A stretch of 64,000 bases of DNA from a virus. Position 1 is the first letter of the stretch. The number at the start of each line of letters is the position of its first letter. The DNA is taken from IMG/VR virus record IMGVR_UViG_3300015371_000001, positions 32,001 through 96,000 of that record. One strand, 5' to 3'. Position numbers and translations under genes: made by a program. This document shows, piece by piece, positions 1 through 64,000 of this stretch. Under the pieces are notes generated by a model, which made no database searches, had not been told where the DNA came from, and worked only from the letters and a program-made list of their open reading frames with translations.

Positions 1-10175: not shown

Positions 10176-10374
10176 CGCGGTCTACAAGTGGGCGCGAGGT
10201 CTCCCCGAGGAGACGGTCAAGCAACTCAAGGAAGCTGGGCTGTACCGGCCCGAGGGTCCTGGCATCTCTGAGGTGGAGCCGGGAGTATGGAGTCACCCGA
10301 GATACTTCCTGAAGAAGCCGAAGGACGACGATGGCACCCATCGCGAGTCTGGCGACGACGCTCGCTCTGCTTGA
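10168..10374 (+). CDS. Small hypothetical protein (MADAVYKW...)
   Basis: ATG overlaps the end of the portal gene; phage-like codon usage. Confidence 0.6.
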   Translation: MADAVYKWARGLPEETVKQLKEAGLYRPEGPGISEVEPGVWSHPRYFLKKPKDDDGTHRESGDDARSA

Positions 10375-11326
10375 CCACAGGCGAGACGATCTCCAGGCGT
10401 ACTCAGGGCAACTGCGCTCGGACATCCGAGACGATGTGCTGGGTGCGGTCGGCGCGTACTCGGATCACATCGCGGCGATCATCCGCGCCAACCCAGACCG
10501 GGACATCAACGAGATCCTGACTCGCGCTGATCTTCAGCGCACGCTCACCACATCGATGGATGGACTGCGGAGGCAGGCCGTGGGCCGGATCAGGTCGTCA
10601 TGGTTCTACGGTTCGGACTTGGCCACCGATCATGTCAATGAGGAGATCGACCGGTTGACAGGTGGCTTTCGACTCAGGCGTAGTCGAGCCGACGACTCCT
10701 ACCTGGAGGGCTTGGTCGACGATGTCAACACCAACATCGATTCGCTCACCAACGCTCTGCTACAACGAGCCGAGCAGATCTACGAGGAGCAGGGTGGGTA
10801 CCTCCAGCACGAGTTGGAGTCCAAGAACGTCCGCAAGGCCAAGGCCAGCCGGATTGCTTCGCTCCTCAAGGACTCGCTCACGCTATCGGCGCAGCGTGCC
10901 GGTATCCGGGTGGCGTACGGATCTCAGGTAGCCGCTGCCCGAGGCTTCACCAACCAGCAGATCGCGGCGTACGCCAGGATGGCCGCTCAGGACCCCAGCA
11001 CCAGGAAGGTGTGGGTGGCCAACTTCTTGAACAACAACCCGTGCGACATGTGCTGGGCGCTCCACGGTGTATCTCTGCCTATCGGCCAGTCGTTCGATCC
11101 GTACGCCACCTTCGGTCGGCGCGTGGTTCGCACCTATCGTGACCTGATCGGTCCGCCACGGCATCCCAACTGCCAGTGTCGGTTGGTGGTGACCCGTGAG
11201 GGGATGGACTTCAGCACGGCATCGCCAGACACCATGCAACAGTTCGCTCAGGAGAAATTGAGGGACGAAATCGGCATTCACGCCGCTCGGGACGCGCTGG
11301 AGCATGTAGCGATCCTGTTCATCTGA
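10331..11326 (+). CDS. MuF-like minor head protein
   Basis: C-terminal KVW...CDMCWALHG...PPRHPNCQCRL motif; lies between portal and scaffold. Confidence 0.8.
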   Translation: MAPIASLATTLALLDHRRDDLQAYSGQLRSDIRDDVLGAVGAYSDHIAAIIRANPDRDINEILTRADLQRTLTTSMDGLRRQAVGRIRSSWFYGSDLATDHVNEEIDRLTGGFRLRRSRADDSYLEGLVDDVNTNIDSLTNALLQRAEQIYEEQGGYLQHELESKNVRKAKASRIASLLKDSLTLSAQRAGIRVAYGSQVAAARGFTNQQIAAYARMAAQDPSTRKVWVANFLNNNPCDMCWALHGVSLPIGQSFDPYATFGRRVVRTYRDLIGPPRHPNCQCRLVVTREGMDFSTASPDTMQQFAQEKLRDEIGIHAARDALEHVAILFI

Positions 11327-11327
11327 T

Positions 11328-11334
11328 CCGATAA
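11328..11334 (+). promoter_or_regulatory. Candidate late promoter -10 element CCGATAA
   Basis: 7 nt before the GTG at 11342, no SD. Confidence 0.6.
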
Positions 11335-11341
11335 GCCATAC

Positions 11342-12463
11342 GTGGCTGATGAACTTGCTGTCGTCCCTAGCGACGATGCCGATTGGGTCGAGCTAGCGCG
11401 CTCGTCGTCCGGTCGTCTGTTCAGGAAGCACATCCTGACCAAGGGCGATCTGATTCATCCCAAGACTGGATCGATCATCCCCATCGATGATCAGTACCTC
11501 GACACGATGGTGGACAACTTCGAGAAGGGTGTCTGCCCTATCGTCCAGGTCCCTCTGGCCGGACCACGCAATGAGCACACCGAGGACCCTGAGCGGAACC
11601 TTGGTGAGGTCGTCGGCCTGGAGAAGGAGGGGGACAAGTTCTTCGCCGTCATCGACGTGCGGGACTCTGACAAGGCGGACAAGGTCGGTAAGACGATCCT
11701 CGGTGCGTCGGCGATGTTCTCTCAGAACTACCTCGACACCAAGACGGGCCAGCATGTCGGTCCCACGCTCTTGCATGTCTGCGCGACCAATAGACCGTAC
11801 GTCCGTGACCTAGAGGACTACGAGGAGCTAGTCGCAGCCTCATCCGATAACAACAGCGATGTGGTCGTGCTGTCCACTGCGGAAGGAACGGACGAGATGC
11901 CGGAAATGACTCGCGACGAGATGATCGCCGCACTGCGCGACGATCATGGCATCGACGTGGTGGCAATGCACGAGGAGCTTGAAGCCTCGCGGCCAGCAGT
12001 CGCCCTCACTCAGCAGCTTGCCAACGCGCTGGTCGACGGAGACATCGTCCAGCTTTCGGCGGGCCAGGAGATGACGATTGACGACGTTCGAGGCGGCGTG
12101 CTCGCGCTCGCCGAGGAGAACAGCCGTCTTGGCCAGTCGGTGGTCAACGCCGCTGACCAGATCACCGAGTTGACCAACGAGTTGGACGAGGTCACGCAGA
12201 AGCAGGCCGACACGCTCATCGACTCGCTGATCGAGCAGGGCCGGATTGCACCTGCGAAGAAGGACGACTACCTCAAGCTGTGCATGACCGACTTCGACAT
12301 GTTCGAGGCGATGGTGCCGGACGAGCCCATCGTCAAGCTCTCCAAGGAGTCCGGCACGTCGGAGACCGACGATGTCCACGACACCAACGAGAAGGCCATC
12401 ACCAGCGAGATCGACCGCTACGTGAAGGCGGACTTCGCGAAGCCGTACGTGCGGACGCAGTAA
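11342..12463 (+). CDS. Prohead protease/scaffold (Mu gpI-like)
   Basis: NEH..., SAMFSQNY, GPTLLHVCATNRPYV protease-like N-terminus; acidic helical scaffold ending in IEQGRIAPA; synteny. Confidence 0.8.
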   Translation: MADELAVVPSDDADWVELARSSSGRLFRKHILTKGDLIHPKTGSIIPIDDQYLDTMVDNFEKGVCPIVQVPLAGPRNEHTEDPERNLGEVVGLEKEGDKFFAVIDVRDSDKADKVGKTILGASAMFSQNYLDTKTGQHVGPTLLHVCATNRPYVRDLEDYEELVAASSDNNSDVVVLSTAEGTDEMPEMTRDEMIAALRDDHGIDVVAMHEELEASRPAVALTQQLANALVDGDIVQLSAGQEMTIDDVRGGVLALAEENSRLGQSVVNAADQITELTNELDEVTQKQADTLIDSLIEQGRIAPAKKDDYLKLCMTDFDMFEAMVPDEPIVKLSKESGTSETDDVHDTNEKAITSEIDRYVKADFAKPYVRTQ

Positions 12464-12497
12464 CCAACAACCCGTCGAGAGGGAATAGAGGACACCG

Positions 12498-12935
12498 ATG
12501 GCGGACGAGTACGCGGGCGATGTGATGCCCGCACCGGGGTTTACCTCCCCGACGGCTGAGTTCACCGACGACGAGCTTCTGTACTCGACGGCTGGGTTCA
12601 CCCAGAAGGGTGTGACTCTCGCTGGCGGACAGGGCGTGGTCGGCCTTGGGACCTTCTTGGGTCGTAAGACTTCGGACAAGCTCTGGTACAAGTACAACAA
12701 CGGAGCCAGCGATGGCACCGAGGTGGTACGTGGCATCCTCCGGCAGTCGGTCGACACTGGTACTGGTGGTGCCCCACCGACCGGGTCCAACCGGAACATG
12801 CAGGGCAACCTGGTGATCCAGGGCATCGTGAAGCGGTCCAAGATCGTCTCGGGTTCAGGCTCCAACGCCTGGGTCGATGCGCTCACCGACCTCAACGCCC
12901 GCGTGGACACCGTGTTGGACACCTTCACCTTCTAG
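12498..12935 (+). CDS. Head decoration protein
   Basis: 145 aa, GVTLAGGQG..GTFLG..DGTEVVRGIL pattern; lies between scaffold and major capsid. Confidence 0.7.
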   Translation: MADEYAGDVMPAPGFTSPTAEFTDDELLYSTAGFTQKGVTLAGGQGVVGLGTFLGRKTSDKLWYKYNNGASDGTEVVRGILRQSVDTGTGGAPPTGSNRNMQGNLVIQGIVKRSKIVSGSGSNAWVDALTDLNARVDTVLDTFTF

Positions 12936-12940
12936 TCCTC

Positions 12941-13372
12941 ATGCAGGATTGCTCAACGGCTGGGTGTAACAACCCAGCCGTTGGTCATGGAAAGAACTGG
13001 CGTAAGTGCCGTAGCTGCTTGAACGAGTACCAGCGGAATTGGCAACGTCAGAACAAGGCGCGTCGGACCATCGTCCGGTTTAAGATCACCGAGGGCGAGT
13101 ACGTCGAACAGCTAGAGGATCAGTACGGCAGGTGTGCCAACCCATCCTGCCTCACCCACTGGCGAGACACGGCCTTCAAGCGCCTGGTGTGGGACAACGA
13201 ACGACGGAAATTGCTCTGTGTCCCCTGTAACAAAGCGCGTGGTCTCCTCCAAGATGATCCACTTCGGCTACGTGGGCTGGCCGATTACGTGGAGGGGACT
13301 CAGACTGCCAATCCGATGAGCCTAAGCAAGGTTCTCGGCGAACCGATAAGCATTGATAGACCAGCCGGTTGA
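12941..13372 (+). CDS. Endonuclease VII-like (His-Me finger) protein
   Basis: CRSC...QYGRCANPSC...LLCVPCNKARGLLQDDPLRLRGLADYV. Confidence 0.7.
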   Translation: MQDCSTAGCNNPAVGHGKNWRKCRSCLNEYQRNWQRQNKARRTIVRFKITEGEYVEQLEDQYGRCANPSCLTHWRDTAFKRLVWDNERRKLLCVPCNKARGLLQDDPLRLRGLADYVEGTQTANPMSLSKVLGEPISIDRPAG

Positions 13373-13454
13373 CTCCACCGTGAGTGGCGCAGGTCGGTCC
13401 CGAGGTTGGGGCGCTGATTTTGGACAGAGGCACCCGTAGCGAAGGAGTCGGCAA

Positions 13455-14462
13455 GTGCCTGAGATCAGTCTTTTGAACCCGACCGTGCTGCGGGGCGTCG
13501 TTGAGAAGTTCACGGCCCCAGAGTCGCTGGTGATGCTCAACCGCGTCGACAAGACTCCGTGGCCGTACCCGAGCGCCACTTGGGACGTGATCCGTGGTTC
13601 GCGCATGATGGCGAAGCCGAACGTCCCCAACTCCGAGGCCCACATCGTGCCTCGTCTGGGTCGGAGCCAGGAGTCGGCGAGCTTCGTCTACCTTCGTGAG
13701 AAGAAGGTGTTCGAGCCCACCACGCTCTACTGGATTCGTACGCCAGGGCAGCTTGCGGCGCGCAACGCCGAAGCTGCGGTCATGCGAGAGATCGGTGACC
13801 TCAACCAGCGCTTCGACAACTTCGCCGAGTTCTGCATCTGGCGGATGTTCACCGGCAACCTGGTGCTCGACTATCCCGACGTGCAGGCCAACGTCGACTA
13901 CAAGCTCCCGTCGAGCCACAAGCCGAACCCAGGCACCTCGTGGGCATCAGGCACCCCCGAGTCGCTGGTCGGCGACATCCGGGCTTGGAAGCGGCTCATC
14001 AGCCGTGACGGTCGTGTTCCGGCGCGTGAGGCGTACGCCACCGAAAAGACGATCTCCTACATCTTCGACGCCTACGCGGACACCGGCTCCAACGCGCCGT
14101 TCCTGCTGAGCGACCGGATGAAGGACCAGTACTACTCGACCGGCACGCTCCCCAACTTCATGGGGCTCGACTGGCATACCACCGAGCACATCTTCGAGGA
14201 CGACAGCGGCAACGAGACGCTGTTCCTGGCGGACAACGCGCTGCTGATCGGCAACTTCACCGAGAACCGTCCGTTCGAGATGTTCGTCGGCCCGACCGCT
14301 GACGACGAGGCTCCGGACTATTTCACCGGCAAGTTCTCCAAGACGTGGAAGGACAAGGACCCGTCGGCCAGGCAGTACCTCCTGGAGTGGCACTTCCTTC
14401 CGGTTATGACCCGTCCTGAGCAGTTCGTCTACGTCGCGGACGTGACCGACACCACGCCATAA
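13455..14462 (+). CDS. Major capsid protein (lambda gpE-like)
   Basis: 335 aa with strong SD (AAGGAG); follows scaffold and decoration genes; KTWKDKDPSARQYLLEWHFLPV C-terminus; strong hairpin follows. Confidence 0.85.
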   Translation: MPEISLLNPTVLRGVVEKFTAPESLVMLNRVDKTPWPYPSATWDVIRGSRMMAKPNVPNSEAHIVPRLGRSQESASFVYLREKKVFEPTTLYWIRTPGQLAARNAEAAVMREIGDLNQRFDNFAEFCIWRMFTGNLVLDYPDVQANVDYKLPSSHKPNPGTSWASGTPESLVGDIRAWKRLISRDGRVPAREAYATEKTISYIFDAYADTGSNAPFLLSDRMKDQYYSTGTLPNFMGLDWHTTEHIFEDDSGNETLFLADNALLIGNFTENRPFEMFVGPTADDEAPDYFTGKFSKTWKDKDPSARQYLLEWHFLPVMTRPEQFVYVADVTDTTP

Positions 14463-14481
14463 CCCTCCCTCCTCCCAGGAA

Positions 14482-14520
14482 TGAGAGCGGTCCCCTTGCG
14501 CCGGGGACCGCTCTCAATTT
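14482..14520 (+). terminator. Intrinsic terminator after the major capsid gene
   Basis: 14-bp stem TGAGAGCGGTCCCC / GGGGACCGCTCTCA, 7-nt loop, followed by ATTT. Confidence 0.8.
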
Positions 14521-14592
14521 ACGGTGAGACTGCGCTGCCCCTCCTCGGTTCCCTACCATGACTGAGGCGGGGCACCGCCATCTTGAAATGAT

Positions 14593-14623
14593 GTTGGTGG
14601 TCGGCAACGTGGTCCGGTAGCCT
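14593..14623 (+). promoter_or_regulatory. Promoter TTGGTG-N18-TAGCCT overlapping a GTTG-N8-CAAC box
   Basis: Same layout as the promoter at 16404-16434. Confidence 0.5.
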
Positions 14624-14653
14624 GGGCAGTCGAACACCAGGAGGCAGCAAATC

Positions 14654-15394
14654 ATGGCTACACGCTTGAACCAACTGCTCGCTATCGACAAGACGCAGCA
14701 GGCAGAGACGAAGTCTGTGGTCACCAAGTCGCACCACGCGCTTCAGACAAGCTCCAAGACGGTGGGTATCCACCGGAGCTACCAGCCGCTCGATGAGGCG
14801 GACACCGACCGACTGCCCGATGAGGGCACGCTGGTCCAGGTCCGTGCGGGTGAGGAGATCCAGCGGGTCCGCAAGGCATGGGGCGACCTCATGGACGTGA
14901 CCGCGAAGAAGGACTGGACCAACCAGTCGGCCAACGCGGATGTTGTCCTGTCGGACGGCACGGTCCTGGTCGAGGGTGCGCCCACGACGTTCCTGCTCTG
15001 GCTGGAGAAGCGGCTGGAGGACATCTACACCTACGTGTCCAAGATCCCGGAGTTGAACCCCGGCATCGAGTGGGAGTACGACCCGAACACGGACACGTAC
15101 CGCTCGAAGCCCACCGAGACGGCGCGCAACAAGAAGGAGCCGAGGGTCGTCACCTTGGCTCCGTCGACCGACAAGCACCCGGCGCAGACCCAACTCCTCA
15201 TGGAGGACAAGCGGGTCGGCACGTTCACCACGACGCACTTCAGCGGTGGGATGCCCCGCAAGGACATTCAGGCGCTCAAGGAGCGGGTGCGCGAGGTCGC
15301 CAAGGCGTCCAAGCAGGCACGGGAGCAGGCCAACCTGGTCGATGTGGACGACATCGAGGTTGCCGACCGTGTCCTGGACTACATCTTCGGGTAG
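14654..15394 (+). CDS. Conserved hypothetical protein (MATRLNQLLAI...; from memory resembles the actinobacterial/phage DUF7873-type family)
   Basis: 246 aa, SD GGAGGCAGC; motifs KKDWTNQSANADV, FLLWLEKRL, TDKHPAQ, HFSGGMP, AREQAN. Confidence 0.8.
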   Translation: MATRLNQLLAIDKTQQAETKSVVTKSHHALQTSSKTVGIHRSYQPLDEADTDRLPDEGTLVQVRAGEEIQRVRKAWGDLMDVTAKKDWTNQSANADVVLSDGTVLVEGAPTTFLLWLEKRLEDIYTYVSKIPELNPGIEWEYDPNTDTYRSKPTETARNKKEPRVVTLAPSTDKHPAQTQLLMEDKRVGTFTTTHFSGGMPRKDIQALKERVREVAKASKQAREQANLVDVDDIEVADRVLDYIFG

Positions 15395-15397
15395 GGT

Positions 15398-15870
15398 TGA
15401 CGTAAGCCAAGTTCATCGTCATTGGTCAGTGAGGGTGCAGCCTCTTAAGCGGCCCCACTCAAGTTCATGGATAGCGGGACCCTAGTGCAGGTTCGAGCCC
15501 TGCCCCCGGTACAACGAGCCGGGGTAGCCCAATCGGTAGAGGCAGTCCCCGCCAGTCAAGCTCGGCTTACAAGTTCATAGACCGTGGGAGGCCGGATCGA
15601 TCTGGCACCGACCCACTAAAAGCAAGAGGAGCGGGTTCAATTCCCGTCCCCGGAGCAGGGTCCCCGTCCCGTGAGCAAGAACGGTGGGGGACGGTGGCTC
15701 TGCTCCGGGGTGGCTCAAGTGGCTGAGCGCTTGCTTACGTCATAGTTCTTTCGGTGCCCAACTGTGTCGGTTCTCCAGGATCGCGGATACGACTACAGAC
15801 CTGACTTTTGAATCAGACCTCTGATCGTTGGGGGTGGCCCACAAGGCAAGGTGGGTCACCCCCGCTTTTT
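15398..15870 (+). ncRNA. Structured RNA with two circularly permuted tRNA-like modules
   Basis: T-arms GCAGG-TTCGAGC-CCTGC (15487-15503) and GCGGG-TTCAATT-CCCGT (15631-15647), each followed by a closed acceptor-like stem and a D-arm-like segment; no credible ORF; ends in a terminator. Confidence 0.75.
15830..15870 (+). terminator. Intrinsic terminator
   Basis: GGGGGTGGCCCAC / GTGGGTCACCCCC stem followed by GCTTTTT. Confidence 0.85.
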
Positions 15871-15911
15871 ATGCTTTAGACTGTTGACGACCGGCAACTA
15901 GGAGGCATGGC

Positions 15912-16436
15912 ATGACCGACTTCGTGGACCTCGATGAGGTAGAACCACTTCCACCGCTCTTTCAGGAGCAGATGGAGAAGGCGGAGAATGTTCACTTCAT
16001 GCTCGCCCCGCAGAATCCCAGCGAGGCAGACCTGGAGGCGTACGCCGACGGCCTGGACGCGGCAGCGGACGTGATCGACTCCAAGGGTTGGTGCCAGAAC
16101 ACCTTCATCGGGCAGGACGGTACGGTCTGTGCCGAGCAGGCGATGTGGGTGGGCTACGGCCTGAAGGGTATGTGCGGGCAGGAAGCGAAGCCCACCGATG
16201 GCCTACCGTTGGCTCAATTCAACAAGGCGCTCGCCATGCTCGCGCTGATCGTCAAGGCGCATGGTGCTCGTACCGGTGCGTCGGTGGCTGGCTGGAACGA
16301 TGAGGACGCCACCACGAAGGAGCAGGTGGTCGACACCCTGCGCTTCGTGGCCAAGGAGTTCCGCATGGGCAAGGCGTACTTCGAAATTAATCTGCCGTGG
16401 GGGGTTGACGGTCGGCAACCAGATGCCGTAGAGTAG
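15912..16436 (+). CDS. Hypothetical protein, 'AAD-I--GWxQ...C...WND' paralog family (DUF6197-like from memory)
   Basis: AAADVIDSKGWCQ..C..GWNDEDATTKEQVVDTLR; SD AGGAGG. Confidence 0.75.
   Translation: MTDFVDLDEVEPLPPLFQEQMEKAENVHFMLAPQNPSEADLEAYADGLDAAADVIDSKGWCQNTFIGQDGTVCAEQAMWVGYGLKGMCGQEAKPTDGLPLAQFNKALAMLALIVKAHGARTGASVAGWNDEDATTKEQVVDTLRFVAKEFRMGKAYFEINLPWGVDGRQPDAVE
16404..16434 (+). promoter_or_regulatory. Housekeeping-type promoter TTGACG-N18-TAGAGT with overlapping GTTG-N8-CAAC box
   Basis: Close to the actinobacterial HrdB/SigA consensus; points into a long ORF-free structured region. Confidence 0.65.
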
Positions 16437-16440
16437 TAGT

Positions 16441-16980
16441 CAAGTGAAGGGGCTCCGAAACCGGTATGCCGGGGGAGTCAAGCCACACCTCGCGGGAGCT
16501 ACGGTGTAACGCGAGGCGAGGACTGCGGCGATAATCCGCGCTCGTGACGGATGGCGGTCAGGTCCCTACGGGGACTGCTCCAACTGGAGACCCCTTCGCG
16601 AACACCCCCTGTGGGCGACTGTTGACCGATGCCTAAGGGCGATCCGGCAGTTCACCGGAAACGCCACGAGTACGGCTGATGAACACGGCGGCTACGCGGC
16701 AGGGGGAGCCAGGGAATCTCGTGAACGGGTAGAGCCGCCGAGTAGGGTTCGAGTCCCGTCCCCAGCGTGTCAGGCGCTCGTCAGAACGGCGGTGAAACCC
16801 CGTGCGGAACACGGAGCGCTGTGGAACCGGGAGACCTCGTCAAGATTGCGATGGCGACGAGACAGCCCGAGGTGGGCCTGATCAGCCGCCCTGGTTCCGG
16901 GCACCGGCAACCATCTCCTTTCGGGCAGAACCCCGAGGTGAGTAGGGAGTAGCTACCCGAAAGCCTCGGGGTTCTTGCTG
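16441..16980 (+). ncRNA. Candidate large structured ncRNA (~540 nt)
   Basis: Domain-closing helices 16444-16452/16591-16599, 16605-16611/16700-16706 and 16707-16714/16889-16896; UACG tetraloop hairpin; T-loop GGGTTCGAGTCCC; 12-bp terminal hairpin. Confidence 0.6.
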
Positions 16981-17012
16981 TACGGAACTGCTAGAACTGA
17001 GTAGAAGGCAGC

Positions 17013-17867
17013 ATGGTGGCATCGGTGTTGATGGGTGTCGGAGTCACGCTCTTGGCGCTCGCCTTCGCACTTGGTTTTCGGCTGCTTCGGATGCGAAACG
17101 AGCTACGCGCCGAGATGAAGGCGAAGGGGTTGCTCGACACCGTCTCCGAGGACGAGATCATGAACACCCACGCTGACTTCGAGAGCAAGACGCTCAGCTT
17201 CGATGCGATGCTCCACAGGACGGCGTTCTTGGAGGGCGAGATCCACGGCAAGGTGCAGCAGTTGGAGTTGGCGCAGCACCTCATCGATTGTCCTAACGCC
17301 AGCAAGCTGCGGCGGCACGCGCTCACCAAGAAGTGGATTCCTGAGCTAGAGTCAGCGGCCAAGCTCAAGCCCAAGCATCCGGGCGCGATGACGGTCGATC
17401 CACCTCAAGCGCGAGCGCGATGGGAGCAGGCTGCCTGGAACGTGTTCCATCTGCCACCCCAGGAGTTCAAGGGGTTGAGCACCGACCAGTTGGAGATGAA
17501 GGTTCGAGGCGCTGGTCTCCGGTGCGATGAGTGCCGCGTTTGGCGTGCGCGTAAGGACATCGTCAGCGACCAGTACGAAAACAGCTTCGGTGATGGGGGC
17601 CGTACTACGTTCTGGTATCGCCGCTGTAAGGACGCCTGCGACCTGAAGCACGTGGAGGCGACTCAACGCGCTGTGCTCAAGACGGCATCGACGCCGCCGA
17701 CGGTCGTGCTCGGGCCAGACGAGGCGATTATCACAGAGGACCGTGCTCCGTTGATCGAGTGGTACTGGAAGTCCAAGGCGACCCATGAACGTGTCATGAA
17801 CATGGGCCATACAGCCAAGTGTGGGTGTCGTGGTTGCAAGCAGAAGCGGGCCGAGGGCTACCGATGA
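17013..17867 (+). CDS. Membrane-anchored hypothetical protein with Cys motifs
   Basis: N-terminal TM helix; CDEC, CKDAC, CGCRGC; SD-like GAAGGCAGC-ATG. Confidence 0.7.
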   Translation: MVASVLMGVGVTLLALAFALGFRLLRMRNELRAEMKAKGLLDTVSEDEIMNTHADFESKTLSFDAMLHRTAFLEGEIHGKVQQLELAQHLIDCPNASKLRRHALTKKWIPELESAAKLKPKHPGAMTVDPPQARARWEQAAWNVFHLPPQEFKGLSTDQLEMKVRGAGLRCDECRVWRARKDIVSDQYENSFGDGGRTTFWYRRCKDACDLKHVEATQRAVLKTASTPPTVVLGPDEAIITEDRAPLIEWYWKSKATHERVMNMGHTAKCGCRGCKQKRAEGYR

Positions 17868-17909
17868 TCGACTTGGTTGGATAGACTGACTACGACCATA
17901 GGAGGCAGC

Positions 17910-18512
17910 ATGGAGGGACGGCCCGTGGGTCCGAACTACACCCACGAAACGATCCGTTGGATTCGAGAGAACGGCGGTAAGGCCAACTTCCTGGACGGCG
18001 GAGCCATCATGCTTGGTCCTGACGGTAGGACGGCCAAGCCGGGTGACACCATCGTCCATCTCGATGACGGCAACTTCACCATCTGGGAGAGCGGAGTACG
18101 TGATGCCGAGGGGGTATCAGAGCAAGAAGGACCGGGGTCGGGACACGAGGACGCCGGAGGGCCAGAAGATCGAGAGTCGGTACAAGGACTCGAACAAGGC
18201 GGTGCGGAACGCGAGGCGCGCTCAGCGCCGCGCAACGAAGGCGAGTCAGCCGAAGGCGAAGAAGGGTTGGTTCAGCTAGAAGCCAACCTGATCTGCCGTG
18301 CGGTCATGCCGGACGGCGATGCTGGCTGTGGTCGAGTGCCCGACGAGATCTCTGAGTACCAGCCGGAGTCGACCGGTGAACTGCTCTCGCCACGGGCGTA
18401 CGTGATGCGTGAGGAGGGCACCCTGAATCGGCAGAACGGGCACTTCCTTTGCACTTCGTGTTACATCAAGGCTGGACAGCCTTCAAGCCCCTGGGGGTGG
18501 ACGGCACCATGA
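17910..18512 (+). CDS. Hypothetical protein
   Basis: GGAGGCAGC-ATG start at 17910; C-terminal REEGTLN..FLCTSCY motif. Confidence 0.6.
   Translation: MEGRPVGPNYTHETIRWIRENGGKANFLDGGAIMLGPDGRTAKPGDTIVHLDDGNFTIWESGVRDAEGVSEQEGPGSGHEDAGGPEDRESVQGLEQGGAEREARSAPRNEGESAEGEEGLVQLEANLICRAVMPDGDAGCGRVPDEISEYQPESTGELLSPRAYVMREEGTLNRQNGHFLCTSCYIKAGQPSSPWGWTAP
18103..18279 (+). CDS. Nested 58-aa basic protein (MPRGYQSKKD...KKGWFS) in the +1 frame
   Basis: GGAG SD then ATG; GC3-rich codons, while the host frame is A3-rich over the same span. Confidence 0.55.
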   Translation: MPRGYQSKKDRGRDTRTPEGQKIESRYKDSNKAVRNARRAQRRATKASQPKAKKGWFS

Positions 18513-18898
18513 GCAACAAGGACGAGACGATCCGCAACTCGGGTCTGACGTGGTCATGGCGAATCGCATGGTTCTTGGTGACGGCGAGTGTCGTGTGCTT
18601 CATCTCGTGGGTGTCGCTTTGCACCTACACCAACATCCCGTACCCCAATTCGTACGGCGACGGACGTGGTTGGGGCGACATGGTCGGCCTCTACGTCGTG
18701 GTCAACATCATCTTGGTGATCGCCACCGTGCTCGCCTTCATCTGGCACTACGAGCTACGGACCGATGCTGCGGCTCAGGCCGAGAAGATCGTGGAGAAGG
18801 CAGCCAAGGCTGTGCTGACCGACGAGGAGTGGAACCGGGTTCGGAAGCGCGAGCGCGAGATGAAGCGCGAGGCGGACCGTAACCGGTACGGCTACTGA
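18509..18898 (+). CDS. Two-TM membrane protein
   Basis: ATGA overlap with the upstream stop; two hydrophobic helices. Confidence 0.7.
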   Translation: MSNKDETIRNSGLTWSWRIAWFLVTASVVCFISWVSLCTYTNIPYPNSYGDGRGWGDMVGLYVVVNIILVIATVLAFIWHYELRTDAAAQAEKIVEKAAKAVLTDEEWNRVRKREREMKREADRNRYGY

Positions 18899-19101
18899 TG
18901 GGCGTGAAGTGGCGGGCGTTCGTCCGAGGTATCGCCTCCATCGGTGAGGGTTGGGCGACCATGAATCCGTTCCCTGGTCCTCGTAAGCACGAGTCGACCT
19001 TCGAGAAGGATCTGGCGAAGTCCATCGAGCAGATGAAGCGTGGTGAGGGGACTGTTCGAATCCCCAAGCAGCGAGACGGGAGCCACGACGATGCACCATG
19101 A
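18898..19101 (+). CDS. Small hypothetical protein
   Basis: TGATG coupling to the upstream gene. Confidence 0.6.
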   Translation: MGVKWRAFVRGIASIGEGWATMNPFPGPRKHESTFEKDLAKSIEQMKRGEGTVRIPKQRDGSHDDAP

Positions 19102-19369
19102 GGAGGCGAGCCGGAAGGACGCCGAGATCGCCAAGGCGCAGCAACAGCGTGACAACTTGGCCAAGGAGCTATTCCTGGTCGAGTCCATCTTGGCGTCGGC
19201 GCTCGACTACCCCTGGGACATCGAGTACGGCTGGGCGACCGGTGACCACACCACGGTGACCTTGGCGATGACCGTACACCGCAAGCTGCGGCCCGACCAC
19301 GATCTCGAAGTGGTTGAGGATGACACCGACAAGGTCGCGTACGCCACGGAGAAGGTGCCGCCACGATGA
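19091..19369 (+). CDS. Hypothetical protein
   Basis: GGGAG SD, ATG at 19091; tiles with neighbours. Confidence 0.6.
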   Translation: MHHEEASRKDAEIAKAQQQRDNLAKELFLVESILASALDYPWDIEYGWATGDHTTVTLAMTVHRKLRPDHDLEVVEDDTDKVAYATEKVPPR

Positions 19370-19533
19370 GGTTCGCCAATGTGGTGGCCTGCTTCGTTGG
19401 TCGGCCACGGTGTTATCGGCAGAGGGAGGATGGCATCGACTTCGCGATGTGTCGTTATTGTCACCGTCAGGCCGAAGTTCACGATTTCGGTGGACCTCGA
19501 CCTCGACCGCGCATGGTGGGTGAAGGACCATGA
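19366..19533 (+). CDS. Small Cys-containing protein (55 aa, MRFANVVAC...)
   Basis: ATGA overlaps at both ends; below the ORF-track length cutoff. Confidence 0.55.
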   Translation: MRFANVVACFVGRPRCYRQREDGIDFAMCRYCHRQAEVHDFGGPRPRPRMVGEGP

Positions 19534-19817
19534 TCCTCATTGCCTTGGTGTTGGCCGTCTCCAACTTGGCGCTGATCTTCGTGGTGATGATCCAACGCAT
19601 CGCGATCCGTGATCTTGGTGATCGAGTTCACTCGCTGGAGAACACCGCAGTCGGCAGTGATGGGTTGACTGGCTTCGAGCGGCAGTTGATCGCGGAGAAG
19701 TGGTGGAACGACCAGCAGGAGGGCGCTGACGCCATTGTGAGCGCCGCTGAGGCGTACCGCAGGGCTAACAAGCGCCACATCATCCCAGACGGTCAGGAGG
19801 ACGGTGAGCCGGGATGA
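19530..19817 (+). CDS. Single-TM hypothetical protein
   Basis: N-terminal TM helix; ATGA overlaps. Confidence 0.65.
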   Translation: MILIALVLAVSNLALIFVVMIQRIAIRDLGDRVHSLENTAVGSDGLTGFERQLIAEKWWNDQQEGADAIVSAAEAYRRANKRHIIPDGQEDGEPG

Positions 19818-20167
19818 CGGCCCATCGAACGACCGAGTACTTGGTCGTTCCGACTGGCTTCGAGACGGCCACGGCTCCGGAGAAGATGGCCTGGGGCTTG
19901 GACTGGACTTGGACCGTGGCCTGGCGTGGGACCGACACGGACTTCTGGCACGGCTGGGCGATCTGTCACGGTGGCCGGTGCATGAACCACGACGGCGAGT
20001 GGGAGCACGAGCCTTCGCCGTCGAATCGAGATCATGATTTCCTGGCTCGATGCCGGTGGGTCTACCCGAGCGAGGCATTGAGTTTCGCCCACCATCGAAT
20101 CGACTACTTCAAGGTCAACGGCAGGACGTTCGCTGAGGTGCTTGGTCGTGACGATTACCGAGACTGA
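19814..20167 (+). CDS. Trp-rich hypothetical protein
   Basis: WAI..GRCMNHDGEWEHEPSPSNRDHDFLARCR; ATGA overlap. Confidence 0.7.
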   Translation: MTAHRTTEYLVVPTGFETATAPEKMAWGLDWTWTVAWRGTDTDFWHGWAICHGGRCMNHDGEWEHEPSPSNRDHDFLARCRWVYPSEALSFAHHRIDYFKVNGRTFAEVLGRDDYRD

Positions 20168-20423
20168 GATCGATCCGCTACTTGACTTCGATCCAGGGAT
20201 TCCGTGCAGGGGCGCGTTGCACATGCGCGGCATCGAATGTGGTGCCGAGGCCGAATGGATTCTCTACCTCGCGGAGTGCTGCGTCCGACGTGTGTGCATG
20301 GCGTTGATGTTCTGCTCGCCGTGCAAGGACAAGTGGCTGGACGGCAAGGTCGGCAAGTGCTTCTGGTGTGGCTTCGAGTGGCGACCGCGCCGTCATGCTG
20401 TCACGAGGATCGAACCTCTGTGA
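20148..20423 (+). CDS. Cys-rich (zinc-binding) hypothetical protein
   Basis: CC, CSPC and CFWC motifs. Confidence 0.6.
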   Translation: MTITETEIDPLLDFDPGIPCRGALHMRGIECGAEAEWILYLAECCVRRVCMALMFCSPCKDKWLDGKVGKCFWCGFEWRPRRHAVTRIEPL

Positions 20424-20614
20424 CCATCCCTGAGCCGGACTTCATGTTCCTGACGCAGTACGGGCGTCGGCGACACGCTCGGAACTTCGGCAATCGCAGC
20501 ATCACGGTCTGCGGTAAGGAGATCGATTACGCCGCCACGACTGAGGGCCGCGAGATCGTCTACACCTTGAAGCCCTGTGGTAGGTGCATCTCCTACCGTT
20601 CGAGGACTCGATGA
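20420..20614 (+). CDS. Small zinc-finger-like protein
   Basis: GTGA overlap; RH..TVCG..PCGRC. Confidence 0.55.
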   Translation: MTIPEPDFMFLTQYGRRRHARNFGNRSITVCGKEIDYAATTEGREIVYTLKPCGRCISYRSRTR

Positions 20615-20823
20615 TCGACTACGGGATGACCCAAGAGCCGTGGTGGCCAAAGTGCGGGCAGGAGATGTATTCCGACGGACCGGTCTGCACTCGACCGATG
20701 GGGCACCTCGCCATTGGTGATTCTGCTCGACCACGAGAAGGTCATCCGTGGTCGTATCACCGTGATGATGCCAAGCGTCGATTCTGGCGCTGGGAGCGTT
20801 GGCCGGGAGGCTGTAATCGCTGA
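20611..20823 (+). CDS. Small hypothetical protein
   Basis: ATGA overlap; C..CTRPMGH..H motif. Confidence 0.55.
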   Translation: MIDYGMTQEPWWPKCGQEMYSDGPVCTRPMGHLAIGDSARPREGHPWSYHRDDAKRRFWRWERWPGGCNR

Positions 20824-20855
20824 GGATGGGTTGACGTTCGTCCGCTAATCATTAG

Positions 20856-21776
20856 GTGACGACGTTCGGGATCGACGTATCCCACCATCAACCAGATTTC
20901 AACTTCGACGCAGCCGCCGCCGAGGGCATCAAGTTCTGTTACTGCAAGGTCTCCGAGGGCCGTGAAGTACGCGACGAGCGATGGCCGGAGTACCGGGAGC
21001 ACGCGCTCAGCGCTGGGCTCTATGTGGCTGGATACCACTTTTTGCGCTCCGACTCCCCACCGGAGGATCAGGCGCGTAACGCCATCGGTTGGCTGGGCAA
21101 GCACACTCCTCTGATTCTCGATGTCGAGGAGGACAAGAGCCCCAAGAGTCAGCCGACGCTGAAGCACGTCCAGGAGTTCATCTCAGCGGCCAAGGAATTG
21201 GACGCCGAGGTGTCGATGGTCTACCTCCCGTTCTGGTACTGGAAGTGGATCGACCAGAACCACAAGGACTCCGACCTCAAGCCACTGCCGCCGATTATCT
21301 CCTCGGACTATGGCGTCGACACCGTCGGTCCGTACCGGGAGATCTACCCAGGCGACGACTCCACGCGATGGAAGGCGTACGGCGGCGTGACGCCGACGAT
21401 CCTCCAGTACGGATCTCGCGCTTCGGTGGCTAGCCAGCGAGTCGACGTGAACGCCTTCCGAGGGCCAGCGGCCAAGCTCGCGAAGTGGTTCCGTAGCCCT
21501 CCGGGCGAGTCGACCTTCAGCCTGGACGAAGTGCTAAATCCTCATGCTGACGAAGAAGATCAGGTCACCTTCCGGCAGTGCCTCCTCAGCGCGTACCGGT
21601 TGTCGGATCGCTTCGAGCGATTCGCCGAGGCGCAGCGCCGCCGCGTCGCCGCCGAAGTACGCCGCGACGAGGACAACTTGGAGGCGATCAAGGCTGAGAT
21701 CCACAAGCTCAACGGCGGCAAGAAGCTCACCAAGCAGGACGTGGTCAACGACCTCATCGACCGTCTGAAGGACTGA
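20856..21776 (+). CDS. Endolysin, GH25 muramidase
   Basis: FGIDVSHHQ, KVSEG, GYHF, LILDVEE and LQYGS..VDVNAF motifs; CCGCTAA lies 7 nt upstream of the GTG. Confidence 0.9.
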   Translation: MTTFGIDVSHHQPDFNFDAAAAEGIKFCYCKVSEGREVRDERWPEYREHALSAGLYVAGYHFLRSDSPPEDQARNAIGWLGKHTPLILDVEEDKSPKSQPTLKHVQEFISAAKELDAEVSMVYLPFWYWKWIDQNHKDSDLKPLPPIISSDYGVDTVGPYREIYPGDDSTRWKAYGGVTPTILQYGSRASVASQRVDVNAFRGPAAKLAKWFRSPPGESTFSLDEVLNPHADEEDQVTFRQCLLSAYRLSDRFERFAEAQRRRVAAEVRRDEDNLEAIKAEIHKLNGGKKLTKQDVVNDLIDRLKD

Positions 21777-21879
21777 GCCGAACAGCTAGTGATTCGGTAC
21801 GCGACCGGGTATCAAAGTGTCAGAGAGTGGGTTCGGCCTGCCCGATTCTCCGCTCCGATAATTCCTACGAGGAGGACCA

Positions 21880-22386
21880 ATGCCGAGTAAGCAGACCGCC
21901 CAGGTGGTGGACCCGACCAAGGAGAAGTCGCCCGAGCAGATTGCCCGCGAGATCGAGGCCGACAAGCTCGCCCAGAAGGCTGGTCGCGAGGAGCCCAAGA
22001 CGGAGACCTTGGAGAAGGCCGACGACGGCGAACACACCATCTTGATCCACTTCATCAAGGAGGCCGGTTTCACCGCTTTGGCTCGTGTCTGGTACCGGGC
22101 TCAGGAGATCGAGTTCTCCATCCCCGACGGCGAGAGCTACAAGGACACCTTCGACCGCAAGGGACGGTCCTGGCTGGTCTCCCAGAAGGCGACCAAGAAC
22201 GACAAGGGCGAGTGGGTCTACCCGAGCGAGGTCACCGTCCTGGACGACTACCAGCAGGCCGAGCGCTGGGGCGAGATCGTGTACCGCGAGGGACCGTGGC
22301 GCGGCAAGGGCTGGGACGAGGATCAGGCAGCGCTCAAGGAGCGCGAGCGCAACCGCGCAGCGCCGGTCCTGGACAAGCGGGTGTAG
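21880..22386 (+). CDS. Hypothetical protein, probably virion-associated
   Basis: CCGATAA at 21855 plus GAGGAGG SD; lies before the head-tail adaptor. Confidence 0.7.
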   Translation: MPSKQTAQVVDPTKEKSPEQIAREIEADKLAQKAGREEPKTETLEKADDGEHTILIHFIKEAGFTALARVWYRAQEIEFSIPDGESYKDTFDRKGRSWLVSQKATKNDKGEWVYPSEVTVLDDYQQAERWGEIVYREGPWRGKGWDEDQAALKERERNRAAPVLDKRV

Positions 22387-22389
22387 ACC

Positions 22390-22545
22390 ATGTTCTTCGA
22401 GGTCTGGATTTCAGGTCTGGTGGCCGGAGTCCTTGGTGTGGGCATCGGCATCTCGATTCACCTGGCTCACATCAGGGCCACGGTGGAATCGATCCGTGCG
22501 CAGTTGGCGCGTGAGGAGTTCCTACGGGAGAGGGAGCGCCGTTGA
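22390..22545 (+). CDS. Small single-TM protein (51 aa)
   Basis: MFFEVWISGLVAGVLGVGIGISIHL...; fills the intergenic gap. Confidence 0.5.
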   Translation: MFFEVWISGLVAGVLGVGIGISIHLAHIRATVESIRAQLAREEFLRERERR

Positions 22546-22617
22546 TTCGTCTGCTAGAAGCTTCCGATCCTCAGACAAGCCCTTAGTACGCGAATACGAG
22601 TCCCAAGGAGAACCAGC

Positions 22618-23157
22618 ATGGCACTCTGGAGCCCCACAGTGGACGATCTGGCTGGCTTTACCGGCGAGGTCGGGGCCTCCTACGAGCCCTTCGTCCAGCG
22701 CGCTCTGAGCGACGCTGTGCTGTTGTTCTCCTGGGCTTCCTGTATCGAAGAACTGCCTGATCAGGGCACCAACGAAGGCGACCTCATCCGTAACGGAATC
22801 CTGGCGATGGCGGACAGCCTCTACACCAGTCAGGATCAGCGCAACGTCACCTCCGGACCGTTCCAGTCCGAGACCATCGGCTCCTACAGCTACTCGCTGC
22901 GACAGGCGACGCAGGCGGTTCAAGCCTCCTCCCCTACCGGGGTGGGCTGGTTCGATATGGCCGTGGAGTTCCTAGGCGTCTGCTCCAGGACCCGCAACAC
23001 CGTGCTCGGCTCCAGCAAGATCCTGTTCGAGGACGACCTGCCGTGGCACACGCACACAGACGGCAAGATCCATCTGCTAGGACCCGCCGACTTCAAGCAA
23101 CCGTTCCCTCCGAGTTGGTGGTCCATCCCGAAGTCCTACGTGCCGGATGGGAACTAG
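22618..23157 (+). CDS. Head-to-tail adaptor
   Basis: FQSETIGSYSYS motif typical of actinophage adaptors. Confidence 0.75.
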   Translation: MALWSPTVDDLAGFTGEVGASYEPFVQRALSDAVLLFSWASCIEELPDQGTNEGDLIRNGILAMADSLYTSQDQRNVTSGPFQSETIGSYSYSLRQATQAVQASSPTGVGWFDMAVEFLGVCSRTRNTVLGSSKILFEDDLPWHTHTDGKIHLLGPADFKQPFPPSWWSIPKSYVPDGN

Positions 23158-23161
23158 CCCA

Positions 23162-23533
23162 ATGCGCCATCTGTTCAACTCCACCCTCTCGGTCTATCGC
23201 CTCGTGCGTACGCAGAACAAGGGAGCCGCCACCGTGGAGTGGCGCGCCACAGGGATCACCTTCGATGCTCGTCTCGACCTGACCTTCGTCAGACCGGGCA
23301 AAGACTCAGTCCCCCCTGCCGAAGCAGGCAAAGCCCCTGATCGTAACGGTCTGCTGATCTATTCCAACGACACAATCCTTAGAGCCTCAGACAGACTCAA
23401 GGTCCTCGAAGGACCTCATACCCCAGGCTGGTTCGAGATCAGAGCCATCCCAGATCCAGCCCAGGGCTACTCAAATGCCCACCACATGGAAGTCCAGGTA
23501 TTCGAGGTGGCCCAGCAGGTGGCCACCGTCTGA
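23162..23533 (+). CDS. Head-to-tail stopper
   Basis: ~123 aa beta-rich, LRASDRL...HHMEVQV; follows the adaptor. Confidence 0.7.
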   Translation: MRHLFNSTLSVYRLVRTQNKGAATVEWRATGITFDARLDLTFVRPGKDSVPPAEAGKAPDRNGLLIYSNDTILRASDRLKVLEGPHTPGWFEIRAIPDPAQGYSNAHHMEVQVFEVAQQVATV

Positions 23534-23557
23534 CCCGTAGGGGGGAGAGAACCTACC

Positions 23558-24067
23558 GTGCTGACCAAGATTGAGGTACCCACCCGTACTGCCCGTAGGG
23601 CGTACAACGGATCGCCCTCCACCTTGATCCAGGCTCTCAAGCACCGTGCGATCCAGCGTCCCAACCGACCGAGAGCGCACGGACCTGCTAATACTCCACG
23701 CTCAGATCACAGCAGATCCAGCAGGGGAAAATCCACCGGACCTGCTAACCCTCCCGGCTCAAACCACGGTGGTTCCTTACAGGAGCCGAGTGCCGGGAAT
23801 GTGCTGAGCCCAGGGTTCAGCTACCTCCCCGAGGAGTACGAACCGTTGCTGACCAGGCGCGAGAAGCAGATTCTCGCGGCCTGGGGGCTCGGGACCGTGG
23901 CGTTCAGCGTGATCGACACGGTCTGCCACACCAGGTGGCCGACCTACAGCACCTTCCTGCGCTGGGGATTCAGGACGGAGCACCCGATTGGGCGGGTCAC
24001 CCTGGGGATCTCCCTGGTGGTGCTCTACGCACATCTGGCGAGAACGCCACGAAACCGGCGGGCATAA
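23558..24067 (+). CDS. Hypothetical membrane protein (true start may be internal)
   Basis: C-terminal hydrophobic helices; low-complexity N-terminus. Confidence 0.45.
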   Translation: MLTKIEVPTRTARRAYNGSPSTLIQALKHRAIQRPNRPRAHGPANTPRSDHSRSSRGKSTGPANPPGSNHGGSLQEPSAGNVLSPGFSYLPEEYEPLLTRREKQILAAWGLGTVAFSVIDTVCHTRWPTYSTFLRWGFRTEHPIGRVTLGISLVVLYAHLARTPRNRRA

Positions 24068-24108
24068 GGGACGAACCCAAAATACCTGTCTCAGCTAAAG
24101 GAGTTCGA

Positions 24109-24435
24109 ATGCCAACCACCGAGGCGCAGCGCCAGGCGAACCAGCGCTACAAGGCCAAGCGAGCGGCGTTGCTGTCCCTTGATCCAGGTGTCGTAGAGCA
24201 CGGGTCTGAGGACACGTACCAGAATTGGGGCTGTCGGTGCGAGGCGTGCAAGGCGGGGAACGCTGCGCGTGCGCTGGAGCGCCGTCAGGAGCGAAAGCTG
24301 CGGCTGGAGGCCGATCCCACGCTCACCGAGCACGGGAAGGAGTCCACCTACGTGAATTGGCTGTGCCGGTGCGGGGATTGCACTGCGGCGATGAGTAGGA
24401 AACGACATGCAGCAGGGCCCGGACAGCGTCACTGA
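24109..24435 (+). CDS. Tandem HG-x4-Y-x4-CRCxxC zinc-finger protein
   Basis: AAGGAG SD; HGSEDTYQNWGCRCEAC and HGKESTYVNWLCRCGDC. Confidence 0.75.
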   Translation: MPTTEAQRQANQRYKAKRAALLSLDPGVVEHGSEDTYQNWGCRCEACKAGNAARALERRQERKLRLEADPTLTEHGKESTYVNWLCRCGDCTAAMSRKRHAAGPGQRH

Positions 24436-24551
24436 GCATGTCTGATCGTCTACGCACCTCTGATTCGGTCCCAGGGAGAGCGAAGCTGTAACTAGGGTGC
24501 AATAGGCATAGGGGTACATAAGGGTGAGCGTTTGAGACATGGAGGTGCGAG

Positions 24552-24929
24552 ATGCAGGTGATCCAGGTCAAGATCGATGCCTCTGAGGTATCGCATGAGC
24601 TAGACCGTCTGTCAGGGCACCCCACCCACTCCTTGATCGCTCTAGAGGCCGCCCTAGAGGCCACCTTCGAGGCGACCCAACTCGATGTGCATGTCATCAC
24701 CGGGTCACTACGCAATAGTGGTAAATCGGAATCTGGGTATCACAATGACCAATGGGAGGGGACGATTCAGTACGGGGGTAGAGCACCAGGTAGCCCACAT
24801 GCACAGGTGGATTATGCGTTCTATGAGTGGAGAAGGGGTGGAACGCATGATTTCCTGCGCGCAGTACCGGGGTTTAGAGAGACCTTTGCCGATGCAGTAG
24901 AGGCCCACTTCAATCCCAACGCTGTATAA
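24552..24929 (+). CDS. Neck / tail-completion protein (HK97 gp10-like)
   Basis: VHVITGSLRNSG and DYAFYE motifs; GGAGG SD; synteny. Confidence 0.65.
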   Translation: MQVIQVKIDASEVSHELDRLSGHPTHSLIALEAALEATFEATQLDVHVITGSLRNSGKSESGYHNDQWEGTIQYGGRAPGSPHAQVDYAFYEWRRGGTHDFLRAVPGFRETFADAVEAHFNPNAV

Positions 24930-25005
24930 CAAGGGGCATAAGGATCAATGCGACCGGGTCACGTTTCGCTTATGTCACTTGTGATAAGAGAGGGTGGATA
25001 GATAC

Positions 25006-25485
25006 ATGACTGTAGTGCAGACAGACGACCTATTGAGCGCAGCACAGCAGTACCTTGCAGCGCAGTCTGATCTGACAGCACTGCTCGGGTCGGACAGCAC
25101 CTTTGATACATGGATCTTCAGGGAGGAGCTACTTGCCCCGGTCGAGACCACCGGCAAGGCGGCATTGTGTCTGCTACAGCAAGGGCAGTGGGCAACCCCG
25201 AACGACCACAACACGCTGCGCTTCCCCGTCCTCACCGTCGAGATCTATGTCGACCCACCCAGGGACAGCGAAGGCAACCCCACCACCACGTCCGTTTCAT
25301 CCCAGATCGATCACCTCTTTAGGGTGGTCGATCAGTACCTCCACCGTCCCCAGGGAGGGGAGCAACTGTGGGGGGACCTCCTCACGTACGGCTCACTGCG
25401 TGCCAGTGAGCCGTCCAGATTCCCCTGGGCGGATGTCGACAAGACCCAGGTGGTGCGGGTCGCCTACAACGTCAACATGGGGTAG
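25006..25485 (+). CDS. Tail terminator-like protein
   Basis: YLAAQSDLTALLG N-terminus; size and position after the neck gene. Confidence 0.6.
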   Translation: MTVVQTDDLLSAAQQYLAAQSDLTALLGSDSTFDTWIFREELLAPVETTGKAALCLLQQGQWATPNDHNTLRFPVLTVEIYVDPPRDSEGNPTTTSVSSQIDHLFRVVDQYLHRPQGGEQLWGDLLTYGSLRASEPSRFPWADVDKTQVVRVAYNVNMG

Positions 25486-25492
25486 CCACGAA

Positions 25493-25530
25493 GGAGGGTG
25501 ACCATCCCGGATGGTCACCCTCCCGCATTT
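25493..25530 (+). terminator. Perfect 31-bp palindrome, probable terminator
   Basis: GGAGGGTGACCATCC-C-GGATGGTCACCCTCC followed by CGCATTTT. Confidence 0.65.
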
Positions 25531-25717
25531 TGGATTCAGTTTTTGACTAGAGCGGGTCCCCTCGATTTCAGATCTGCGAAAGATGACCTCACCAGGATCG
25601 TGGGGTGTGATGGACTCTCTACCGATAGATAGAGAACCCCGTAGCGCCACAGCAACCCACCTACGCATCACCTCCTAGACCCGGTAGACTCAACACACCG
25701 ATACATATGGAGGCAGC

Positions 25718-26092
25718 ATGAGCATGATTGACGCGCAGCAAGCGTCGAAGGAGCAGGTGGCCGACCTGCTCGACAAGACAGCGGACTGGTTCGACACGCA
25801 CAAGTGGATGAGGGGGGACTTCTTCACCAAGGACCGCTCTGCGGCGTGTGCGTACGGGGCCATGAAGATCGTCGGCGGGGTGGACAAGGCTCGGGCCGGG
25901 GACCCGGAGTGGTCGATCCGGAACGAGGTGGTCTGGGAGGGGCGCGAGGCGTTCGAGAAGTGCCTGCGCAAGGACTACGGGCCGACCGCCATCGGGGTCT
26001 ACACCTGGAACGACGAGCAGGCGAAGGACAAGCGCACGGTGCAGCGAGCGCTGCGTCGGTGCGCACGTCGCCTGAGGGGTGGCAAGTCGTGA
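25718..26092 (+). CDS. 'GWxQ...WND' paralog family protein
   Basis: ADWFDTHKWMRG..ACAYGA..YTWNDEQAKDKRTVQRALR; GGAGGCAGC-ATG; TAGACT upstream. Confidence 0.75.
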   Translation: MSMIDAQQASKEQVADLLDKTADWFDTHKWMRGDFFTKDRSAACAYGAMKIVGGVDKARAGDPEWSIRNEVVWEGREAFEKCLRKDYGPTAIGVYTWNDEQAKDKRTVQRALRRCARRLRGGKS

Positions 26093-26340
26093 TGAGTGCG
26101 GAGAGCGAGAAGATCTGGAGCGGCGTCGTCAAGGTCCTGATCGCGGCGGTGACGCTGGTGGTCGCGCTGATCGTGGCCGGGGTGGTGATCACGTCGGTGA
26201 AGGCGTCGGACTCCAAGTTGCCGTCCTGCAACCCCTACGAGGTGATCGTGGGCTCGGGCGACTACGACGCTGCCAGCGGGGAGTGGGATACTTACACCTG
26301 TAAGCCGGTTGCCGAGCTACAACCCGAGGGGTCGTCATGA
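26092..26340 (+). CDS. Single-TM protein
   Basis: TGATG coupling; TM helix followed by a small Cys-pair domain. Confidence 0.65.
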   Translation: MSAESEKIWSGVVKVLIAAVTLVVALIVAGVVITSVKASDSKLPSCNPYEVIVGSGDYDAASGEWDTYTCKPVAELQPEGSS

Positions 26341-26618
26341 GCCGTCTGAGCGCGAAGCTGACCTACGAGGAGAACGTGCGCTTGAACAAGGCGTTCTACG
26401 TCTGCATGATCCTGACGCTCGCTGTCGTGGCGGGTGCGTTCGTGCCAGGCGTGTCTGACTGGCTGTTCTTGGTGCTGGTCGTCGCCGACGCGGTGGCCCT
26501 GGCGGTCTGGGCGTTCATGATCTACAGCGCGAGCAAGGCGGTGAAGTCGCGCGAGAAGATCGAGTTCACCGACGACCCGAACGACACGGGTGGGTACGAC
26601 GGGCGAGTTCAGGAATGA
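26337..26618 (+). CDS. Two-TM membrane protein
   Basis: ATGA overlap; two hydrophobic helices. Confidence 0.65.
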   Translation: MSRLSAKLTYEENVRLNKAFYVCMILTLAVVAGAFVPGVSDWLFLVLVVADAVALAVWAFMIYSASKAVKSREKIEFTDDPNDTGGYDGRVQE

Positions 26619-26788
26619 AGCGCTTCTACTGCGCGCGGTGTGTCGAGTGCGCTGGCTGGTACCAGGCGCAGGAGACGACGGGGCACATCTCGCTGACGGT
26701 GATCCGGGAGATTTCGCGGCACTTCACCGAGCACGAGGATCACAGCGTGTTGGTGTGGATTGAGCAGAGAGCCACAGACGGCGATTAG
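26615..26788 (+). CDS. Small Cys/His protein (57 aa, MKRFYCARCVEC...)
   Basis: ATGA overlap; below the ORF-track length cutoff. Confidence 0.5.
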   Translation: MKRFYCARCVECAGWYQAQETTGHISLTVIREISRHFTEHEDHSVLVWIEQRATDGD

Positions 26789-26919
26789 AGACACGCGACC
26801 CCCTTCCGTGGGTAGTTGGGCGGAGGGGGGTCTGTTCGCGTCTGAGAGGTGCCACAGCGTCGCAGTATGAGGGCAAGGAAGATGAGTCACTGCTGGGTAT
26901 AAGGAACCTGGAGGTGACG

Positions 26920-27354
26920 ATGAGCAAGGGCGCGCACAAGCTGGGCAAGGGAGAGGTCGTGGAGAACGGTTCGTGGGGCTCTGGCAGACCTGAGATCCGG
27001 GCGTTGCAGGACCAGGTGGCCGGATGGGCGGCGGACAAGCCGTTCAAGCAGAAGGGGAATCCGGCGATGGCGGGGTGCAAGCTGGCCGAGGAGGTCGGGG
27101 AAGCGCTCGGGTGCCTGGTTCGGATGGAGCAGGGGGTTCAGGCTCCGCCCGACTACTGGCTGGGGCGGCTGGCGCAGGAGCTAGGCGATGTCCAGATCAT
27201 CCTGAGCCGACTGGCTGACGTGGTGGGGCTGGATCTGAGCGTGTGCGCCTGGAATCGGTGGTCCGAGGTCTCACAGCGCGACGTGATGGCTCCGCGTACG
27301 CCGGAGGAGCGGCAGGCGGCGGCGCTGGCCGGGTGGACGGTGGCGGATGAGTGA
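26920..27354 (+). CDS. MazG-like nucleotide pyrophosphohydrolase
   Basis: KLAEEVGE...QELGDV motif; GGAGG SD. Confidence 0.85.
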   Translation: MSKGAHKLGKGEVVENGSWGSGRPEIRALQDQVAGWAADKPFKQKGNPAMAGCKLAEEVGEALGCLVRMEQGVQAPPDYWLGRLAQELGDVQIILSRLADVVGLDLSVCAWNRWSEVSQRDVMAPRTPEERQAAALAGWTVADE

Positions 27355-27508
27355 CTGGTTTTGCGCCAAATGCATCCTCCTCGATGCGGAGGAGCTTCGA
27401 GACCGGTATGGCGACCAGAGCCCGTTTCCCGCACGTCGCGCGATCACGGTCTGGAAGGGCACGGCCTTGTGCGGGGAGCATCTTGTCCGTGAGGAGTCGG
27501 ATGAGTGA
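27347..27508 (+). CDS. Small zinc-finger protein (53 aa, MSDWFCAKC...GTALCGEH)
   Basis: Overlaps the flanking genes; C2-CH motif similar to 28532-28783. Confidence 0.55.
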   Translation: MSDWFCAKCILLDAEELRDRYGDQSPFPARRAITVWKGTALCGEHLVREESDE

Positions 27509-27833
27509 GCAAGGTCCTTCCCCCGAAGGGGGAAGGAGTGATCAGACCGATGCCAAGATGCTCGCAGCGGCGCATGGGTACTACGACGGGCTGAGCGGCG
27601 AGAAGAAGCAGTTGGTCGACTGGCACATGGCGTCCGGTGAGGCTCAGAAGGTCAGCCGGTTGCTCTGGGAGGCTCGCGAGATCGCCTCGATGTACTACGA
27701 CGTAATCAAGAAGCGGACCGGGCTGAACGATCATTACTCCTCGCGTCTGATTCGTCAGATCGATGCGTACCGGGCGCTGAAGGGCTGGAGCCCGGACGGA
27801 TTCGGAGGAGAGGGTCCAGATGGGCATGAATGA
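27501..27833 (+). CDS. Hypothetical protein
   Basis: GAGGAG SD and ATG at 27501; ends GWSPDGFGGE. Confidence 0.6.
   Translation: MSEQGPSPEGGRSDQTDAKMLAAAHGYYDGLSGEKKQLVDWHMASGEAQKVSRLLWEAREIASMYYDVIKKRTGLNDHYSSRLIRQIDAYRALKGWSPDGFGGEGPDGHE
27515..27537 (+). repeat. 10-bp-stem hairpin with GAA triloop (copy 1)
   Basis: TCCTTCCCCC-GAA-GGGGGAAGGA. Confidence 0.7.
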
Positions 27834-28146
27834 CGCGACCGAGTACGCCTGGTCGACGCTGAGTTTCTGGTGGCGGGTCCTGGCGGTCGTCTTGATCGTG
27901 GTGCCGGTCGGCGTGCTGGGGTTCGGCATGATCCAGGCGACCTACTACGACGAGTACGACTGGTTGATCGGCGGCGTGATCCTTTACCTCGCGGTGGTCG
28001 CCGCAATGATGTCGCTCGGGTTCAGGATGGCGATGAGGGAGCTTGCCAAGCTGAAGAAGGAGCACGATGACCTGGTTGGGCGACGAGATCGAGCGGGCCA
28101 GGGTCCGGAGACACATTCTGAGCGAGATGAGACGGACGATGCCTAA
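27826..28146 (+). CDS. Two-TM membrane protein
   Basis: Two hydrophobic helices. Confidence 0.65.
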   Translation: MNDATEYAWSTLSFWWRVLAVVLIVVPVGVLGFGMIQATYYDEYDWLIGGVILYLAVVAAMMSLGFRMAMRELAKLKKEHDDLVGRRDRAGQGPETHSERDETDDA

Positions 28147-28495
28147 ACACGACCCAACCGGTGACCCGACGCCGAGCTTTGAACACGCGACGCCGTTGCA
28201 GCCGCGACCGGGCGGATACGACCCGAGGCCGGATCTGGCGCAGTTCCCCAAGCCCAGGGACTACGAGTTGGCGATCCAGCAGAAGCAGCGGATCGATGCG
28301 CTGCGGGCTGCCAAGGAGATCCTGGGGCCGGACGCTGACGTGGTCGACCTCCACACGGTGGCCGAGTACATCCTGAAGGGAGGCGACCCGTGGTCAGGGG
28401 CCAAGGCTCTCCCGAAGGCGCTGCCTGAGCCGACCTATGAGCAGATGTCAGACCCAACCCGGATTCAGCCTCACCTCAAAGACAACGAGACGTAG
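28067..28495 (+). CDS. Hypothetical protein
   Basis: AAGGAG SD; RIDALRAA..VAEYILKG. Confidence 0.65.
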   Translation: MTWLGDEIERARVRRHILSEMRRTMPKHDPTGDPTPSFEHATPLQPRPGGYDPRPDLAQFPKPRDYELAIQQKQRIDALRAAKEILGPDADVVDLHTVAEYILKGGDPWSGAKALPKALPEPTYEQMSDPTRIQPHLKDNET

Positions 28496-28496
28496 G

Positions 28497-28519
28497 TCCT
28501 TTCCCCGAAGGGGAAAGGA
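28497..28519 (+). repeat. 10-bp-stem hairpin with GAA triloop (copy 2)
   Basis: TCCTTTCCCC-GAA-GGGGAAAGGA; one compensatory base-pair change relative to copy 1. Confidence 0.7.
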
Positions 28520-28531
28520 GGGAGTGTCATC

Positions 28532-28783
28532 ATGGCTGATTCACCTCACAAGTCCGAACACCACACCTGGCCGACCGTGTTCTGGTGCTGGGTCTGTGCC
28601 ATCGAGACGCCGCATGACATCGAGCCCGGTGAGTACCTAGTAAGTGGGCACGCGCTTTGTTACACCCACATGCGTCAGCGCGGCGAGGTGACTGAGCGGC
28701 GGGGCTGGAAGGCCAAGGACGAGGAGAAGGACGATGTGGGTTACCGGACACATCCTCAGGTCACTCAGGGCAACGGACCGTAG
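28532..28783 (+). CDS. Small zinc-finger protein
   Basis: WCWVC...GHALCYTH. Confidence 0.6.
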   Translation: MADSPHKSEHHTWPTVFWCWVCAIETPHDIEPGEYLVSGHALCYTHMRQRGEVTERRGWKAKDEEKDDVGYRTHPQVTQGNGP

Positions 28784-29131
28784 ATGATGGCCAAGCAGAA
28801 GTTGTCGTCTCGTCTCCCCGAGATCCTGGACGAGACGACGCACTACGAACCTCTGGACTACGTCGAGCCGGATGAGCCACCGACCGACGAGGACCTGTCA
28901 GGCCGTAGGGACGCGCTCTATCGGTTCTGGGCGGATCTCAACGCGATGATCCCGGATCGGGAGTACTGGAGCCCGCCGATCTTCAAGTGTCGTCGGTGCG
29001 GAGCCGGGGTCGAGGACCGGTTCACGCACTACCGGTGGCATCTGAGCAACGTCGAGCAGGCAGCGCGCACCATCGTCATGCACGAGACGGTGACGGCGCT
29101 GTGGGGAGGCCAAGATGGACAAGTGTCCTGA
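28784..29131 (+). CDS. C2H2-like zinc-finger protein
   Basis: CRRCGAGVEDRFTHYRWH. Confidence 0.65.
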   Translation: MMAKQKLSSRLPEILDETTHYEPLDYVEPDEPPTDEDLSGRRDALYRFWADLNAMIPDREYWSPPIFKCRRCGAGVEDRFTHYRWHLSNVEQAARTIVMHETVTALWGGQDGQVS

Positions 29132-29261
29132 GTGTGAGTTGACCAGCGGCATGTACCAGGGCTTCAAGGGTGTGTGGTGTTGCGACAACTGTGGTTGGTA
29201 CGAGGGCAAGGAGGCAGACGTGGCGAAGCCGGAGCTTCGAGAGCCAGAGATCCGTCCGTGA
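29115..29261 (+). CDS. Small zinc-ribbon protein (48 aa, MDKCPEC...CDNC)
   Basis: GGAGG SD; two CxxC motifs. Confidence 0.55.
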   Translation: MDKCPECELTSGMYQGFKGVWCCDNCGWYEGKEADVAKPELREPEIRP

Positions 29262-29488
29262 TCGACCGCGAGACCGAGGTAGCGGTCATCAAAGCGGCGG
29301 ACGAGCTATCGGACGCGGTTGCGGCGGCGATGGCGTTCGCGACGCAGTACGACGGGAAGGCGTATCACACCGGCCACCTTCAGCGAGCGTTGGTCGAGTG
29401 GGTCGAGACGCGCTACGAGCTAAAGCAGCCAGATCAACAGCAAGATGACCACCACGACCAGGATGATCCCACCAATAGTCATGGGTAG
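29258..29488 (+). CDS. Hypothetical protein
   Basis: GTGA overlap with the upstream stop. Confidence 0.5.
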   Translation: MIDRETEVAVIKAADELSDAVAAAMAFATQYDGKAYHTGHLQRALVEWVETRYELKQPDQQQDDHHDQDDPTNSHG

Positions 29489-29512
29489 CCTGTACCCAGG
29501 AGGCAGCACTTC

Positions 29513-29893
29513 ATGAGCCAGACCGAGCTTGCCGATGGCAACCCGATGAAGCCCAAGCGGGAGACCGTCTTTACCGATTGGCCGTCGACCTACGCCGATG
29601 TCGAGCGGTGGTACCAGGTCATGGTCCGGGCCGTGACCGACGGCTCGCCGTTGGAGTACATCCGCTCCATCGAGGACACGACACAGCTTCAAGATTTGGT
29701 GTTCTTGATGGCGATGCTCGGCAAGGGGTTCTTCGAAAAGGAGGCGAAGAATGCCGAGATCGACGCCAAGACGTTGCTGTCGATGATGAAGGGCTTCCTG
29801 CTGGTCGAGTTGAAGGAAGCCGAGGAGAAGATCGAGTCCGGCGAGATGACCGGCGATCAGATTTTGGCGGACTTGAAGCGGAGGTTTGGATGA
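29513..29893 (+). CDS. Hypothetical protein
   Basis: AGGAGGCAGC SD; helical 126 aa. Confidence 0.7.
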   Translation: MSQTELADGNPMKPKRETVFTDWPSTYADVERWYQVMVRAVTDGSPLEYIRSIEDTTQLQDLVFLMAMLGKGFFEKEAKNAEIDAKTLLSMMKGFLLVELKEAEEKIESGEMTGDQILADLKRRFG

Positions 29894-29948
29894 GAGTCCT
29901 TCTACGAGCCCGACGGTGGTTCGTCCGCAAGATCCTACGGAGGCAGTG

Positions 29949-30527
29949 ATGTTTCTGGACGAGACCAAGTGCAACTGCGGCACGTTCGACGGTGGTCACC
30001 CCGGCGACTGTGCCGGATGGACCGACGACCGGACGCCGTATGAGTTCGGTGTCATCGAGCCGTTGTCTGGCGAGGGGCCGGATCGGTTCTGTACGTACTG
30101 CGGCGACATCGCCGTGACGGTGGAGCGGATCACGGTCGCCAACGACCCGATGGGCCGTCTCTACCTTCGTTGCCAGACGCACACGGCGCTGCGAGAGGGC
30201 CAGAACGTCAGGGTGACGTTCTGGAACTATCGAGTGACCCGAGAGGTTGTTGGCGGCGAGGACGTGTATGCGGTCCGGGAGTTCTACTACGAGAACGATG
30301 AGATCAAGGCGTGGTCGGTGGACCCGAAGGGACCGCGCGGCGACACCTACGTTGAGCTTGTGACCGACTACACCATGTTCGCGGCGGCGTTCAACCACCC
30401 GACGCTGGACATCACCGATGCCAAGAGGCCGTCGGACATCATCGAGATTCCGCTGGAGCAGTCTCGTGAAGCAGCCAGGGCTGAGTTCGTGCAGGCGCTC
30501 CAGGACCACGGCACCTTTTGTGATTGA
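29949..30527 (+). CDS. Hypothetical protein (zinc finger plus WNYRV domain)
   Basis: GGAGGCAG SD; CTYCG..CQTH; TFWNYRV..YAVREFYY. Confidence 0.65.
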   Translation: MFLDETKCNCGTFDGGHPGDCAGWTDDRTPYEFGVIEPLSGEGPDRFCTYCGDIAVTVERITVANDPMGRLYLRCQTHTALREGQNVRVTFWNYRVTREVVGGEDVYAVREFYYENDEIKAWSVDPKGPRGDTYVELVTDYTMFAAAFNHPTLDITDAKRPSDIIEIPLEQSREAARAEFVQALQDHGTFCD

Positions 30528-30662
30528 GTTGCCTGTGTAGTGAAACACCGTGAGGACCCTCCTCTGTCCTGGCACATGCTGGGGTTCTTCCTCCTCGGGG
30601 TCCTCGTGGTCACACCGGCCATGTGCTGGGCTCTGGTCCATTTCTTCGGATAGAGGAGGAGT

Positions 30663-31895
30663 ATGAAGATCATCGTGGAGGCCCCGCTGTCCACGTTCTC
30701 GGGCTACGGGAACGATGGCATCGGGATGATCATGGCGCTGGTGCAGATGGGCCATGACGTGTACCTGGAGCCGAAGGTCGTGCAGCCGCCGCTCCCGACC
30801 GAGGTCGCTGAGCTACTGACGAAACCTCTGGCTTCCCCGTTTGATCTCGCCATTCACCACGTAGATCCTGGCCAGCTTGGCTTCGAGCAGCCGGAAGCAC
30901 CGGCCAAGGCCCAAGCCGCCGAGGTGAACGTCGGTTGGACGATGTGGGAGTACTCCACCTTGGACAACCTGCCGGGACGGAGCCTGGTACGGGACCGGTG
31001 GAAGTACTTCGACGCGATCTTGTGCTACGACGATGTCACTGCTGGAGCTTTGGACCCCAGAGTTGGTCGTTACGTGGACGTGACCAAAGACGAGCAGGGC
31101 TACCTGCACCAGACGACCACTAAGGAGGAGGTGAAGTTCCCCGTCCTCCAGGGCGGTTACTGGCCGAGTCGATGGCCGCACGTCGACCGTGATTGGTTCG
31201 GCGACCGGTTCGGCTTCTGCATGATTGGGATGCTCCACGAGCGCAAGGACCCGTTCACCGCGATCAACGCCTTTGCTGAGTTGAAGCGTGAGAAGGGTGC
31301 GGAGTTCGAGGGAGCCGAACTACATCTCAAGACGCAGTCGCCGGGGCTTCATCCTCAGATGGAGAAGATCTACCCCAAGGTCAGGGTTCACTATGTCAAC
31401 TGGACCACGGACAAGCTGCGAGCCTTCATGTCGTTCCAGCACTGCCTCCTCGCGCCGAGCCGGGGCGAGGGCAAGAACATGCCCGCGCTGGAGTTCATGT
31501 CGACGGGCGGGACCGCCATCGCCACAGCCTGGGGCGGGCACACGCAGTGGCTCAACCCGGAGTACTCGCTGGGGATCGACTACACCTTGGCTCCGGTGTC
31601 GGGTGGCAAGTACCCCAACTGTATGAACGCTCGCGCGTCCAAGGACCACCTCAAGGAGTTGATGTGGCGGGTCTACTCCGACCGGCAGTACGCCAAGAAG
31701 CTGGGCGACAACGCCGCCAGGGCGATTCCCAACTCTCACAGTTGGACGAACGTCATGGAGCGGTTCTTCCTGCGGCTCAAGGACGAGATCACGTTCAAGG
31801 ACAAGGGTCGTGCGCTGTACGAGAAGCATGTGGCGACCAAGTCGGAGGCACAGAGGGAGTCCGAATGGCAGCGCCAGACGCCAGTGAGCTACTGA
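30663..31895 (+). CDS. Glycosyltransferase (GT-B, family 4-like)
   Basis: SGYGN N-terminus, HERKD, PSRGEGKNMPALEFMSTG. Confidence 0.85.
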   Translation: MKIIVEAPLSTFSGYGNDGIGMIMALVQMGHDVYLEPKVVQPPLPTEVAELLTKPLASPFDLAIHHVDPGQLGFEQPEAPAKAQAAEVNVGWTMWEYSTLDNLPGRSLVRDRWKYFDAILCYDDVTAGALDPRVGRYVDVTKDEQGYLHQTTTKEEVKFPVLQGGYWPSRWPHVDRDWFGDRFGFCMIGMLHERKDPFTAINAFAELKREKGAEFEGAELHLKTQSPGLHPQMEKIYPKVRVHYVNWTTDKLRAFMSFQHCLLAPSRGEGKNMPALEFMSTGGTAIATAWGGHTQWLNPEYSLGIDYTLAPVSGGKYPNCMNARASKDHLKELMWRVYSDRQYAKKLGDNAARAIPNSHSWTNVMERFFLRLKDEITFKDKGRALYEKHVATKSEAQRESEWQRQTPVSY

Positions 31896-32179
31896 TGGAT
31901 CGTCAAGAGTGCGGTCCTTGGTGTCCGGTCTGCCACATTCTTCGGCCTGCTGATGGGATCGCCCGTTCGGAGTACTGGATCTCGCTGACCAGTCGGCTCA
32001 ATGAGTCGGCGATGTGCTGCCACACCATCTGTCGGTACTGCGTGGCGAAGGTCCGGAAGGACGGCGGCTATAAGCACTGGAAGATCGCATCGGTCAGTGA
32101 TCTCAAGTGGCCGATGGTTGCGGAGGCCGACGGCAAGAAGTTTGAGTACCAGGCGATAGCGATTGAGCCGGTGTCATGA
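31895..32179 (+). CDS. Cys-rich hypothetical protein
   Basis: TGATG coupling; CPVC, CRYC. Confidence 0.55.
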   Translation: MDRQECGPWCPVCHILRPADGIARSEYWISLTSRLNESAMCCHTICRYCVAKVRKDGGYKHWKIASVSDLKWPMVAEADGKKFEYQAIAIEPVS

Positions 32180-32466
32180 CCGGCTGGATCATCGCGCTCA
32201 TCATCGGCCTCGGGTTCTACTGGATCACGATTAGGGACGAGGATGAGTGGCCACCGACGGTCAAGGACGCTTGGCGGTTGATGGTTTGGTACTGCTGGCT
32301 GCTCTGGATTCCGACGCTCGTCCTGGAGTACGTGGGCCCGTGGCAGGGACCGATGCACCTGATTCACGGTGTGCTCACTATGCCGTACCTCTTGCTCATC
32401 GCGGTGTACTTGTACTACTGGATCGACTGGCGGCTCCAGCGTCGTCACCGAAAGGAAATCTCATGA
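32176..32466 (+). CDS. Three-TM membrane protein
   Basis: Hydrophobic, Trp-rich helices; ATGA overlap. Confidence 0.65.
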   Translation: MTGWIIALIIGLGFYWITIRDEDEWPPTVKDAWRLMVWYCWLLWIPTLVLEYVGPWQGPMHLIHGVLTMPYLLLIAVYLYYWIDWRLQRRHRKEIS

Positions 32467-32945
32467 GCGATCTGTATGAGCCGAACCACTACGCGAAGAT
32501 CACCGAGGCGGTAGTCGACGCAACTCCACCGGAGCGAGTGCTGAACGCGCTGGGGCTCGATGACGGCAACACGGTGATCCGACGGGTCCGCACCAAGTAC
32601 CAGGACAACGGTACGGCGAAGCATTCGCTCATCGAGCAGTCGGTCTCTTGGTTCCCGACCGACTACGGGGAGAAGGCTCCGAAGCTGTTGACGACCGACC
32701 GCATCCGGGAGGGGACCTACCGCTACCTTGCCGACGCGCTCGACGTTCGGCTGTCGAAGGTGACTCACATCTTCGAGACGGACCTGGCGACTGAGTCGGA
32801 GGCTGACACGCTGGGGCTCTATCACGGAGTCTCCCGAGCGAATCTGCCGGTGACCCCCGAGATCGTCCGTGGCCGACACCTGTTCGAGACCGACCAGGGC
32901 CGTGTCATCGAGTTCGGTGAGTCGATCTCCTCGAACGAGCTATGA
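32463..32945 (+). CDS. Stand-alone UTRA-like domain (GntR/HutC effector domain, no HTH)
   Basis: PPERVLNALGL..VIRRVR..SWFP..GTYRYL..LATESEADTLGL..DQGRVIEFGES pattern. Confidence 0.6.
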   Translation: MSDLYEPNHYAKITEAVVDATPPERVLNALGLDDGNTVIRRVRTKYQDNGTAKHSLIEQSVSWFPTDYGEKAPKLLTTDRIREGTYRYLADALDVRLSKVTHIFETDLATESEADTLGLYHGVSRANLPVTPEIVRGRHLFETDQGRVIEFGESISSNEL

Positions 32946-32966
32946 GGTAGCTCCGATAATTTCTGC

Positions 32967-33212
32967 GTGTCCGTAGATGCGCTTGAGGTGACGCCGGTCA
33001 GGTGTCCTAATGAGGATCTACGGAAGTTGATGTTTCAGGTCCGGTTCAACGGCGAGAAGCCGCGATACGTGGACGGCCTGGAGATCGAGTTGGCCTGTGA
33101 TGACTGCAAGCGGCTCTACCGACGGCAGGGGATGACCGTCAAGCGCGTACTCCATCGGTTCAACGTGCTCGGGGAGTGTACGGAGACCGTGATTGTCCGC
33201 GCCGGTCGTTGA
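32967..33212 (+). CDS. Small zinc-binding protein
   Basis: VRCP..IELACDDC; CCGATAA lies 7 nt upstream of the GTG. Confidence 0.65.
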   Translation: MSVDALEVTPVRCPNEDLRKLMFQVRFNGEKPRYVDGLEIELACDDCKRLYRRQGMTVKRVLHRFNVLGECTETVIVRAGR

Positions 33213-33368
33213 CGACGACCCTGGCGACGAGGGGCTGTGGAGCCTCCTCGTAGAGGACGACATTTACGACGCAGATGTGGCCGCTTCCCTCGGGGAGGCT
33301 GAGACCCCGAACCGATGATCCTTCCAGACGAGATCAAGTCTGACCTCTCGCCTGTGAAGGAGATGTAG

Positions 33369-33944
33369 ATGGCGACCACGACTTTTGAGGGTTTCAGCAT
33401 CAGCCATGCTGCGATCCTCAACGGCACGACCGGCGCTGAGGAGACCTGGGGCGACATCTACGGCGTGCGCCAGGGCAGCCTTGAGATCGACTCGGACTCG
33501 TACGACAACACGGGTGACGACGCGGTCCTTTCGACCTGGTTCTGGTTCAACTTCGCGAACGTCACGATCCAGGGCGGTTACGTCCCGTTCGTGACGATGG
33601 CGAACCTGGCTGGTTCCACGGTCACCTCCTCCGGTACGGCCCCCAACGACTACTACAGCCTCCCGCTGTGGAACGAGGGTTCGCTGAACACCTCGCGGCG
33701 TCCCATGCTGGTCCGGGTGCCGTCGAAGGACAGCGCGGGCGTTGTCCGAACCCTTGACTTCGTGCTCTACAACGTGAGCTTCCAGCCGTTCAGCTTCGAC
33801 GGACCGACCTACAAGGACGGTCTGCTTCTGAACTACACCGGACGAGCCCTGATGTCGAGCACCAACGAGCGCGGCCAGGCTCTCTCTGAGCGCGCTATCG
33901 GTCGACTGATCAACCGTCCTTCGGGCACCACCGGAATCTTCTAA
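33369..33944 (+). CDS. Major tail (tube) protein
   Basis: 191 aa, beta-rich, AAGGAG SD; directly upstream of the tail chaperone and tape measure. Confidence 0.75.
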   Translation: MATTTFEGFSISHAAILNGTTGAEETWGDIYGVRQGSLEIDSDSYDNTGDDAVLSTWFWFNFANVTIQGGYVPFVTMANLAGSTVTSSGTAPNDYYSLPLWNEGSLNTSRRPMLVRVPSKDSAGVVRTLDFVLYNVSFQPFSFDGPTYKDGLLLNYTGRALMSSTNERGQALSERAIGRLINRPSGTTGIF

Positions 33945-33977
33945 TCCCTAGCCCCCTGAGGGCAGAAGGAGAGTCGC

Positions 33978-34682
33978 ATGACGACCAGAACCGAGGACTA
34001 CACCGGTCCGAGCAAGCCCGACGGCGAGCCGGTCGACCCGAAGGCTCCGGAGCACGATCCCGAGGACACTCCTCAGGACGATCCGGACACGGTTGCCCCC
34101 GTTTCACCGTCGGAGCCAGGGCCGACGCAGCCTGGCAAGGGCGATGAGGACAAGCAGCAGGTCGGCGTAGGCCGGGAGATGGACGCCATCGTCCCCATCT
34201 CGCCGATTGTGACGCTGTCCAACGGCACTGACGTGGAGGTTGTGCGGCTCAAGACGCGGGAGTTCTTCCGGCTCATGCGGATCATCACCCACGGCGCTCT
34301 GCCGTCGCTGATGTCCATGCAGGTCGACTTCGAGATCGAGGACGACCAGTTCATGCAGCGGCTCCTCTCGATCATCGTCATGGCTATCCCGGACTCGGAG
34401 AACGAGTCCATCGAGTTCATTCAGTCGGTCGTAGAGCCGACCGGGCTGATCGAGGGCAAGAAGCTGACCAAGACGCAGATCGAACACAACCTCCAGCGCC
34501 GGATCGATCTTCAGGAGATCCTGGCCAACCCTCCCATCGATGACACCTTGACGATCATCACCAAGGTGGTCGAGCAGGAGGCGGAGGACATTCAGGGCTT
34601 GGGAAAAAAGCTGCGGGCGATGTGGGACATGGCCCGAAAGACGGTCCAGACCCAAGACAAGAACGAGCAGAGCGAGAGCTAG
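33978..34682 (+). CDS. Tail assembly chaperone (G)
   Basis: Lies between major tail and tape measure; contains a G GGA AAA slippery site. Confidence 0.8.
   Translation: MTTRTEDYTGPSKPDGEPVDPKAPEHDPEDTPQDDPDTVAPVSPSEPGPTQPGKGDEDKQQVGVGREMDAIVPISPIVTLSNGTDVEVVRLKTREFFRLMRIITHGALPSLMSMQVDFEIEDDQFMQRLLSIIVMAIPDSENESIEFIQSVVEPTGLIEGKKLTKTQIEHNLQRRIDLQEILANPPIDDTLTIITKVVEQEAEDIQGLGKKLRAMWDMARKTVQTQDKNEQSES
34601..34609 (+). other. -1 programmed ribosomal frameshift site GGGAAAAAA
   Basis: In-frame G GGA AAA; the -1 frame is open to 35086. Confidence 0.85.
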
Positions 34683-35086
34683 CCGCGCTGGACCCTGGAC
34701 GGCTGGCTGGAGGACTCGCCAGAGCCTTCGACCTGATCGAGAAGGAGTACGGATGGTCCGACGATCAGGTGCTCGACCTGACGCTCCGGCGCATCCGGCA
34801 GATCCAGGCCGCGATCTTCCAGCGGCAGTACGTCGAGACGCGGCAACGTCGCTCAGAGATGTCCTGGCAGACGCGAATGTTGGCACAGATCATTGCTGCT
34901 GCTATGTCCGAGGCCGACAAGGAAGGCAACAACCCGCTCGGCGACATTGCAGCCGGACTGGACATGGACTTCCCAAGCACACCCGATGAGGTCAAGCAGA
35001 ACCGGAAGGAGGCTCCGCCGCCCGAGCCCAAGGCGGGGTCCTTCGAGAGGTTGATGGGCATGATGGGCCGGAACCTGGAGCAGTAG
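34601..35086 (+). CDS. Tail assembly chaperone frameshift extension (GT)
   Basis: -1 frame with YGWSDDQVLDLTLRR motif; ends immediately before the tape measure start. Confidence 0.75.
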   Translation, partial: GKKAAGDVGHGPKDGPDPRQERAERELAALDPGRLAGGLARAFDLIEKEYGWSDDQVLDLTLRRIRQIQAAIFQRQYVETRQRRSEMSWQTRMLAQIIAAAMSEADKEGNNPLGDIAAGLDMDFPSTPDEVKQNRKEAPPPEPKAGSFERLMGMMGRNLEQ

Positions 35087-38000
35087 ATGGCTGTCGATGC
35101 ACCTGGTGGAGATCGCCTTTACAAGGTGATCTACCAGGCCATTGCCGACTACTCGAAGTTCTTCCGCGAGACCGACAAGGCCAAGGCTCGGCTCAAGGAG
35201 GTCGGCAAGGCCGAGACGCAGGAGTCGCAGACCGCCACCTCGGCTAACAAAGAGGCGGAGAAGTCCACCACCTCGCGCTCGGACGCAGTCAAAGAGCTTC
35301 TGAAGAACATTCAGGACCAGAACGCTGCGACCAAGAAGCTGAGTGATGCCGATAAGGACCGGTCCCGGTCGGCCCAGCTTGCCGCCCGCATGGAGGACAA
35401 GCTGGCGGGGTCCCGCGAGAAGGTGGCGCGGGCGAACCTCGGGCTGTTGAAGGCGACCCAACAGCTACAGGTGGCGCAGAAGAACTACAACGACTCGCTC
35501 AAGACGGATGACATCGACAAGCACCACGCTGCCATCCTCCGGCTGAAGGACGCCGAGCTTCAACTGACGACGGCGACCAGACAGGTGTCGTCGTCCACGC
35601 TCCAACTGAATGACGACATCAAGCGCGTACGAGGCGGCGGCTGGGGCTCCTTTTTCAAGGAGATGGTCGGTGGCTTCGGTTCGATCTCAGCGGCGGCGGA
35701 GGACTTCCACGTCGTTATGGAGATCTTCAAGGAGCCGGTGCTGATCCTCGGTATCCAGGCGATTTTGGCAGCAGTCAACTCCCTGGCAGCCGGTCTCTTG
35801 AGCCTCGCTGGAGCGGTAGGTCCTGCTGTAGGAGCCCTAGGCACTTTGCCTGGGGCTTTTGTCGGTCTGGCCACCGTGATCGGTACCTTCACAGCCGGTC
35901 TCTCCGGCGTTGGTGAAGCCCTCAAGGCCCTGGGTGCGGCGCACGACTCGGCGGCGGCAGACGCCAAGGCTGATGCTCAGGCCCAGCAGCAGGCGGCGGA
36001 CCAGGTCCGGGCGGCTCAGGAGTCGCTGGCAGCGGCGCGGAGGACGCTGTCGGAGACCTACATCTCGTCGGCTGAATCGATCAAGTCGGCTGAGGAGCAG
36101 GTCGCTGCGGCGCAGCAGTCGGAGAAGGACGCTCAGGAAGCCCTCACGCAGGCCCGGAAGGACGCGGCTCTTGCCCTTCAGGATCTACGTGACCAGGTCG
36201 AAGGGCTGCGGCTCTCAGAGGAGCGCGCAGCACTGAGCCTGCGAGAGGCCCGACGCCGGTACATGGAGGTGCTGAACGACCCCAACTCCACCCGGCTGGA
36301 CATCGCTGACGCGGCTCTTGCTGTACGTGAGGCGGAGTACTCGCTGGAGCAGGCTCGCAAGGATGCGAAGCGGTCGGCTCAGGAGCTTCGCGAGGAGGAG
36401 AAGAAGGGGGTCAATCAGAGCGACGAGGTCGTCTCTGCTAGACAAAACCTGAAGGACGCAACCACCAACCTGGCGGACGCTCAGCAGAATCTTGCCGATA
36501 CACAGAGGCAGAGCGCACAGGCGATCAAGGATGCTCAGCGTGGGGTCAAAGACGCGGCACACGCTCTAACTGAGGCGCTACAGGCCCAGCAGGACGCCAC
36601 GGCTGGGCTGTCGACCAGCCAAGAGGCCCTGAAGCAGGCGATGAAGGACTTGTCGCCTGAGGCCCGGAAGTTCGTACGCGAGCTATACCGGATGAAGCCG
36701 ATTCTGGTGGACATCCGACAGGCGGCTCAGAAGGGGCTGTTGCCTGGGCTGGGGGAGGCCCTTGAGCACCTGAAGCCCTTGATCCCGACTGTCAAGAACG
36801 CCCTTCATGACATGGGCGAGGTGCTGGGGGACCTGGCCGTCAAGGGCGCGAAGATGGTCTCGTCCGGCCCGTGGCGACGAGACTTCAACCTGATCCTCCA
36901 GGACAACCTGGACTTGGTCGAGAAGTCTGGTACGGCGTTCTTCCAGATCGCTGATGCCTTCCGCCGTGTGGCTGTTGAGGCTCGTCCTCTGACCCATTGG
37001 TTCGGCGAGCTTATCGAGCAGTTTGGTGACTACATCGCCAAGTCGGCCAAGGTGAATCAGAAGAACGGCGATATGGCGGCGTTCTTCGAGCGGACCGAGG
37101 AGGTCCTGACCACCCTCGGTCACATCCTCAAGAACCTGGGTGAGATCTTCCTGGACGTTCTCGGTGCCGGGTCCGAAATGGGCCAGGGGCTCCTGGAGTC
37201 CTTCGACAAGCTGACCAGGAAGTGGGCTGACTGGACTGGCTCGATTGAGGGCCAGCACGCCATCGAGCACTGGTACGAGGAGTCGAGGCCGCTCCTCATC
37301 GAGATCCTGAAGCTGGTTCGTGATCTGGCTGCTGGGCTGTTCGAGGTCGGCGCGCACTCGGACATGACCAAGTTTGTTCACTTGATCCGAACCGAGCTAC
37401 TGCCAGCCGTTCTGGAACTGGCTCACCATGTGACCGGCGACCTGGGCGAGGCCCTGGTCCACCTGGCCACCGAGTTCGTCCACTTGTTCGACGTACTGGC
37501 TTACAGCGAGAACCAACTGTTCAAGGCGCTCGATGTCTTTACTGACTTCCTTCGAGTCATCAACTTCCTGATCGACAAGGTCCCGTTGGCGAAGCAGGCC
37601 ATCGGCATCTTCTTCACCGCCGTGGCGACCCTAGCGGCGCTGAAGCTGGTCGGTCTGCTGACCGGCTTCAGCAACTTGATCCGATTCACCGGGCAGCTTG
37701 GTGTCCAGGCCGGGTCGACTGGAGCCCTGACGCGCTACACCGACGGCTTGATCCTGATGAAGGACAAGGCGGTCCAGTCGGGCAAGGAAGTCACCGCTGC
37801 GTACGACACCATTAACAAGAAGGCTGTGGCCCTTCGTGGTGGTGCCGCGCTCCTCGGTGGGGCTATCGCGGCGTTGGGCACGCAGTTCGCCGGAACCCAG
37901 AAGGGGTCTCTGGCCACAAGTGCCAACGTGGCGTCTCAGGCCGTCTCTGGAGCCTTGCTGGGCTTCTCGGCTACCGGAGGCCCGTGGGGTGCTGCGATTG

Positions 38001-41000
38001 GCGCAGGAGCCGGTTTGCTGGCTGGGCTGGCGAGCGCCTTCCTGGATTCCAGCGATGCCGCTGACGAGGCGTCGGCGTCGGTGGGTGACTACACCAGCAC
38101 CTTGAACCAGATGAATGGGGCGGTCACTCAGTCGACCCGAGATCTGGCGGCTCAGAAGTTGCAGGCGCGCGGCACTCTGGACGCCGCTGACGAGCTTGGT
38201 CTGTCAACGCAGAAGTTGACTGACTTGGTGTTGAGCGGAGGCAAGGCGTATGACGAGTACGTCGCCAAGCTGGACAACCAAATCAATGCGCTCGACCAGC
38301 AGCGTGATGCCTTGGAGAACGCTGCCATCTCGTCTGGCGAATATAACGAAAAGAGCCGGGAGCAGCAGGATGCGCTCTCGAAGCGGATCGATCTTCTGAA
38401 CGATGTTCGGGAGGGGCTGACTGGTGAGCGCAATGACCTGAAGGACAGTGCAGATGCGCTGGACCAGAAGCGAGAGGCGACTGAGGATGACACCAACGCG
38501 CTGAAGGAACAGCGCGACATGCTCAATTCCGCCAAGGACGCGATTCTTGATTACAACAGCGCGCTCCTTGACGGACGAGGCAACGAGCGCGCCTACCAGC
38601 AGGCGATTGACGATGCCCGTAAGTCGCTGAAGGAGAACGGCGCGACGCTGGACTCCAACACGCAGGCTGGTCGTGACAATGCCGATGCATTGGACAACCT
38701 GGCGCAGACAGCGAAGGAATACCTCAACACGCTTCGGACCAAGGACCCCGACAAGTTCCTGGCGCAGTTGAAGGAGTCCAAGAGGCAACTTTATGAGACC
38801 GCCGTCAACTTCGGCATGGGCGAGAAGGCAGCGCACAAGTACGTCAACGAACTGCTCCACATCAAGCCCAAGGTCAAGACGGACCTGTTGTTCAACGCCA
38901 AGGACGCGATCTCCAAGGTCAAGAACTTCTCGAAGTGGTACAACAACCTCGATAAGCACAAGAAGTTGTTGGTCGATGTCTACCTTCGGCGTCGTGACAT
39001 CGCTACTCGGGTCAAGATCGCTGCGAACCCTGAGGCGTTCCATGCTGAGGGTGGCTACATCTCGGGACCAGGGACCGGCACTTCGGACTCGATTCCGGCT
39101 CGCCTGTCCGACGGTGAGTACGTCGTCAACGCCAAGGCGACACAGGCCAACCTCGGGCTGTTGGAGCGGATCAACAGTGGCCGGGGTAAGCGGTACGCCA
39201 GAGGTGGCAGGGTTCAGCGTTTCGCCACAGGCGGGATGGCGCAAGGGTGGCTTCAGTTCTTCGGCCTGTCGGCCAACTTCGGTGGGCTGGAGGCTGTCGC
39301 GCGAGCGGCTGCCCGGTCACTGAGCGGCGCGTTCAACTCGGTGAAGATCAAGAGCTTCCTGGCCGAGCCCATGAAGAAGGAGATCGGCAAGGTCAACGAG
39401 ATTCTGAAGCGGTTTAAGCCTCAGAAATCGTTCGAGACTCCGATCAAGGATGCGATCCGTGGGGTTAAGGAAGCCTTCAAGGGCTTCAAGATCAAGGATT
39501 GGGTCAACCGTCCGCTCCTTGAAGTGGCCAAGGATCTTCGGACATTCCTGAAGAATACTCTCAGTTCGTTCAAAGACAACGTTCGAGACATTAAGCAGGC
39601 CCTCGGCGACTTCAAGCCGAACGACTGGATCGCCAAGTCTCTGGACAACATGGTCGATGCGACCGACCGTGCGATGGACAAGATGCTGGACGCCTTCCAG
39701 CGAGGGACCGACAAGAGTGAGGGTGAGTTCGACCGGTTCTCCACCCAACTCGACCGGACCTGGACGCAGATCGAACGCTCCTTCGACCAGAGTCAGACCC
39801 AGATTCTCAATGGCTTCCAGCGCTTCGCCACCGGGTTGGGCAATACCTGGACCAAGATCCAGCACGAGATCGGTACGCCGGTCGCCTTCGTGGTCAACCG
39901 GATCATCAACGCCGGTCTGATCGGCCACCTCAACAAGATCCTCAAGCAACTGAACCAGAAGCAGTTGAACCCGAGCGGAGAGCTTCACTTCGCCCGAGGC
40001 GGTCACGTACCTGGGACCGGTAACAAGGACACCGTCCGGGCACGGCTCATGCCGGGTGAGTTCGTGCTGCGAAAGAAGGTCGCTCAGAAGATTGGGCGGA
40101 AGCCTCTGGAGTCGTTGAACGAACACCCATCGGGCGCTGGCGAGTGGTTTGGTCATGGTGGTCGGCCACGCCGATACGCCAAGGGTGGTCTGGTCAACCC
40201 GCACGGTAGGACCTACATCGACGGCGAGGCGCTGACCCGTCTGAGCGCGGCGATGATCCACTTGGGCGCTCGTATTCGGCATCACCCGTTCCACGTCATG
40301 CAGGGATCGTGGTCGACCTCGGTCGCAGCTTCCGGATCGACTCACGCAGGTGCCGGTGCCGCCGACGTGTCACCGTACGGCCTGTACGACGCGCTGGCGA
40401 TGCGGAAGGTCGGTTGGGCGGCATGGCCACGGAGCCCGAGTCAGGGTCCGTGGGGCTATCACATGCACCAGATCTCCCGGCTCGACACTGGCCTCAGCGG
40501 CGCGGCGCGTAGCCAGTTGTCCGAGTACAACCGGGGCTATGACGGCCTGGGCGCACGCGACCCGATCAAGCACCCGCCGCTGCTCCCCAACCTCCAGGAG
40601 TTGCTGGGTGTCAGCCTCAAGAACCTGAACCTCGGGGCGTTCACCTTCATCGACTACGCGCAGCAGTTGACCGACGCCTTGGAGCCGCTGCGTGACTCGA
40701 TGGCGGAGCACACCGACGGCGCTCCGCTTGGCAACTTGATTGCCGGTGCCGGTGGCTACGTCATGGACAAGGCCATCGACTTCATTCAGAAGCTCCAGGG
40801 CAAGGTCCAGGGCACCGGCTTTGGGCCAGGCGGCGGTCAGATCGGACCAGGTGGCGTCAAGGCGTACGCCAAGAGCCTGTTTGGCCGATACCATTGGGCT
40901 CCCTCGCAGTTCCCGCCACTGAACAAGTTGTGGATCAGAGAGTCCAACTGGAACTACCGGGCGACCAACCCGTCCAGCGGTGCGTACGGTATCCCGCAGT

Positions 41001-42943
41001 CGCTCCCTGCTGAGAAGATGGCGTCGGCTGGAGACGACTGGCGGACCAACCCGGCGACTCAGATCCGGTGGGGTCTCGGGTATATCCACAACCGGTATGG
41101 CACACCGACGAGGGCGTGGGCGCACTCACAGGCGACTGGCTGGTATGCCAAGGGTGGTCGCGTACGCAACCGTGGCGTGGACGCGATGCTCACGCCAGGC
41201 GAGTTCGTGTTCAGCCGGAAGGCCACGAAGAAGATCGGTCGGCACCGGCTGGAGGATCTGAACGACGGTCGTATCCGCTTCCACGAGGGCGGCTACGTCA
41301 AGGGTCTGCACAAGGGCGCGAAGGGTAGCTCGGTCAAGGCGCTGGAGGCCCAGAGCTTCTGGCCCATCGACGGGCGTTGGGACGCTGGGCTTGACCAGTA
41401 TATGAAGCACCACACGCCTGGACCCTGGCCTCGGAAGTTCGGCCTGTCGGACCACATCAGGCATTTCTCCGGCACTAAGACGTTGAGCCGGTTGATCAAG
41501 TACCTCAAGGGCAAGAAGGTCAAGGTCACCGGCCAGCACTTCCACGGCGCTCGGTCGTTCGCTCAGGTGTCGAAGCACTCGAACCTGTCCAAGGAACTAC
41601 TCGCCCGGTTGTACCTGACCAACAAGAGCTACTTCGATCTCTTGGACGAGTCCAAGGCCGCTCGTTTCTTGCAGGGCGTACGCGGCTACGCCCATGCACA
41701 CGCTGGGTTGAAGCAGTTCAAGAACCTCAACAGCACCATCCCTGGCACTCACAAGTCGGTTCGTGAGGCGTCGCACCAGATCCGGGACTACCTCCGGTCG
41801 GCGCACACCACCAACGTGCCTCGCAGTGTCAAGGGCGGCGGCACCATCTGGGCAGCAGCGAAGGCTCTCGGTGTTCCGGCCACGTTCCTACACTTCGTCT
41901 GGGGAGCGGGCCAGAAGAAGCTCCGGCGTGAGTTGCCTGGCGACAAGCGCTCTGGTTTCGCGAAGTCCAACGCCGACTTCCTGAAGCAGGACAAGGCGTG
42001 GATCAAGGTCCTCCAGGGCAAGTTGGGTATCAAGCCAACGTCCGGCGTGTGGACCAAGACGATGGCGAAGCCGGTCAAGCACATGCTCGATCACGCCTTC
42101 AAGCGCAAGCACGGTCGATTTGACCCACGCCCGTGGGACCCGAAGTCGGCGACAGAGAACGCTCTGCAACAGCAGATCAAGGCGAACAAGAAGCAGGAGG
42201 AGTTCAACAACGCCATCAACATCATCGCCAGTTGGGGTCTGACTCACCTGCTGGAGCACCTGTTGGAGCTTGGTGTCGACGGCGGCTACAAGCTGGCCAT
42301 CGACGCCTCGAAGAACAAGAAGCTGGCTACCGAGCTAGACGGCCAGATTGCCCGTGGCGAGTTGCTGACGGCAGAGCAGATCGCCAACACCGCGCGCTTC
42401 ATCGCCGCCATCGTCAACCACCCGAACCCACAGCCGGGGTTGCGGGACATGGCCAACGCGCTTCAGCTTCCCGACTACGCGGTGTACCAGAACTACCTCG
42501 CTGGTCAAAAGACGATTGAGAAGAACGTTCCAGCCGGGAAGCTGGCCAAGCTCAAGAGCGACATCGCGCTGTTCGGTCAGGGTCTCTTTTACGCACGGCG
42601 TGGTGGTGTGGTGCCTCGGTACGCCAGGGGCGGCTCGGTACCGGGCAGCGGTTCAGGCGACACCGTCCCGGCGATGCTGGAGCCAGGCGAGTTCGTTCTG
42701 CGAAAGGACGCTGTCAAGCGCGTCGGCCTGGAGAACCTGTTCCGGATCAACGACCCACAGAAGTACGCGATGGGTGGCCTGGTCGGCAACGAAAAGCTCA
42801 AGACTTCTCGCACTCCCGGCTCCGGCAAGAACATCACCATCACGACCACGATCAACAACCCGGTCGGTGAGAACAGCGTTGCGAGCTTCAACCGGAACCT
42901 GCGCAACAAGGCAGCGATGGGCGTGTTTGGAGCGAAGAACTGA
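35087..42943 (+). CDS. Tape measure protein with peptidase-like and lytic transglycosylase-like domains
   Basis: 2618 aa, helical and coiled-coil; RESNWNYRATNPSSGAYGIPQSLP; THAGAGAAD..HMH; repeated GG.V.G.G..D.V.A.L..GEFV. Confidence 0.9.
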   Translation: MAVDAPGGDRLYKVIYQAIADYSKFFRETDKAKARLKEVGKAETQESQTATSANKEAEKSTTSRSDAVKELLKNIQDQNAATKKLSDADKDRSRSAQLAARMEDKLAGSREKVARANLGLLKATQQLQVAQKNYNDSLKTDDIDKHHAAILRLKDAELQLTTATRQVSSSTLQLNDDIKRVRGGGWGSFFKEMVGGFGSISAAAEDFHVVMEIFKEPVLILGIQAILAAVNSLAAGLLSLAGAVGPAVGALGTLPGAFVGLATVIGTFTAGLSGVGEALKALGAAHDSAAADAKADAQAQQQAADQVRAAQESLAAARRTLSETYISSAESIKSAEEQVAAAQQSEKDAQEALTQARKDAALALQDLRDQVEGLRLSEERAALSLREARRRYMEVLNDPNSTRLDIADAALAVREAEYSLEQARKDAKRSAQELREEEKKGVNQSDEVVSARQNLKDATTNLADAQQNLADTQRQSAQAIKDAQRGVKDAAHALTEALQAQQDATAGLSTSQEALKQAMKDLSPEARKFVRELYRMKPILVDIRQAAQKGLLPGLGEALEHLKPLIPTVKNALHDMGEVLGDLAVKGAKMVSSGPWRRDFNLILQDNLDLVEKSGTAFFQIADAFRRVAVEARPLTHWFGELIEQFGDYIAKSAKVNQKNGDMAAFFERTEEVLTTLGHILKNLGEIFLDVLGAGSEMGQGLLESFDKLTRKWADWTGSIEGQHAIEHWYEESRPLLIEILKLVRDLAAGLFEVGAHSDMTKFVHLIRTELLPAVLELAHHVTGDLGEALVHLATEFVHLFDVLAYSENQLFKALDVFTDFLRVINFLIDKVPLAKQAIGIFFTAVATLAALKLVGLLTGFSNLIRFTGQLGVQAGSTGALTRYTDGLILMKDKAVQSGKEVTAAYDTINKKAVALRGGAALLGGAIAALGTQFAGTQKGSLATSANVASQAVSGALLGFSATGGPWGAAIGAGAGLLAGLASAFLDSSDAADEASASVGDYTSTLNQMNGAVTQSTRDLAAQKLQARGTLDAADELGLSTQKLTDLVLSGGKAYDEYVAKLDNQINALDQQRDALENAAISSGEYNEKSREQQDALSKRIDLLNDVREGLTGERNDLKDSADALDQKREATEDDTNALKEQRDMLNSAKDAILDYNSALLDGRGNERAYQQAIDDARKSLKENGATLDSNTQAGRDNADALDNLAQTAKEYLNTLRTKDPDKFLAQLKESKRQLYETAVNFGMGEKAAHKYVNELLHIKPKVKTDLLFNAKDAISKVKNFSKWYNNLDKHKKLLVDVYLRRRDIATRVKIAANPEAFHAEGGYISGPGTGTSDSIPARLSDGEYVVNAKATQANLGLLERINSGRGKRYARGGRVQRFATGGMAQGWLQFFGLSANFGGLEAVARAAARSLSGAFNSVKIKSFLAEPMKKEIGKVNEILKRFKPQKSFETPIKDAIRGVKEAFKGFKIKDWVNRPLLEVAKDLRTFLKNTLSSFKDNVRDIKQALGDFKPNDWIAKSLDNMVDATDRAMDKMLDAFQRGTDKSEGEFDRFSTQLDRTWTQIERSFDQSQTQILNGFQRFATGLGNTWTKIQHEIGTPVAFVVNRIINAGLIGHLNKILKQLNQKQLNPSGELHFARGGHVPGTGNKDTVRARLMPGEFVLRKKVAQKIGRKPLESLNEHPSGAGEWFGHGGRPRRYAKGGLVNPHGRTYIDGEALTRLSAAMIHLGARIRHHPFHVMQGSWSTSVAASGSTHAGAGAADVSPYGLYDALAMRKVGWAAWPRSPSQGPWGYHMHQISRLDTGLSGAARSQLSEYNRGYDGLGARDPIKHPPLLPNLQELLGVSLKNLNLGAFTFIDYAQQLTDALEPLRDSMAEHTDGAPLGNLIAGAGGYVMDKAIDFIQKLQGKVQGTGFGPGGGQIGPGGVKAYAKSLFGRYHWAPSQFPPLNKLWIRESNWNYRATNPSSGAYGIPQSLPAEKMASAGDDWRTNPATQIRWGLGYIHNRYGTPTRAWAHSQATGWYAKGGRVRNRGVDAMLTPGEFVFSRKATKKIGRHRLEDLNDGRIRFHEGGYVKGLHKGAKGSSVKALEAQSFWPIDGRWDAGLDQYMKHHTPGPWPRKFGLSDHIRHFSGTKTLSRLIKYLKGKKVKVTGQHFHGARSFAQVSKHSNLSKELLARLYLTNKSYFDLLDESKAARFLQGVRGYAHAHAGLKQFKNLNSTIPGTHKSVREASHQIRDYLRSAHTTNVPRSVKGGGTIWAAAKALGVPATFLHFVWGAGQKKLRRELPGDKRSGFAKSNADFLKQDKAWIKVLQGKLGIKPTSGVWTKTMAKPVKHMLDHAFKRKHGRFDPRPWDPKSATENALQQQIKANKKQEEFNNAINIIASWGLTHLLEHLLELGVDGGYKLAIDASKNKKLATELDGQIARGELLTAEQIANTARFIAAIVNHPNPQPGLRDMANALQLPDYAVYQNYLAGQKTIEKNVPAGKLAKLKSDIALFGQGLFYARRGGVVPRYARGGSVPGSGSGDTVPAMLEPGEFVLRKDAVKRVGLENLFRINDPQKYAMGGLVGNEKLKTSRTPGSGKNITITTTINNPVGENSVASFNRNLRNKAAMGVFGAKN

Positions 42944-43821
42944 TGGCGACGATCAACAACAGCGGCTACACGGTGGACGGTACAACGTTGGACACCTACG
43001 CCTTCAACGTGGTGAACCGAGCCGCGTCTTGGATCACTGCGGCCCGTCGAGGCGAGGGGCTGGCGATGGCCGGTATCGACGGGGAGCTAGCTCCGTATGA
43101 CCCGCCGTACGAGCCGGGGATGATCAATTTCACGATGTGGGTCGTCGGAGCCAATGAGAACGGCACGTTCCCAGCCGACCGACGGGTACAGATCCGGACC
43201 AACATCTCCAAGCTGATGGCGCTGTTCACCAAGACGTATGGCCTGCTCACCGTGCAGCGCATCGATGCCGGTGTAGCCACCAAGCAGTGTCAGGCACGGT
43301 TGGTCGAGGCCATCGACTTCGAGTCACAGGCAGGCGGACAGCGGGCGGAGTTCGCTGTGTCGCTGTCCATCCCGCGTACGTTCTGGGAGGACATCAACCT
43401 GGTGTCGCAGTCTCAGACGTTCTCTGGTGCGTCCCCCCAGACCCGGTCGTACTCCAGCTTCGCCGGAGGCGAGGCGCACATCACCGATGCGAAGTACTCA
43501 CTGACCTCCAGCACCGGCATCACCAACCCCCGGATCACCGACGCCAGGGGACTCAACTGGATTCAGTACAACGGCACTGTCTCTGCCAGTGAAATCCTCA
43601 TCATCGACTGCGGTCTCAGCACCGTGAAGAAGGGGCCGAGCGCCAACCCCAGCGCGGCCACCAACGTGATGCAGAACGTCACCAGAGCCGGGTCGGCGTA
43701 CCTGTTCGCAATGCACACCGATAACACCGGGGCTGCTTCCCCACAACTCACTGTCAGTGGAACCGGTAGCCCTACGAGCACCGTGCAGATCGACGGTCGC
43801 CGTAAGTACCTGGTCGCATAA
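42943..43821 (+). CDS. Distal tail protein (Dit-like)
   Basis: 292 aa, coupled to the tape measure stop; beta-rich. Confidence 0.7.
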   Translation: MATINNSGYTVDGTTLDTYAFNVVNRAASWITAARRGEGLAMAGIDGELAPYDPPYEPGMINFTMWVVGANENGTFPADRRVQIRTNISKLMALFTKTYGLLTVQRIDAGVATKQCQARLVEAIDFESQAGGQRAEFAVSLSIPRTFWEDINLVSQSQTFSGASPQTRSYSSFAGGEAHITDAKYSLTSSTGITNPRITDARGLNWIQYNGTVSASEILIIDCGLSTVKKGPSANPSAATNVMQNVTRAGSAYLFAMHTDNTGAASPQLTVSGTGSPTSTVQIDGRRKYLVA

Positions 43822-43833
43822 GGAAGGAAACTC

Positions 43834-44457
43834 ATGGCTCTGTGGTACCGCTCAGCACCGGGGAAGATGCTGAACAAGGAGATCGACTTCGACTCCGACA
43901 CGATCAAGGCGACGCTTCACACGTCGACCTACACTCCGAACCGGGCGACGCACGATTACGTCGATGACCTCACCAACGAGTTGGCCACCTCAGGCGGTTA
44001 CACCGCTGGAGGCGTGACGGCAGGCACCAAGACTGTGGTCACGACCGAGGCCAACTCGTGGGGCACGGTGCATACGACCTCCACCGTGTTCACCGTCGAC
44101 TACGTCGTACGCCCGAGCGTGGGCAACGGCTTCCTGTACCGCTGTGTGGTTGCCGGTACGTCGGCATCGTCGGCTCCGACCTGGCCTACAGTCATCGGCA
44201 CCACGGTGACTGACGGCACGGTGACGTGGGAGTGCGTGGGCCGAGCCATCTGCGTCATTGACTGCGCTGACTTCACCTGGAGTACGGCGACCTTCACCGG
44301 GGCGCGTTACTGCGTGATCTCCGACCGGCAGACCGGTGTCAACAGCACCTCTCCGCTCATCGGACTGATCGATTTCGGTACCGACAAGGCTGGTGGCGGC
44401 GGCAACTTCACAGTTCAGTTGGACGGTCAGGGACTACTTCAAACCTTCATCGCGTAG
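43834..44457 (+). CDS. Minor tail protein with small carbohydrate-binding-like insertion
   Basis: DFDSDTIKATL..GGYTAGG; YRCVVAGTS..PTWPT..TVTDGTVTWEC. Confidence 0.7.
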   Translation: MALWYRSAPGKMLNKEIDFDSDTIKATLHTSTYTPNRATHDYVDDLTNELATSGGYTAGGVTAGTKTVVTTEANSWGTVHTTSTVFTVDYVVRPSVGNGFLYRCVVAGTSASSAPTWPTVIGTTVTDGTVTWECVGRAICVIDCADFTWSTATFTGARYCVISDRQTGVNSTSPLIGLIDFGTDKAGGGGNFTVQLDGQGLLQTFIA

Positions 44458-44467
44458 GAGGTTGGAG

Positions 44468-45718
44468 TTGTTCGAGGAGATCCGGATTCAGAAGCGTCAC
44501 ATCCTCAATCACGTTCCTGGCGCAGGCGACAACGAGGTTGGTCTGCCAAGCGTCGATGTGATTTGGGGCGAGACGCTTCGCCGTCAGTACGGCGTTGCGG
44601 CGCACGTCAACTTCCAGACGAGCGTCTATCAAAACGTGGGTGCTGGCGGTTGGATCGACATGCTCTCGGACATGAACGGCTACTACTTCCGTTCGCTGTA
44701 CTCACAGTCGCTCTCCAACAACCCGACAGCGATCAGCCGCGCTCGTACCAAGAACGTCAAGTGGCTGATGACGGTCGCAACCTCGGACTTCACCATGTCC
44801 GGCTCGGAGATCCGGCAGCGTATTCAGCACATTGCCGCCAACGCTGCCGATGTGTGCGTCGCTGTTGAGGGGATCAATGAGCCGAACAACACCAACGACG
44901 CTAATTGGGCAGACAAGACGGTGAGCGCACAGGCGGCGATCTTCGATGAGGTCACGTCCACTCCGGCGCTGTCACACGTCATCGTGATCGGTCCTTCGCT
45001 CCACGCCACGATCAACAGTGCGCAGCAGGACCACATCACGCTCGGCAACAAGGGCATTCAGAACTACTTCCACCAGGCTGGTCTGCACCGATACAGCGGG
45101 GCTCGCGCTCCTAACTACCTGATCGATGAGCGGCTGGGTTGGATCGCCACCTATTGGGACCACCCACCGGTCTGGGTGACCGAGACCGGGTACACCAATG
45201 CGGTCAATGAGTCGGTCGGTCAGACGCCGATCAACGAGGGAGGTTCGGACAAGTACGCGATCCGAAACGTCACGGAGTACTTGGCACGTCCAGCGGTTTC
45301 ACATGTCACTAGGTATGAGTTCCTGGACGATCCCAACCCGGCGAAGGACGACTCGGAATCCAACTTCGGCTTGGTTCGTACTGACGTTGTCGGCAACACC
45401 TCGGGCTGGACGTTCAAGCCGGAGTACAGCACGATGCAGGACTTCCTGGGGACTCTGAAGGACACTGCTGGGAGCTATGCGCCTCCTCCGATCCCGCTTC
45501 AGGTGACGGCTGGCGCGAATGAGATCGACTACATCGTCACCAAGACGACGACCGGCCACAACTTCTTGTGGGTGTGGCGTCCCGACACCACCGTGTGGAA
45601 CATCAGCACGCTGGCCAACATCTCTGTCCCGAGCATCCCGGTGACGTACACCACGCAGCTTGGCACCTTCCAGGTGAACGTCGCTGGAGCCGCCGTGAAG
45701 GTCGACTTGGGGTTCTGA
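44468..45718 (+). CDS. Clan GH-A glycoside hydrolase-like tail-associated protein
   Basis: EGINEPN acid/base and PVWVTETGY nucleophile motifs; ESNFGLVR; AGGAGG SD before TTG at 44468. Confidence 0.75.
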   Translation: MFEEIRIQKRHILNHVPGAGDNEVGLPSVDVIWGETLRRQYGVAAHVNFQTSVYQNVGAGGWIDMLSDMNGYYFRSLYSQSLSNNPTAISRARTKNVKWLMTVATSDFTMSGSEIRQRIQHIAANAADVCVAVEGINEPNNTNDANWADKTVSAQAAIFDEVTSTPALSHVIVIGPSLHATINSAQQDHITLGNKGIQNYFHQAGLHRYSGARAPNYLIDERLGWIATYWDHPPVWVTETGYTNAVNESVGQTPINEGGSDKYAIRNVTEYLARPAVSHVTRYEFLDDPNPAKDDSESNFGLVRTDVVGNTSGWTFKPEYSTMQDFLGTLKDTAGSYAPPPIPLQVTAGANEIDYIVTKTTTGHNFLWVWRPDTTVWNISTLANISVPSIPVTYTTQLGTFQVNVAGAAVKVDLGF

Positions 45719-45719
45719 C

Positions 45720-48700
45720 ATGGCCATCTCACTAGTAGGAGTCACCAACGCGCCAGGCGCGACGGCGGCGGTCACGACGTTCGCCACCAACGTTCCCGCA
45801 GGCGTGGCGAATGGCGATCTCCTGCTGTGGACGCTGGTCACCAACAGCATCAACCCCGCGACAGCGCAGGCTGGGTGGAGCACCTGGTCGACGGGGACGA
45901 CGACAGGTCTGAGCCAGACGACGTTCTGGCGGTACGCCTCCTCTGAGCCAGCGAGCTACACAGCCACGGGGCTGGGTTCTGGTCGTTGGGGTGGCGCGAT
46001 GGTGGCCTACCGAGGCGTCGACCAGACGACGCCTCAGGACATCAGCTTCCCTGCTTCGAACCAGGGCACGACGGCGACGACGTATCCACAGGTTTCACCG
46101 ATCACCTCGGGAGCCTGGATCGTTCCGATTGGCTCGATTGTTGGTCCGTCAGCCGTGGTTGATGTCACCTGGGTGGCAGGGAACGTCGATGTACTCGACA
46201 CCGACGCTGGATCGAACACCGGCTCGACCAACGAGTTCGTCTGCCACGGGCACGAGTTGTGGACCTCCGGCTCCTTTACGCCGACCGGTCCTACGACTGG
46301 CACCACGTCGACCCGGACTTTGGGTACGACGACGGTCATCCGGCCTAGCGTTGGGGCGAGCAACGCCGTCGATCACCCGACTAGTGCAACGTTCGGTGGT
46401 CCGGCTGAGGTTGTGCTGATCGAGACGATTGACATTGTCACCACCGCAGGGGCGACAGTCTCGGTTGGTAACCCGAGCCGTGAGATCGTGCAGGTCGTCT
46501 CCGCTGGCGACACCGTCGTCATTGACCGGCCAACTGCCTTCACTGTTGGAGAGGGAGCGACTGAGACAGTTTCGGCTCCGGTCATCCCGACGGTGTCGGT
46601 GATTGATACGCCAAACGGCGTTCTCATTGGAGGTCGTAGCTCTGGTGAGGCTGTTGATCAGGGCGTCACGATCACCCCAGCGCCAGGTACCGGTACCGGG
46701 CTGAACGTTGAGGTACGCCGATACCTCGATGATACGAATTGGGTCCTGATCGAGTCCTCCACTACTGAGCGCAAGGGCTACATCAGCGTTGAGGCATCGC
46801 TGTTGTACGACGAGCCGGGATTCATGAACCTGGTGGTCGACTCACAGTGCGCGGCAGAGCAGGGCTTGGCAGACCAGGTCGTGATCGGTATTGGCTTGAT
46901 CTACCCGCAGTCGGCCAGTCAAGAGTTCGCTCGGTACACCATCGAGTCCAGCCAGAAGGAGGTTCTGTTCGATGGCCGGGTGGCCTGGACCTTCAGTGGA
47001 CGGAGTTTCTTCGCTCGGCTAGAGGATGCCAAGGTCTACCCGAGCGCCTGGCCGAGCCCGATTCCCGCAGGGCACGGCTTCGTGAACGCCACGGCTGGCA
47101 CCCAGATGCGTACGCTCGGGGCTCGTGCGCAGGAGCGTGGCACGATCATCGATCTGGACTTCGAGACCTTCACAGGCGTCAAGACTTCAGACAACCAGGC
47201 GTGGGACAAGATCACCTCGGTCGAGTTCGGCAGTGGTCAGTCGTACCTCGAAGCGCTCCAGGACATGATCACCAAGGGTCTGTGCGAGGCAGAGATGGTG
47301 GGCAAGTCCCTCCGGCTCTACAACGCCGACTCGACGCTCTCGGTGCATCACAGCGACATCTTCTTCCAGAGCGGAGACAACCTCGCGCAGATGGACCGGG
47401 AGACCGACTCTCGGGATCTCGGCAACGTCATCCTCATCGAGGGCGACCAGGGAGCGGCGCAGGAGTACGTCGATACCGGGGCCGTCAACAACTTGGGTCG
47501 TCGACGTGAGCGCTACGTCAGTCACGGCGGCATCACCGACACCGGCACGCTGAGGGTGCTGGCACAGGCAGAGGCCGACCAGTACAAGCAGGTCCTCGAA
47601 GAAGTCAACATCGAGATCGCTGAGTTCGCGGACTACCCCCAGCCGTTCAAGGACTACAAGCCTGGCCATTGGGTGTGGCTCCAGCGCGACACCGGGTACC
47701 AGGAAGTCCGCGTCCGGCAGTTGTCGGTGTCGGCTTCGGGCGACAAGGTCAGTGCCGCTGTCACGCTGAACGACAAGATCGCCGAGCAGTTGCTTGTGCT
47801 CCAGCGCAAGATCGACGCGATCACGGGAGAGACGCAGTACGGCGCGATCTCCAACCCCGACAAGGCAGACACCTCGACCCCGAGCCCGCCGCTTGGGGTG
47901 ACGCTGACTTCGTCGGCCTACACCTTGCCGTCCGGTACGACCAATGCGCAGATCACCGTGCAGTGGCTCGCGCCGGTCACCAACATCGATACGACGACGT
48001 TGGACGACCTGGGTGGCTTCGACATTCAGTACAAGCTGGGCACTGAAGCCTGGACCCCGATGGGCGAGGTTGACTCAGCTACGTTGTCGGCGTACGCCAG
48101 CGGCCTGCCGACGGGGAAGCAGGTGCAGGCTCGGGTCCGGGCCAAGGACACGAGCATTCACGTCTCGGACTGGACGTTCTCGAACACCACGACGACGGCA
48201 GGGGACGGAGATCCCCCTGACCAGCCATCGACTCCGGTGGTCTCCTCGGCTCCGTTGGCGCTGCGGGTCGATTGGGATGGGCTGTCGGCGACCGGTGGCT
48301 CGATGCCGAACGACGTGTATCAGGTGTGGGTCTGCGCTTCCAAGACATCTGGGTTCATTCCGAGCGCAGCCAACCGTCAGCAGATCATGGGCAAGGGTCA
48401 GCAGACGGTCTACCTGATTGACCTGGAGTACGGCGCGACGTACTACGTCCGGCTGGTCGCGATTGACTTCATGGGCAACACCTCGCCTCCCTCGAACGAG
48501 GGCAGCGCTGTCATGCCACAGATCCACACCGAGGATGTGGCCGACGGGCTGATCACTGAGTTGAAGCTGGCGCAGAATGCCGTCACGACCGACAAGATCT
48601 TCCCGGAGGCTGTGACCACCGAGAAGTTGGTGGTCGGTGCCTTCGCTCCGACGGCGATCCCCAACGCCGGGTTTGAGGATGCGAAGTCAGGCAACCCGAC

Positions 48701-50969
48701 CGAGCCTGCCGCTTGGTTCCGGAACGGTCAGGTAGGAGCCGGTGTCCCGATGGTGCGGGATACCTCCAGCCCGATCTCTGGTGGTGCCAGTGTCCGACTG
48801 GACCCGACGCCTACAGACGGCCAGACGATTGTCTCCTCGCCCATTGACGTGACACCTGACACTGCGTACCAGGTGTCCGTTCGGTTGAAGTCCAGCAACG
48901 ACCCGCCGACGACCACGCCACCATCGCCTCAGACGGTGGGCACGGTTGCTTCCGGTACGGCGGGTGTGACCCCAGGGCTCCCTTCAGGTACGTCGACCAA
49001 CGACATCCTCTTGCTCTACACGCAGTGCGCCGGAGGAGAGACGGTTGCGACACCGTCGGGTTACACGCTGGAGGCGTCCTCCTCGGTGGGCAGTGGTGCT
49101 ACCGGCACCAAGGCGCAGTTGTTCTGGAAGCGCGCAGGTGGCTCGGAGACGGCCCCAACGATTGCTGACCCAGGAGATCACGTCATCGCCATCATGCAGC
49201 GCGTGAGCGGCTGTGTGACGACAGGAAGCCCCTTCTCTGGCACTTCGGTGGCCAGCAATGAGGGCTCTGCCGATACCTCCGGCACCGTGACCGGCATGAC
49301 GACGTTGCACAACAACACGTTGGTCATGTCGTTCACTACTGGTCAGCGCACGGTGGCAGCCGACGGTACGACGGAGTATTCGGCGTACGCCAACTCGGAC
49401 CTCGCTTCCATCACGGAGTACATCGACCAAGTCCGGAACATCGGAATCGATGGCTCGATTGGTGTGGCTGGCGGTGTGGTCTCCGCTGCCGGAATGGTCG
49501 GCGACACGACGTACACGCAGGCTGGTGCGGCGCTCAAGGCGAGCATCATGTTCGCTCTGCAACCTGTTCCGATCATCGGTAGCGTCAACGTCAAGGTCGA
49601 AGTCCAGACGGCCCCGAACGAGACTGGTTTGGACACGGCACCGACGGTCCAGACGATCTACGCCTCGGGTGCAGGCACGACACCGATCACCGCAGAGATC
49701 GACGGTGGAGTATCGATCCCGAGTACGCATAAGTTCGCCAGGATCGCGCTCACTGGAAACCCGTTGGCCAGCCCGTACTCGGTCTGGTTTGACGATGTCG
49801 TCTTGGCCAAGATCGTCGGCACCGCGCAGATCGCTAACCTGGCTGTGATTGACGCCAAGATCCAGAACATGTCGGCCAGCAAGATCACGGTCGGCACGCT
49901 CCTGGCAGACATCACGTTGTCGGCCAGGATCAAGACAGCCGATGTAGGCCAGCGCTTCGAGGCCAACACCACGGGCGCGCAGGTCTACCGTTCCGATGGC
50001 ACCAAGGCGGCGGAGTTGTCGCCGTCGCAGTTGGCTACCTTCGCGATGGACGGCACGACAGCACTGTTCCAGGCGCTCTCGTCTACTGGCGCGATCATCC
50101 TTCGGTCGGGAACCAGCGGTCCTCGCATCGAGATCAACTCAACGGTGGACGCGGCGAGCTTCCGGCTCTACACCGGCTCAGCGGACCAGACGGCGACTCC
50201 GGCCAAGATCACCACGGACTTCAATGACGCTGCGAGTCCTCGTGAGGCCGAGCTAGACATCATCGGCCCGAACATCGGCCAGGACATCCCGCCGAAGATC
50301 GTGTTGCTCGGGAAGAAGGAGCTTGTCGGCGGTAACCCGAACAACAACACGGTTCAGGTCACTGGTGTCCGATCCTTCAAGGTGACGACGGCTAATCACG
50401 CGACTGATGCGATCTTGGTCAACGAGCAGACCGAGCGTGTGAACGTCGAGCCGCCGTGGGTCCTCCACACCCGCGACATTGCGTCGGACTCCTACATCGG
50501 TATGTCCGGTGATAGCTGGAATATGCGAGCTAGGAACCCACCGAGCGCGCCGGGTGCGTGGGGTCAGTGGTGGGGCACCAATGGCAACGTCGCGATGACG
50601 CTCGGCGGTGATGACTCGGTCCGTTCAACCAACGCCGCAGGTGGAACGTTCAAGCCGATGCAGGCCAGTGCGTACCAGACGCCTTCCGACATCAACATCA
50701 AGCGCAAGGTCAAGGACCTGCCTGCGGGGCAACTGGAGAAGCTGAAGAACCTCCGTACCATCAGCTTCGAATACAAGAACGACCCCGAGCAGGGCACCAA
50801 GCGTGGAGTCGTCGCGCAAGAGATCGCGGAGCACATCCCAGAGGCGCACTACGTCAACGACGAGGGCGCGCAAATGGTGGACATGATGGGTCTGACGACC
50901 ACCATCTTGGAAGCCATCAAGGAGTTGGCCGTCCGGATTGAGGTACTGGAGGAGAACAATGGAGCTTGA
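45720..50969 (+). CDS. Tail tip / central fibre protein (hub, FN3, CBM-like, C-terminal S74-type chaperone)
   Basis: 1749 aa; FN3 motifs VRAKD and YYVRLVAIDFMGN; IPNAGFE CBM-like motif; PSDINIK..GVVAQEI intramolecular chaperone. Confidence 0.8.
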   Translation: MAISLVGVTNAPGATAAVTTFATNVPAGVANGDLLLWTLVTNSINPATAQAGWSTWSTGTTTGLSQTTFWRYASSEPASYTATGLGSGRWGGAMVAYRGVDQTTPQDISFPASNQGTTATTYPQVSPITSGAWIVPIGSIVGPSAVVDVTWVAGNVDVLDTDAGSNTGSTNEFVCHGHELWTSGSFTPTGPTTGTTSTRTLGTTTVIRPSVGASNAVDHPTSATFGGPAEVVLIETIDIVTTAGATVSVGNPSREIVQVVSAGDTVVIDRPTAFTVGEGATETVSAPVIPTVSVIDTPNGVLIGGRSSGEAVDQGVTITPAPGTGTGLNVEVRRYLDDTNWVLIESSTTERKGYISVEASLLYDEPGFMNLVVDSQCAAEQGLADQVVIGIGLIYPQSASQEFARYTIESSQKEVLFDGRVAWTFSGRSFFARLEDAKVYPSAWPSPIPAGHGFVNATAGTQMRTLGARAQERGTIIDLDFETFTGVKTSDNQAWDKITSVEFGSGQSYLEALQDMITKGLCEAEMVGKSLRLYNADSTLSVHHSDIFFQSGDNLAQMDRETDSRDLGNVILIEGDQGAAQEYVDTGAVNNLGRRRERYVSHGGITDTGTLRVLAQAEADQYKQVLEEVNIEIAEFADYPQPFKDYKPGHWVWLQRDTGYQEVRVRQLSVSASGDKVSAAVTLNDKIAEQLLVLQRKIDAITGETQYGAISNPDKADTSTPSPPLGVTLTSSAYTLPSGTTNAQITVQWLAPVTNIDTTTLDDLGGFDIQYKLGTEAWTPMGEVDSATLSAYASGLPTGKQVQARVRAKDTSIHVSDWTFSNTTTTAGDGDPPDQPSTPVVSSAPLALRVDWDGLSATGGSMPNDVYQVWVCASKTSGFIPSAANRQQIMGKGQQTVYLIDLEYGATYYVRLVAIDFMGNTSPPSNEGSAVMPQIHTEDVADGLITELKLAQNAVTTDKIFPEAVTTEKLVVGAFAPTAIPNAGFEDAKSGNPTEPAAWFRNGQVGAGVPMVRDTSSPISGGASVRLDPTPTDGQTIVSSPIDVTPDTAYQVSVRLKSSNDPPTTTPPSPQTVGTVASGTAGVTPGLPSGTSTNDILLLYTQCAGGETVATPSGYTLEASSSVGSGATGTKAQLFWKRAGGSETAPTIADPGDHVIAIMQRVSGCVTTGSPFSGTSVASNEGSADTSGTVTGMTTLHNNTLVMSFTTGQRTVAADGTTEYSAYANSDLASITEYIDQVRNIGIDGSIGVAGGVVSAAGMVGDTTYTQAGAALKASIMFALQPVPIIGSVNVKVEVQTAPNETGLDTAPTVQTIYASGAGTTPITAEIDGGVSIPSTHKFARIALTGNPLASPYSVWFDDVVLAKIVGTAQIANLAVIDAKIQNMSASKITVGTLLADITLSARIKTADVGQRFEANTTGAQVYRSDGTKAAELSPSQLATFAMDGTTALFQALSSTGAIILRSGTSGPRIEINSTVDAASFRLYTGSADQTATPAKITTDFNDAASPREAELDIIGPNIGQDIPPKIVLLGKKELVGGNPNNNTVQVTGVRSFKVTTANHATDAILVNEQTERVNVEPPWVLHTRDIASDSYIGMSGDSWNMRARNPPSAPGAWGQWWGTNGNVAMTLGGDDSVRSTNAAGGTFKPMQASAYQTPSDINIKRKVKDLPAGQLEKLKNLRTISFEYKNDPEQGTKRGVVAQEIAEHIPEAHYVNDEGAQMVDMMGLTTTILEAIKELAVRIEVLEENNGA

Positions 50970-51192
50970 GTCGAGTGAGGCGTTCCTGCTTGACCAGACG
51001 CAGGTGTTCATCGCGCAGATCGAGGAGTGTCAGGCGATGGTGCAGCACGCCGTGGCTCGGTCGGCTCACAACGCGGCGCTGGCCAGTCACTACCGGACTG
51101 AGTTGACCAAGACGAAAGAGGCGTTGCAGGAAGCTCAGACCCTCCTCGCCACGCTCCGTGGCACCCCGGATACCAGCGACACCGATAATTAA
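50959..51192 (+). CDS. Small coiled-coil protein
   Basis: GGAGGAG SD; overlaps the fibre gene stop. Confidence 0.6.
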   Translation: MELESSEAFLLDQTQVFIAQIEECQAMVQHAVARSAHNAALASHYRTELTKTKEALQEAQTLLATLRGTPDTSDTDN

Positions 51193-51256
51193 GGCGTGTT
51201 CCCCCCGCTCTAGACCTTGGTGGGGGAAGCCGAGGTGTCCCGTCTAGGAGGCTGGG

Positions 51257-51664
51257 GTGAGAAACAAGTGGCTGCGCTGGGCGATGGTTGCGGTGTTGCC
51301 GGTCTCCATGTCCGCCATTGGGCTGGTCTACATCTTCGGGGACCCCGAGAGGACGACAAACTCCGTGGCCTACGACGTGCATAAGGCGGTACTTCCGGTT
51401 CCGGTGTGGGGATTGTTCTTCCTGGCCATTGGGCTCTGGGAGTTGGCGGCTGCCGTCTTGAAGAACCAGTCACAGATGGTCCTAGCTAAGAGTGCCGGTG
51501 CTGGTTTTTGCTTCCTGTGGGCGTTGATGTTGGCCGGTAGCTTGCTGTTGAACCCGGACGAGGCTCCTCTGATTGCTCCTCTGTTGTTCTTGATCGTAGG
51601 TTTGTACCATCTTGTCGTTGCCGGTGTTCTCCTGCGTGACCCTGACGTGATGAGCGGGGAGTAG
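51257..51664 (+). CDS. Four-TM membrane protein (lysis cassette candidate)
   Basis: AGGAGG SD; four hydrophobic helices; CCGATAA at 51182. Confidence 0.7.
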   Translation: MRNKWLRWAMVAVLPVSMSAIGLVYIFGDPERTTNSVAYDVHKAVLPVPVWGLFFLAIGLWELAAAVLKNQSQMVLAKSAGAGFCFLWALMLAGSLLLNPDEAPLIAPLLFLIVGLYHLVVAGVLLRDPDVMSGE

Positions 51665-52021
51665 ATGAACCCCCAGATCTTCAGCTATGTCGGCCTGGTC
51701 CTGGGCATCCTCGGGTTTGTTGCTGCTGGCTTGGTTTACTTCCGTGGAGCTTGGGATAAGGCCACGATCTCCAGCTTGAAGGAGTCTCGGGATGCGCTGC
51801 TTGTCTTGGACAAGCAGAAGGGCGACCAGATCGAAAAGTTGTCGAACCGGGTCGATCATCTAGAGACGGAGAACCAGCTACTCACTGCGCTGACCACCAA
51901 GGCACCGGACGTGGAGCGCCTGACCGAGACGCTGGAAGGTTACACCGAGGCCGTTGAGTCACAGACCAAGATGATCCAGGTGGGGCTGGGCAAGGTGCTG
52001 GAGGCGATCAATGGCCAGTGA
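51665..52021 (+). CDS. Single-TM coiled-coil protein (lysis cassette candidate)
   Basis: N-terminal TM helix plus coiled coil. Confidence 0.7.
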   Translation: MNPQIFSYVGLVLGILGFVAAGLVYFRGAWDKATISSLKESRDALLVLDKQKGDQIEKLSNRVDHLETENQLLTALTTKAPDVERLTETLEGYTEAVESQTKMIQVGLGKVLEAINGQ

Positions 52022-52466
52022 GCGTGATCTGACCACCAAGGTCCTGGAGAAGGAGCAGGAAGTCCTGCACCTGGAGCGCCGGAAGGAACTGCTCCGACGC
52101 GCGTGGCGCATCATCGTGGTGGTGCTGGCTTGCGGACTGGTCGTTCTTTTGTCGTCCGTACTGCTGAAGATTAAGGACGCGGCTGAGTCGGCGGAGCACG
52201 CAGCCAAGTCAGCCGACGAGACGACCGCGATCATCAAGTCCTGTACGACGCCCAACGGGAAGTGCGCCAAGGAGGGACAGGAGGCGCAGCGTGATGCTAT
52301 CGGCAAGATCGGTGAGATCATCTACTTCTCGGCCATCTGTCAGACGCAGTTGGAGCACGAGTTCGAGCCGAACAATTACCCGGACAGTAAGTTGATCGAT
52401 TGTGTAGCTGCGAAGCTGTTCCCGGCGCAGGCACGGGATGGTTCTGTCTCAAACAGCGAAGGATAG
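52011..52466 (+). CDS. Single-TM protein with extracellular Cys (lysis cassette candidate)
   Basis: TM helix followed by SCTTPNGKC. Confidence 0.7.
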   Translation: MASERDLTTKVLEKEQEVLHLERRKELLRRAWRIIVVVLACGLVVLLSSVLLKIKDAAESAEHAAKSADETTAIIKSCTTPNGKCAKEGQEAQRDAIGKIGEIIYFSAICQTQLEHEFEPNNYPDSKLIDCVAAKLFPAQARDGSVSNSEG

Positions 52467-52502
52467 TTGGCAGTACTGAGGAGTAGGTTCTACCCTGGCA
52501 GC

Positions 52503-52802
52503 ATGAAGCGTGTGCTCATCGGAGCGGCGCTCGCAGCTACCGCTCCCCTCATCATGACATCTCCGGCCCAAGCGGACACGGAGAACTGCGCCTCTATGGC
52601 GGAGTACGACCAACTCCACTCTCTGATGTCTCCGGGATCGGTTTCGGCGTTGTTTGACATCGACGGCTGGTACATCGGCGAGAACGACAACGTGTTCAAG
52701 CGCGGCTACAAGCCGTGCTGGAACCCCGATGACAAGAAGATCGTTGTGGCCTACGACATCGATACGGCGCTGTCTGTTTGGTGGGACGTTCGCGACCGGT
52801 AG
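52503..52802 (+). CDS. Secreted small protein, copy 1
   Basis: Signal peptide MKRVLIGAAL..PAQA; paralog of 52829-53128. Confidence 0.75.
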   Translation: MKRVLIGAALAATAPLIMTSPAQADTENCASMAEYDQLHSLMSPGSVSALFDIDGWYIGENDNVFKRGYKPCWNPDDKKIVVAYDIDTALSVWWDVRDR

Positions 52803-52828
52803 TGGTACGGTCCTTCTAGGATTGGCCC

Positions 52829-53128
52829 ATGAAGCGCGTCCTCGTGGGGGCGGCGCTTACGGTGATTGCTCCCGTACTTGTCTGTCCGTCAGCCCAGGCG
52901 GACACGCCGAACTGTGCGTCGCGCCTGGAGTACACCGTCTTGCATCTGCTGATGTCTCCCACCTCCGTGGCGAACCTGTTCGATGTCTCCGGCTGGCGGA
53001 TCGGGGAGACCGACAACGTGTTCAAACGGGGGTATAAGCCATGCTGGGCTCCCAAGCGCAAGAAGATCGTGGTCGTCTACGACATCGACACCGGGCTCTC
53101 CATTCGGTGGCACATTCGCGACCGGTGA
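52829..53128 (+). CDS. Secreted small protein, copy 2
   Basis: Signal peptide; shares DNVFKRGYKPCW and YDIDT with copy 1. Confidence 0.75.
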   Translation: MKRVLVGAALTVIAPVLVCPSAQADTPNCASRLEYTVLHLLMSPTSVANLFDVSGWRIGETDNVFKRGYKPCWAPKRKKIVVVYDIDTGLSIRWHIRDR

Positions 53129-53181
53129 TCCGATAAGCCTTGTTGAGGCTGGGCAACCTGCTCGGCACCGGGAGGTATCGG

Positions 53182-53559
53182 ATGGATAGTCAACTCGGAG
53201 GAGAGCCGGTCACCCTGACGACGGCGCTCCAGGCGTTGCTCGCCGCCCTGGTGGCGTGGAACACCTTCGACCTGTCCCAGGAGCAGGCCGGTCTCATCAT
53301 GGCCGTCGCTGCGGCTGTGATCGCGGTCTATCGTGCCTGGGTCACTCGGGACACGATCCTGTCGGTCGGCCTTGGAGCAGTGAGCGCCATCATCGCGCTC
53401 GCGGCTGGGTACGGATACGTCCTCACCGACAATCAGATGGCGGCGGTGACCGGACTGGCAGCCGTGATCATCGGACTCGTCCAGCAGAATCGGACTGATC
53501 CGCTGGCATCTCCAACGTTCGCCAACGGTGCTGCGGCAGGCCCCAGATACGGCACGTAA
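53182..53559 (+). CDS. Holin-like membrane protein
   Basis: GGAGG SD; EPV..., LSQEQAG / LTDNQMA repeats and four TM helices; CCGATAA at 53130. Confidence 0.7.
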   Translation: MDSQLGGEPVTLTTALQALLAALVAWNTFDLSQEQAGLIMAVAAAVIAVYRAWVTRDTILSVGLGAVSAIIALAAGYGYVLTDNQMAAVTGLAAVIIGLVQQNRTDPLASPTFANGAAAGPRYGT

Positions 53560-53577
53560 GCACTGCGTTGTATGGCG

Positions 53578-53614
53578 TCAGCCCCGTGTCCCTCTCGGAA
53601 GGACACGGGGCTGA
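53578..53614 (+). terminator. Hairpin ending the late operon
   Basis: 14-bp stem TCAGCCCCGTGTCC / GGACACGGGGCTGA. Confidence 0.7.
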
Positions 53615-53653
53615 TGGTTGCCTATCGGACAACAACGATGTAATTCTTAGGGC

Positions 53654-54046
53654 ATGACGAAGCAGCTAATGGTTGAGGTTGAGCCTTTTGCTGCTGTTCG
53701 AAACCAGGCGCTCATGGCCTTCGGAGAGGACCCGGCCTACGCCGTCTCGATGGCGAAGCAGGCCAACACGATCCTCAACAAGCGGGCGGTGTGGCAGCTT
53801 CGCCTGGAGCTACGGGAAGCAGAAGCCAAGGCTCGGACGCTGTGTAATGCGTCCGGGTCTTTCGTATGTCGGGCTACGACTCCATGCGGGACCGGGGACT
53901 GCAAGTTCGCTGTCGGCGACTTGACGCTCCTGGAGGTGGACGACCCCACGGGGGACACCAGACGGCCACAGCGGAGTCAAGCCGGTCCGTACTCACTGGA
54001 GTCTGCCTTGCCGTCGCTCAAAGCGCTCCGGTCCTCGGCGGCGTAG
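53654..54046 (+). CDS. Hypothetical protein with Cys cluster
   Basis: CNAS..C..PCG..DC; candidate promoter TTGCCT-N17-TAATTC just upstream. Confidence 0.6.
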   Translation: MTKQLMVEVEPFAAVRNQALMAFGEDPAYAVSMAKQANTILNKRAVWQLRLELREAEAKARTLCNASGSFVCRATTPCGTGDCKFAVGDLTLLEVDDPTGDTRRPQRSQAGPYSLESALPSLKALRSSAA

Positions 54047-54080
54047 AACAGCAACACTTTTGGAACGGCCCTAGGTATCA

Positions 54081-55736
54081 GTGAGTGTGGCACTCGACGT
54101 AGCCGCCCTCCAGAAGCTCATGGCCGATGACAAGGCCCGTACTGAGGCTGCCCAGAGGGTCAAGCAGGCTCATGACTTCGATCTGCCAGCACTTCAATCC
54201 TGGAACTACGAGCCGTGCCGTCGGCACAGGGGTGAACGGACGCCTGTCCCCCTGTGCCGTCAGTGTGGGATCGTGTTCCGGCGACACCAACGTGTCGGCA
54301 TCCCTTGGCTCTACCTGACCAAGATGGCGCTGCTGGCTGACTTCGTCGGCTCGGGTAAGACGGTTCACGCCGGGGGACTGTTCGCCTTGATGCAGGAGAC
54401 CGGCGAGTTCGAGCACCGACGGGGTGTGGTTGTGGTGGGTCGACCGGCAGCCATTCTTCAGTGGCAGTCGGAGTTGAACCGGATGGTGCCTCGGCTCGAC
54501 GTGGCGGCGGCTGTCGGCTCTCGGCAGCGCCGGATCGAAACGTACCTGCATCCGTGGGACGTAATGTTGATCGGTCCGCAGATGTTGATTAACGACTACG
54601 ACACTCTGACGAGGTTTCCGATCAGCACCTTGGTGCTGGACGACCTGGACCCGCTGCGGAACCGTGAGACCAAGACGGCCTACACGATCCGGCAGTTGAA
54701 CCGGGAGGTCATGCTGGACCGGCTCGTGGTGATGTCGGCGACGCCGCTCCAGAAGAAGCTCCACGAGCTTTACCACATCCTGGAGATCGTCGGCGGTGAC
54801 TCGGTGCTGGGAACGCCGAAGCAGTTCGATCTTCGGTACGTCCGGCGCGAGAAGGTGACGGTCTACAACGAGGAGTCAGGCCGCACCTCGCAGCAAGAGC
54901 AGTTCCAGGGCTACAAGCGGTTGCCGGAGTTCAAGCGCCGGATCGCTCCCTTCACGCTGCGGCGTACGCCGGACGATCTCGATGACGTGTCGATCCCGAG
55001 GATCAATCCGGTTGATCACTGGCTGACGCTTCACGAGGGACAGGCCGAGCGGTACGCCGAGCTTCAGAGCGGCATCGTCTCCTACATTCGATCTGACGAG
55101 TTCGGACGCGCTTCAGAGATCAAGCGACAGGCTGGAGCGATGAAGCGGCTCCATGCTGCGGCTGCCATCTGTGATGGGCTCGGGACGCTGGGTCTGCCCG
55201 ACGGGCCGGGGGCTTCGGTCAAACTCGACTGGTTGATTGATGAGTTGACCGGCGACCTGGCCGACGAGAAGGCAGTCACCTTCGCGCTCTACAAGCCGAC
55301 GATCCAGGTGATTCAAGCTCGACTTGAGGTTGAGGGTATCGGGTACGAGACGATCTGGGGTCAGGACCGCAATCCCGAGCACCGCAAGGCAGCGATTGAG
55401 CGGTTCTGGGATGACCCGAGTTGTCGGATCATGCTCGGGACCACGGCCATCGAGCAGTCTGTCAACCTTCAGTGCGCTCGTCACTTGGTCAATGTCGGCC
55501 AGATCATGAACCCGGCCAGGATGCTTCAGCTTGCTGGTCGGATCGCACGGGACGGCTCGGCGTACCAGCACGTCTGGGTCCACAACCTTCGCTGTGTCGG
55601 CACTCATGAGGAGCGCTGGCTGCGCAAGCTGGAGCGCGAGCAGGCGTTGGCCAACTACATTTGGGATGAGTCGAACGATCTGTTCAAGGCCATCTCTCCG
55701 CTAGAGCTACTACAAATGATTGGTGATGTGGGATGA
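54081..55736 (+). CDS. SNF2-like (SF2) helicase/ATPase
   Basis: LADFVGSGKT, LVLDDLD, MSATPLQ, LRRT, SVNLQCA, NPARMLQLAGRIAR. Confidence 0.85.
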   Translation: MSVALDVAALQKLMADDKARTEAAQRVKQAHDFDLPALQSWNYEPCRRHRGERTPVPLCRQCGIVFRRHQRVGIPWLYLTKMALLADFVGSGKTVHAGGLFALMQETGEFEHRRGVVVVGRPAAILQWQSELNRMVPRLDVAAAVGSRQRRIETYLHPWDVMLIGPQMLINDYDTLTRFPISTLVLDDLDPLRNRETKTAYTIRQLNREVMLDRLVVMSATPLQKKLHELYHILEIVGGDSVLGTPKQFDLRYVRREKVTVYNEESGRTSQQEQFQGYKRLPEFKRRIAPFTLRRTPDDLDDVSIPRINPVDHWLTLHEGQAERYAELQSGIVSYIRSDEFGRASEIKRQAGAMKRLHAAAAICDGLGTLGLPDGPGASVKLDWLIDELTGDLADEKAVTFALYKPTIQVIQARLEVEGIGYETIWGQDRNPEHRKAAIERFWDDPSCRIMLGTTAIEQSVNLQCARHLVNVGQIMNPARMLQLAGRIARDGSAYQHVWVHNLRCVGTHEERWLRKLEREQALANYIWDESNDLFKAISPLELLQMIGDVG

Positions 55737-55978
55737 CAGATCGACTCATGACAGGGACGGCCTACCTCCAGGTCCGGAAGGATTGGGGCTCGACGTGCCG
55801 AGTCGTTCGAGCGACGCAGAACAGTCCCAGCGTGCTCGCCGATGGGTGCATCGTCGTCAAGGTCCGTATTTCTGTTCCGGCTAAAGCGTGGGAGCCACTG
55901 ACCATCGAGTTGCCGGTCGAGGTCCCTGCGGAGAAGGTTGTTCGCCCGACGCTAGAGGTGGAGGACGCCGATGGCTGA
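55733..55978 (+). CDS. Hypothetical protein
   Basis: ATGA overlap; RATQNSP..VVKVRISVP. Confidence 0.65.
   Translation: MTDRLMTGTAYLQVRKDWGSTCRVVRATQNSPSVLADGCIVVKVRISVPAKAWEPLTIELPVEVPAEKVVRPTLEVEDADG

Positions 55979-64000: not shown

Follow-up and report, generated by a model that had tools for sequence, protein, structure and literature searches.

DUF7873 genes of phages and bacteria are linked to a structured RNA that contains two circularly permuted tRNA-like modules

In the window that we analysed (the whole stretch of 64,000 nt, positions 32,001 to 96,000 of IMG/VR virus record IMGVR_UViG_3300015371_000001) the gene for a DUF7873 protein is followed by a structured non-coding RNA with two circularly permuted tRNA-like modules, which are neither chance structures nor decayed tRNA genes. 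The RNA is conserved next to DUF7873 genes in phages and bacteria and is independent of any linked Ro60 gene. The recurrence of the gene-RNA pair in many phages and bacteria without Ro60 suggests that it is probably an undescribed RNA-protein system. Taken as a whole, the reading that we tentatively prefer, at somewhat less than even weight, is that the region is the gene for one structured RNA of ~475 nt, a member of a widespread and unnamed family, and that this RNA would be bound by DUF7873 in a Ro60-independent particle engaging enzymes that recognise tRNA shape.

To our knowledge, Y RNAs, which are defined by their partner Ro60, are the only bacterial non-coding RNAs so far known to be built around an inside-out tRNA. 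In the RNA described here the inside-out arrangement occurs twice within a single molecule, and its companion, in several bacterial phyla and in many large phages, is another protein, which is highly conserved and has no recognised fold or function. If the pair forms a particle, it would be a new and widespread tRNA-mimic machine, it would provide DUF7873 with a function, and it might partly explain how tRNA-rich phages manage tRNA metabolism.

The DUF7873 protein

The 246-residue open reading frame at 14654-15394, described in the initial annotation as an unknown gene, was verified and matched Pfam family PF25283 over nearly its full length (262.7 bits, E 4.8e-78, residues 3-245 of 246; profile search with a cut-off of 27 bits). 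No family in PHROG, NCBIfam or PADLOC matched, and a literature search for DUF7873 returned no matches. The AF2 model (pLDDT 92.6) retrieved nothing at E <= 0.001 from PDB and BFVD with Foldseek, and the best match in a wide VIA-align search was 3kdq_A (Z 9.8), a protein of unknown function, the others being generic helical proteins; neither search revealed a recognisable RNA-binding or catalytic fold. A PDB profile search gave no match, and the ESM Atlas yielded only DUF7873 clusters and unnamed viral clusters. Relatives of the protein are encoded in 75 phage records of GenBank and on 130 stretches of bacterial genomes.

Architecture of the RNA

The features of the locus are collected in Table 1; direct reading of the sequence confirmed every element position given for the two modules in the initial annotation, as well as the strong terminator that it placed after them.

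Table 1. Features of the DUF7873 locus, with positions in the window.
Feature	Position	Strand	Description
DUF7873 protein gene	14654..15394	+	246 aa; conserved protein neighbour of the RNA; Pfam PF25283
Whole non-coding RNA region	15395..15870	+	DUF7873 stop codon to terminator; ~475 nt
Repeat CAAGTTCAT, copy 1	15408..15416	+	direct sequence reading
Repeat CAAGTTCAT, copy 2	15460..15468	+	5 nt upstream of module 1 closing stem
Module 1, permuted tRNA-like domain, tRNA-Leu-like	15474..15552	+	sequence reading and module model R1
Module 1 closing stem	15474-80 / 15545-52	+	GCGGGAC / GTCCCCGC, one bulged C
Module 1 T arm	15487-15503	+	GCAGG-TTCGAGC-CCTGC
Module 1 acceptor stem	15504-10 / 15518-24	+	CCCCGGT / GCCGGGG; closing loop ACAACGA
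Module 1 D arm	15527-43	+	GCCC-AATCGGTAG-AGGC, preceded by TA after the acceptor stem
Variant repeat CAAGCTC	15557..15563	+	same as the bacterial form of the repeat
Repeat CAAGTTCAT, copy 3	15570..15578	+	within linker
Linker hairpin GTGGG...CCCAC	15584..15616	+	MFE fold prediction
ATCGA motif	15596-15600	+	inside linker hairpin; ~35 nt before module 2 T arm
Module 2, permuted class-I-like tRNA domain	15620..15736	+	sequence reading and module model R1
Module 2 closing stem	15620-26 / 15730-36	+	AAGCAAG / CTTGCTT
Module 2 T arm	15631-47	+	
Module 2 acceptor stem	15648-54 / 15704-10	+	CCCCGGA / TCCGGGG
Module 2 acceptor loop	15655-15703	+	inserted 49-nt hairpin
Module 2 D arm	15713-28	+	GCTC-AAGTGGCT-GAGC, preceded by TG after the acceptor stem
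Intrinsic terminator	15829..15870	+	closes the unit
Terminator stem	15829-15864	+	14 bp, 10 G-C pairs, 8-nt loop, then T run CTTTTTAT

No terminator separates the DUF7873 gene from the RNA, and the RNA region folds with an MFE of -207.6 kcal/mol (z = -2.95). The T arms of the two modules start 92 and 236 nt past the DUF7873 stop codon, 144 nt apart. Over its first 346 nt, where the comparison stops because the relative's contig ends inside the module 2 closing stem, the RNA shares 82% identity with its counterpart in a relative (68% protein identity), the stems showing compensatory changes; a close relative has CGGCG/CGCCG in place of GGGAC/GTCCC in the module 1 closing stem.

Module 1 resembles tRNA-Leu, with a discriminator A (15511) and a D arm ending in GGTAGA-NGC. 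It obtained the highest genome-wide score with R1 (54.2 bits, E 2.7e-12) and shares 82.5% identity over 61 nt with the corresponding module in the Arthrobacter phages Racecar, Mimi and Talia1610. Nucleotides 8-9 are TA here and in the actinophage relatives, unlike the TG of 60 of the 62 bacterial copies, in which A73 and U8-G9 go together with a tRNA-Leu D arm. Module 2 scored lower (34.3 bits, E 5.7e-7) because of the 49-nt insertion in its acceptor loop. Position 3:70 of the acceptor stem is C-G in both modules. Both lack an anticodon loop, as the initial annotation had stated, and neither has an encoded CCA, the acceptor loops starting with ACAA and GCAG, respectively; ARAGORN called no tRNA or tmRNA at the locus. 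The initial description of two cloverleaves stands as far as the two modules are concerned, but these turned out to be parts of a single ~475-nt RNA that also has a conserved non-tRNA core and repeats.

The repeats that flank module 1 are a feature of the whole family (CAAGYTCA; of 65 bacterial RNAs, 44 have it ahead of module 1 and 28 have it in the linker), represented here by three copies of CAAGTTCAT and one of CAAGCTC. In close relative L125 all three repeat copies were altered in concert (AAGTTCA to AAnCTGA). Their conservation across the family and this joint change make the repeats candidate binding sites. The ATCGA motif of the linker hairpin likewise recurs as ATCRA at the same relative position in most phage relatives and in 42% of bacterial linkers, the linker motifs being identified by eye and regular expressions only; RNAalifold found no consensus structure in 11 linkers.

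Conservation and linkage to DUF7873

We defined the family by two permuted modules within ~0.9 kb downstream of a DUF7873 gene, and found modules within this distance in 30/30 phage loci and in 79/79 usable bacterial loci, counting those DUF7873 relatives examined that had enough flanking sequence, a sample weighted to near relatives. All 20 IMG/VR loci had them, as did 10 of 11 further GenBank phages (with hosts among Actinobacteria, Cyanobacteria, Vibrio, Rhizobium, Klebsiella and Ralstonia; only a T arm was seen at the locus of the Microcoleus phage) and 79 of 80 bacterial loci (Myxococcota, Planctomycetota, Abditibacteriota, Acidobacteriota and others), the remaining one ending 100 nt past the gene. 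Cultured carriers include Gordonia phage Phendrix, Arthrobacter phage Racecar, Rhodococcus phage NiceHouse and Nannocystis species. In two-module loci the first T arm starts 42-536 nt past the stop codon and the T arms lie 144-218 nt apart; the bacterial RNA would measure about 360-400 nt. When whole phage genomes were searched, the best R1 scores were those of the matches adjacent to DUF7873. No protein neighbour other than DUF7873 was shared, according to Pfam tallies of flanking ORFs in 71 and 77 bacterial loci (with crude longest-ORF calling). Beside DUF7873 a Pnkp ligase was seen in one bacterial locus.

The helices covary. Aligned with MAFFT, 22 modules (18 loci) showed 99% pairing in the T stem and 100% in the acceptor stem, all 12 pairs of T and acceptor stem had changed on both sides, and none of 500 shuffles matched the observed values. 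The 79 bacterial loci, which had no part in building the module model, gave 146 matches (145 modules and one tRNA-tRNA junction) with 98.3% pairing in an alignment fitted to the model. The acceptor stem is 7 bp in every module, and 64% of 42 phage-locus modules have a closing stem of at least 5 bp at the tRNA-canonical position, versus 6.6% with shuffled flanks. The initial annotation had let its case depend on a permuted arrangement downstream of homologous genes and on covarying helices, and it was borne out on both.

The strand-specific G-U pairs (+ strand) and the compensatory changes indicate that conservation acts on an RNA, and on these grounds an attP site or another DNA-level element was rejected. 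A recent duplication of the phage's own tRNAs was rejected as well: none of its 37 tRNAs is a close match to the modules, and even the best local alignments had scores of roughly half the length. That R1 also matches tRNA-tRNA junctions (15-42 bits) might suggest that decayed tRNA genes or a junction of adjacent tRNA genes had been mistaken for an RNA, but this has hardly any probability left: it is refuted by the acceptor strands, which are complementary within the module in 100% of cases and covary, and in addition no tRNA gene was called, the modules are unlike the phage's tRNAs and scores at DUF7873 loci exceed those of junctions.

The RNA of three bacterial loci is encoded on the strand opposite to DUF7873, which indicates an independent RNA gene. 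This bears on the alternative of a 3' element that acts in cis on the DUF7873 mRNA, as a stabiliser or for punctuation by RNase P, in place of a trans-acting RNA. The position directly after the stop codon, with no terminator in between, would allow this, and it would fit with the ability of tRNA-like folds to block 3' exonucleases. We consider such a role very improbable given the opposite-strand loci and the fact that 350-475 nt with two differentiated modules and conserved repeats is more than a stabiliser needs.

Relation to Ro60 and YrlA RNAs

The order of T arm, loop-closed acceptor-like stem and D arm is that of the YrlA Y RNAs, which partner Ro60/Rsr, and the initial annotation was right to point to this topology. 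The Rfam YrlA model (RF02553) aligned end to end at 15460-15572, with a score of 22.9 bits against a gathering threshold of 69, and relatives reached 32-38 bits; the comparison with the YrlA and tRNA models that the initial annotation had proposed left both scores below threshold (for tRNA, 22.9 versus 29 bits). Its observation that the window has no Ro60-like gene could be extended to the entire 141,276-bp virus record (96% complete). TROVE (Ro60) was absent from 10 of 11 DUF7873 phage genomes (this phage and 9 of 10 others), whereas in Rhizobium phage RHph_TM3_3_6 it lies 6 kb from DUF7873. Of five large bacterial genomes with DUF7873, four also encode a TROVE protein, at a distance of hundreds of kilobases or of megabases from DUF7873; Candidatus Uabimicrobium has none. 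The Ro60-site motif GNCGAAN0-1G was found neither here nor in 25 of 30 loci (regular expression, 480 nt downstream of the gene).

Known YrlA genes are located no more than 4 kb from Ro60, a distance that served Chen et al. (2014, PMC4201824) as a criterion. The acceptor stem of M. smegmatis YrlA has 7 bp, and in vivo this RNA is cleaved by RNase P and receives CCA (PMC4201824). The DUF7873-linked RNA shares with YrlA RNAs a permuted tRNA-like domain on a stem formed by its flanks, the 7-bp acceptor stem (with that of M. smegmatis), the occurrence in tandem (YrlA and YrlB there, two modules here) and the position of the RNA gene beside that of a protein partner, a partnership suggested here by linkage. 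It differs in that the neighbouring protein is DUF7873 and not a TROVE ring, that both heads reside in one ~475-nt RNA, that these heads are differentiated (a Leu-like class II head and a class I head with encoded CCA, the latter a family feature missing from module 2 of this phage), and that it contains repeated CAAGYTCA motifs and no GNCGAA Ro60-site motif.

An alternative is that the phage provides a conventional YrlA-type Y RNA for use with host Ro60/Rsr (and PNPase) and that DUF7873 is just its neighbour. The identical topology with its end-to-end model alignment, the TROVE genes in most of the large bacterial genomes, the RHph_TM3_3_6 locus and a PNPase gene that immediately precedes DUF7873 in 5 of 77 loci are in line with this, and as many host bacteria have an unlinked TROVE, Ro60 might act in trans. 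We nevertheless find it unlikely, because every score is far under the Rfam cut-off, the Ro60-site motif is missing from nearly all relatives, TROVE is lacking in most of the phages and in Candidatus Uabimicrobium, the PNPase synteny is limited to one clade (Haliangiales/Kofleriaceae), and the RNA tracks DUF7873 in 109/109 loci, unlike YrlA, which stays close to Ro60.

Comparison with tRNA, tmRNA and other tRNA-like RNAs

The initial annotation proposed a candidate undescribed ribonucleoprotein system, and no entry for the RNA was found in Rfam 15 or in the searchable literature, including that on permuted tRNA in phages. At gathering thresholds Rfam found nothing in the whole window and only ordinary tRNAs in 16 bacterial loci, and a permissive scan added only sub-threshold YrlA, tRNA and miRNA-type chance matches. 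There is no standard-order cloverleaf with an anticodon loop as in RF00005; the sole match to the tRNA model (22.9 bits, cut-off 29) joins the D arm of module 1 to the T arm of module 2 across an 82-nt insert. Such a cross-module tRNA (15518-15655) was rejected, for its acceptor strands are not complementary in relatives, e.g. L021 and L026.

Circularly permuted tRNA genes were reportedly described by Soma et al. in 2007 in Cyanidioschyzon merolae and other algae. Here, too, the tRNA 3' half (with CCA encoded in relatives) precedes the 5' half in one transcript. The modules might be true tRNA genes in permuted or split form, with transcripts that are cleaved and religated, or serve in two pieces, to give chargeable tRNAs; this possibility could further draw on the N-CCA, short spacer and U(-1) encoded by most relatives, on the LeuRS-type A73 and U8-G9 of the bacterial module 1 copies with their tRNA-Leu D arm (LeuRS does not read the anticodon), and on the frequent location of the locus within tRNA arrays. 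We rate it as quite unlikely. The termini do not rejoin as a 7-nt anticodon loop; instead the closing helices run 5-8 bp further and open into flanks that are tens of nucleotides long, with no bulge-helix-bulge junction. The splicing endonuclease for such junctions is, as far as we know, absent from bacteria, and neither bacteria nor this phage have the splicing machinery; the phage also has no RtcB ligase and no CCA-adding enzyme. ARAGORN detected no permuted tRNA or tmRNA, and since module 2 can have U, G, A or C as its discriminator, it retains no single amino-acid identity.

N-CCA directly 3' of the acceptor 3' strand was found in 28 of 42 phage modules, and Phendrix and Racecar are among the phages with an encoded CCA. 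In bacterial module 2 it occurs in 41 of 65 copies and U at position -1 in 42 of 65, i.e. both are frequent but not universal. Judged from sequence, module 2 with its N-CCA, short spacer and U(-1) usually has the features of an RNase P substrate; in this phage it has GCAG and C(-1) instead, with the 49-nt hairpin in the loop.

The order of T arm, acceptor 3' strand, CCA, spacer and acceptor 5' strand is shared with two-piece tmRNA, and over exactly that part relatives gave partial matches to beta_tmRNA (~25 bits versus a cut-off of 84). Another likeness, drawn by analogy, would be the small dedicated protein partner, which in tmRNA/SmpB replaces the missing anticodon arm. The DUF7873 RNA differs from two-piece tmRNA (RF01850 and related) in having full D arms and two heads and in lacking G3-U70, a tag reading frame and pseudoknots; ARAGORN made no tmRNA call. 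The tRNA-like structures of plant RNA viruses are single, 3'-terminal, chargeable ends of genomic RNA. With these and other mimics the RNA may have in common an elbow and acceptor shape for engaging host tRNA enzymes, but here the mimic is internal, closed and double, and it is carried by bacteria and by a phage with a DNA genome.

Proposed mechanism and function

According to our preferred reading the RNA would present two tRNA-shaped heads, each with an elbow of T and D arm and a 12-bp acceptor/T stack, on a non-tRNA core of long closing helices, linker hairpin and repeated CAAGYTCA motifs. We infer that DUF7873 binds this conserved core in a Ro60-independent particle analogous to Ro60-YrlA. 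The heads may then engage enzymes that read tRNA shape and not the anticodon, e.g. RNase P, 3'-end trimming and CCA-adding enzymes, TruB and Dus, and possibly also LeuRS or PNPase. In most family members RNase P would probably cut the acceptor loop of module 2 to yield a CCA 3' end, comparable to YrlA of M. smegmatis. Since module 2 of this phage has no CCA and a 49-nt hairpin in its acceptor loop, the processing step may not apply here and this copy may stay uncut. In tRNA-rich phages the particle could be part of the tRNA-handling equipment. Gene adjacency can also be compatible with an enzyme-substrate or regulatory relation instead of a stable particle.

A further-reaching version, which we think improbable, is that DUF7873 and its RNA form a new class of Ro60-independent RNP in which RNase P opens one or both acceptor loops, giving CCA-ended heads without anticodon, so that the particle would act as a two-headed tRNA surrogate in translation or tRNA quality control. 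The Leu-like head, with its A73 and LeuRS-type D arm, might then be aminoacylated. If true, tmRNA-SmpB and Ro60-Y RNA would be joined by a third solution, which tRNA-rich phages would have borrowed.

The initial annotation also considered a decoy for tRNA-targeting anti-phage nucleases. In a broader form, the RNA would be a sponge that keeps such defence nucleases, or toxins acting on the acceptor end, away from the tRNAs of phage and host. The presence of the RNA in phages with large tRNA sets, its two exposed elbows and acceptor stems, and a position that implies transcription with or after a late and probably highly expressed gene could all serve such a role. The usual target of tRNA-targeting defence nucleases is the anticodon loop, and because the modules lack one, a decoy for anticodon nucleases is unlikely. 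The anti-defence setting has lost ground too, as no PADLOC model matches DUF7873 and the pair is found among housekeeping genes on the chromosomes of free-living bacteria, where it is apparently kept by vertical descent, and occurs in all listed Nannocystis species; we therefore judge the decoy quite unlikely overall.

In this phage the DUF7873-RNA pair is located downstream of a capsid gene, 35 kb away from the array of 36 tRNAs, and the RNA is thus paired with DUF7873 even at a distance from the tRNA array.

Structure and conservation of the RNA

The DUF7873-RNA locus forms the end of the head-gene block in a virus record of 141,276 bp (G+C content 61%), which IMG/VR estimates to be 96% complete.

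Features of the head-gene block and the RNA region, in window coordinates
Feature	Position	Remark
Large portal-fusion ORF, 1987 aa, start of the head module	4212-10175	Portal fused to toxin-like domains according to the initial annotation
Portal / Mu F-like gene	10331-11326	
Head-maturation protease	11342-12463	
Endonuclease VII	12941-13372	
Major capsid protein	13455-14462	
DUF7873 gene, 246-aa ORF	14654-15394	PF25283, 262.7 bits, full-length match
Stretch of 517 nt 3' of the DUF7873 gene	15395-15911	No credible ORF
Strong intrinsic terminator with T run	15829-15864	Closes the RNA region
DUF6197 gene	from 15912	

ARAGORN called no tRNA or tmRNA in the RNA region, and no Rfam family reached threshold in the entire window. 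The helices that the initial annotation had proposed for module 1 (15474-15552) and module 2 (15620-15736) were all found in place. Each module runs, in order, through a closing strand, a variable region, a T stem of 5 bp and its TTCRANY loop, the 7-nt acceptor 3' strand, a loop, the 7-nt acceptor 5' strand, two nucleotides, the D arm and the other closing strand. Module 1 gave a 61-nt nucleotide match (82.5% identity) to unannotated DNA of three Arthrobacter phages. In phage Racecar the match lies 86 nt 3' of a gene for a protein 41% identical to the DUF7873 protein of the window, and both modules recur in the sequence that follows, with stems that differ in sequence.

When 22 modules were aligned with MAFFT without guidance, the T stem was 99% and the acceptor stem 100% paired, values reached by none of 500 shuffles, and pairing fell to 54-58% when the partner was shifted by one column. 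Covariation among homologs had been named at the outset as a way to check the RNA, and compensatory changes on both sides were indeed found at all 12 T and acceptor pairs. The low score of the D stem in this alignment is due solely to a register shift caused by D loops of 7-10 nt. Of 42 modules, 64% have a closing stem with 5 or more contiguous pairs at the position canonical for tRNA, versus 6.6% with shuffled flanks; the modules without one are mostly those with long, class II-type variable regions. Comparison with relatives thus shows an RNA structured and conserved beyond chance, and the covariation refutes its reading as an artefact.

Two further features of the region deserve mention. 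A G+C-rich hairpin (GAGCGGTCCCC...GGGGACCGCTC, 14482-14516) with a weak T tail is located 3' of the capsid gene and may partially separate transcription of the capsid and DUF7873 genes. A second stretch lacking any credible ORF, about 575 nt long (16437-17012), 3' of the DUF6197 gene, lies beside a promoter-like site (TTGACG-18-TAGAGT, 16405-16434) and contains a weak terminator-like hairpin (16956-16970). It had been flagged as another structured RNA; R1, our covariance model of one permuted module, found no such module in it.

Association with DUF7873 in phages and bacteria

The phage sample consisted of 11 GenBank loci (from phages of Gordonia, Rhodococcus, Microcoleus, Pseudanabaena, Vibrio, Rhizobium, Klebsiella and Ralstonia, and including Racecar) and 20 added IMG/VR contigs. 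All 11 GenBank loci have a gap of 350-1160 nt, unannotated or dubiously annotated, 3' of the DUF7873 gene, and in these gaps a simple parser identified modules, one or two per locus, the sole exception being the Microcoleus phage locus, with a T arm only. Permuted T/acceptor/D modules recur 3' of DUF7873 relatives, the arrangement that the initial annotation had proposed to look for. The top R1 matches in whole phage genomes (50-73 bits) are adjacent to DUF7873, and the lower ones (15-42 bits) are junctions of neighbouring tRNA genes. In the window phage the pair (46.6-47.9 kb of the record) is 35 kb downstream of an array of 36 tRNAs covering most amino acids (5.7-11.6 kb; positions 5722-11593 of the record, outside the window), so DUF7873 and the RNA stayed together though separated from the tRNAs.

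With prokaryotes sampled at one genome per species, the scan yielded 130 DUF7873 relatives. The best 80 of these belong to Myxococcota (every Nannocystis species among those listed, Kofleriaceae, Haliangiales and Polyangia), Planctomycetota, Abditibacteriota, Acidobacteriota and others. R1, built from phage and IMG/VR sequences only, matched 79 of these 80 loci, 66 of them twice; at the sole locus without a match the sequence stops 100 nt after the DUF7873 gene. Pairing in the 146 bacterial matches (145 modules and one tRNA-tRNA junction, in locus L113) is 98.3%, and compensatory changes occur at every one of the 12 pairs, in an alignment fitted to R1. Sequence comparison thus shows the linkage of DUF7873 and RNA to be general and not limited to phages.

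At three bacterial loci (L089, L094 and L097), which hold no tRNA genes, the modules are on the strand opposite DUF7873, an orientation that, on sequence evidence, shows the RNA to be a transcription unit of its own in some genomes and contradicts its interpretation as a cis-acting 3' element. No common neighbour was found among the genes flanking bacterial DUF7873 loci. One locus lies outside any prophage, surrounded by genes for rhodopsin, carotenoids, TldD/PmbA and leucine biosynthesis. Another has a Pnkp-type RNA ligase gene upstream. PNPase, the nuclease tethered to Ro60 by Y RNA, is encoded directly upstream on the same strand in 5 of 77 bacterial loci (L048, L053, L055, L070 and L084; positions ~320-2450). 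This synteny is limited to one clade (Kofleriaceae/Haliangiales MAGs) and may be a coincidence.

Ordinary tRNA genes also occur near the modules. In a bacterial chromosome (GCA_028284415.1) a tRNA of 64 bits with anticodon loop CTTAGAA (L043:9133-9204) is located directly 3' of the double-module RNA, before the terminator, and two other loci (L118 and L110) have a tRNA gene beside or between the modules. L110 (JBDRIM010000036.1) is a 4-kb contig binned as Candidatus Micrarchaeota archaeon and may be mis-binned bacterial or phage DNA.

Two differentiated heads and a non-tRNA core

Across the family the modules have diverged into two types. Module 1 is similar to tRNA-Leu: bacterial copies have discriminator A and U8-G9 (each 60 of 62), a D arm of the form GCGR-AAnnGGTAG-ACGC, often a long variable region, and seldom an encoded CCA (3 of 65). 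Module 2 is class-I-like: of 65 bacterial copies, 41 carry N-CCA immediately 3' of the acceptor 3' strand and 42 a U at -1, just ahead of the acceptor 5' strand. In phage loci 28 of 42 modules carry N-CCA (less than 1 expected by chance). The acceptor loop has a median of 11 nt for both modules pooled. The copy in the window is atypical: its acceptor loops start with ACAA (module 1) and GCAG (module 2), and that of module 2 contains a 49-nt hairpin shared with the closest relative.

The spacing of the T arms is 144-218 nt (in most cases 150-165 nt), and the linker of the bacterial RNAs has a median of 96 nt. CAAGYTCA repeats flank module 1 (in the window three copies of CAAGTTCAT and one CAAGCTC); CAAGCT is found upstream of module 1 in 44 and in the linker of 28 of 65 bacterial RNAs. 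A hairpin bearing ATCRA lies ~35 nt 5' of module 2 and, in a subset of loci, a TTAAAYG motif ~25-30 nt 3' of it. In a relative with a 68% identical protein the RNA is 82% identical, with compensatory changes in the closing stem of module 1 and a joint change of all three repeats (AAGTTCA to AAnCTGA), the pattern expected if the repeats were read by one co-evolving partner.

The confident AlphaFold2 model of the DUF7873 protein (pLDDT 92.6, pTM 0.68, 32-sequence alignment) predicts a long helical hairpin, a beta-sheet of long hairpins and more helices. Structure libraries gave no informative match, the best being 3kdq_A, an uncharacterised Corynebacterium protein (Z 9.8, rmsd 5.9 Å), and none of the sequence-profile searches (PDB, NCBIfam, PADLOC, PHROGs) gave a hit. 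Invariant polar residues (e.g. within KDWTN, RTKK, HPAQTQ, SGA and AREQAN) would suit a surface for binding and a catalytic site alike.

Relation to YrlA and possible function

The RNA is similar in shape to YrlA, yet failed the tests for membership. The YrlA model of Rfam aligned over its full length, at 22.9 bits versus a threshold of 69, and scored 32-38 bits on relatives. YrlA is defined by lying no more than 4 kb from Ro60 and by a conserved GNCGAAN0-1G motif (Chen et al. 2014, PMC4201824). That motif is missing from the window RNA, and 25 of the 30 loci scanned lack it. The initial annotation had recognised no Ro60-like gene in the window, and a TROVE protein is absent from the whole phage genome too, as from 9 of 10 other DUF7873 phages searched. 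The window phage thus has the DUF7873-RNA linkage without a linked Ro60 gene. Among the DUF7873 phages examined, only Rhizobium phage RHph_TM3_3_6 (MN988524.1, 139764-140507) also encodes a TROVE/Ro60-like protein, in a frame of 529 aa that lies ~6 kb downstream of DUF7873. It is possible that a host Ro60 acts on the RNA in trans, which is conceivable in bacteria since four of five large DUF7873-bearing genomes encode a TROVE-like protein, hundreds of kilobases to megabases away; the missing Ro60 binding motif argues against it.

The best-supported interpretation is that of a particle comparable to Ro60-YrlA but independent of Ro60, in which DUF7873 would bind the non-tRNA core and the two tRNA-shaped heads would engage enzymes that read tRNA shape. 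Bacterial RNase P substrates combine a 7-bp acceptor stem and a stacked 5-bp T stem with U(-1) and a 3' RCCA. In M. smegmatis, whose YrlA has an acceptor stem of 7 bp, RNase P cuts the RNA at this stem and CCA is added in vivo (PMC4201824). From this cleavage and the substrate features of module 2 we infer that RNase P would open module 2 in many species; the protein-RNA binding and the role of the RNA are likewise inferred. As rivals, the modules might be true permuted or split tRNAs, against which stand the absent anticodon loop and the lack of both RtcB and a CCA-adding enzyme in the phage, or the RNA might be an anti-defence decoy, a role at odds with that same absence and with the chromosomal presence of the pair in free-living bacteria.

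The RNA is not contained in Rfam 15. The literature that could be searched gave no hit for DUF7873 and no account of phage RNAs with permuted tRNA-like domains outside Ro60 systems. We see the RNA as a Y-RNA-type tRNA mimic, new in its putative partner and its two-headed architecture.

The two-piece tmRNA model gave partial, sub-threshold matches, limited to the T arm, acceptor and CCA part. A tmRNA was found in Gordonia phage Phendrix (MN096369.1, L003:575-1103; Rfam, 89 bits versus a cut-off of 47), where the GenBank record leaves a gap within the tRNA array unannotated. Far from the main tRNA array, the window itself contains a 96-nt tRNA-Ser (27116-27211, ARAGORN) whose anticodon, ACT, is unusual.

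What the first reader, a model, noticed from the sequence alone, without database searches (positions are those of the whole stretch)
15408..15578. Repeated CAAGTTCAT motif in the linkers of the permuted-tRNA RNA
Seen: exact CAAGTTCAT at 15408-16, 15460-68 and 15570-78, with variants CAAGCTC (15557-63) and TAGTTC (15743-48). They fall between the predicted helices. Three exact 9-mers within about 170 nt is unlikely by chance. Inference: these are iterated single-stranded binding sites for an oligomeric protein, probably the upstream gene product, or processing sites.
Basis: partly seen in the sequence, partly recalled or inferred. Interest (0 to 1): 0.75.

Follow-up and report, generated by a model that had tools for sequence, protein, structure and literature searches.

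The report
Hexamer boxes in phage tRNA-mimic RNA
The three identical nine-letter words are real; they are this phage's unusually uniform version of a six-base repeat that lines the unpaired stretches of an undescribed RNA with two tRNA look-alikes, always encoded behind one unknown-function gene (DUF7873), and they are most likely protein docking sites, though no binding has been shown.

Summary
Observation confirmed. CAAGTTCAT stands at 15408, 15460 and 15570. These are 3 of only 5 forward copies in the 141-kb phage genome, and no shuffle of the RNA gives any word longer than 7 three times.

The words lie in a ~350-nt non-coding RNA (15398-15742, terminator 15829-15864) that follows a DUF7873 gene and holds two circularly permuted, anticodon-less tRNA-like modules.

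Homologous loci from viral contigs, metagenomes and genome assemblies carry the same RNA. Their unpaired stretches hold a hexamer-phased box, N-A-R-N-Y-U (Y-U-N-A-R every 6 nt), with invariant U and A. The 9-mer is 1.5 units of it.

- Copy 2, the CAAGCTC variant and copy 3 occupy conserved box positions on either side of the stem that bears module 1.
- The boxes do not covary with one another, whereas the module helices do.
- The RNA and the gene are tightly linked: 15 of 15 RNA-first hits carry DUF7873.
- Phased boxes also sit by the gene's ribosome-binding site.

Best reading: a single-stranded docking track for a protein, probably DUF7873, with feedback on its own translation. No binding, oligomeric state or processing has been shown.

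The RNA is not in Rfam, is not a YrlA member, and appears in no paper I could search. This scan has met the same system many times on other DNA.

The parts
14654..15394 (+). DUF7873 gene (246 aa), the constant upstream partner of the RNA
   Evidence: Pfam PF25283, E 4.8e-78. AlphaFold model pLDDT 89.4 with no convincing PDB or viral fold match. A box-like CAAAUCAUGG overlaps its start codon (weak).
15398..15407 (+). 5' strand of the 10-bp closing stem (UGACGUAAGC); pairs with 15733-15742
   Evidence: Perfect complementarity read from the sequence and present in the MFE folds. Specific to this window; not seen in the homologs.
15408..15425 (+). Box run 1: CAAGUU CAUCGU CAUUGG (copy 1 = 15408-16), with CA every 6 nt
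   Evidence: An extra 5' run with no clear counterpart in the homolog alignment.
15429..15458 (+). Hairpin between run 1 and run 2 (GUGAGGG / CCCCAC, A15432 bulged)
   Evidence: Read from the sequence. The SNP 15443 T>C in a freshwater run falls in its loop.
15454..15473 (+). Box run 2: CCCACU CAAGUU CAUGGA UA (copy 2 = 15460-68); the homolog of the family's 5' hexamer run
   Evidence: MAFFT places it in register with family columns 74-95, where U and A are invariant every 6 nt. It ends 5 nt before S1, as in the homologs.
15474..15480 (+). S1 5' strand (GCGGGAC), the anticodon-stem analogue of module 1; pairs with 15545-15552
   Evidence: Read from the sequence. The homologs have a 6-8-bp helix of varying sequence at the same place.
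15487..15543 (+). Permuted tRNA-like module 1: T-arm 15487-15503, acceptor hairpin 15504-09/15519-24 (loop UACAACGAG, no CCA), D-arm to 15543
   Evidence: Module scan. Strong covariation of all three helices in 25 RNAs. Sub-threshold YrlA hit, 22.9 bits against a gathering score of 69.
15545..15552 (+). S1 3' strand (GUCCCCGC)
   Evidence: family analogue.
15553..15583 (+). Unpaired linker holding the boxes CAAGCU CGGCUU (15557-68) and CAAGUU CAUAGA (copy 3 = 15570-78)
   Evidence: In register with family linker boxes L1/L2 (columns 241-253) and L4 (columns 264-273). The window lacks the 7-nt spacer between them.
15584..15616 (+). Local hairpin (GUGGG/CCCAC, GCCGG/CUGGC) with loop AUCGAU; it replaces the family's long-range helices Ha/Hb
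   Evidence: The SNP 15602 C>T keeps a G-U pair. In the family, AUCGA lies in an internal loop opposite UUAAACGCCG.
15622..15734 (+). Module 2 with its stem S2 (GCAAG 15622-26 / CUUGC 15730-34): T-arm 15631-47, long acceptor hairpin 15648-58/15700-10 (no CCA), D-arm 15713-28
   Evidence: S2 overlaps the closing stem by 2 nt.
15733..15742 (+). 3' strand of the closing stem (GCUUACGUCA)
15743..15748 (+). UAGUUC, a possible degenerate 3' box just after the closing stem
   Evidence: The family has a box after module 2 (columns 441-450), but the window aligns poorly there.
15829..15864 (+). Intrinsic terminator ending the DUF7873-RNA transcription unit
   Evidence: 14-bp stem followed by a U run.

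Best explanation
CAAGUUCAU is one and a half units of a hexamer-phased, single-stranded sequence box. The family consensus is N-A-R-N-Y-U, that is Y-U-N-A-R every 6 nt. The box belongs to an undescribed ~350-nt RNA that is co-transcribed with a DUF7873 gene and carries two circularly permuted, anticodon-less tRNA-like modules.

The boxes run along the strands that enter and leave the stem (S1) bearing module 1, and, in the family, after module 2. I propose that they form a docking track read in 6-nt steps by a protein, with DUF7873 the leading candidate. Similar boxes at the DUF7873 ribosome-binding site would let the same protein throttle its own translation. The tRNA-like heads would be held at fixed points on this track.

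Shown: the motif, its phasing, its conservation and positions, the lack of box-box covariation, the gene-RNA linkage, and the boxes by the RBS.

Inferred: that a protein binds, that it is DUF7873, that binding is multimeric, and that feedback occurs.

In this phage the boxes have become unusually uniform (U-C-A core, three identical 9-mers). The reason is unknown.
For: Family-wide box. In 25 aligned RNAs, U and A are invariant or nearly so every 6 nt. This holds in the 5' run (columns 79/81, 85/87, 91/93, 97/99), the linker (241/243, 247/249, 268/270) and the 3' box (448/450).

Phasing. Across 49 RNAs (the window left out), Y-U-N-A-R spacings peak at 6, 12 and 18 nt (z = 33, 24, 21 against shuffles).

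Register. The window's copies fall in register with these columns.

Unpaired behaviour. The boxes lie outside the consensus structure. The central N does not covary between any two boxes. Two specific candidate pairings do no better than shuffles: 62.0 vs 59.9% and 72.7 vs 70.3% of cells paired. In the same alignment the T, acceptor and D helices and the long-range helices Ha and Hb covary strongly.

Linkage. Nearly every one of about 59 DUF7873 loci has at least one permuted module downstream. An RNA-first pattern search gave 15 contigs, all with DUF7873.

Host range. The hosts span several phyla: Actinomycetota phages, and Abditibacterium, Pyrinomonadaceae and Saccharibacteria genome assemblies. 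A partner encoded in cis therefore fits better than a lineage-specific host factor (inference).

Boxes at the gene's RBS. There are 12 phased box pairs in 40 leaders, against 1.05 +/- 1.07 in shuffles (maximum 6 of 1000).
Against: - There are no binding, stoichiometry, expression or processing data; no RNA run holds the locus.
- DUF7873 is mildly acidic to neutral (pI 5.4-6.6 in most members).
- Its model matches no known RNA-binding fold. The early Cas7 hits have TM about 0.12 and did not survive the exhaustive search.
- The Y-U-N-A-R pattern is self-complementary in form, so transient RNA-RNA contacts cannot be excluded.
- The window's own leader has no strict box, only CAAAUCAUGG at the start codon.
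- Box variants within one RNA are only weakly more alike than chance (0.28 vs 0.25, p = 0.04-0.09), so there is little sign of lineage-specific co-evolution with a reader.
- The sequences are related, so shuffle-based z-scores overstate independence.
Confidence: 0.45

Rival explanations
1. The boxes make RNA-RNA contacts. These could be tertiary or pseudoknot pairings within the RNA, or contacts between copies of the RNA, as in the homo-oligomeric ornate RNAs (ROOL, GOLLD, OLE). They would use the quasi-palindromic Y-U-N-A-R form.
For: Any two boxes can form up to 5 bp if their central bases match. In several core-clade RNAs the loop of the first hairpin (GCUCAG) is complementary to linker box 4 (CUGAGY), and L009 has the matching pair GCUUAG / CUAAGC. 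Phage RNAs near tRNA arrays that self-assemble are on record (PMC12286853, listed).
Against: No covariation beyond conservation was found for any box pair, nor for the two explicit models. A 5-nt box with an odd central base cannot pair with its own copy in a second molecule. In the window the boxes all carry U-C-A, and C cannot pair with C.
Confidence: 0.18
2. The boxes are cleavage or processing signals for a host or phage ribonuclease that releases the tRNA-like modules from the mRNA 3' region.
For: The RNA is co-transcribed with the gene, since there is no terminator between them, so it needs a 5' end. Many homologs encode NCCA after the acceptor 3' strand (module 1 in 24 of 50, module 2 in 34 of 50), which suggests tRNA-type processing, as shown for M. 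smegmatis YrlA (PMC4201824).
Against: RNase P and CCA processing act at the acceptor, not at the boxes. Four phased boxes in a row, and boxes at the RBS, are not what a single cleavage site needs. The window's modules have lost CCA yet keep the boxes. No end-mapping data exist.
Confidence: 0.1
3. The 9-mer is an antisense seed. It would pair with AUGAACUUG in phage or host mRNAs, for example 7 nt downstream of the GTG start of the prohead protease ORF (11349-57).
For: An exact complement lies at 11349-57, within the first five codons of ORF 11342-12463; copy 1 extends the match to 10 nt.
Against: A 9-mer complement is expected about 0.5 times per strand in 141 kb; 2 were found. The site is out of frame with the ORF's start. 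The family boxes are degenerate at two of six positions, which does not suit a seed.
Confidence: 0.04
4. The 6-nt period reflects codons: Y-U-N A-R-N would read as Leu/Phe followed by Lys/Arg/Asn/Ser. This would be a tmRNA-like tag or a mini-ORF.
For: The two free positions (3 and 6) coincide with wobble positions. The phages carry tmRNAs nearby. The modules are permuted, as in two-piece tmRNA.
Against: The runs are only about 4 hexamers long. Linker boxes are 19-20 nt apart, which is out of frame. There is no conserved stop or resume context, and no G3-U70 in the acceptors examined. ARAGORN and the Rfam tmRNA models do not match. The window and many homologs lack CCA.
Confidence: 0.03
5. The words are chance, or a neutral remnant of an internal duplication.
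For: The two modules are presumably ancient duplicates.
Against: 0 of 200 shuffles reach a 9-mer three times. The flanks of the copies are unlike. The positions coincide with conserved boxes in distant homologs that share only 28-46% protein identity.
Confidence: 0.03

Closest known systems
Ro60/Rsr with YrlA-type bacterial and phage Y RNAs (Rfam RF02553; Chen et al. 2014, PMC4201824)
   Same: A non-coding RNA encoded beside its presumed protein partner. The tRNA-like module has the same permuted order: T-arm, acceptor stem closed by a loop or cut to a CCA end, then D-arm. There is no anticodon loop. Two such RNAs or modules lie in tandem. It occurs in actinobacterial phages.
   Different: - The partner gene is DUF7873, unrelated to TROVE. 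TROVE is absent from this genome and from 4 of 5 near-complete relatives.
- There is no gathering-level Rfam hit.
- The Ro-binding motif GNCGAAN0-1G is absent here and inconsistent in the family.
- Both modules sit in one RNA.
- YrlA has no hexamer-phased boxes.
TRAP and its (G/U)AG repeats in the Bacillus trp leader; HutP and UAG repeats (from my own knowledge, not tested here)
   Same: Short single-stranded triplet-core repeats at a fixed 5-7-nt period, read by one subunit each of a ring-shaped oligomer. N-A-R N-Y-U contains an NAG/NAA core every 6 nt.
   Different: There is no sequence or fold similarity between DUF7873 and TRAP or HutP. The boxes also require Y-U. They flank tRNA-like modules in a trans-acting RNA, not an attenuator. 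The oligomeric state is unknown.
CsrA/RsmE with the multi-site sponge RNAs CsrB/RsmZ and CsrA autorepression
   Same: One RNA with many copies of a short motif, plus the same motif at the ribosome-binding site of the protein's own gene.
   Different: CsrA sites are GGA in hairpin loops without phasing. There is no tRNA mimicry. CsrA is absent from Actinomycetota. The proteins are not related.
Two-piece (circularly permuted) tmRNA with SmpB (Rfam RF04321, RF01849)
   Same: Permuted tRNA-like domain with an encoded CCA in many homologs. It sits in phage islands of translation-related RNAs (tmRNA in L022 and L039).
   Different: No tmRNA model or ARAGORN hit on this RNA. There are no Ala identity pairs, no tag frame and two heads. 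The window's modules lack CCA.

Membership tests
YrlA / bacterial Y RNA (RF02553) | Match to the Rfam covariance model at or above the gathering score (69 bits) | tested here: not met
   Window 15460-15572 scores 22.9 bits, E 0.054. L039 gives no YrlA hit at E <= 1. There are no YrlA hits at gathering level in 20 loci.
YrlA / bacterial Y RNA (RF02553) | Encoded next to a Ro60/Rsr (TROVE) gene | tested here: not met
   PF05731 is absent from the 96%-complete genome and from 4 of 5 near-complete related phage genomes. The neighbour is always DUF7873.
YrlA / bacterial Y RNA (RF02553) | Ro-binding motif GNCGAAN0-1G in the 5' strand of the terminal stem (PMC4201824) | tested here: not met
   The regex is absent from the window RNA. 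It is present in 13 of 50 family RNAs, at inconsistent places.
YrlA / bacterial Y RNA (RF02553) | tRNA-like domain in the order T-arm, closed or processed acceptor stem, D-arm | tested here: met
   Two such modules are present, and all their helices covary.
DUF7873-associated double tRNA-mimic RNA (undescribed; defined here and in earlier notes of this scan) | Lies directly downstream of a DUF7873 gene on the same strand | tested here: met
   The gene ends at 15394 and the RNA starts at 15398.
DUF7873-associated double tRNA-mimic RNA (undescribed; defined here and in earlier notes of this scan) | Two permuted tRNA-like modules 130-190 nt apart | tested here: met
   T-arms at 15487 and 15631, 144 nt apart.
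DUF7873-associated double tRNA-mimic RNA (undescribed; defined here and in earlier notes of this scan) | Hexamer-phased N-A-R-N-Y-U boxes flanking S1 and in the linker | tested here: met
   In register with the family columns, but with a local U-C-A(A/U) flavour and one G for the invariant A at 15564.
DUF7873-associated double tRNA-mimic RNA (undescribed; defined here and in earlier notes of this scan) | Long-range helices Ha/Hb enclosing the conserved internal loop AUCGA / UUAAACGCCG | tested here: not met
   The window has AUCGAU in the loop of a local hairpin (15584-15616), has no UUAAACG, and closes 5' to 3' instead. It is a divergent member.
tmRNA (standard or permuted) | ARAGORN or Rfam tmRNA model match, with a tag reading frame | tested here: not met
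   Searches give no match on this RNA.
TRAP-type repeat-binding ring proteins | Protein homologous to TRAP/MtrB, or sharing its fold | tested here: inconclusive
   Pfam gives only DUF7873. No TRAP-like chain appears among the listed fold matches, but absence from the list does not exclude it.

The most novel reading that the evidence does not exclude
DUF7873 and this RNA form a new class of ribonucleoprotein. A protein assembles in 6-nt steps on Y-U-N-A-R tracks, displays two tRNA-shaped heads at fixed positions, and represses its own mRNA through the same boxes. This would be a phage- and bacterium-borne device that engages the host's tRNA-handling machinery (processing, modification, repair or defence nucleases) independently of Ro60.
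Probability: 0.3. Interest if true: 0.8.

Novelty: new variant of a known kind. Interest (0 to 1): 0.6.

Why it matters
If the boxes are the reading code of DUF7873, they give a direct experimental handle on a widespread but unstudied gene-RNA pair. The pair is found in phage tRNA islands and in several bacterial phyla. The handle consists of defined oligonucleotides for binding assays, point mutants at the invariant U and A, and a leader reporter for feedback.

It would add a second, Ro60-independent family of tRNA-mimic ribonucleoproteins, and a new example of phased single-strand recognition.

For annotation, it shows that about 500 nt left blank, or covered by a small and probably spurious ORF (GodonK gp151), in cultured actinophages encodes a structured RNA.

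Tried and rejected
- **Cas7-like 6-nt binder.** Foldseek listed Cascade Cas7 chains at E about 0.03 but TM about 0.12. The exhaustive VIA search gave only generic helical bundles at Z <= 9.1, and the viral library gave nothing. Dropped.
- **Box-box helices.** No covariation.
- **Lineage-specific box flavour as a sign of co-evolution.** Weak.
- **YrlA membership.** Fails three of four features.
- **tmRNA or peptide reading.** Rejected.
- **Antisense target at 11349.** Within chance.
- **Close relatives that could show whether the 9-mers drift.** None found. The best protein identity is 46-51%. Metagenome runs hold an almost identical phage with only two SNPs in the RNA, both outside the boxes.
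- **Expression.** No RNA holder listed.
- **Pattern scan.** My first scan was mis-specified by one N and found nothing; the corrected one is.
- **Literature.** 'DUF7873' gives 0 papers. Searches for permuted tRNA or tRNA-like RNAs in phages gave nothing on this RNA.
- **Defence and annotation libraries.** PADLOC and NCBIfam have no family for DUF7873.

Full report
**Setting.** The window is part of a 141,276-bp virus record from IMG/VR, estimated 96% complete. Around the finding lie a head module: a prohead protease, a decoration protein, endonuclease VII and a major capsid protein (13455-14462). Next comes a 246-aa gene (14654-15394) that matches only Pfam DUF7873 (E 4.8e-78). About 520 nt without a credible ORF follow, and then a DUF6197 gene. 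An intrinsic terminator at 15829-15864 ends the unit, and there is none between the gene and the RNA.

**The observation.**
- CAAGTTCAT stands exactly at 15408, 15460 and 15570. CAAGCTC is at 15557 and TAGTTC at 15743.
- The whole genome has 5 forward copies, 3 of them here.
- Shuffles of the 366-nt RNA never give a word longer than 7 nt three times.
- Only four places in the 64-kb window hold any 9-mer three times within 366 nt.
- The flanks of the three copies are unlike, so the 9-mer itself is what is kept.
- The core UCA(A/U) occurs 9 times (1.6 expected), with CA or UCA exactly 6 nt apart inside each copy: CAAGUU|CAU.

**The RNA in the window.**
- Two circularly permuted tRNA-like modules are present. 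Each runs T-arm, acceptor stem closed by a loop, then D-arm, with no anticodon arm. They lie at 15487-15543 and 15631-15728.
- Each sits on a stem made from the sequences before its T-arm and after its D-arm: S1 is 15474-80 with 15545-52, and S2 is 15622-26 with 15730-34.
- A 10-bp stem (15398-15407 with 15733-42) closes the whole RNA.
- Hairpins lie at 15429-58 and 15584-15616.
- Copy 2 lies 5 nt before S1. CAAGCTC and copy 3 lie in the 31-nt stretch after S1. Copy 1 follows the closing stem directly.
- ARAGORN sees no tRNA here. Rfam gives only a sub-threshold YrlA hit on module 1 (22.9 bits against a gathering score of 69).

**Relatives.**
- Protein searches gave 20 plus 65 viral loci, 80 metagenome loci and 7 genome loci with DUF7873 (28-51% identity).
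- Nearly all have one or two permuted modules just downstream. About 50 distinct RNAs have two modules 130-190 nt apart.
- One is the cultured Gordonia phage GodonK, where the gene (gp152, 'hypothetical protein') sits inside the tRNA array. The RNA region there is unannotated apart from a small reverse ORF.
- Many homologs encode NCCA after the acceptor 3' strand: 24 of 50 for module 1 and 34 of 50 for module 2. The window has neither.
- A search that started from an RNA-only pattern returned 15 viral contigs, all with DUF7873.
- Rfam at gathering level finds nothing but ordinary tRNAs and tmRNAs in 20 such loci.

**The motif in the family.**
- None of the homolog RNAs examined contains CAAGTTCAT. 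All carry short words such as CAAGCU CAAUCU CAAGCU, CAGUCU UAGGCU UAGACU UAGACU, or CAAGCU GAAGCU GAGUCU.
- In a 25-RNA alignment, U and A are invariant or nearly so every six columns. This holds in a run of about four units before S1, in two adjacent units plus one more in the linker after S1, and in one or two units after module 2. The consensus is N-A-R-N-Y-U, equivalently Y-U-N-A-R plus one free base.
- Over 49 RNAs (the window left out), spacings between Y-U-N-A-R sites peak sharply at 6, 12 and 18 nt (z = 33, 24, 21).
- The aligner puts the window's copy 2 in register with units 2-3 of the 5' run. It puts CAAGCU CGGCUU on linker units 1-2 and copy 3 on the last linker unit. The window lacks the 7-nt spacer between them.
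- Copy 1 heads an extra run (CAAGUU CAUCGU CAUUGG) with no clear counterpart.
- Three identical long words are unusual. Among 50 RNAs only the window and L171 reach a 9-mer three times. L171 is in a Pyrinomonadaceae assembly and has AAGUUGAAA four times: two in the 5' run and two in the linker, the same layout.

**Paired or not.**
- RNAalifold on the alignment recovers the six module helices and two long-range helices (Ha, Hb) between the linker and the 3' region. These have many compensatory changes, and all boxes are left unpaired.
- Y-U-N-A-R is self-complementary in form, so I tested box-box pairing directly. For all pairs of ten box positions, complementarity within an RNA is no higher than between boxes taken from different RNAs.
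- Two explicit models were also tested: the local hairpin CAAG/CUUG, and a loop-to-linker pairing GCUCAG/CUGAGY. They do no better than column shuffles.
- The boxes therefore behave as conserved sequence rather than conserved helices.
- S1 and S2, by contrast, are helices of varying sequence at fixed places. The last 5' box ends a median of 3 nt before S1, and the first linker box starts a median of 6 nt after it.

**Link to the gene.**
- Following a lead from earlier notes of this scan, I looked at the DUF7873 leaders.
- Many have one to three phased boxes abutting the Shine-Dalgarno sequence, for example CUCAAaCUCAAaCUCAGaaagaga in L026 and UUGAAaCUCAGacaaggaga in GodonK.
- Phased pairs number 12 in 40 leaders, against 1.05 +/- 1.07 in shuffles. 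Most sets of coding windows from the same genes have 0-2.
- The window's leader has no strict box. It has only CAAAUCAUGG over the start codon, which resembles copy 2 (CAAGUUCAUGG). This is weak.
- The conserved Lys-Leu-Asn codons at residues 4-6 of most homologs also spell a box (AAGCUGAA). That may simply reflect the protein sequence.

**The protein.**
- The AlphaFold model is confident (pLDDT 89.4, pTM 0.74): four long helices plus a beta-sheet.
- Foldseek against the PDB gave only weak hits. Among them were Cascade Cas7 chains, which caught my eye because Cas7 binds RNA in 6-nt steps, but TM was about 0.12.
- The exhaustive search gave generic helical bundles at Z <= 9.1. The viral library, the protein atlas, PADLOC and NCBIfam gave nothing informative.
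- The protein is mildly acidic.
- Invariant residues include a DKHPAQTQ segment.
- Nothing shows that it binds RNA or forms oligomers.

**Comparison with the known.**
- The closest described system is Ro60/Rsr with YrlA Y RNAs. The M. smegmatis member is cut by RNase P and gains CCA (PMC4201824).
- The module design is the same, but membership fails. There is no gathering-level match, and no TROVE gene in this genome or in 4 of 5 near-complete relatives. The Ro-binding motif is not consistently present.
- In mode of action, the nearest analogies are TRAP or HutP reading phased triplets, and CsrA with multi-site sponge RNAs and autorepression. These rest on my own knowledge and are analogies only.
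- No paper in the library mentions DUF7873 or this RNA.
- Within this scan the same system has been noted many times on other DNA, with the same box consensus. That is agreement between similar analyses, not independent proof.

**How this window differs from the family.**
- It lacks helices Ha and Hb and the conserved internal loop AUCGA / UUAAACGCCG. AUCGAU sits instead in the loop of a local hairpin, and the RNA closes by a 5'-3' stem.
- Both acceptors have lost CCA, and module 2 has a long acceptor hairpin.
- The boxes are uniform, with a U-C-A core.
- Metagenome contigs from rhizosphere and freshwater runs hold an almost identical phage. Its two SNPs in the RNA fall in a hairpin loop and on a G-C pair that becomes G-U.

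**Verdict.** The interpretation as iterated single-stranded docking sites is the best-supported reading, but it rests wholly on comparative evidence. The unit is a hexamer, not the 9-mer. The identity of the reader protein, and whether it is an oligomer, remain inferences.

Noticed in passing
window 16405-16980: A second ORF-free block follows the DUF6197 gene. It has its own promoter-like site (TTGACG-18-TAGAGT, 16405-16434) and D-loop- and T-loop-like pieces (GGTAGAGC, GGGTTCGAGTCCC at about 16728-16757). No Rfam family matches at E <= 0.1. It also holds GUCAAG words like those of the first RNA.
   Followed up: partly
window 11349-11357: An exact complement of the 9-mer (ATGAACTTG) lies 7 nt after the GTG start of the prohead protease ORF (11342-12463), out of frame. 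Copy 1 extends the match to 10 nt. This is within chance expectation for a 141-kb genome.
   Followed up: partly
L087 (Gordonia phage GodonK MK620899.1, record 81308-81808): The homologous RNA of a cultured phage is unannotated. The small reverse ORF gp151 (81412-81540) lies inside it and is probably spurious. gp152 (DUF7873) sits in the middle of the tRNA array.
   Followed up: partly
L039:5016-5334 and L022:1-415: Related phages carry a permuted tmRNA (RF04321, 59.8 bits) or a standard tmRNA within about 2-3 kb of the DUF7873-RNA unit. The unit therefore belongs to islands of translation-related RNAs.
   Followed up: no
L171:2306-2459: A Pyrinomonadaceae genome assembly has AAGTTGAAA four times in its homologous RNA: two in the 5' run 18 nt apart and two in the linker 19 nt apart. 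It is the only other member with boxes as uniform as the window's.
   Followed up: partly
window 27116-27211: ARAGORN calls a 96-nt tRNA-Ser with anticodon ACT. This is an unusual anticodon and length, and it is the only tRNA called in the window.
   Followed up: no
window 1545-1624: TGGAGAAGCC occurs three times (1545, 1575, 1614). This is one of only four places in the window with a 9-mer repeated three times; it is presumably a repeated peptide motif in a coding region.
   Followed up: no
run X3, contig laid on window 15484-15545: The same rhizosphere study holds a second, different family member. Module 1 differs at 8 of 62 positions, and its flanks carry other boxes (AAACUGAAGUUCAGCCUGAAG before, AUCAAUCUCAGACUC after).
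   Followed up: no

Follow-up and report, generated by a model that had tools for sequence, protein, structure and literature searches.

A GC-rich untranslated stretch between a predicted promoter and a terminal hairpin in an accessory island of an uncultured actinophage-like virus

The stretch described here (16437-17012) belongs to an uncultured, actinophage-like virus whose record comprises 141,276 bases and is about 96% complete. The window, that is the whole piece of DNA that was analysed, comprises 64,000 nucleotides (bases 32001-96000 of the record), and positions are given in its numbering unless the genome is named. Almost every gene of the phage is on the + strand, and a block of 36 tRNA genes occupies genome positions 5.7-11.6 kb. 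Among cultured phages, Microbacterium phage Magritte is the closest, its capsid protein being 63% identical. The major capsid protein gene (13455-14462) lies upstream of the stretch, after the genes of the portal, a protease and an HNH/endonuclease VII protein. It is followed by the gene of a DUF7873 protein (14654-15394), a first gap free of ORFs which holds the neighbouring RNA (15395-15911), the gene of a DUF6197 protein (15912-16436), the stretch itself, the gene g284 (17013-17867), several small proteins, two of them with membrane helices, and a GH25 endolysin (20856-21776).

The upstream flank encodes the DUF6197 protein on the + strand, with 174 aa, GC3 of 0.8-0.88 and a match to Pfam PF19698 (E 1.2e-14). 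This match runs from position 7 to position 110 of a profile of 111 and shows the gene to be complete. The three strain variants found in the gene (16370, 16376 and 16394) are all at third codon positions. The noncoding gap is absent after other DUF6197 genes, namely the one in a 297-kb phage, where coding sequence directly follows, and two further ones. The downstream flank is g284, an orphan of 284 aa on the + strand with an N-terminal membrane anchor and a Cys-rich C-terminus. Among 5.8 billion proteins g284 found only itself and neither flanking protein had a close relative; the sole other contig with g284 is 1.4 kb long. Both flanking proteins being orphans at close range, synteny is unusable for finding relatives of the stretch.

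The genes between 14463 and approximately 21880 are missing from all 80 capsid relatives and synteny is back at about 21900, which places the stretch inside a 7.4-kb accessory island between the capsid and the tail genes. The island contains both noncoding units, orphan genes, small membrane proteins and the GH25 endolysin, and is recently acquired. This absence, along with the orphan state of both flanking genes, fits a stretch that is a functionless spacer, either a recombination scar or a fully decayed remnant in a young island, with a promoter that serves the downstream genes. Such a spacer is possible but on the whole rather unlikely; 500 useless nucleotides are seldom retained by a phage genome. 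Near the island, the endonuclease VII/HNH gene (12941-13372) lies between the protease/scaffold genes and the capsid gene and is probably a homing-type insertion, since it is missing at that place in most relatives. Magritte (OR553905) also presents a gap 3' of its capsid gene, 820 nt long (21179-21996), whose sole content is a minus-strand "hypothetical protein" of 84 aa (gene 22). Instead of a gene, this gap may contain a noncoding element; neither of the two RNAs of the window resembles it.

The original prediction described about 575 nt lacking a credible ORF, and this description holds. No ORF that begins with a start codon exceeds 61 aa, stops number 4-10 in each of the six frames, and GC by codon position is flat (0.55-0.75). 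One frame is open for 123 codons without an ATG, GTG or TTG start and without codon bias, its GC3 and GC2 both being approximately 0.65, against GC3 of 0.8-0.95 and GC2 of 0.3-0.5 in the flanking genes. No Pfam or tblastn match was found for the open frames of the stretch, and tblastx against related loci gave no protein signal. Small proteins could be sought in this open frame or in the ORFs of 30-61 aa, for example the 61-aa one at 16767-16952; the missing start codon and the base composition of the former, and the absence of Shine-Dalgarno sequences and of database matches for the latter, make a coding role highly improbable.

The untranslated body (16441-16926, + strand) is GC-rich (about 0.64) and carries no ORF, codon signal, protein similarity, Rfam match or homologue. 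Its GC is above that of other intergenic spots of the region (0.54-0.585). A GC of 0.64 without codon periodicity is unlike a freshly decayed gene, a point in favour of a leader transcript. The same observations speak against a spacer, where a lower GC, as in those other spots, or leftover periodicity or protein similarity from a decayed gene could be looked for. High GC kept without coding is likewise consistent with a free-standing ncRNA.

The left boundary of the stretch is a predicted sigma-70-type promoter, TTGACG-N18-TAGAGT (16405-16434, + strand), which matches 9 of 12 consensus positions and has a predicted start near 16441. Such promoters were defined by -35 and -10 hexamers at a spacing of 16-18 nt and a transcription start. 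The TAG stop codon of the DUF6197 gene (16434-36) overlaps the -10 element. The promoter scan identified two sites in 3.6 kb against 0.5 expected, and this promoter is one of them. The -35 is overlapped by a palindromic box of 16 nt, GTTGACGGTCGGCAAC (16404-16419, + strand), possibly also an operator, which has a perfect copy at genome position 5807 beside the tRNA array. Copies with 1-3 mismatches were identified at genome positions 5538, 122009, 124437 and 126774 and at window positions 14593 and 15883. Altogether there are about eight occurrences in the genome, five of them with TANNNT 8-11 nt downstream, and they precede the tRNA array, both noncoding units (including the operon of the neighbouring RNA) and several right-arm genes. 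As a sequence pattern the recurring box is above chance (a perfect 16-mer with the -10 at a fixed distance), and its sites are a candidate regulon with the site of a dimeric regulator. The promoter proposed by the original prediction is thus supported computationally, both at 16405-16434 and by the recurrence of its box. The sister promoters share this geometry. Only 25-30 nt separate their -10 from the start codon, so the 578 nt to the next credible start codon are anomalous here.

The right boundary is a perfect GC-rich hairpin of 12 bp with an interior of 25 nt (16927-16975, + strand; arms 16927-38 and 16964-75), followed by UGCUGU. Its arms are exactly as originally proposed, and its z against dinucleotide shuffles is -4.9, so that it is clearly non-random, which counts against a spacer. 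It is a terminator or attenuator candidate. Intrinsic terminators were defined as a GC-rich stem-loop followed by a U-tract; the tail UUCUUGCUGU is a weak U-tract lying partly inside the stem, and the terminator scan flagged only an inner 5-bp version of the hairpin. The long interior and the weak tract are points against a leader or attenuator.

The end of the hairpin lies 37 nt from the next gene. Most of this distance is a 29-nt leader (16980-17008, + strand) with the Shine-Dalgarno sequence GAAGG, identical at 28 of 29 positions to genome 114633-114661 (82633-82661 in window numbering, outside the window). The leader reads GTACGGAACTGC(T/A)AGAACTGAGTAGAAGG, and its two copies, the only ones in the genome, are each directly before an unrelated start codon. 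As the second copy comes directly after the stop codon of the preceding gene, the leader is taken to serve translation initiation and not to be a promoter; a translation operator and a recombination junction are candidate roles for it. Pairing between the RNA body and this leader gave -41.3 kcal/mol, while shuffles averaged -43.0, which amounts to no pairing.

The arrangement of promoters and terminators around these elements bears on how the downstream genes are transcribed. The strong terminator of the neighbouring RNA (15829-15868) is upstream of the stretch, and two promoter-like sites come after it, one before the DUF6197 gene and the other being the promoter of the stretch. Between 17000 and 22600 only one sigma-70-like site was identified, within a gene and at chance level. 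The promoter of the stretch is the sole consensus-like one directly ahead of the block that runs from the membrane proteins to the endolysin. With a terminator upstream and no further consensus promoter downstream, transcripts from g284 to the endolysin must cross the stretch and the hairpin.

The original prediction presented the body as a large structured RNA, possibly of a new class like GOLLD and ROOL. All the sequence elements it named are in place, including the hairpins at 16562-75 and 16745-57 and the pair CGGCGGCT/AGCCGCCG (16686-93/16733-40). The MFE fold of 16441-16900 does show three consecutive domains closed by the helices proposed earlier; these helices, however, are no more than chance would give. 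Counts of helices with a minimum length of 7, 8 and 9 bp were 65, 18 and 6 for the body, whereas dinucleotide shuffles gave 74, 28 and 10. Long helices being no commoner than in shuffles, the domain-closing pairings are expected by chance, and so are the cross-domain pairings CGGCGGCT/AGCCGCCG and CACGAG/CTCGTG, real as their sequences are.

Folding stability gives the same picture. The full stretch has an MFE z between -0.8 and -1.1, and the core (16441-16900) one between +0.4 and +0.6. In the same genome, used for calibration, z is -2.7 for the neighbouring RNA, -1.6 and -1.8 for two tRNA arrays, and -1.2 on average for ten coding windows; RNAs of this genome range from -1.4 to -2.7. The first domain alone (16441-16603) reaches -2.2, equally on both strands. 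Named helices, domains and cross-domain pairings are what a random GC-rich sequence yields, as would be expected of a spacer, and the ornate three-domain fold is unsupported, though not refuted. Both the core, less stable than the coding controls and the other RNAs of the genome, and the deficit of long helices also speak against a free-standing ncRNA.

Two small hairpins lie within the body. The UACG tetraloop hairpin GTCCC-TACG-GGGAC (16562-16575, + strand) has 6 bp including one G-U pair, and at least two tetraloop hairpins occur in 12% of shuffles. For the T-loop hairpin GGG-UUCGAGU-CCC (16745-16757, + strand) the frequency in shuffles is 1%. Positions 16745-60 (16 nt) repeat, without a mismatch, the T-arm of the tRNA-Ala(UGC) encoded by the phage itself, and a 19-nt comparison with the neighbouring RNA, covering its T-arm and GUCCCC, gives 89% identity. 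Local alignment of the stretch with the neighbouring RNA and the phage tRNAs confined the similarity to this 19-nt T-arm. The features of the stretch above chance are the promoter box, the T-loop hairpin and the terminal hairpin only.

The T-loop hairpin admits several explanations. In a spacer it could be a fragment of a tRNA gene. In a DNA-level element, such as a replication origin, a packaging site or an attachment site with a tRNA 3' fragment, the T-arm and its acceptor-like tail GGGTTCGAGTCCCGTCCCCAGCG would resemble the 3' end of a tRNA gene, as in att sites. This last option is very unlikely: the stretch has no iterons, tandem repeats or AT-rich part, no integrase is adjacent, the 23-mer GGGTTCGAGTCCCGTCCCCAGCG occurs in none of the bacterial genomes of 185,579 species, and the location is within the structural-gene region. 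In a free-standing ncRNA the hairpin, rare in shuffles and shared with tRNA-Ala and the neighbour, would be a positive sign, and the RNA might serve as a decoy or partner for a host or phage factor that recognises T-arms.

Known RNA families were sought in the window with covariance models, membership being defined by a score at or above the gathering threshold of the family. Rfam 15 gave no match at gathering in the whole window, including ROOL, GOLLD, OLE, HEARO, raiA, group I and II introns, riboswitches, T-box and 6S. At E up to 10 the region 16200-17200 matched only IRE_I, mir-7180 and Tombus_3_IV, all at chance level and far under gathering. The strong match to a known family that would have removed novelty was not found, and this absence is compatible with a free-standing ncRNA. 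ARAGORN with default settings identified no tRNA or tmRNA in the stretch. A separate call of the same program, far from the array of 36 tRNA genes, is a solitary "tRNA-Ser" of 96 nt (27116-27211) whose anticodon, ACU, is unusual.

Four specific candidates were rejected. For a tmRNA, defined by a tRNA-like domain and a tag reading frame as detected by ARAGORN or RF00023, ARAGORN at a 70% threshold gave only spurious permuted calls and RF00023 matched only tRNA genes in the whole genome. For type A RNase P RNA, defined by an RF00010 match including the conserved P4 regions, no match was found in the whole genome at E up to 10, while controls were matched in 11 of 14 genomes; a likeness by eye of 16792-16820 and 16926-39 to conserved RNase P regions was dropped on this result. 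For a tRNA or pseudo-tRNA, defined by a cloverleaf with a 7-bp acceptor stem, D-arm, anticodon arm and T-arm, ARAGORN at an 80% threshold made one 93-nt call (16675-16767) with 5 of 7 acceptor pairs and a T stem of 3 bp; only the T-loop hairpin of the stretch is tRNA-like. For a self-splicing intron, defined by gene halves on both flanks and a ribozyme core, the DUF6197 gene is complete upstream, g284 has its own ribosome-binding site downstream, and no intron model matched. The earlier statement that the stretch is not RNase P, tmRNA or a group I or II intron is borne out by Rfam, ARAGORN, RF00010 and RF00023.

The neighbouring RNA, 500 nt upstream, is of a different nature. A gap of 500-1100 nt is found 3' of the DUF7873 gene in all 20 IMG/VR loci with this gene, at GC contents from 29 to 71%, and an iterated nhmmer profile matches all 20 and window 15457-15650 (E 2e-24). 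The RNA family thus follows the DUF7873 (PF25283) gene in 21 of 21 loci, its core in the window being 15457-15730. It carries two circularly permuted tRNA-like modules, each with a T-arm, an acceptor hairpin and a D-arm in this order. Compensatory variation in the modules is strong: 97.5% of cells are paired, and the covariation score of 0.94 falls to 0.10-0.24 once the partners are slid. One module matches Rfam YrlA (RF02553) weakly, under gathering (22.9 bits, E 0.018). The DUF7873 protein, found in no paper by a literature search, looks by these comparisons like one half of an undescribed pair of a protein and a Y-RNA-like RNA. The order DUF7873-RNA-DUF6197 (14654-16436) recurs in the unrelated 297-kb phage (L005, 5001-6675), which suggests a three-part module.

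The stretch was rejected as a member of this DUF7873-linked family. The profile misses it at E 100, and the covariance model R1, built from 17 modules and requiring T-arm, acceptor hairpin and D-arm in order, recovers the two modules of the neighbour (E 5e-16 and 1.6e-8) and only 16745-16757 of the stretch (8.6 bits, E 0.09). The stretch resembles its YrlA-like neighbour in the T-loop hairpin with GUCCCC and in the promoter box; it differs in that YrlA (RF02553) has no match and R1 matches the 13-nt hairpin only, which also weighs against a free-standing ncRNA.

Relatives of the stretch were sought in several collections. A "distant" blastn search against 50,697 INPHARED phage records gave no match, and the whole Magritte record gave only chance matches of 12-23 nt and tRNA T-arms. 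With nhmmer, also under --max, nothing was found in 110-120 loci (1 Mb), 80 of which surround capsid genes 54-77% identical, and BLAST against 55 whole related viral records gave nothing. Exact-word scans with three words of 20-23 nt in IMG/VR, JGI metagenome contigs and the genomes of 185,579 species returned three isolated 20-mers, which, lacking extension, are chance. A homologue is absent from all these collections, even in phages whose capsid protein is 75-77% identical. Near-identical contigs of the phage itself are present in rhizosphere, soil and wastewater sequencing runs, among which no RNA run is listed; they cover only a small part of the stretch and do not vary within it. A literature search found no description of the stretch.

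For a conserved structured RNA, the definition asked for two or more independent members showing compensatory base changes. The collections searched contained no second member, which leaves no class to define and no covariation to observe. With the fold at chance and the closing helices expected, the proposal of a large structured RNA of a possibly new class is not supported, though not refuted either; the search that was to reveal its homologues, with BLASTN and nhmmer in phage and metagenome collections, revealed none. A stretch that is unique in all homology searches is again what a spacer would be. Variant strains cover about 130 nt of the stretch with at most one difference, which would go against a spacer, although these numbers are too few to test constraint.

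The comparison with ROOL (RF03087) and GOLLD (RF01998) follows the same lines. The stretch is like them a noncoding segment of several hundred nt in a tRNA-rich phage genome. It is unlike them in giving no covariance-model match at E up to 10, in lying about 37 kb from the tRNA array, and in that relatives, covariation and excess folding stability are all absent.

A free-standing, trans-acting ncRNA of about 535 nt from an unseen family, co-regulated with the tRNA array and the YrlA-like neighbour, is accordingly weighed on mixed evidence. Its own predicted promoter, a box common to the tRNA array and the operon of the neighbouring RNA, and the significant terminal hairpin are in its favour; the lack of a homologue in the collections searched, and with it of covariation, goes against it, and we regard it as unlikely. 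Still more doubtful is the bolder form in which the stretch would be the first member of a new phage ncRNA of about 535 nt, from a barely sampled lineage, acting with the adjacent YrlA-like RNA. The T-loop hairpin would then be, for instance, a tRNA-elbow mimic or a docking site.

The reading to which we give most weight, and only tentatively, is that the stretch is a long leader or attenuator transcript. The phage-specific promoter (16405-16434) would fire into about 535 nt of untranslated GC-rich RNA ending at the 12-bp hairpin (16927-75), ahead of the ribosome-binding leader of g284. Transcripts may stop at the hairpin, yielding a short non-coding RNA, or read through it, in which case g284, the two small membrane proteins and the GH25 endolysin (20856-21776) would be expressed. 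A regulator might bind at the palindromic box that overlaps the -35. Transcription itself, its fate at the hairpin (termination or read-through) and its regulation are all inferred. A leader of 535 nt would be unusually long for a phage, and late transcripts of the capsid operon could be an alternative supply of the downstream genes.

Two known arrangements resemble this layout. In phage lambda, PR'-6S RNA-tR' is a promoter-proximal terminated transcript of 194 nt ahead of the lysis and late genes. The stretch would share with it a promoter, an untranslated RNA and a hairpin just upstream of the endolysin block, with read-through needed; it differs in its length of about 535 nt instead of 194, in the weak U-tract, and in that no Q-like antiterminator or qut site was identified. 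The likeness is an analogy of layout and not homology. Phage morons are promoter-gene-terminator units inserted in late operons. The stretch is like them an apparently autonomous promoter-to-hairpin unit in an accessory island between capsid and tail genes, and unlike them it has no protein-coding gene.

The few large RNAs of phages would gain a member if the stretch were truly a new large RNA, and nothing here argues for that. The conserved, covarying RNA of the locus is the neighbour at 15395-15911 and not the stretch at 16437-17012. If the leader or attenuator reading is true, the stretch would be an ordinary but unusually long control region of an accessory, lysis-related gene block, and its interest would be mainly for transcription control in such phages.
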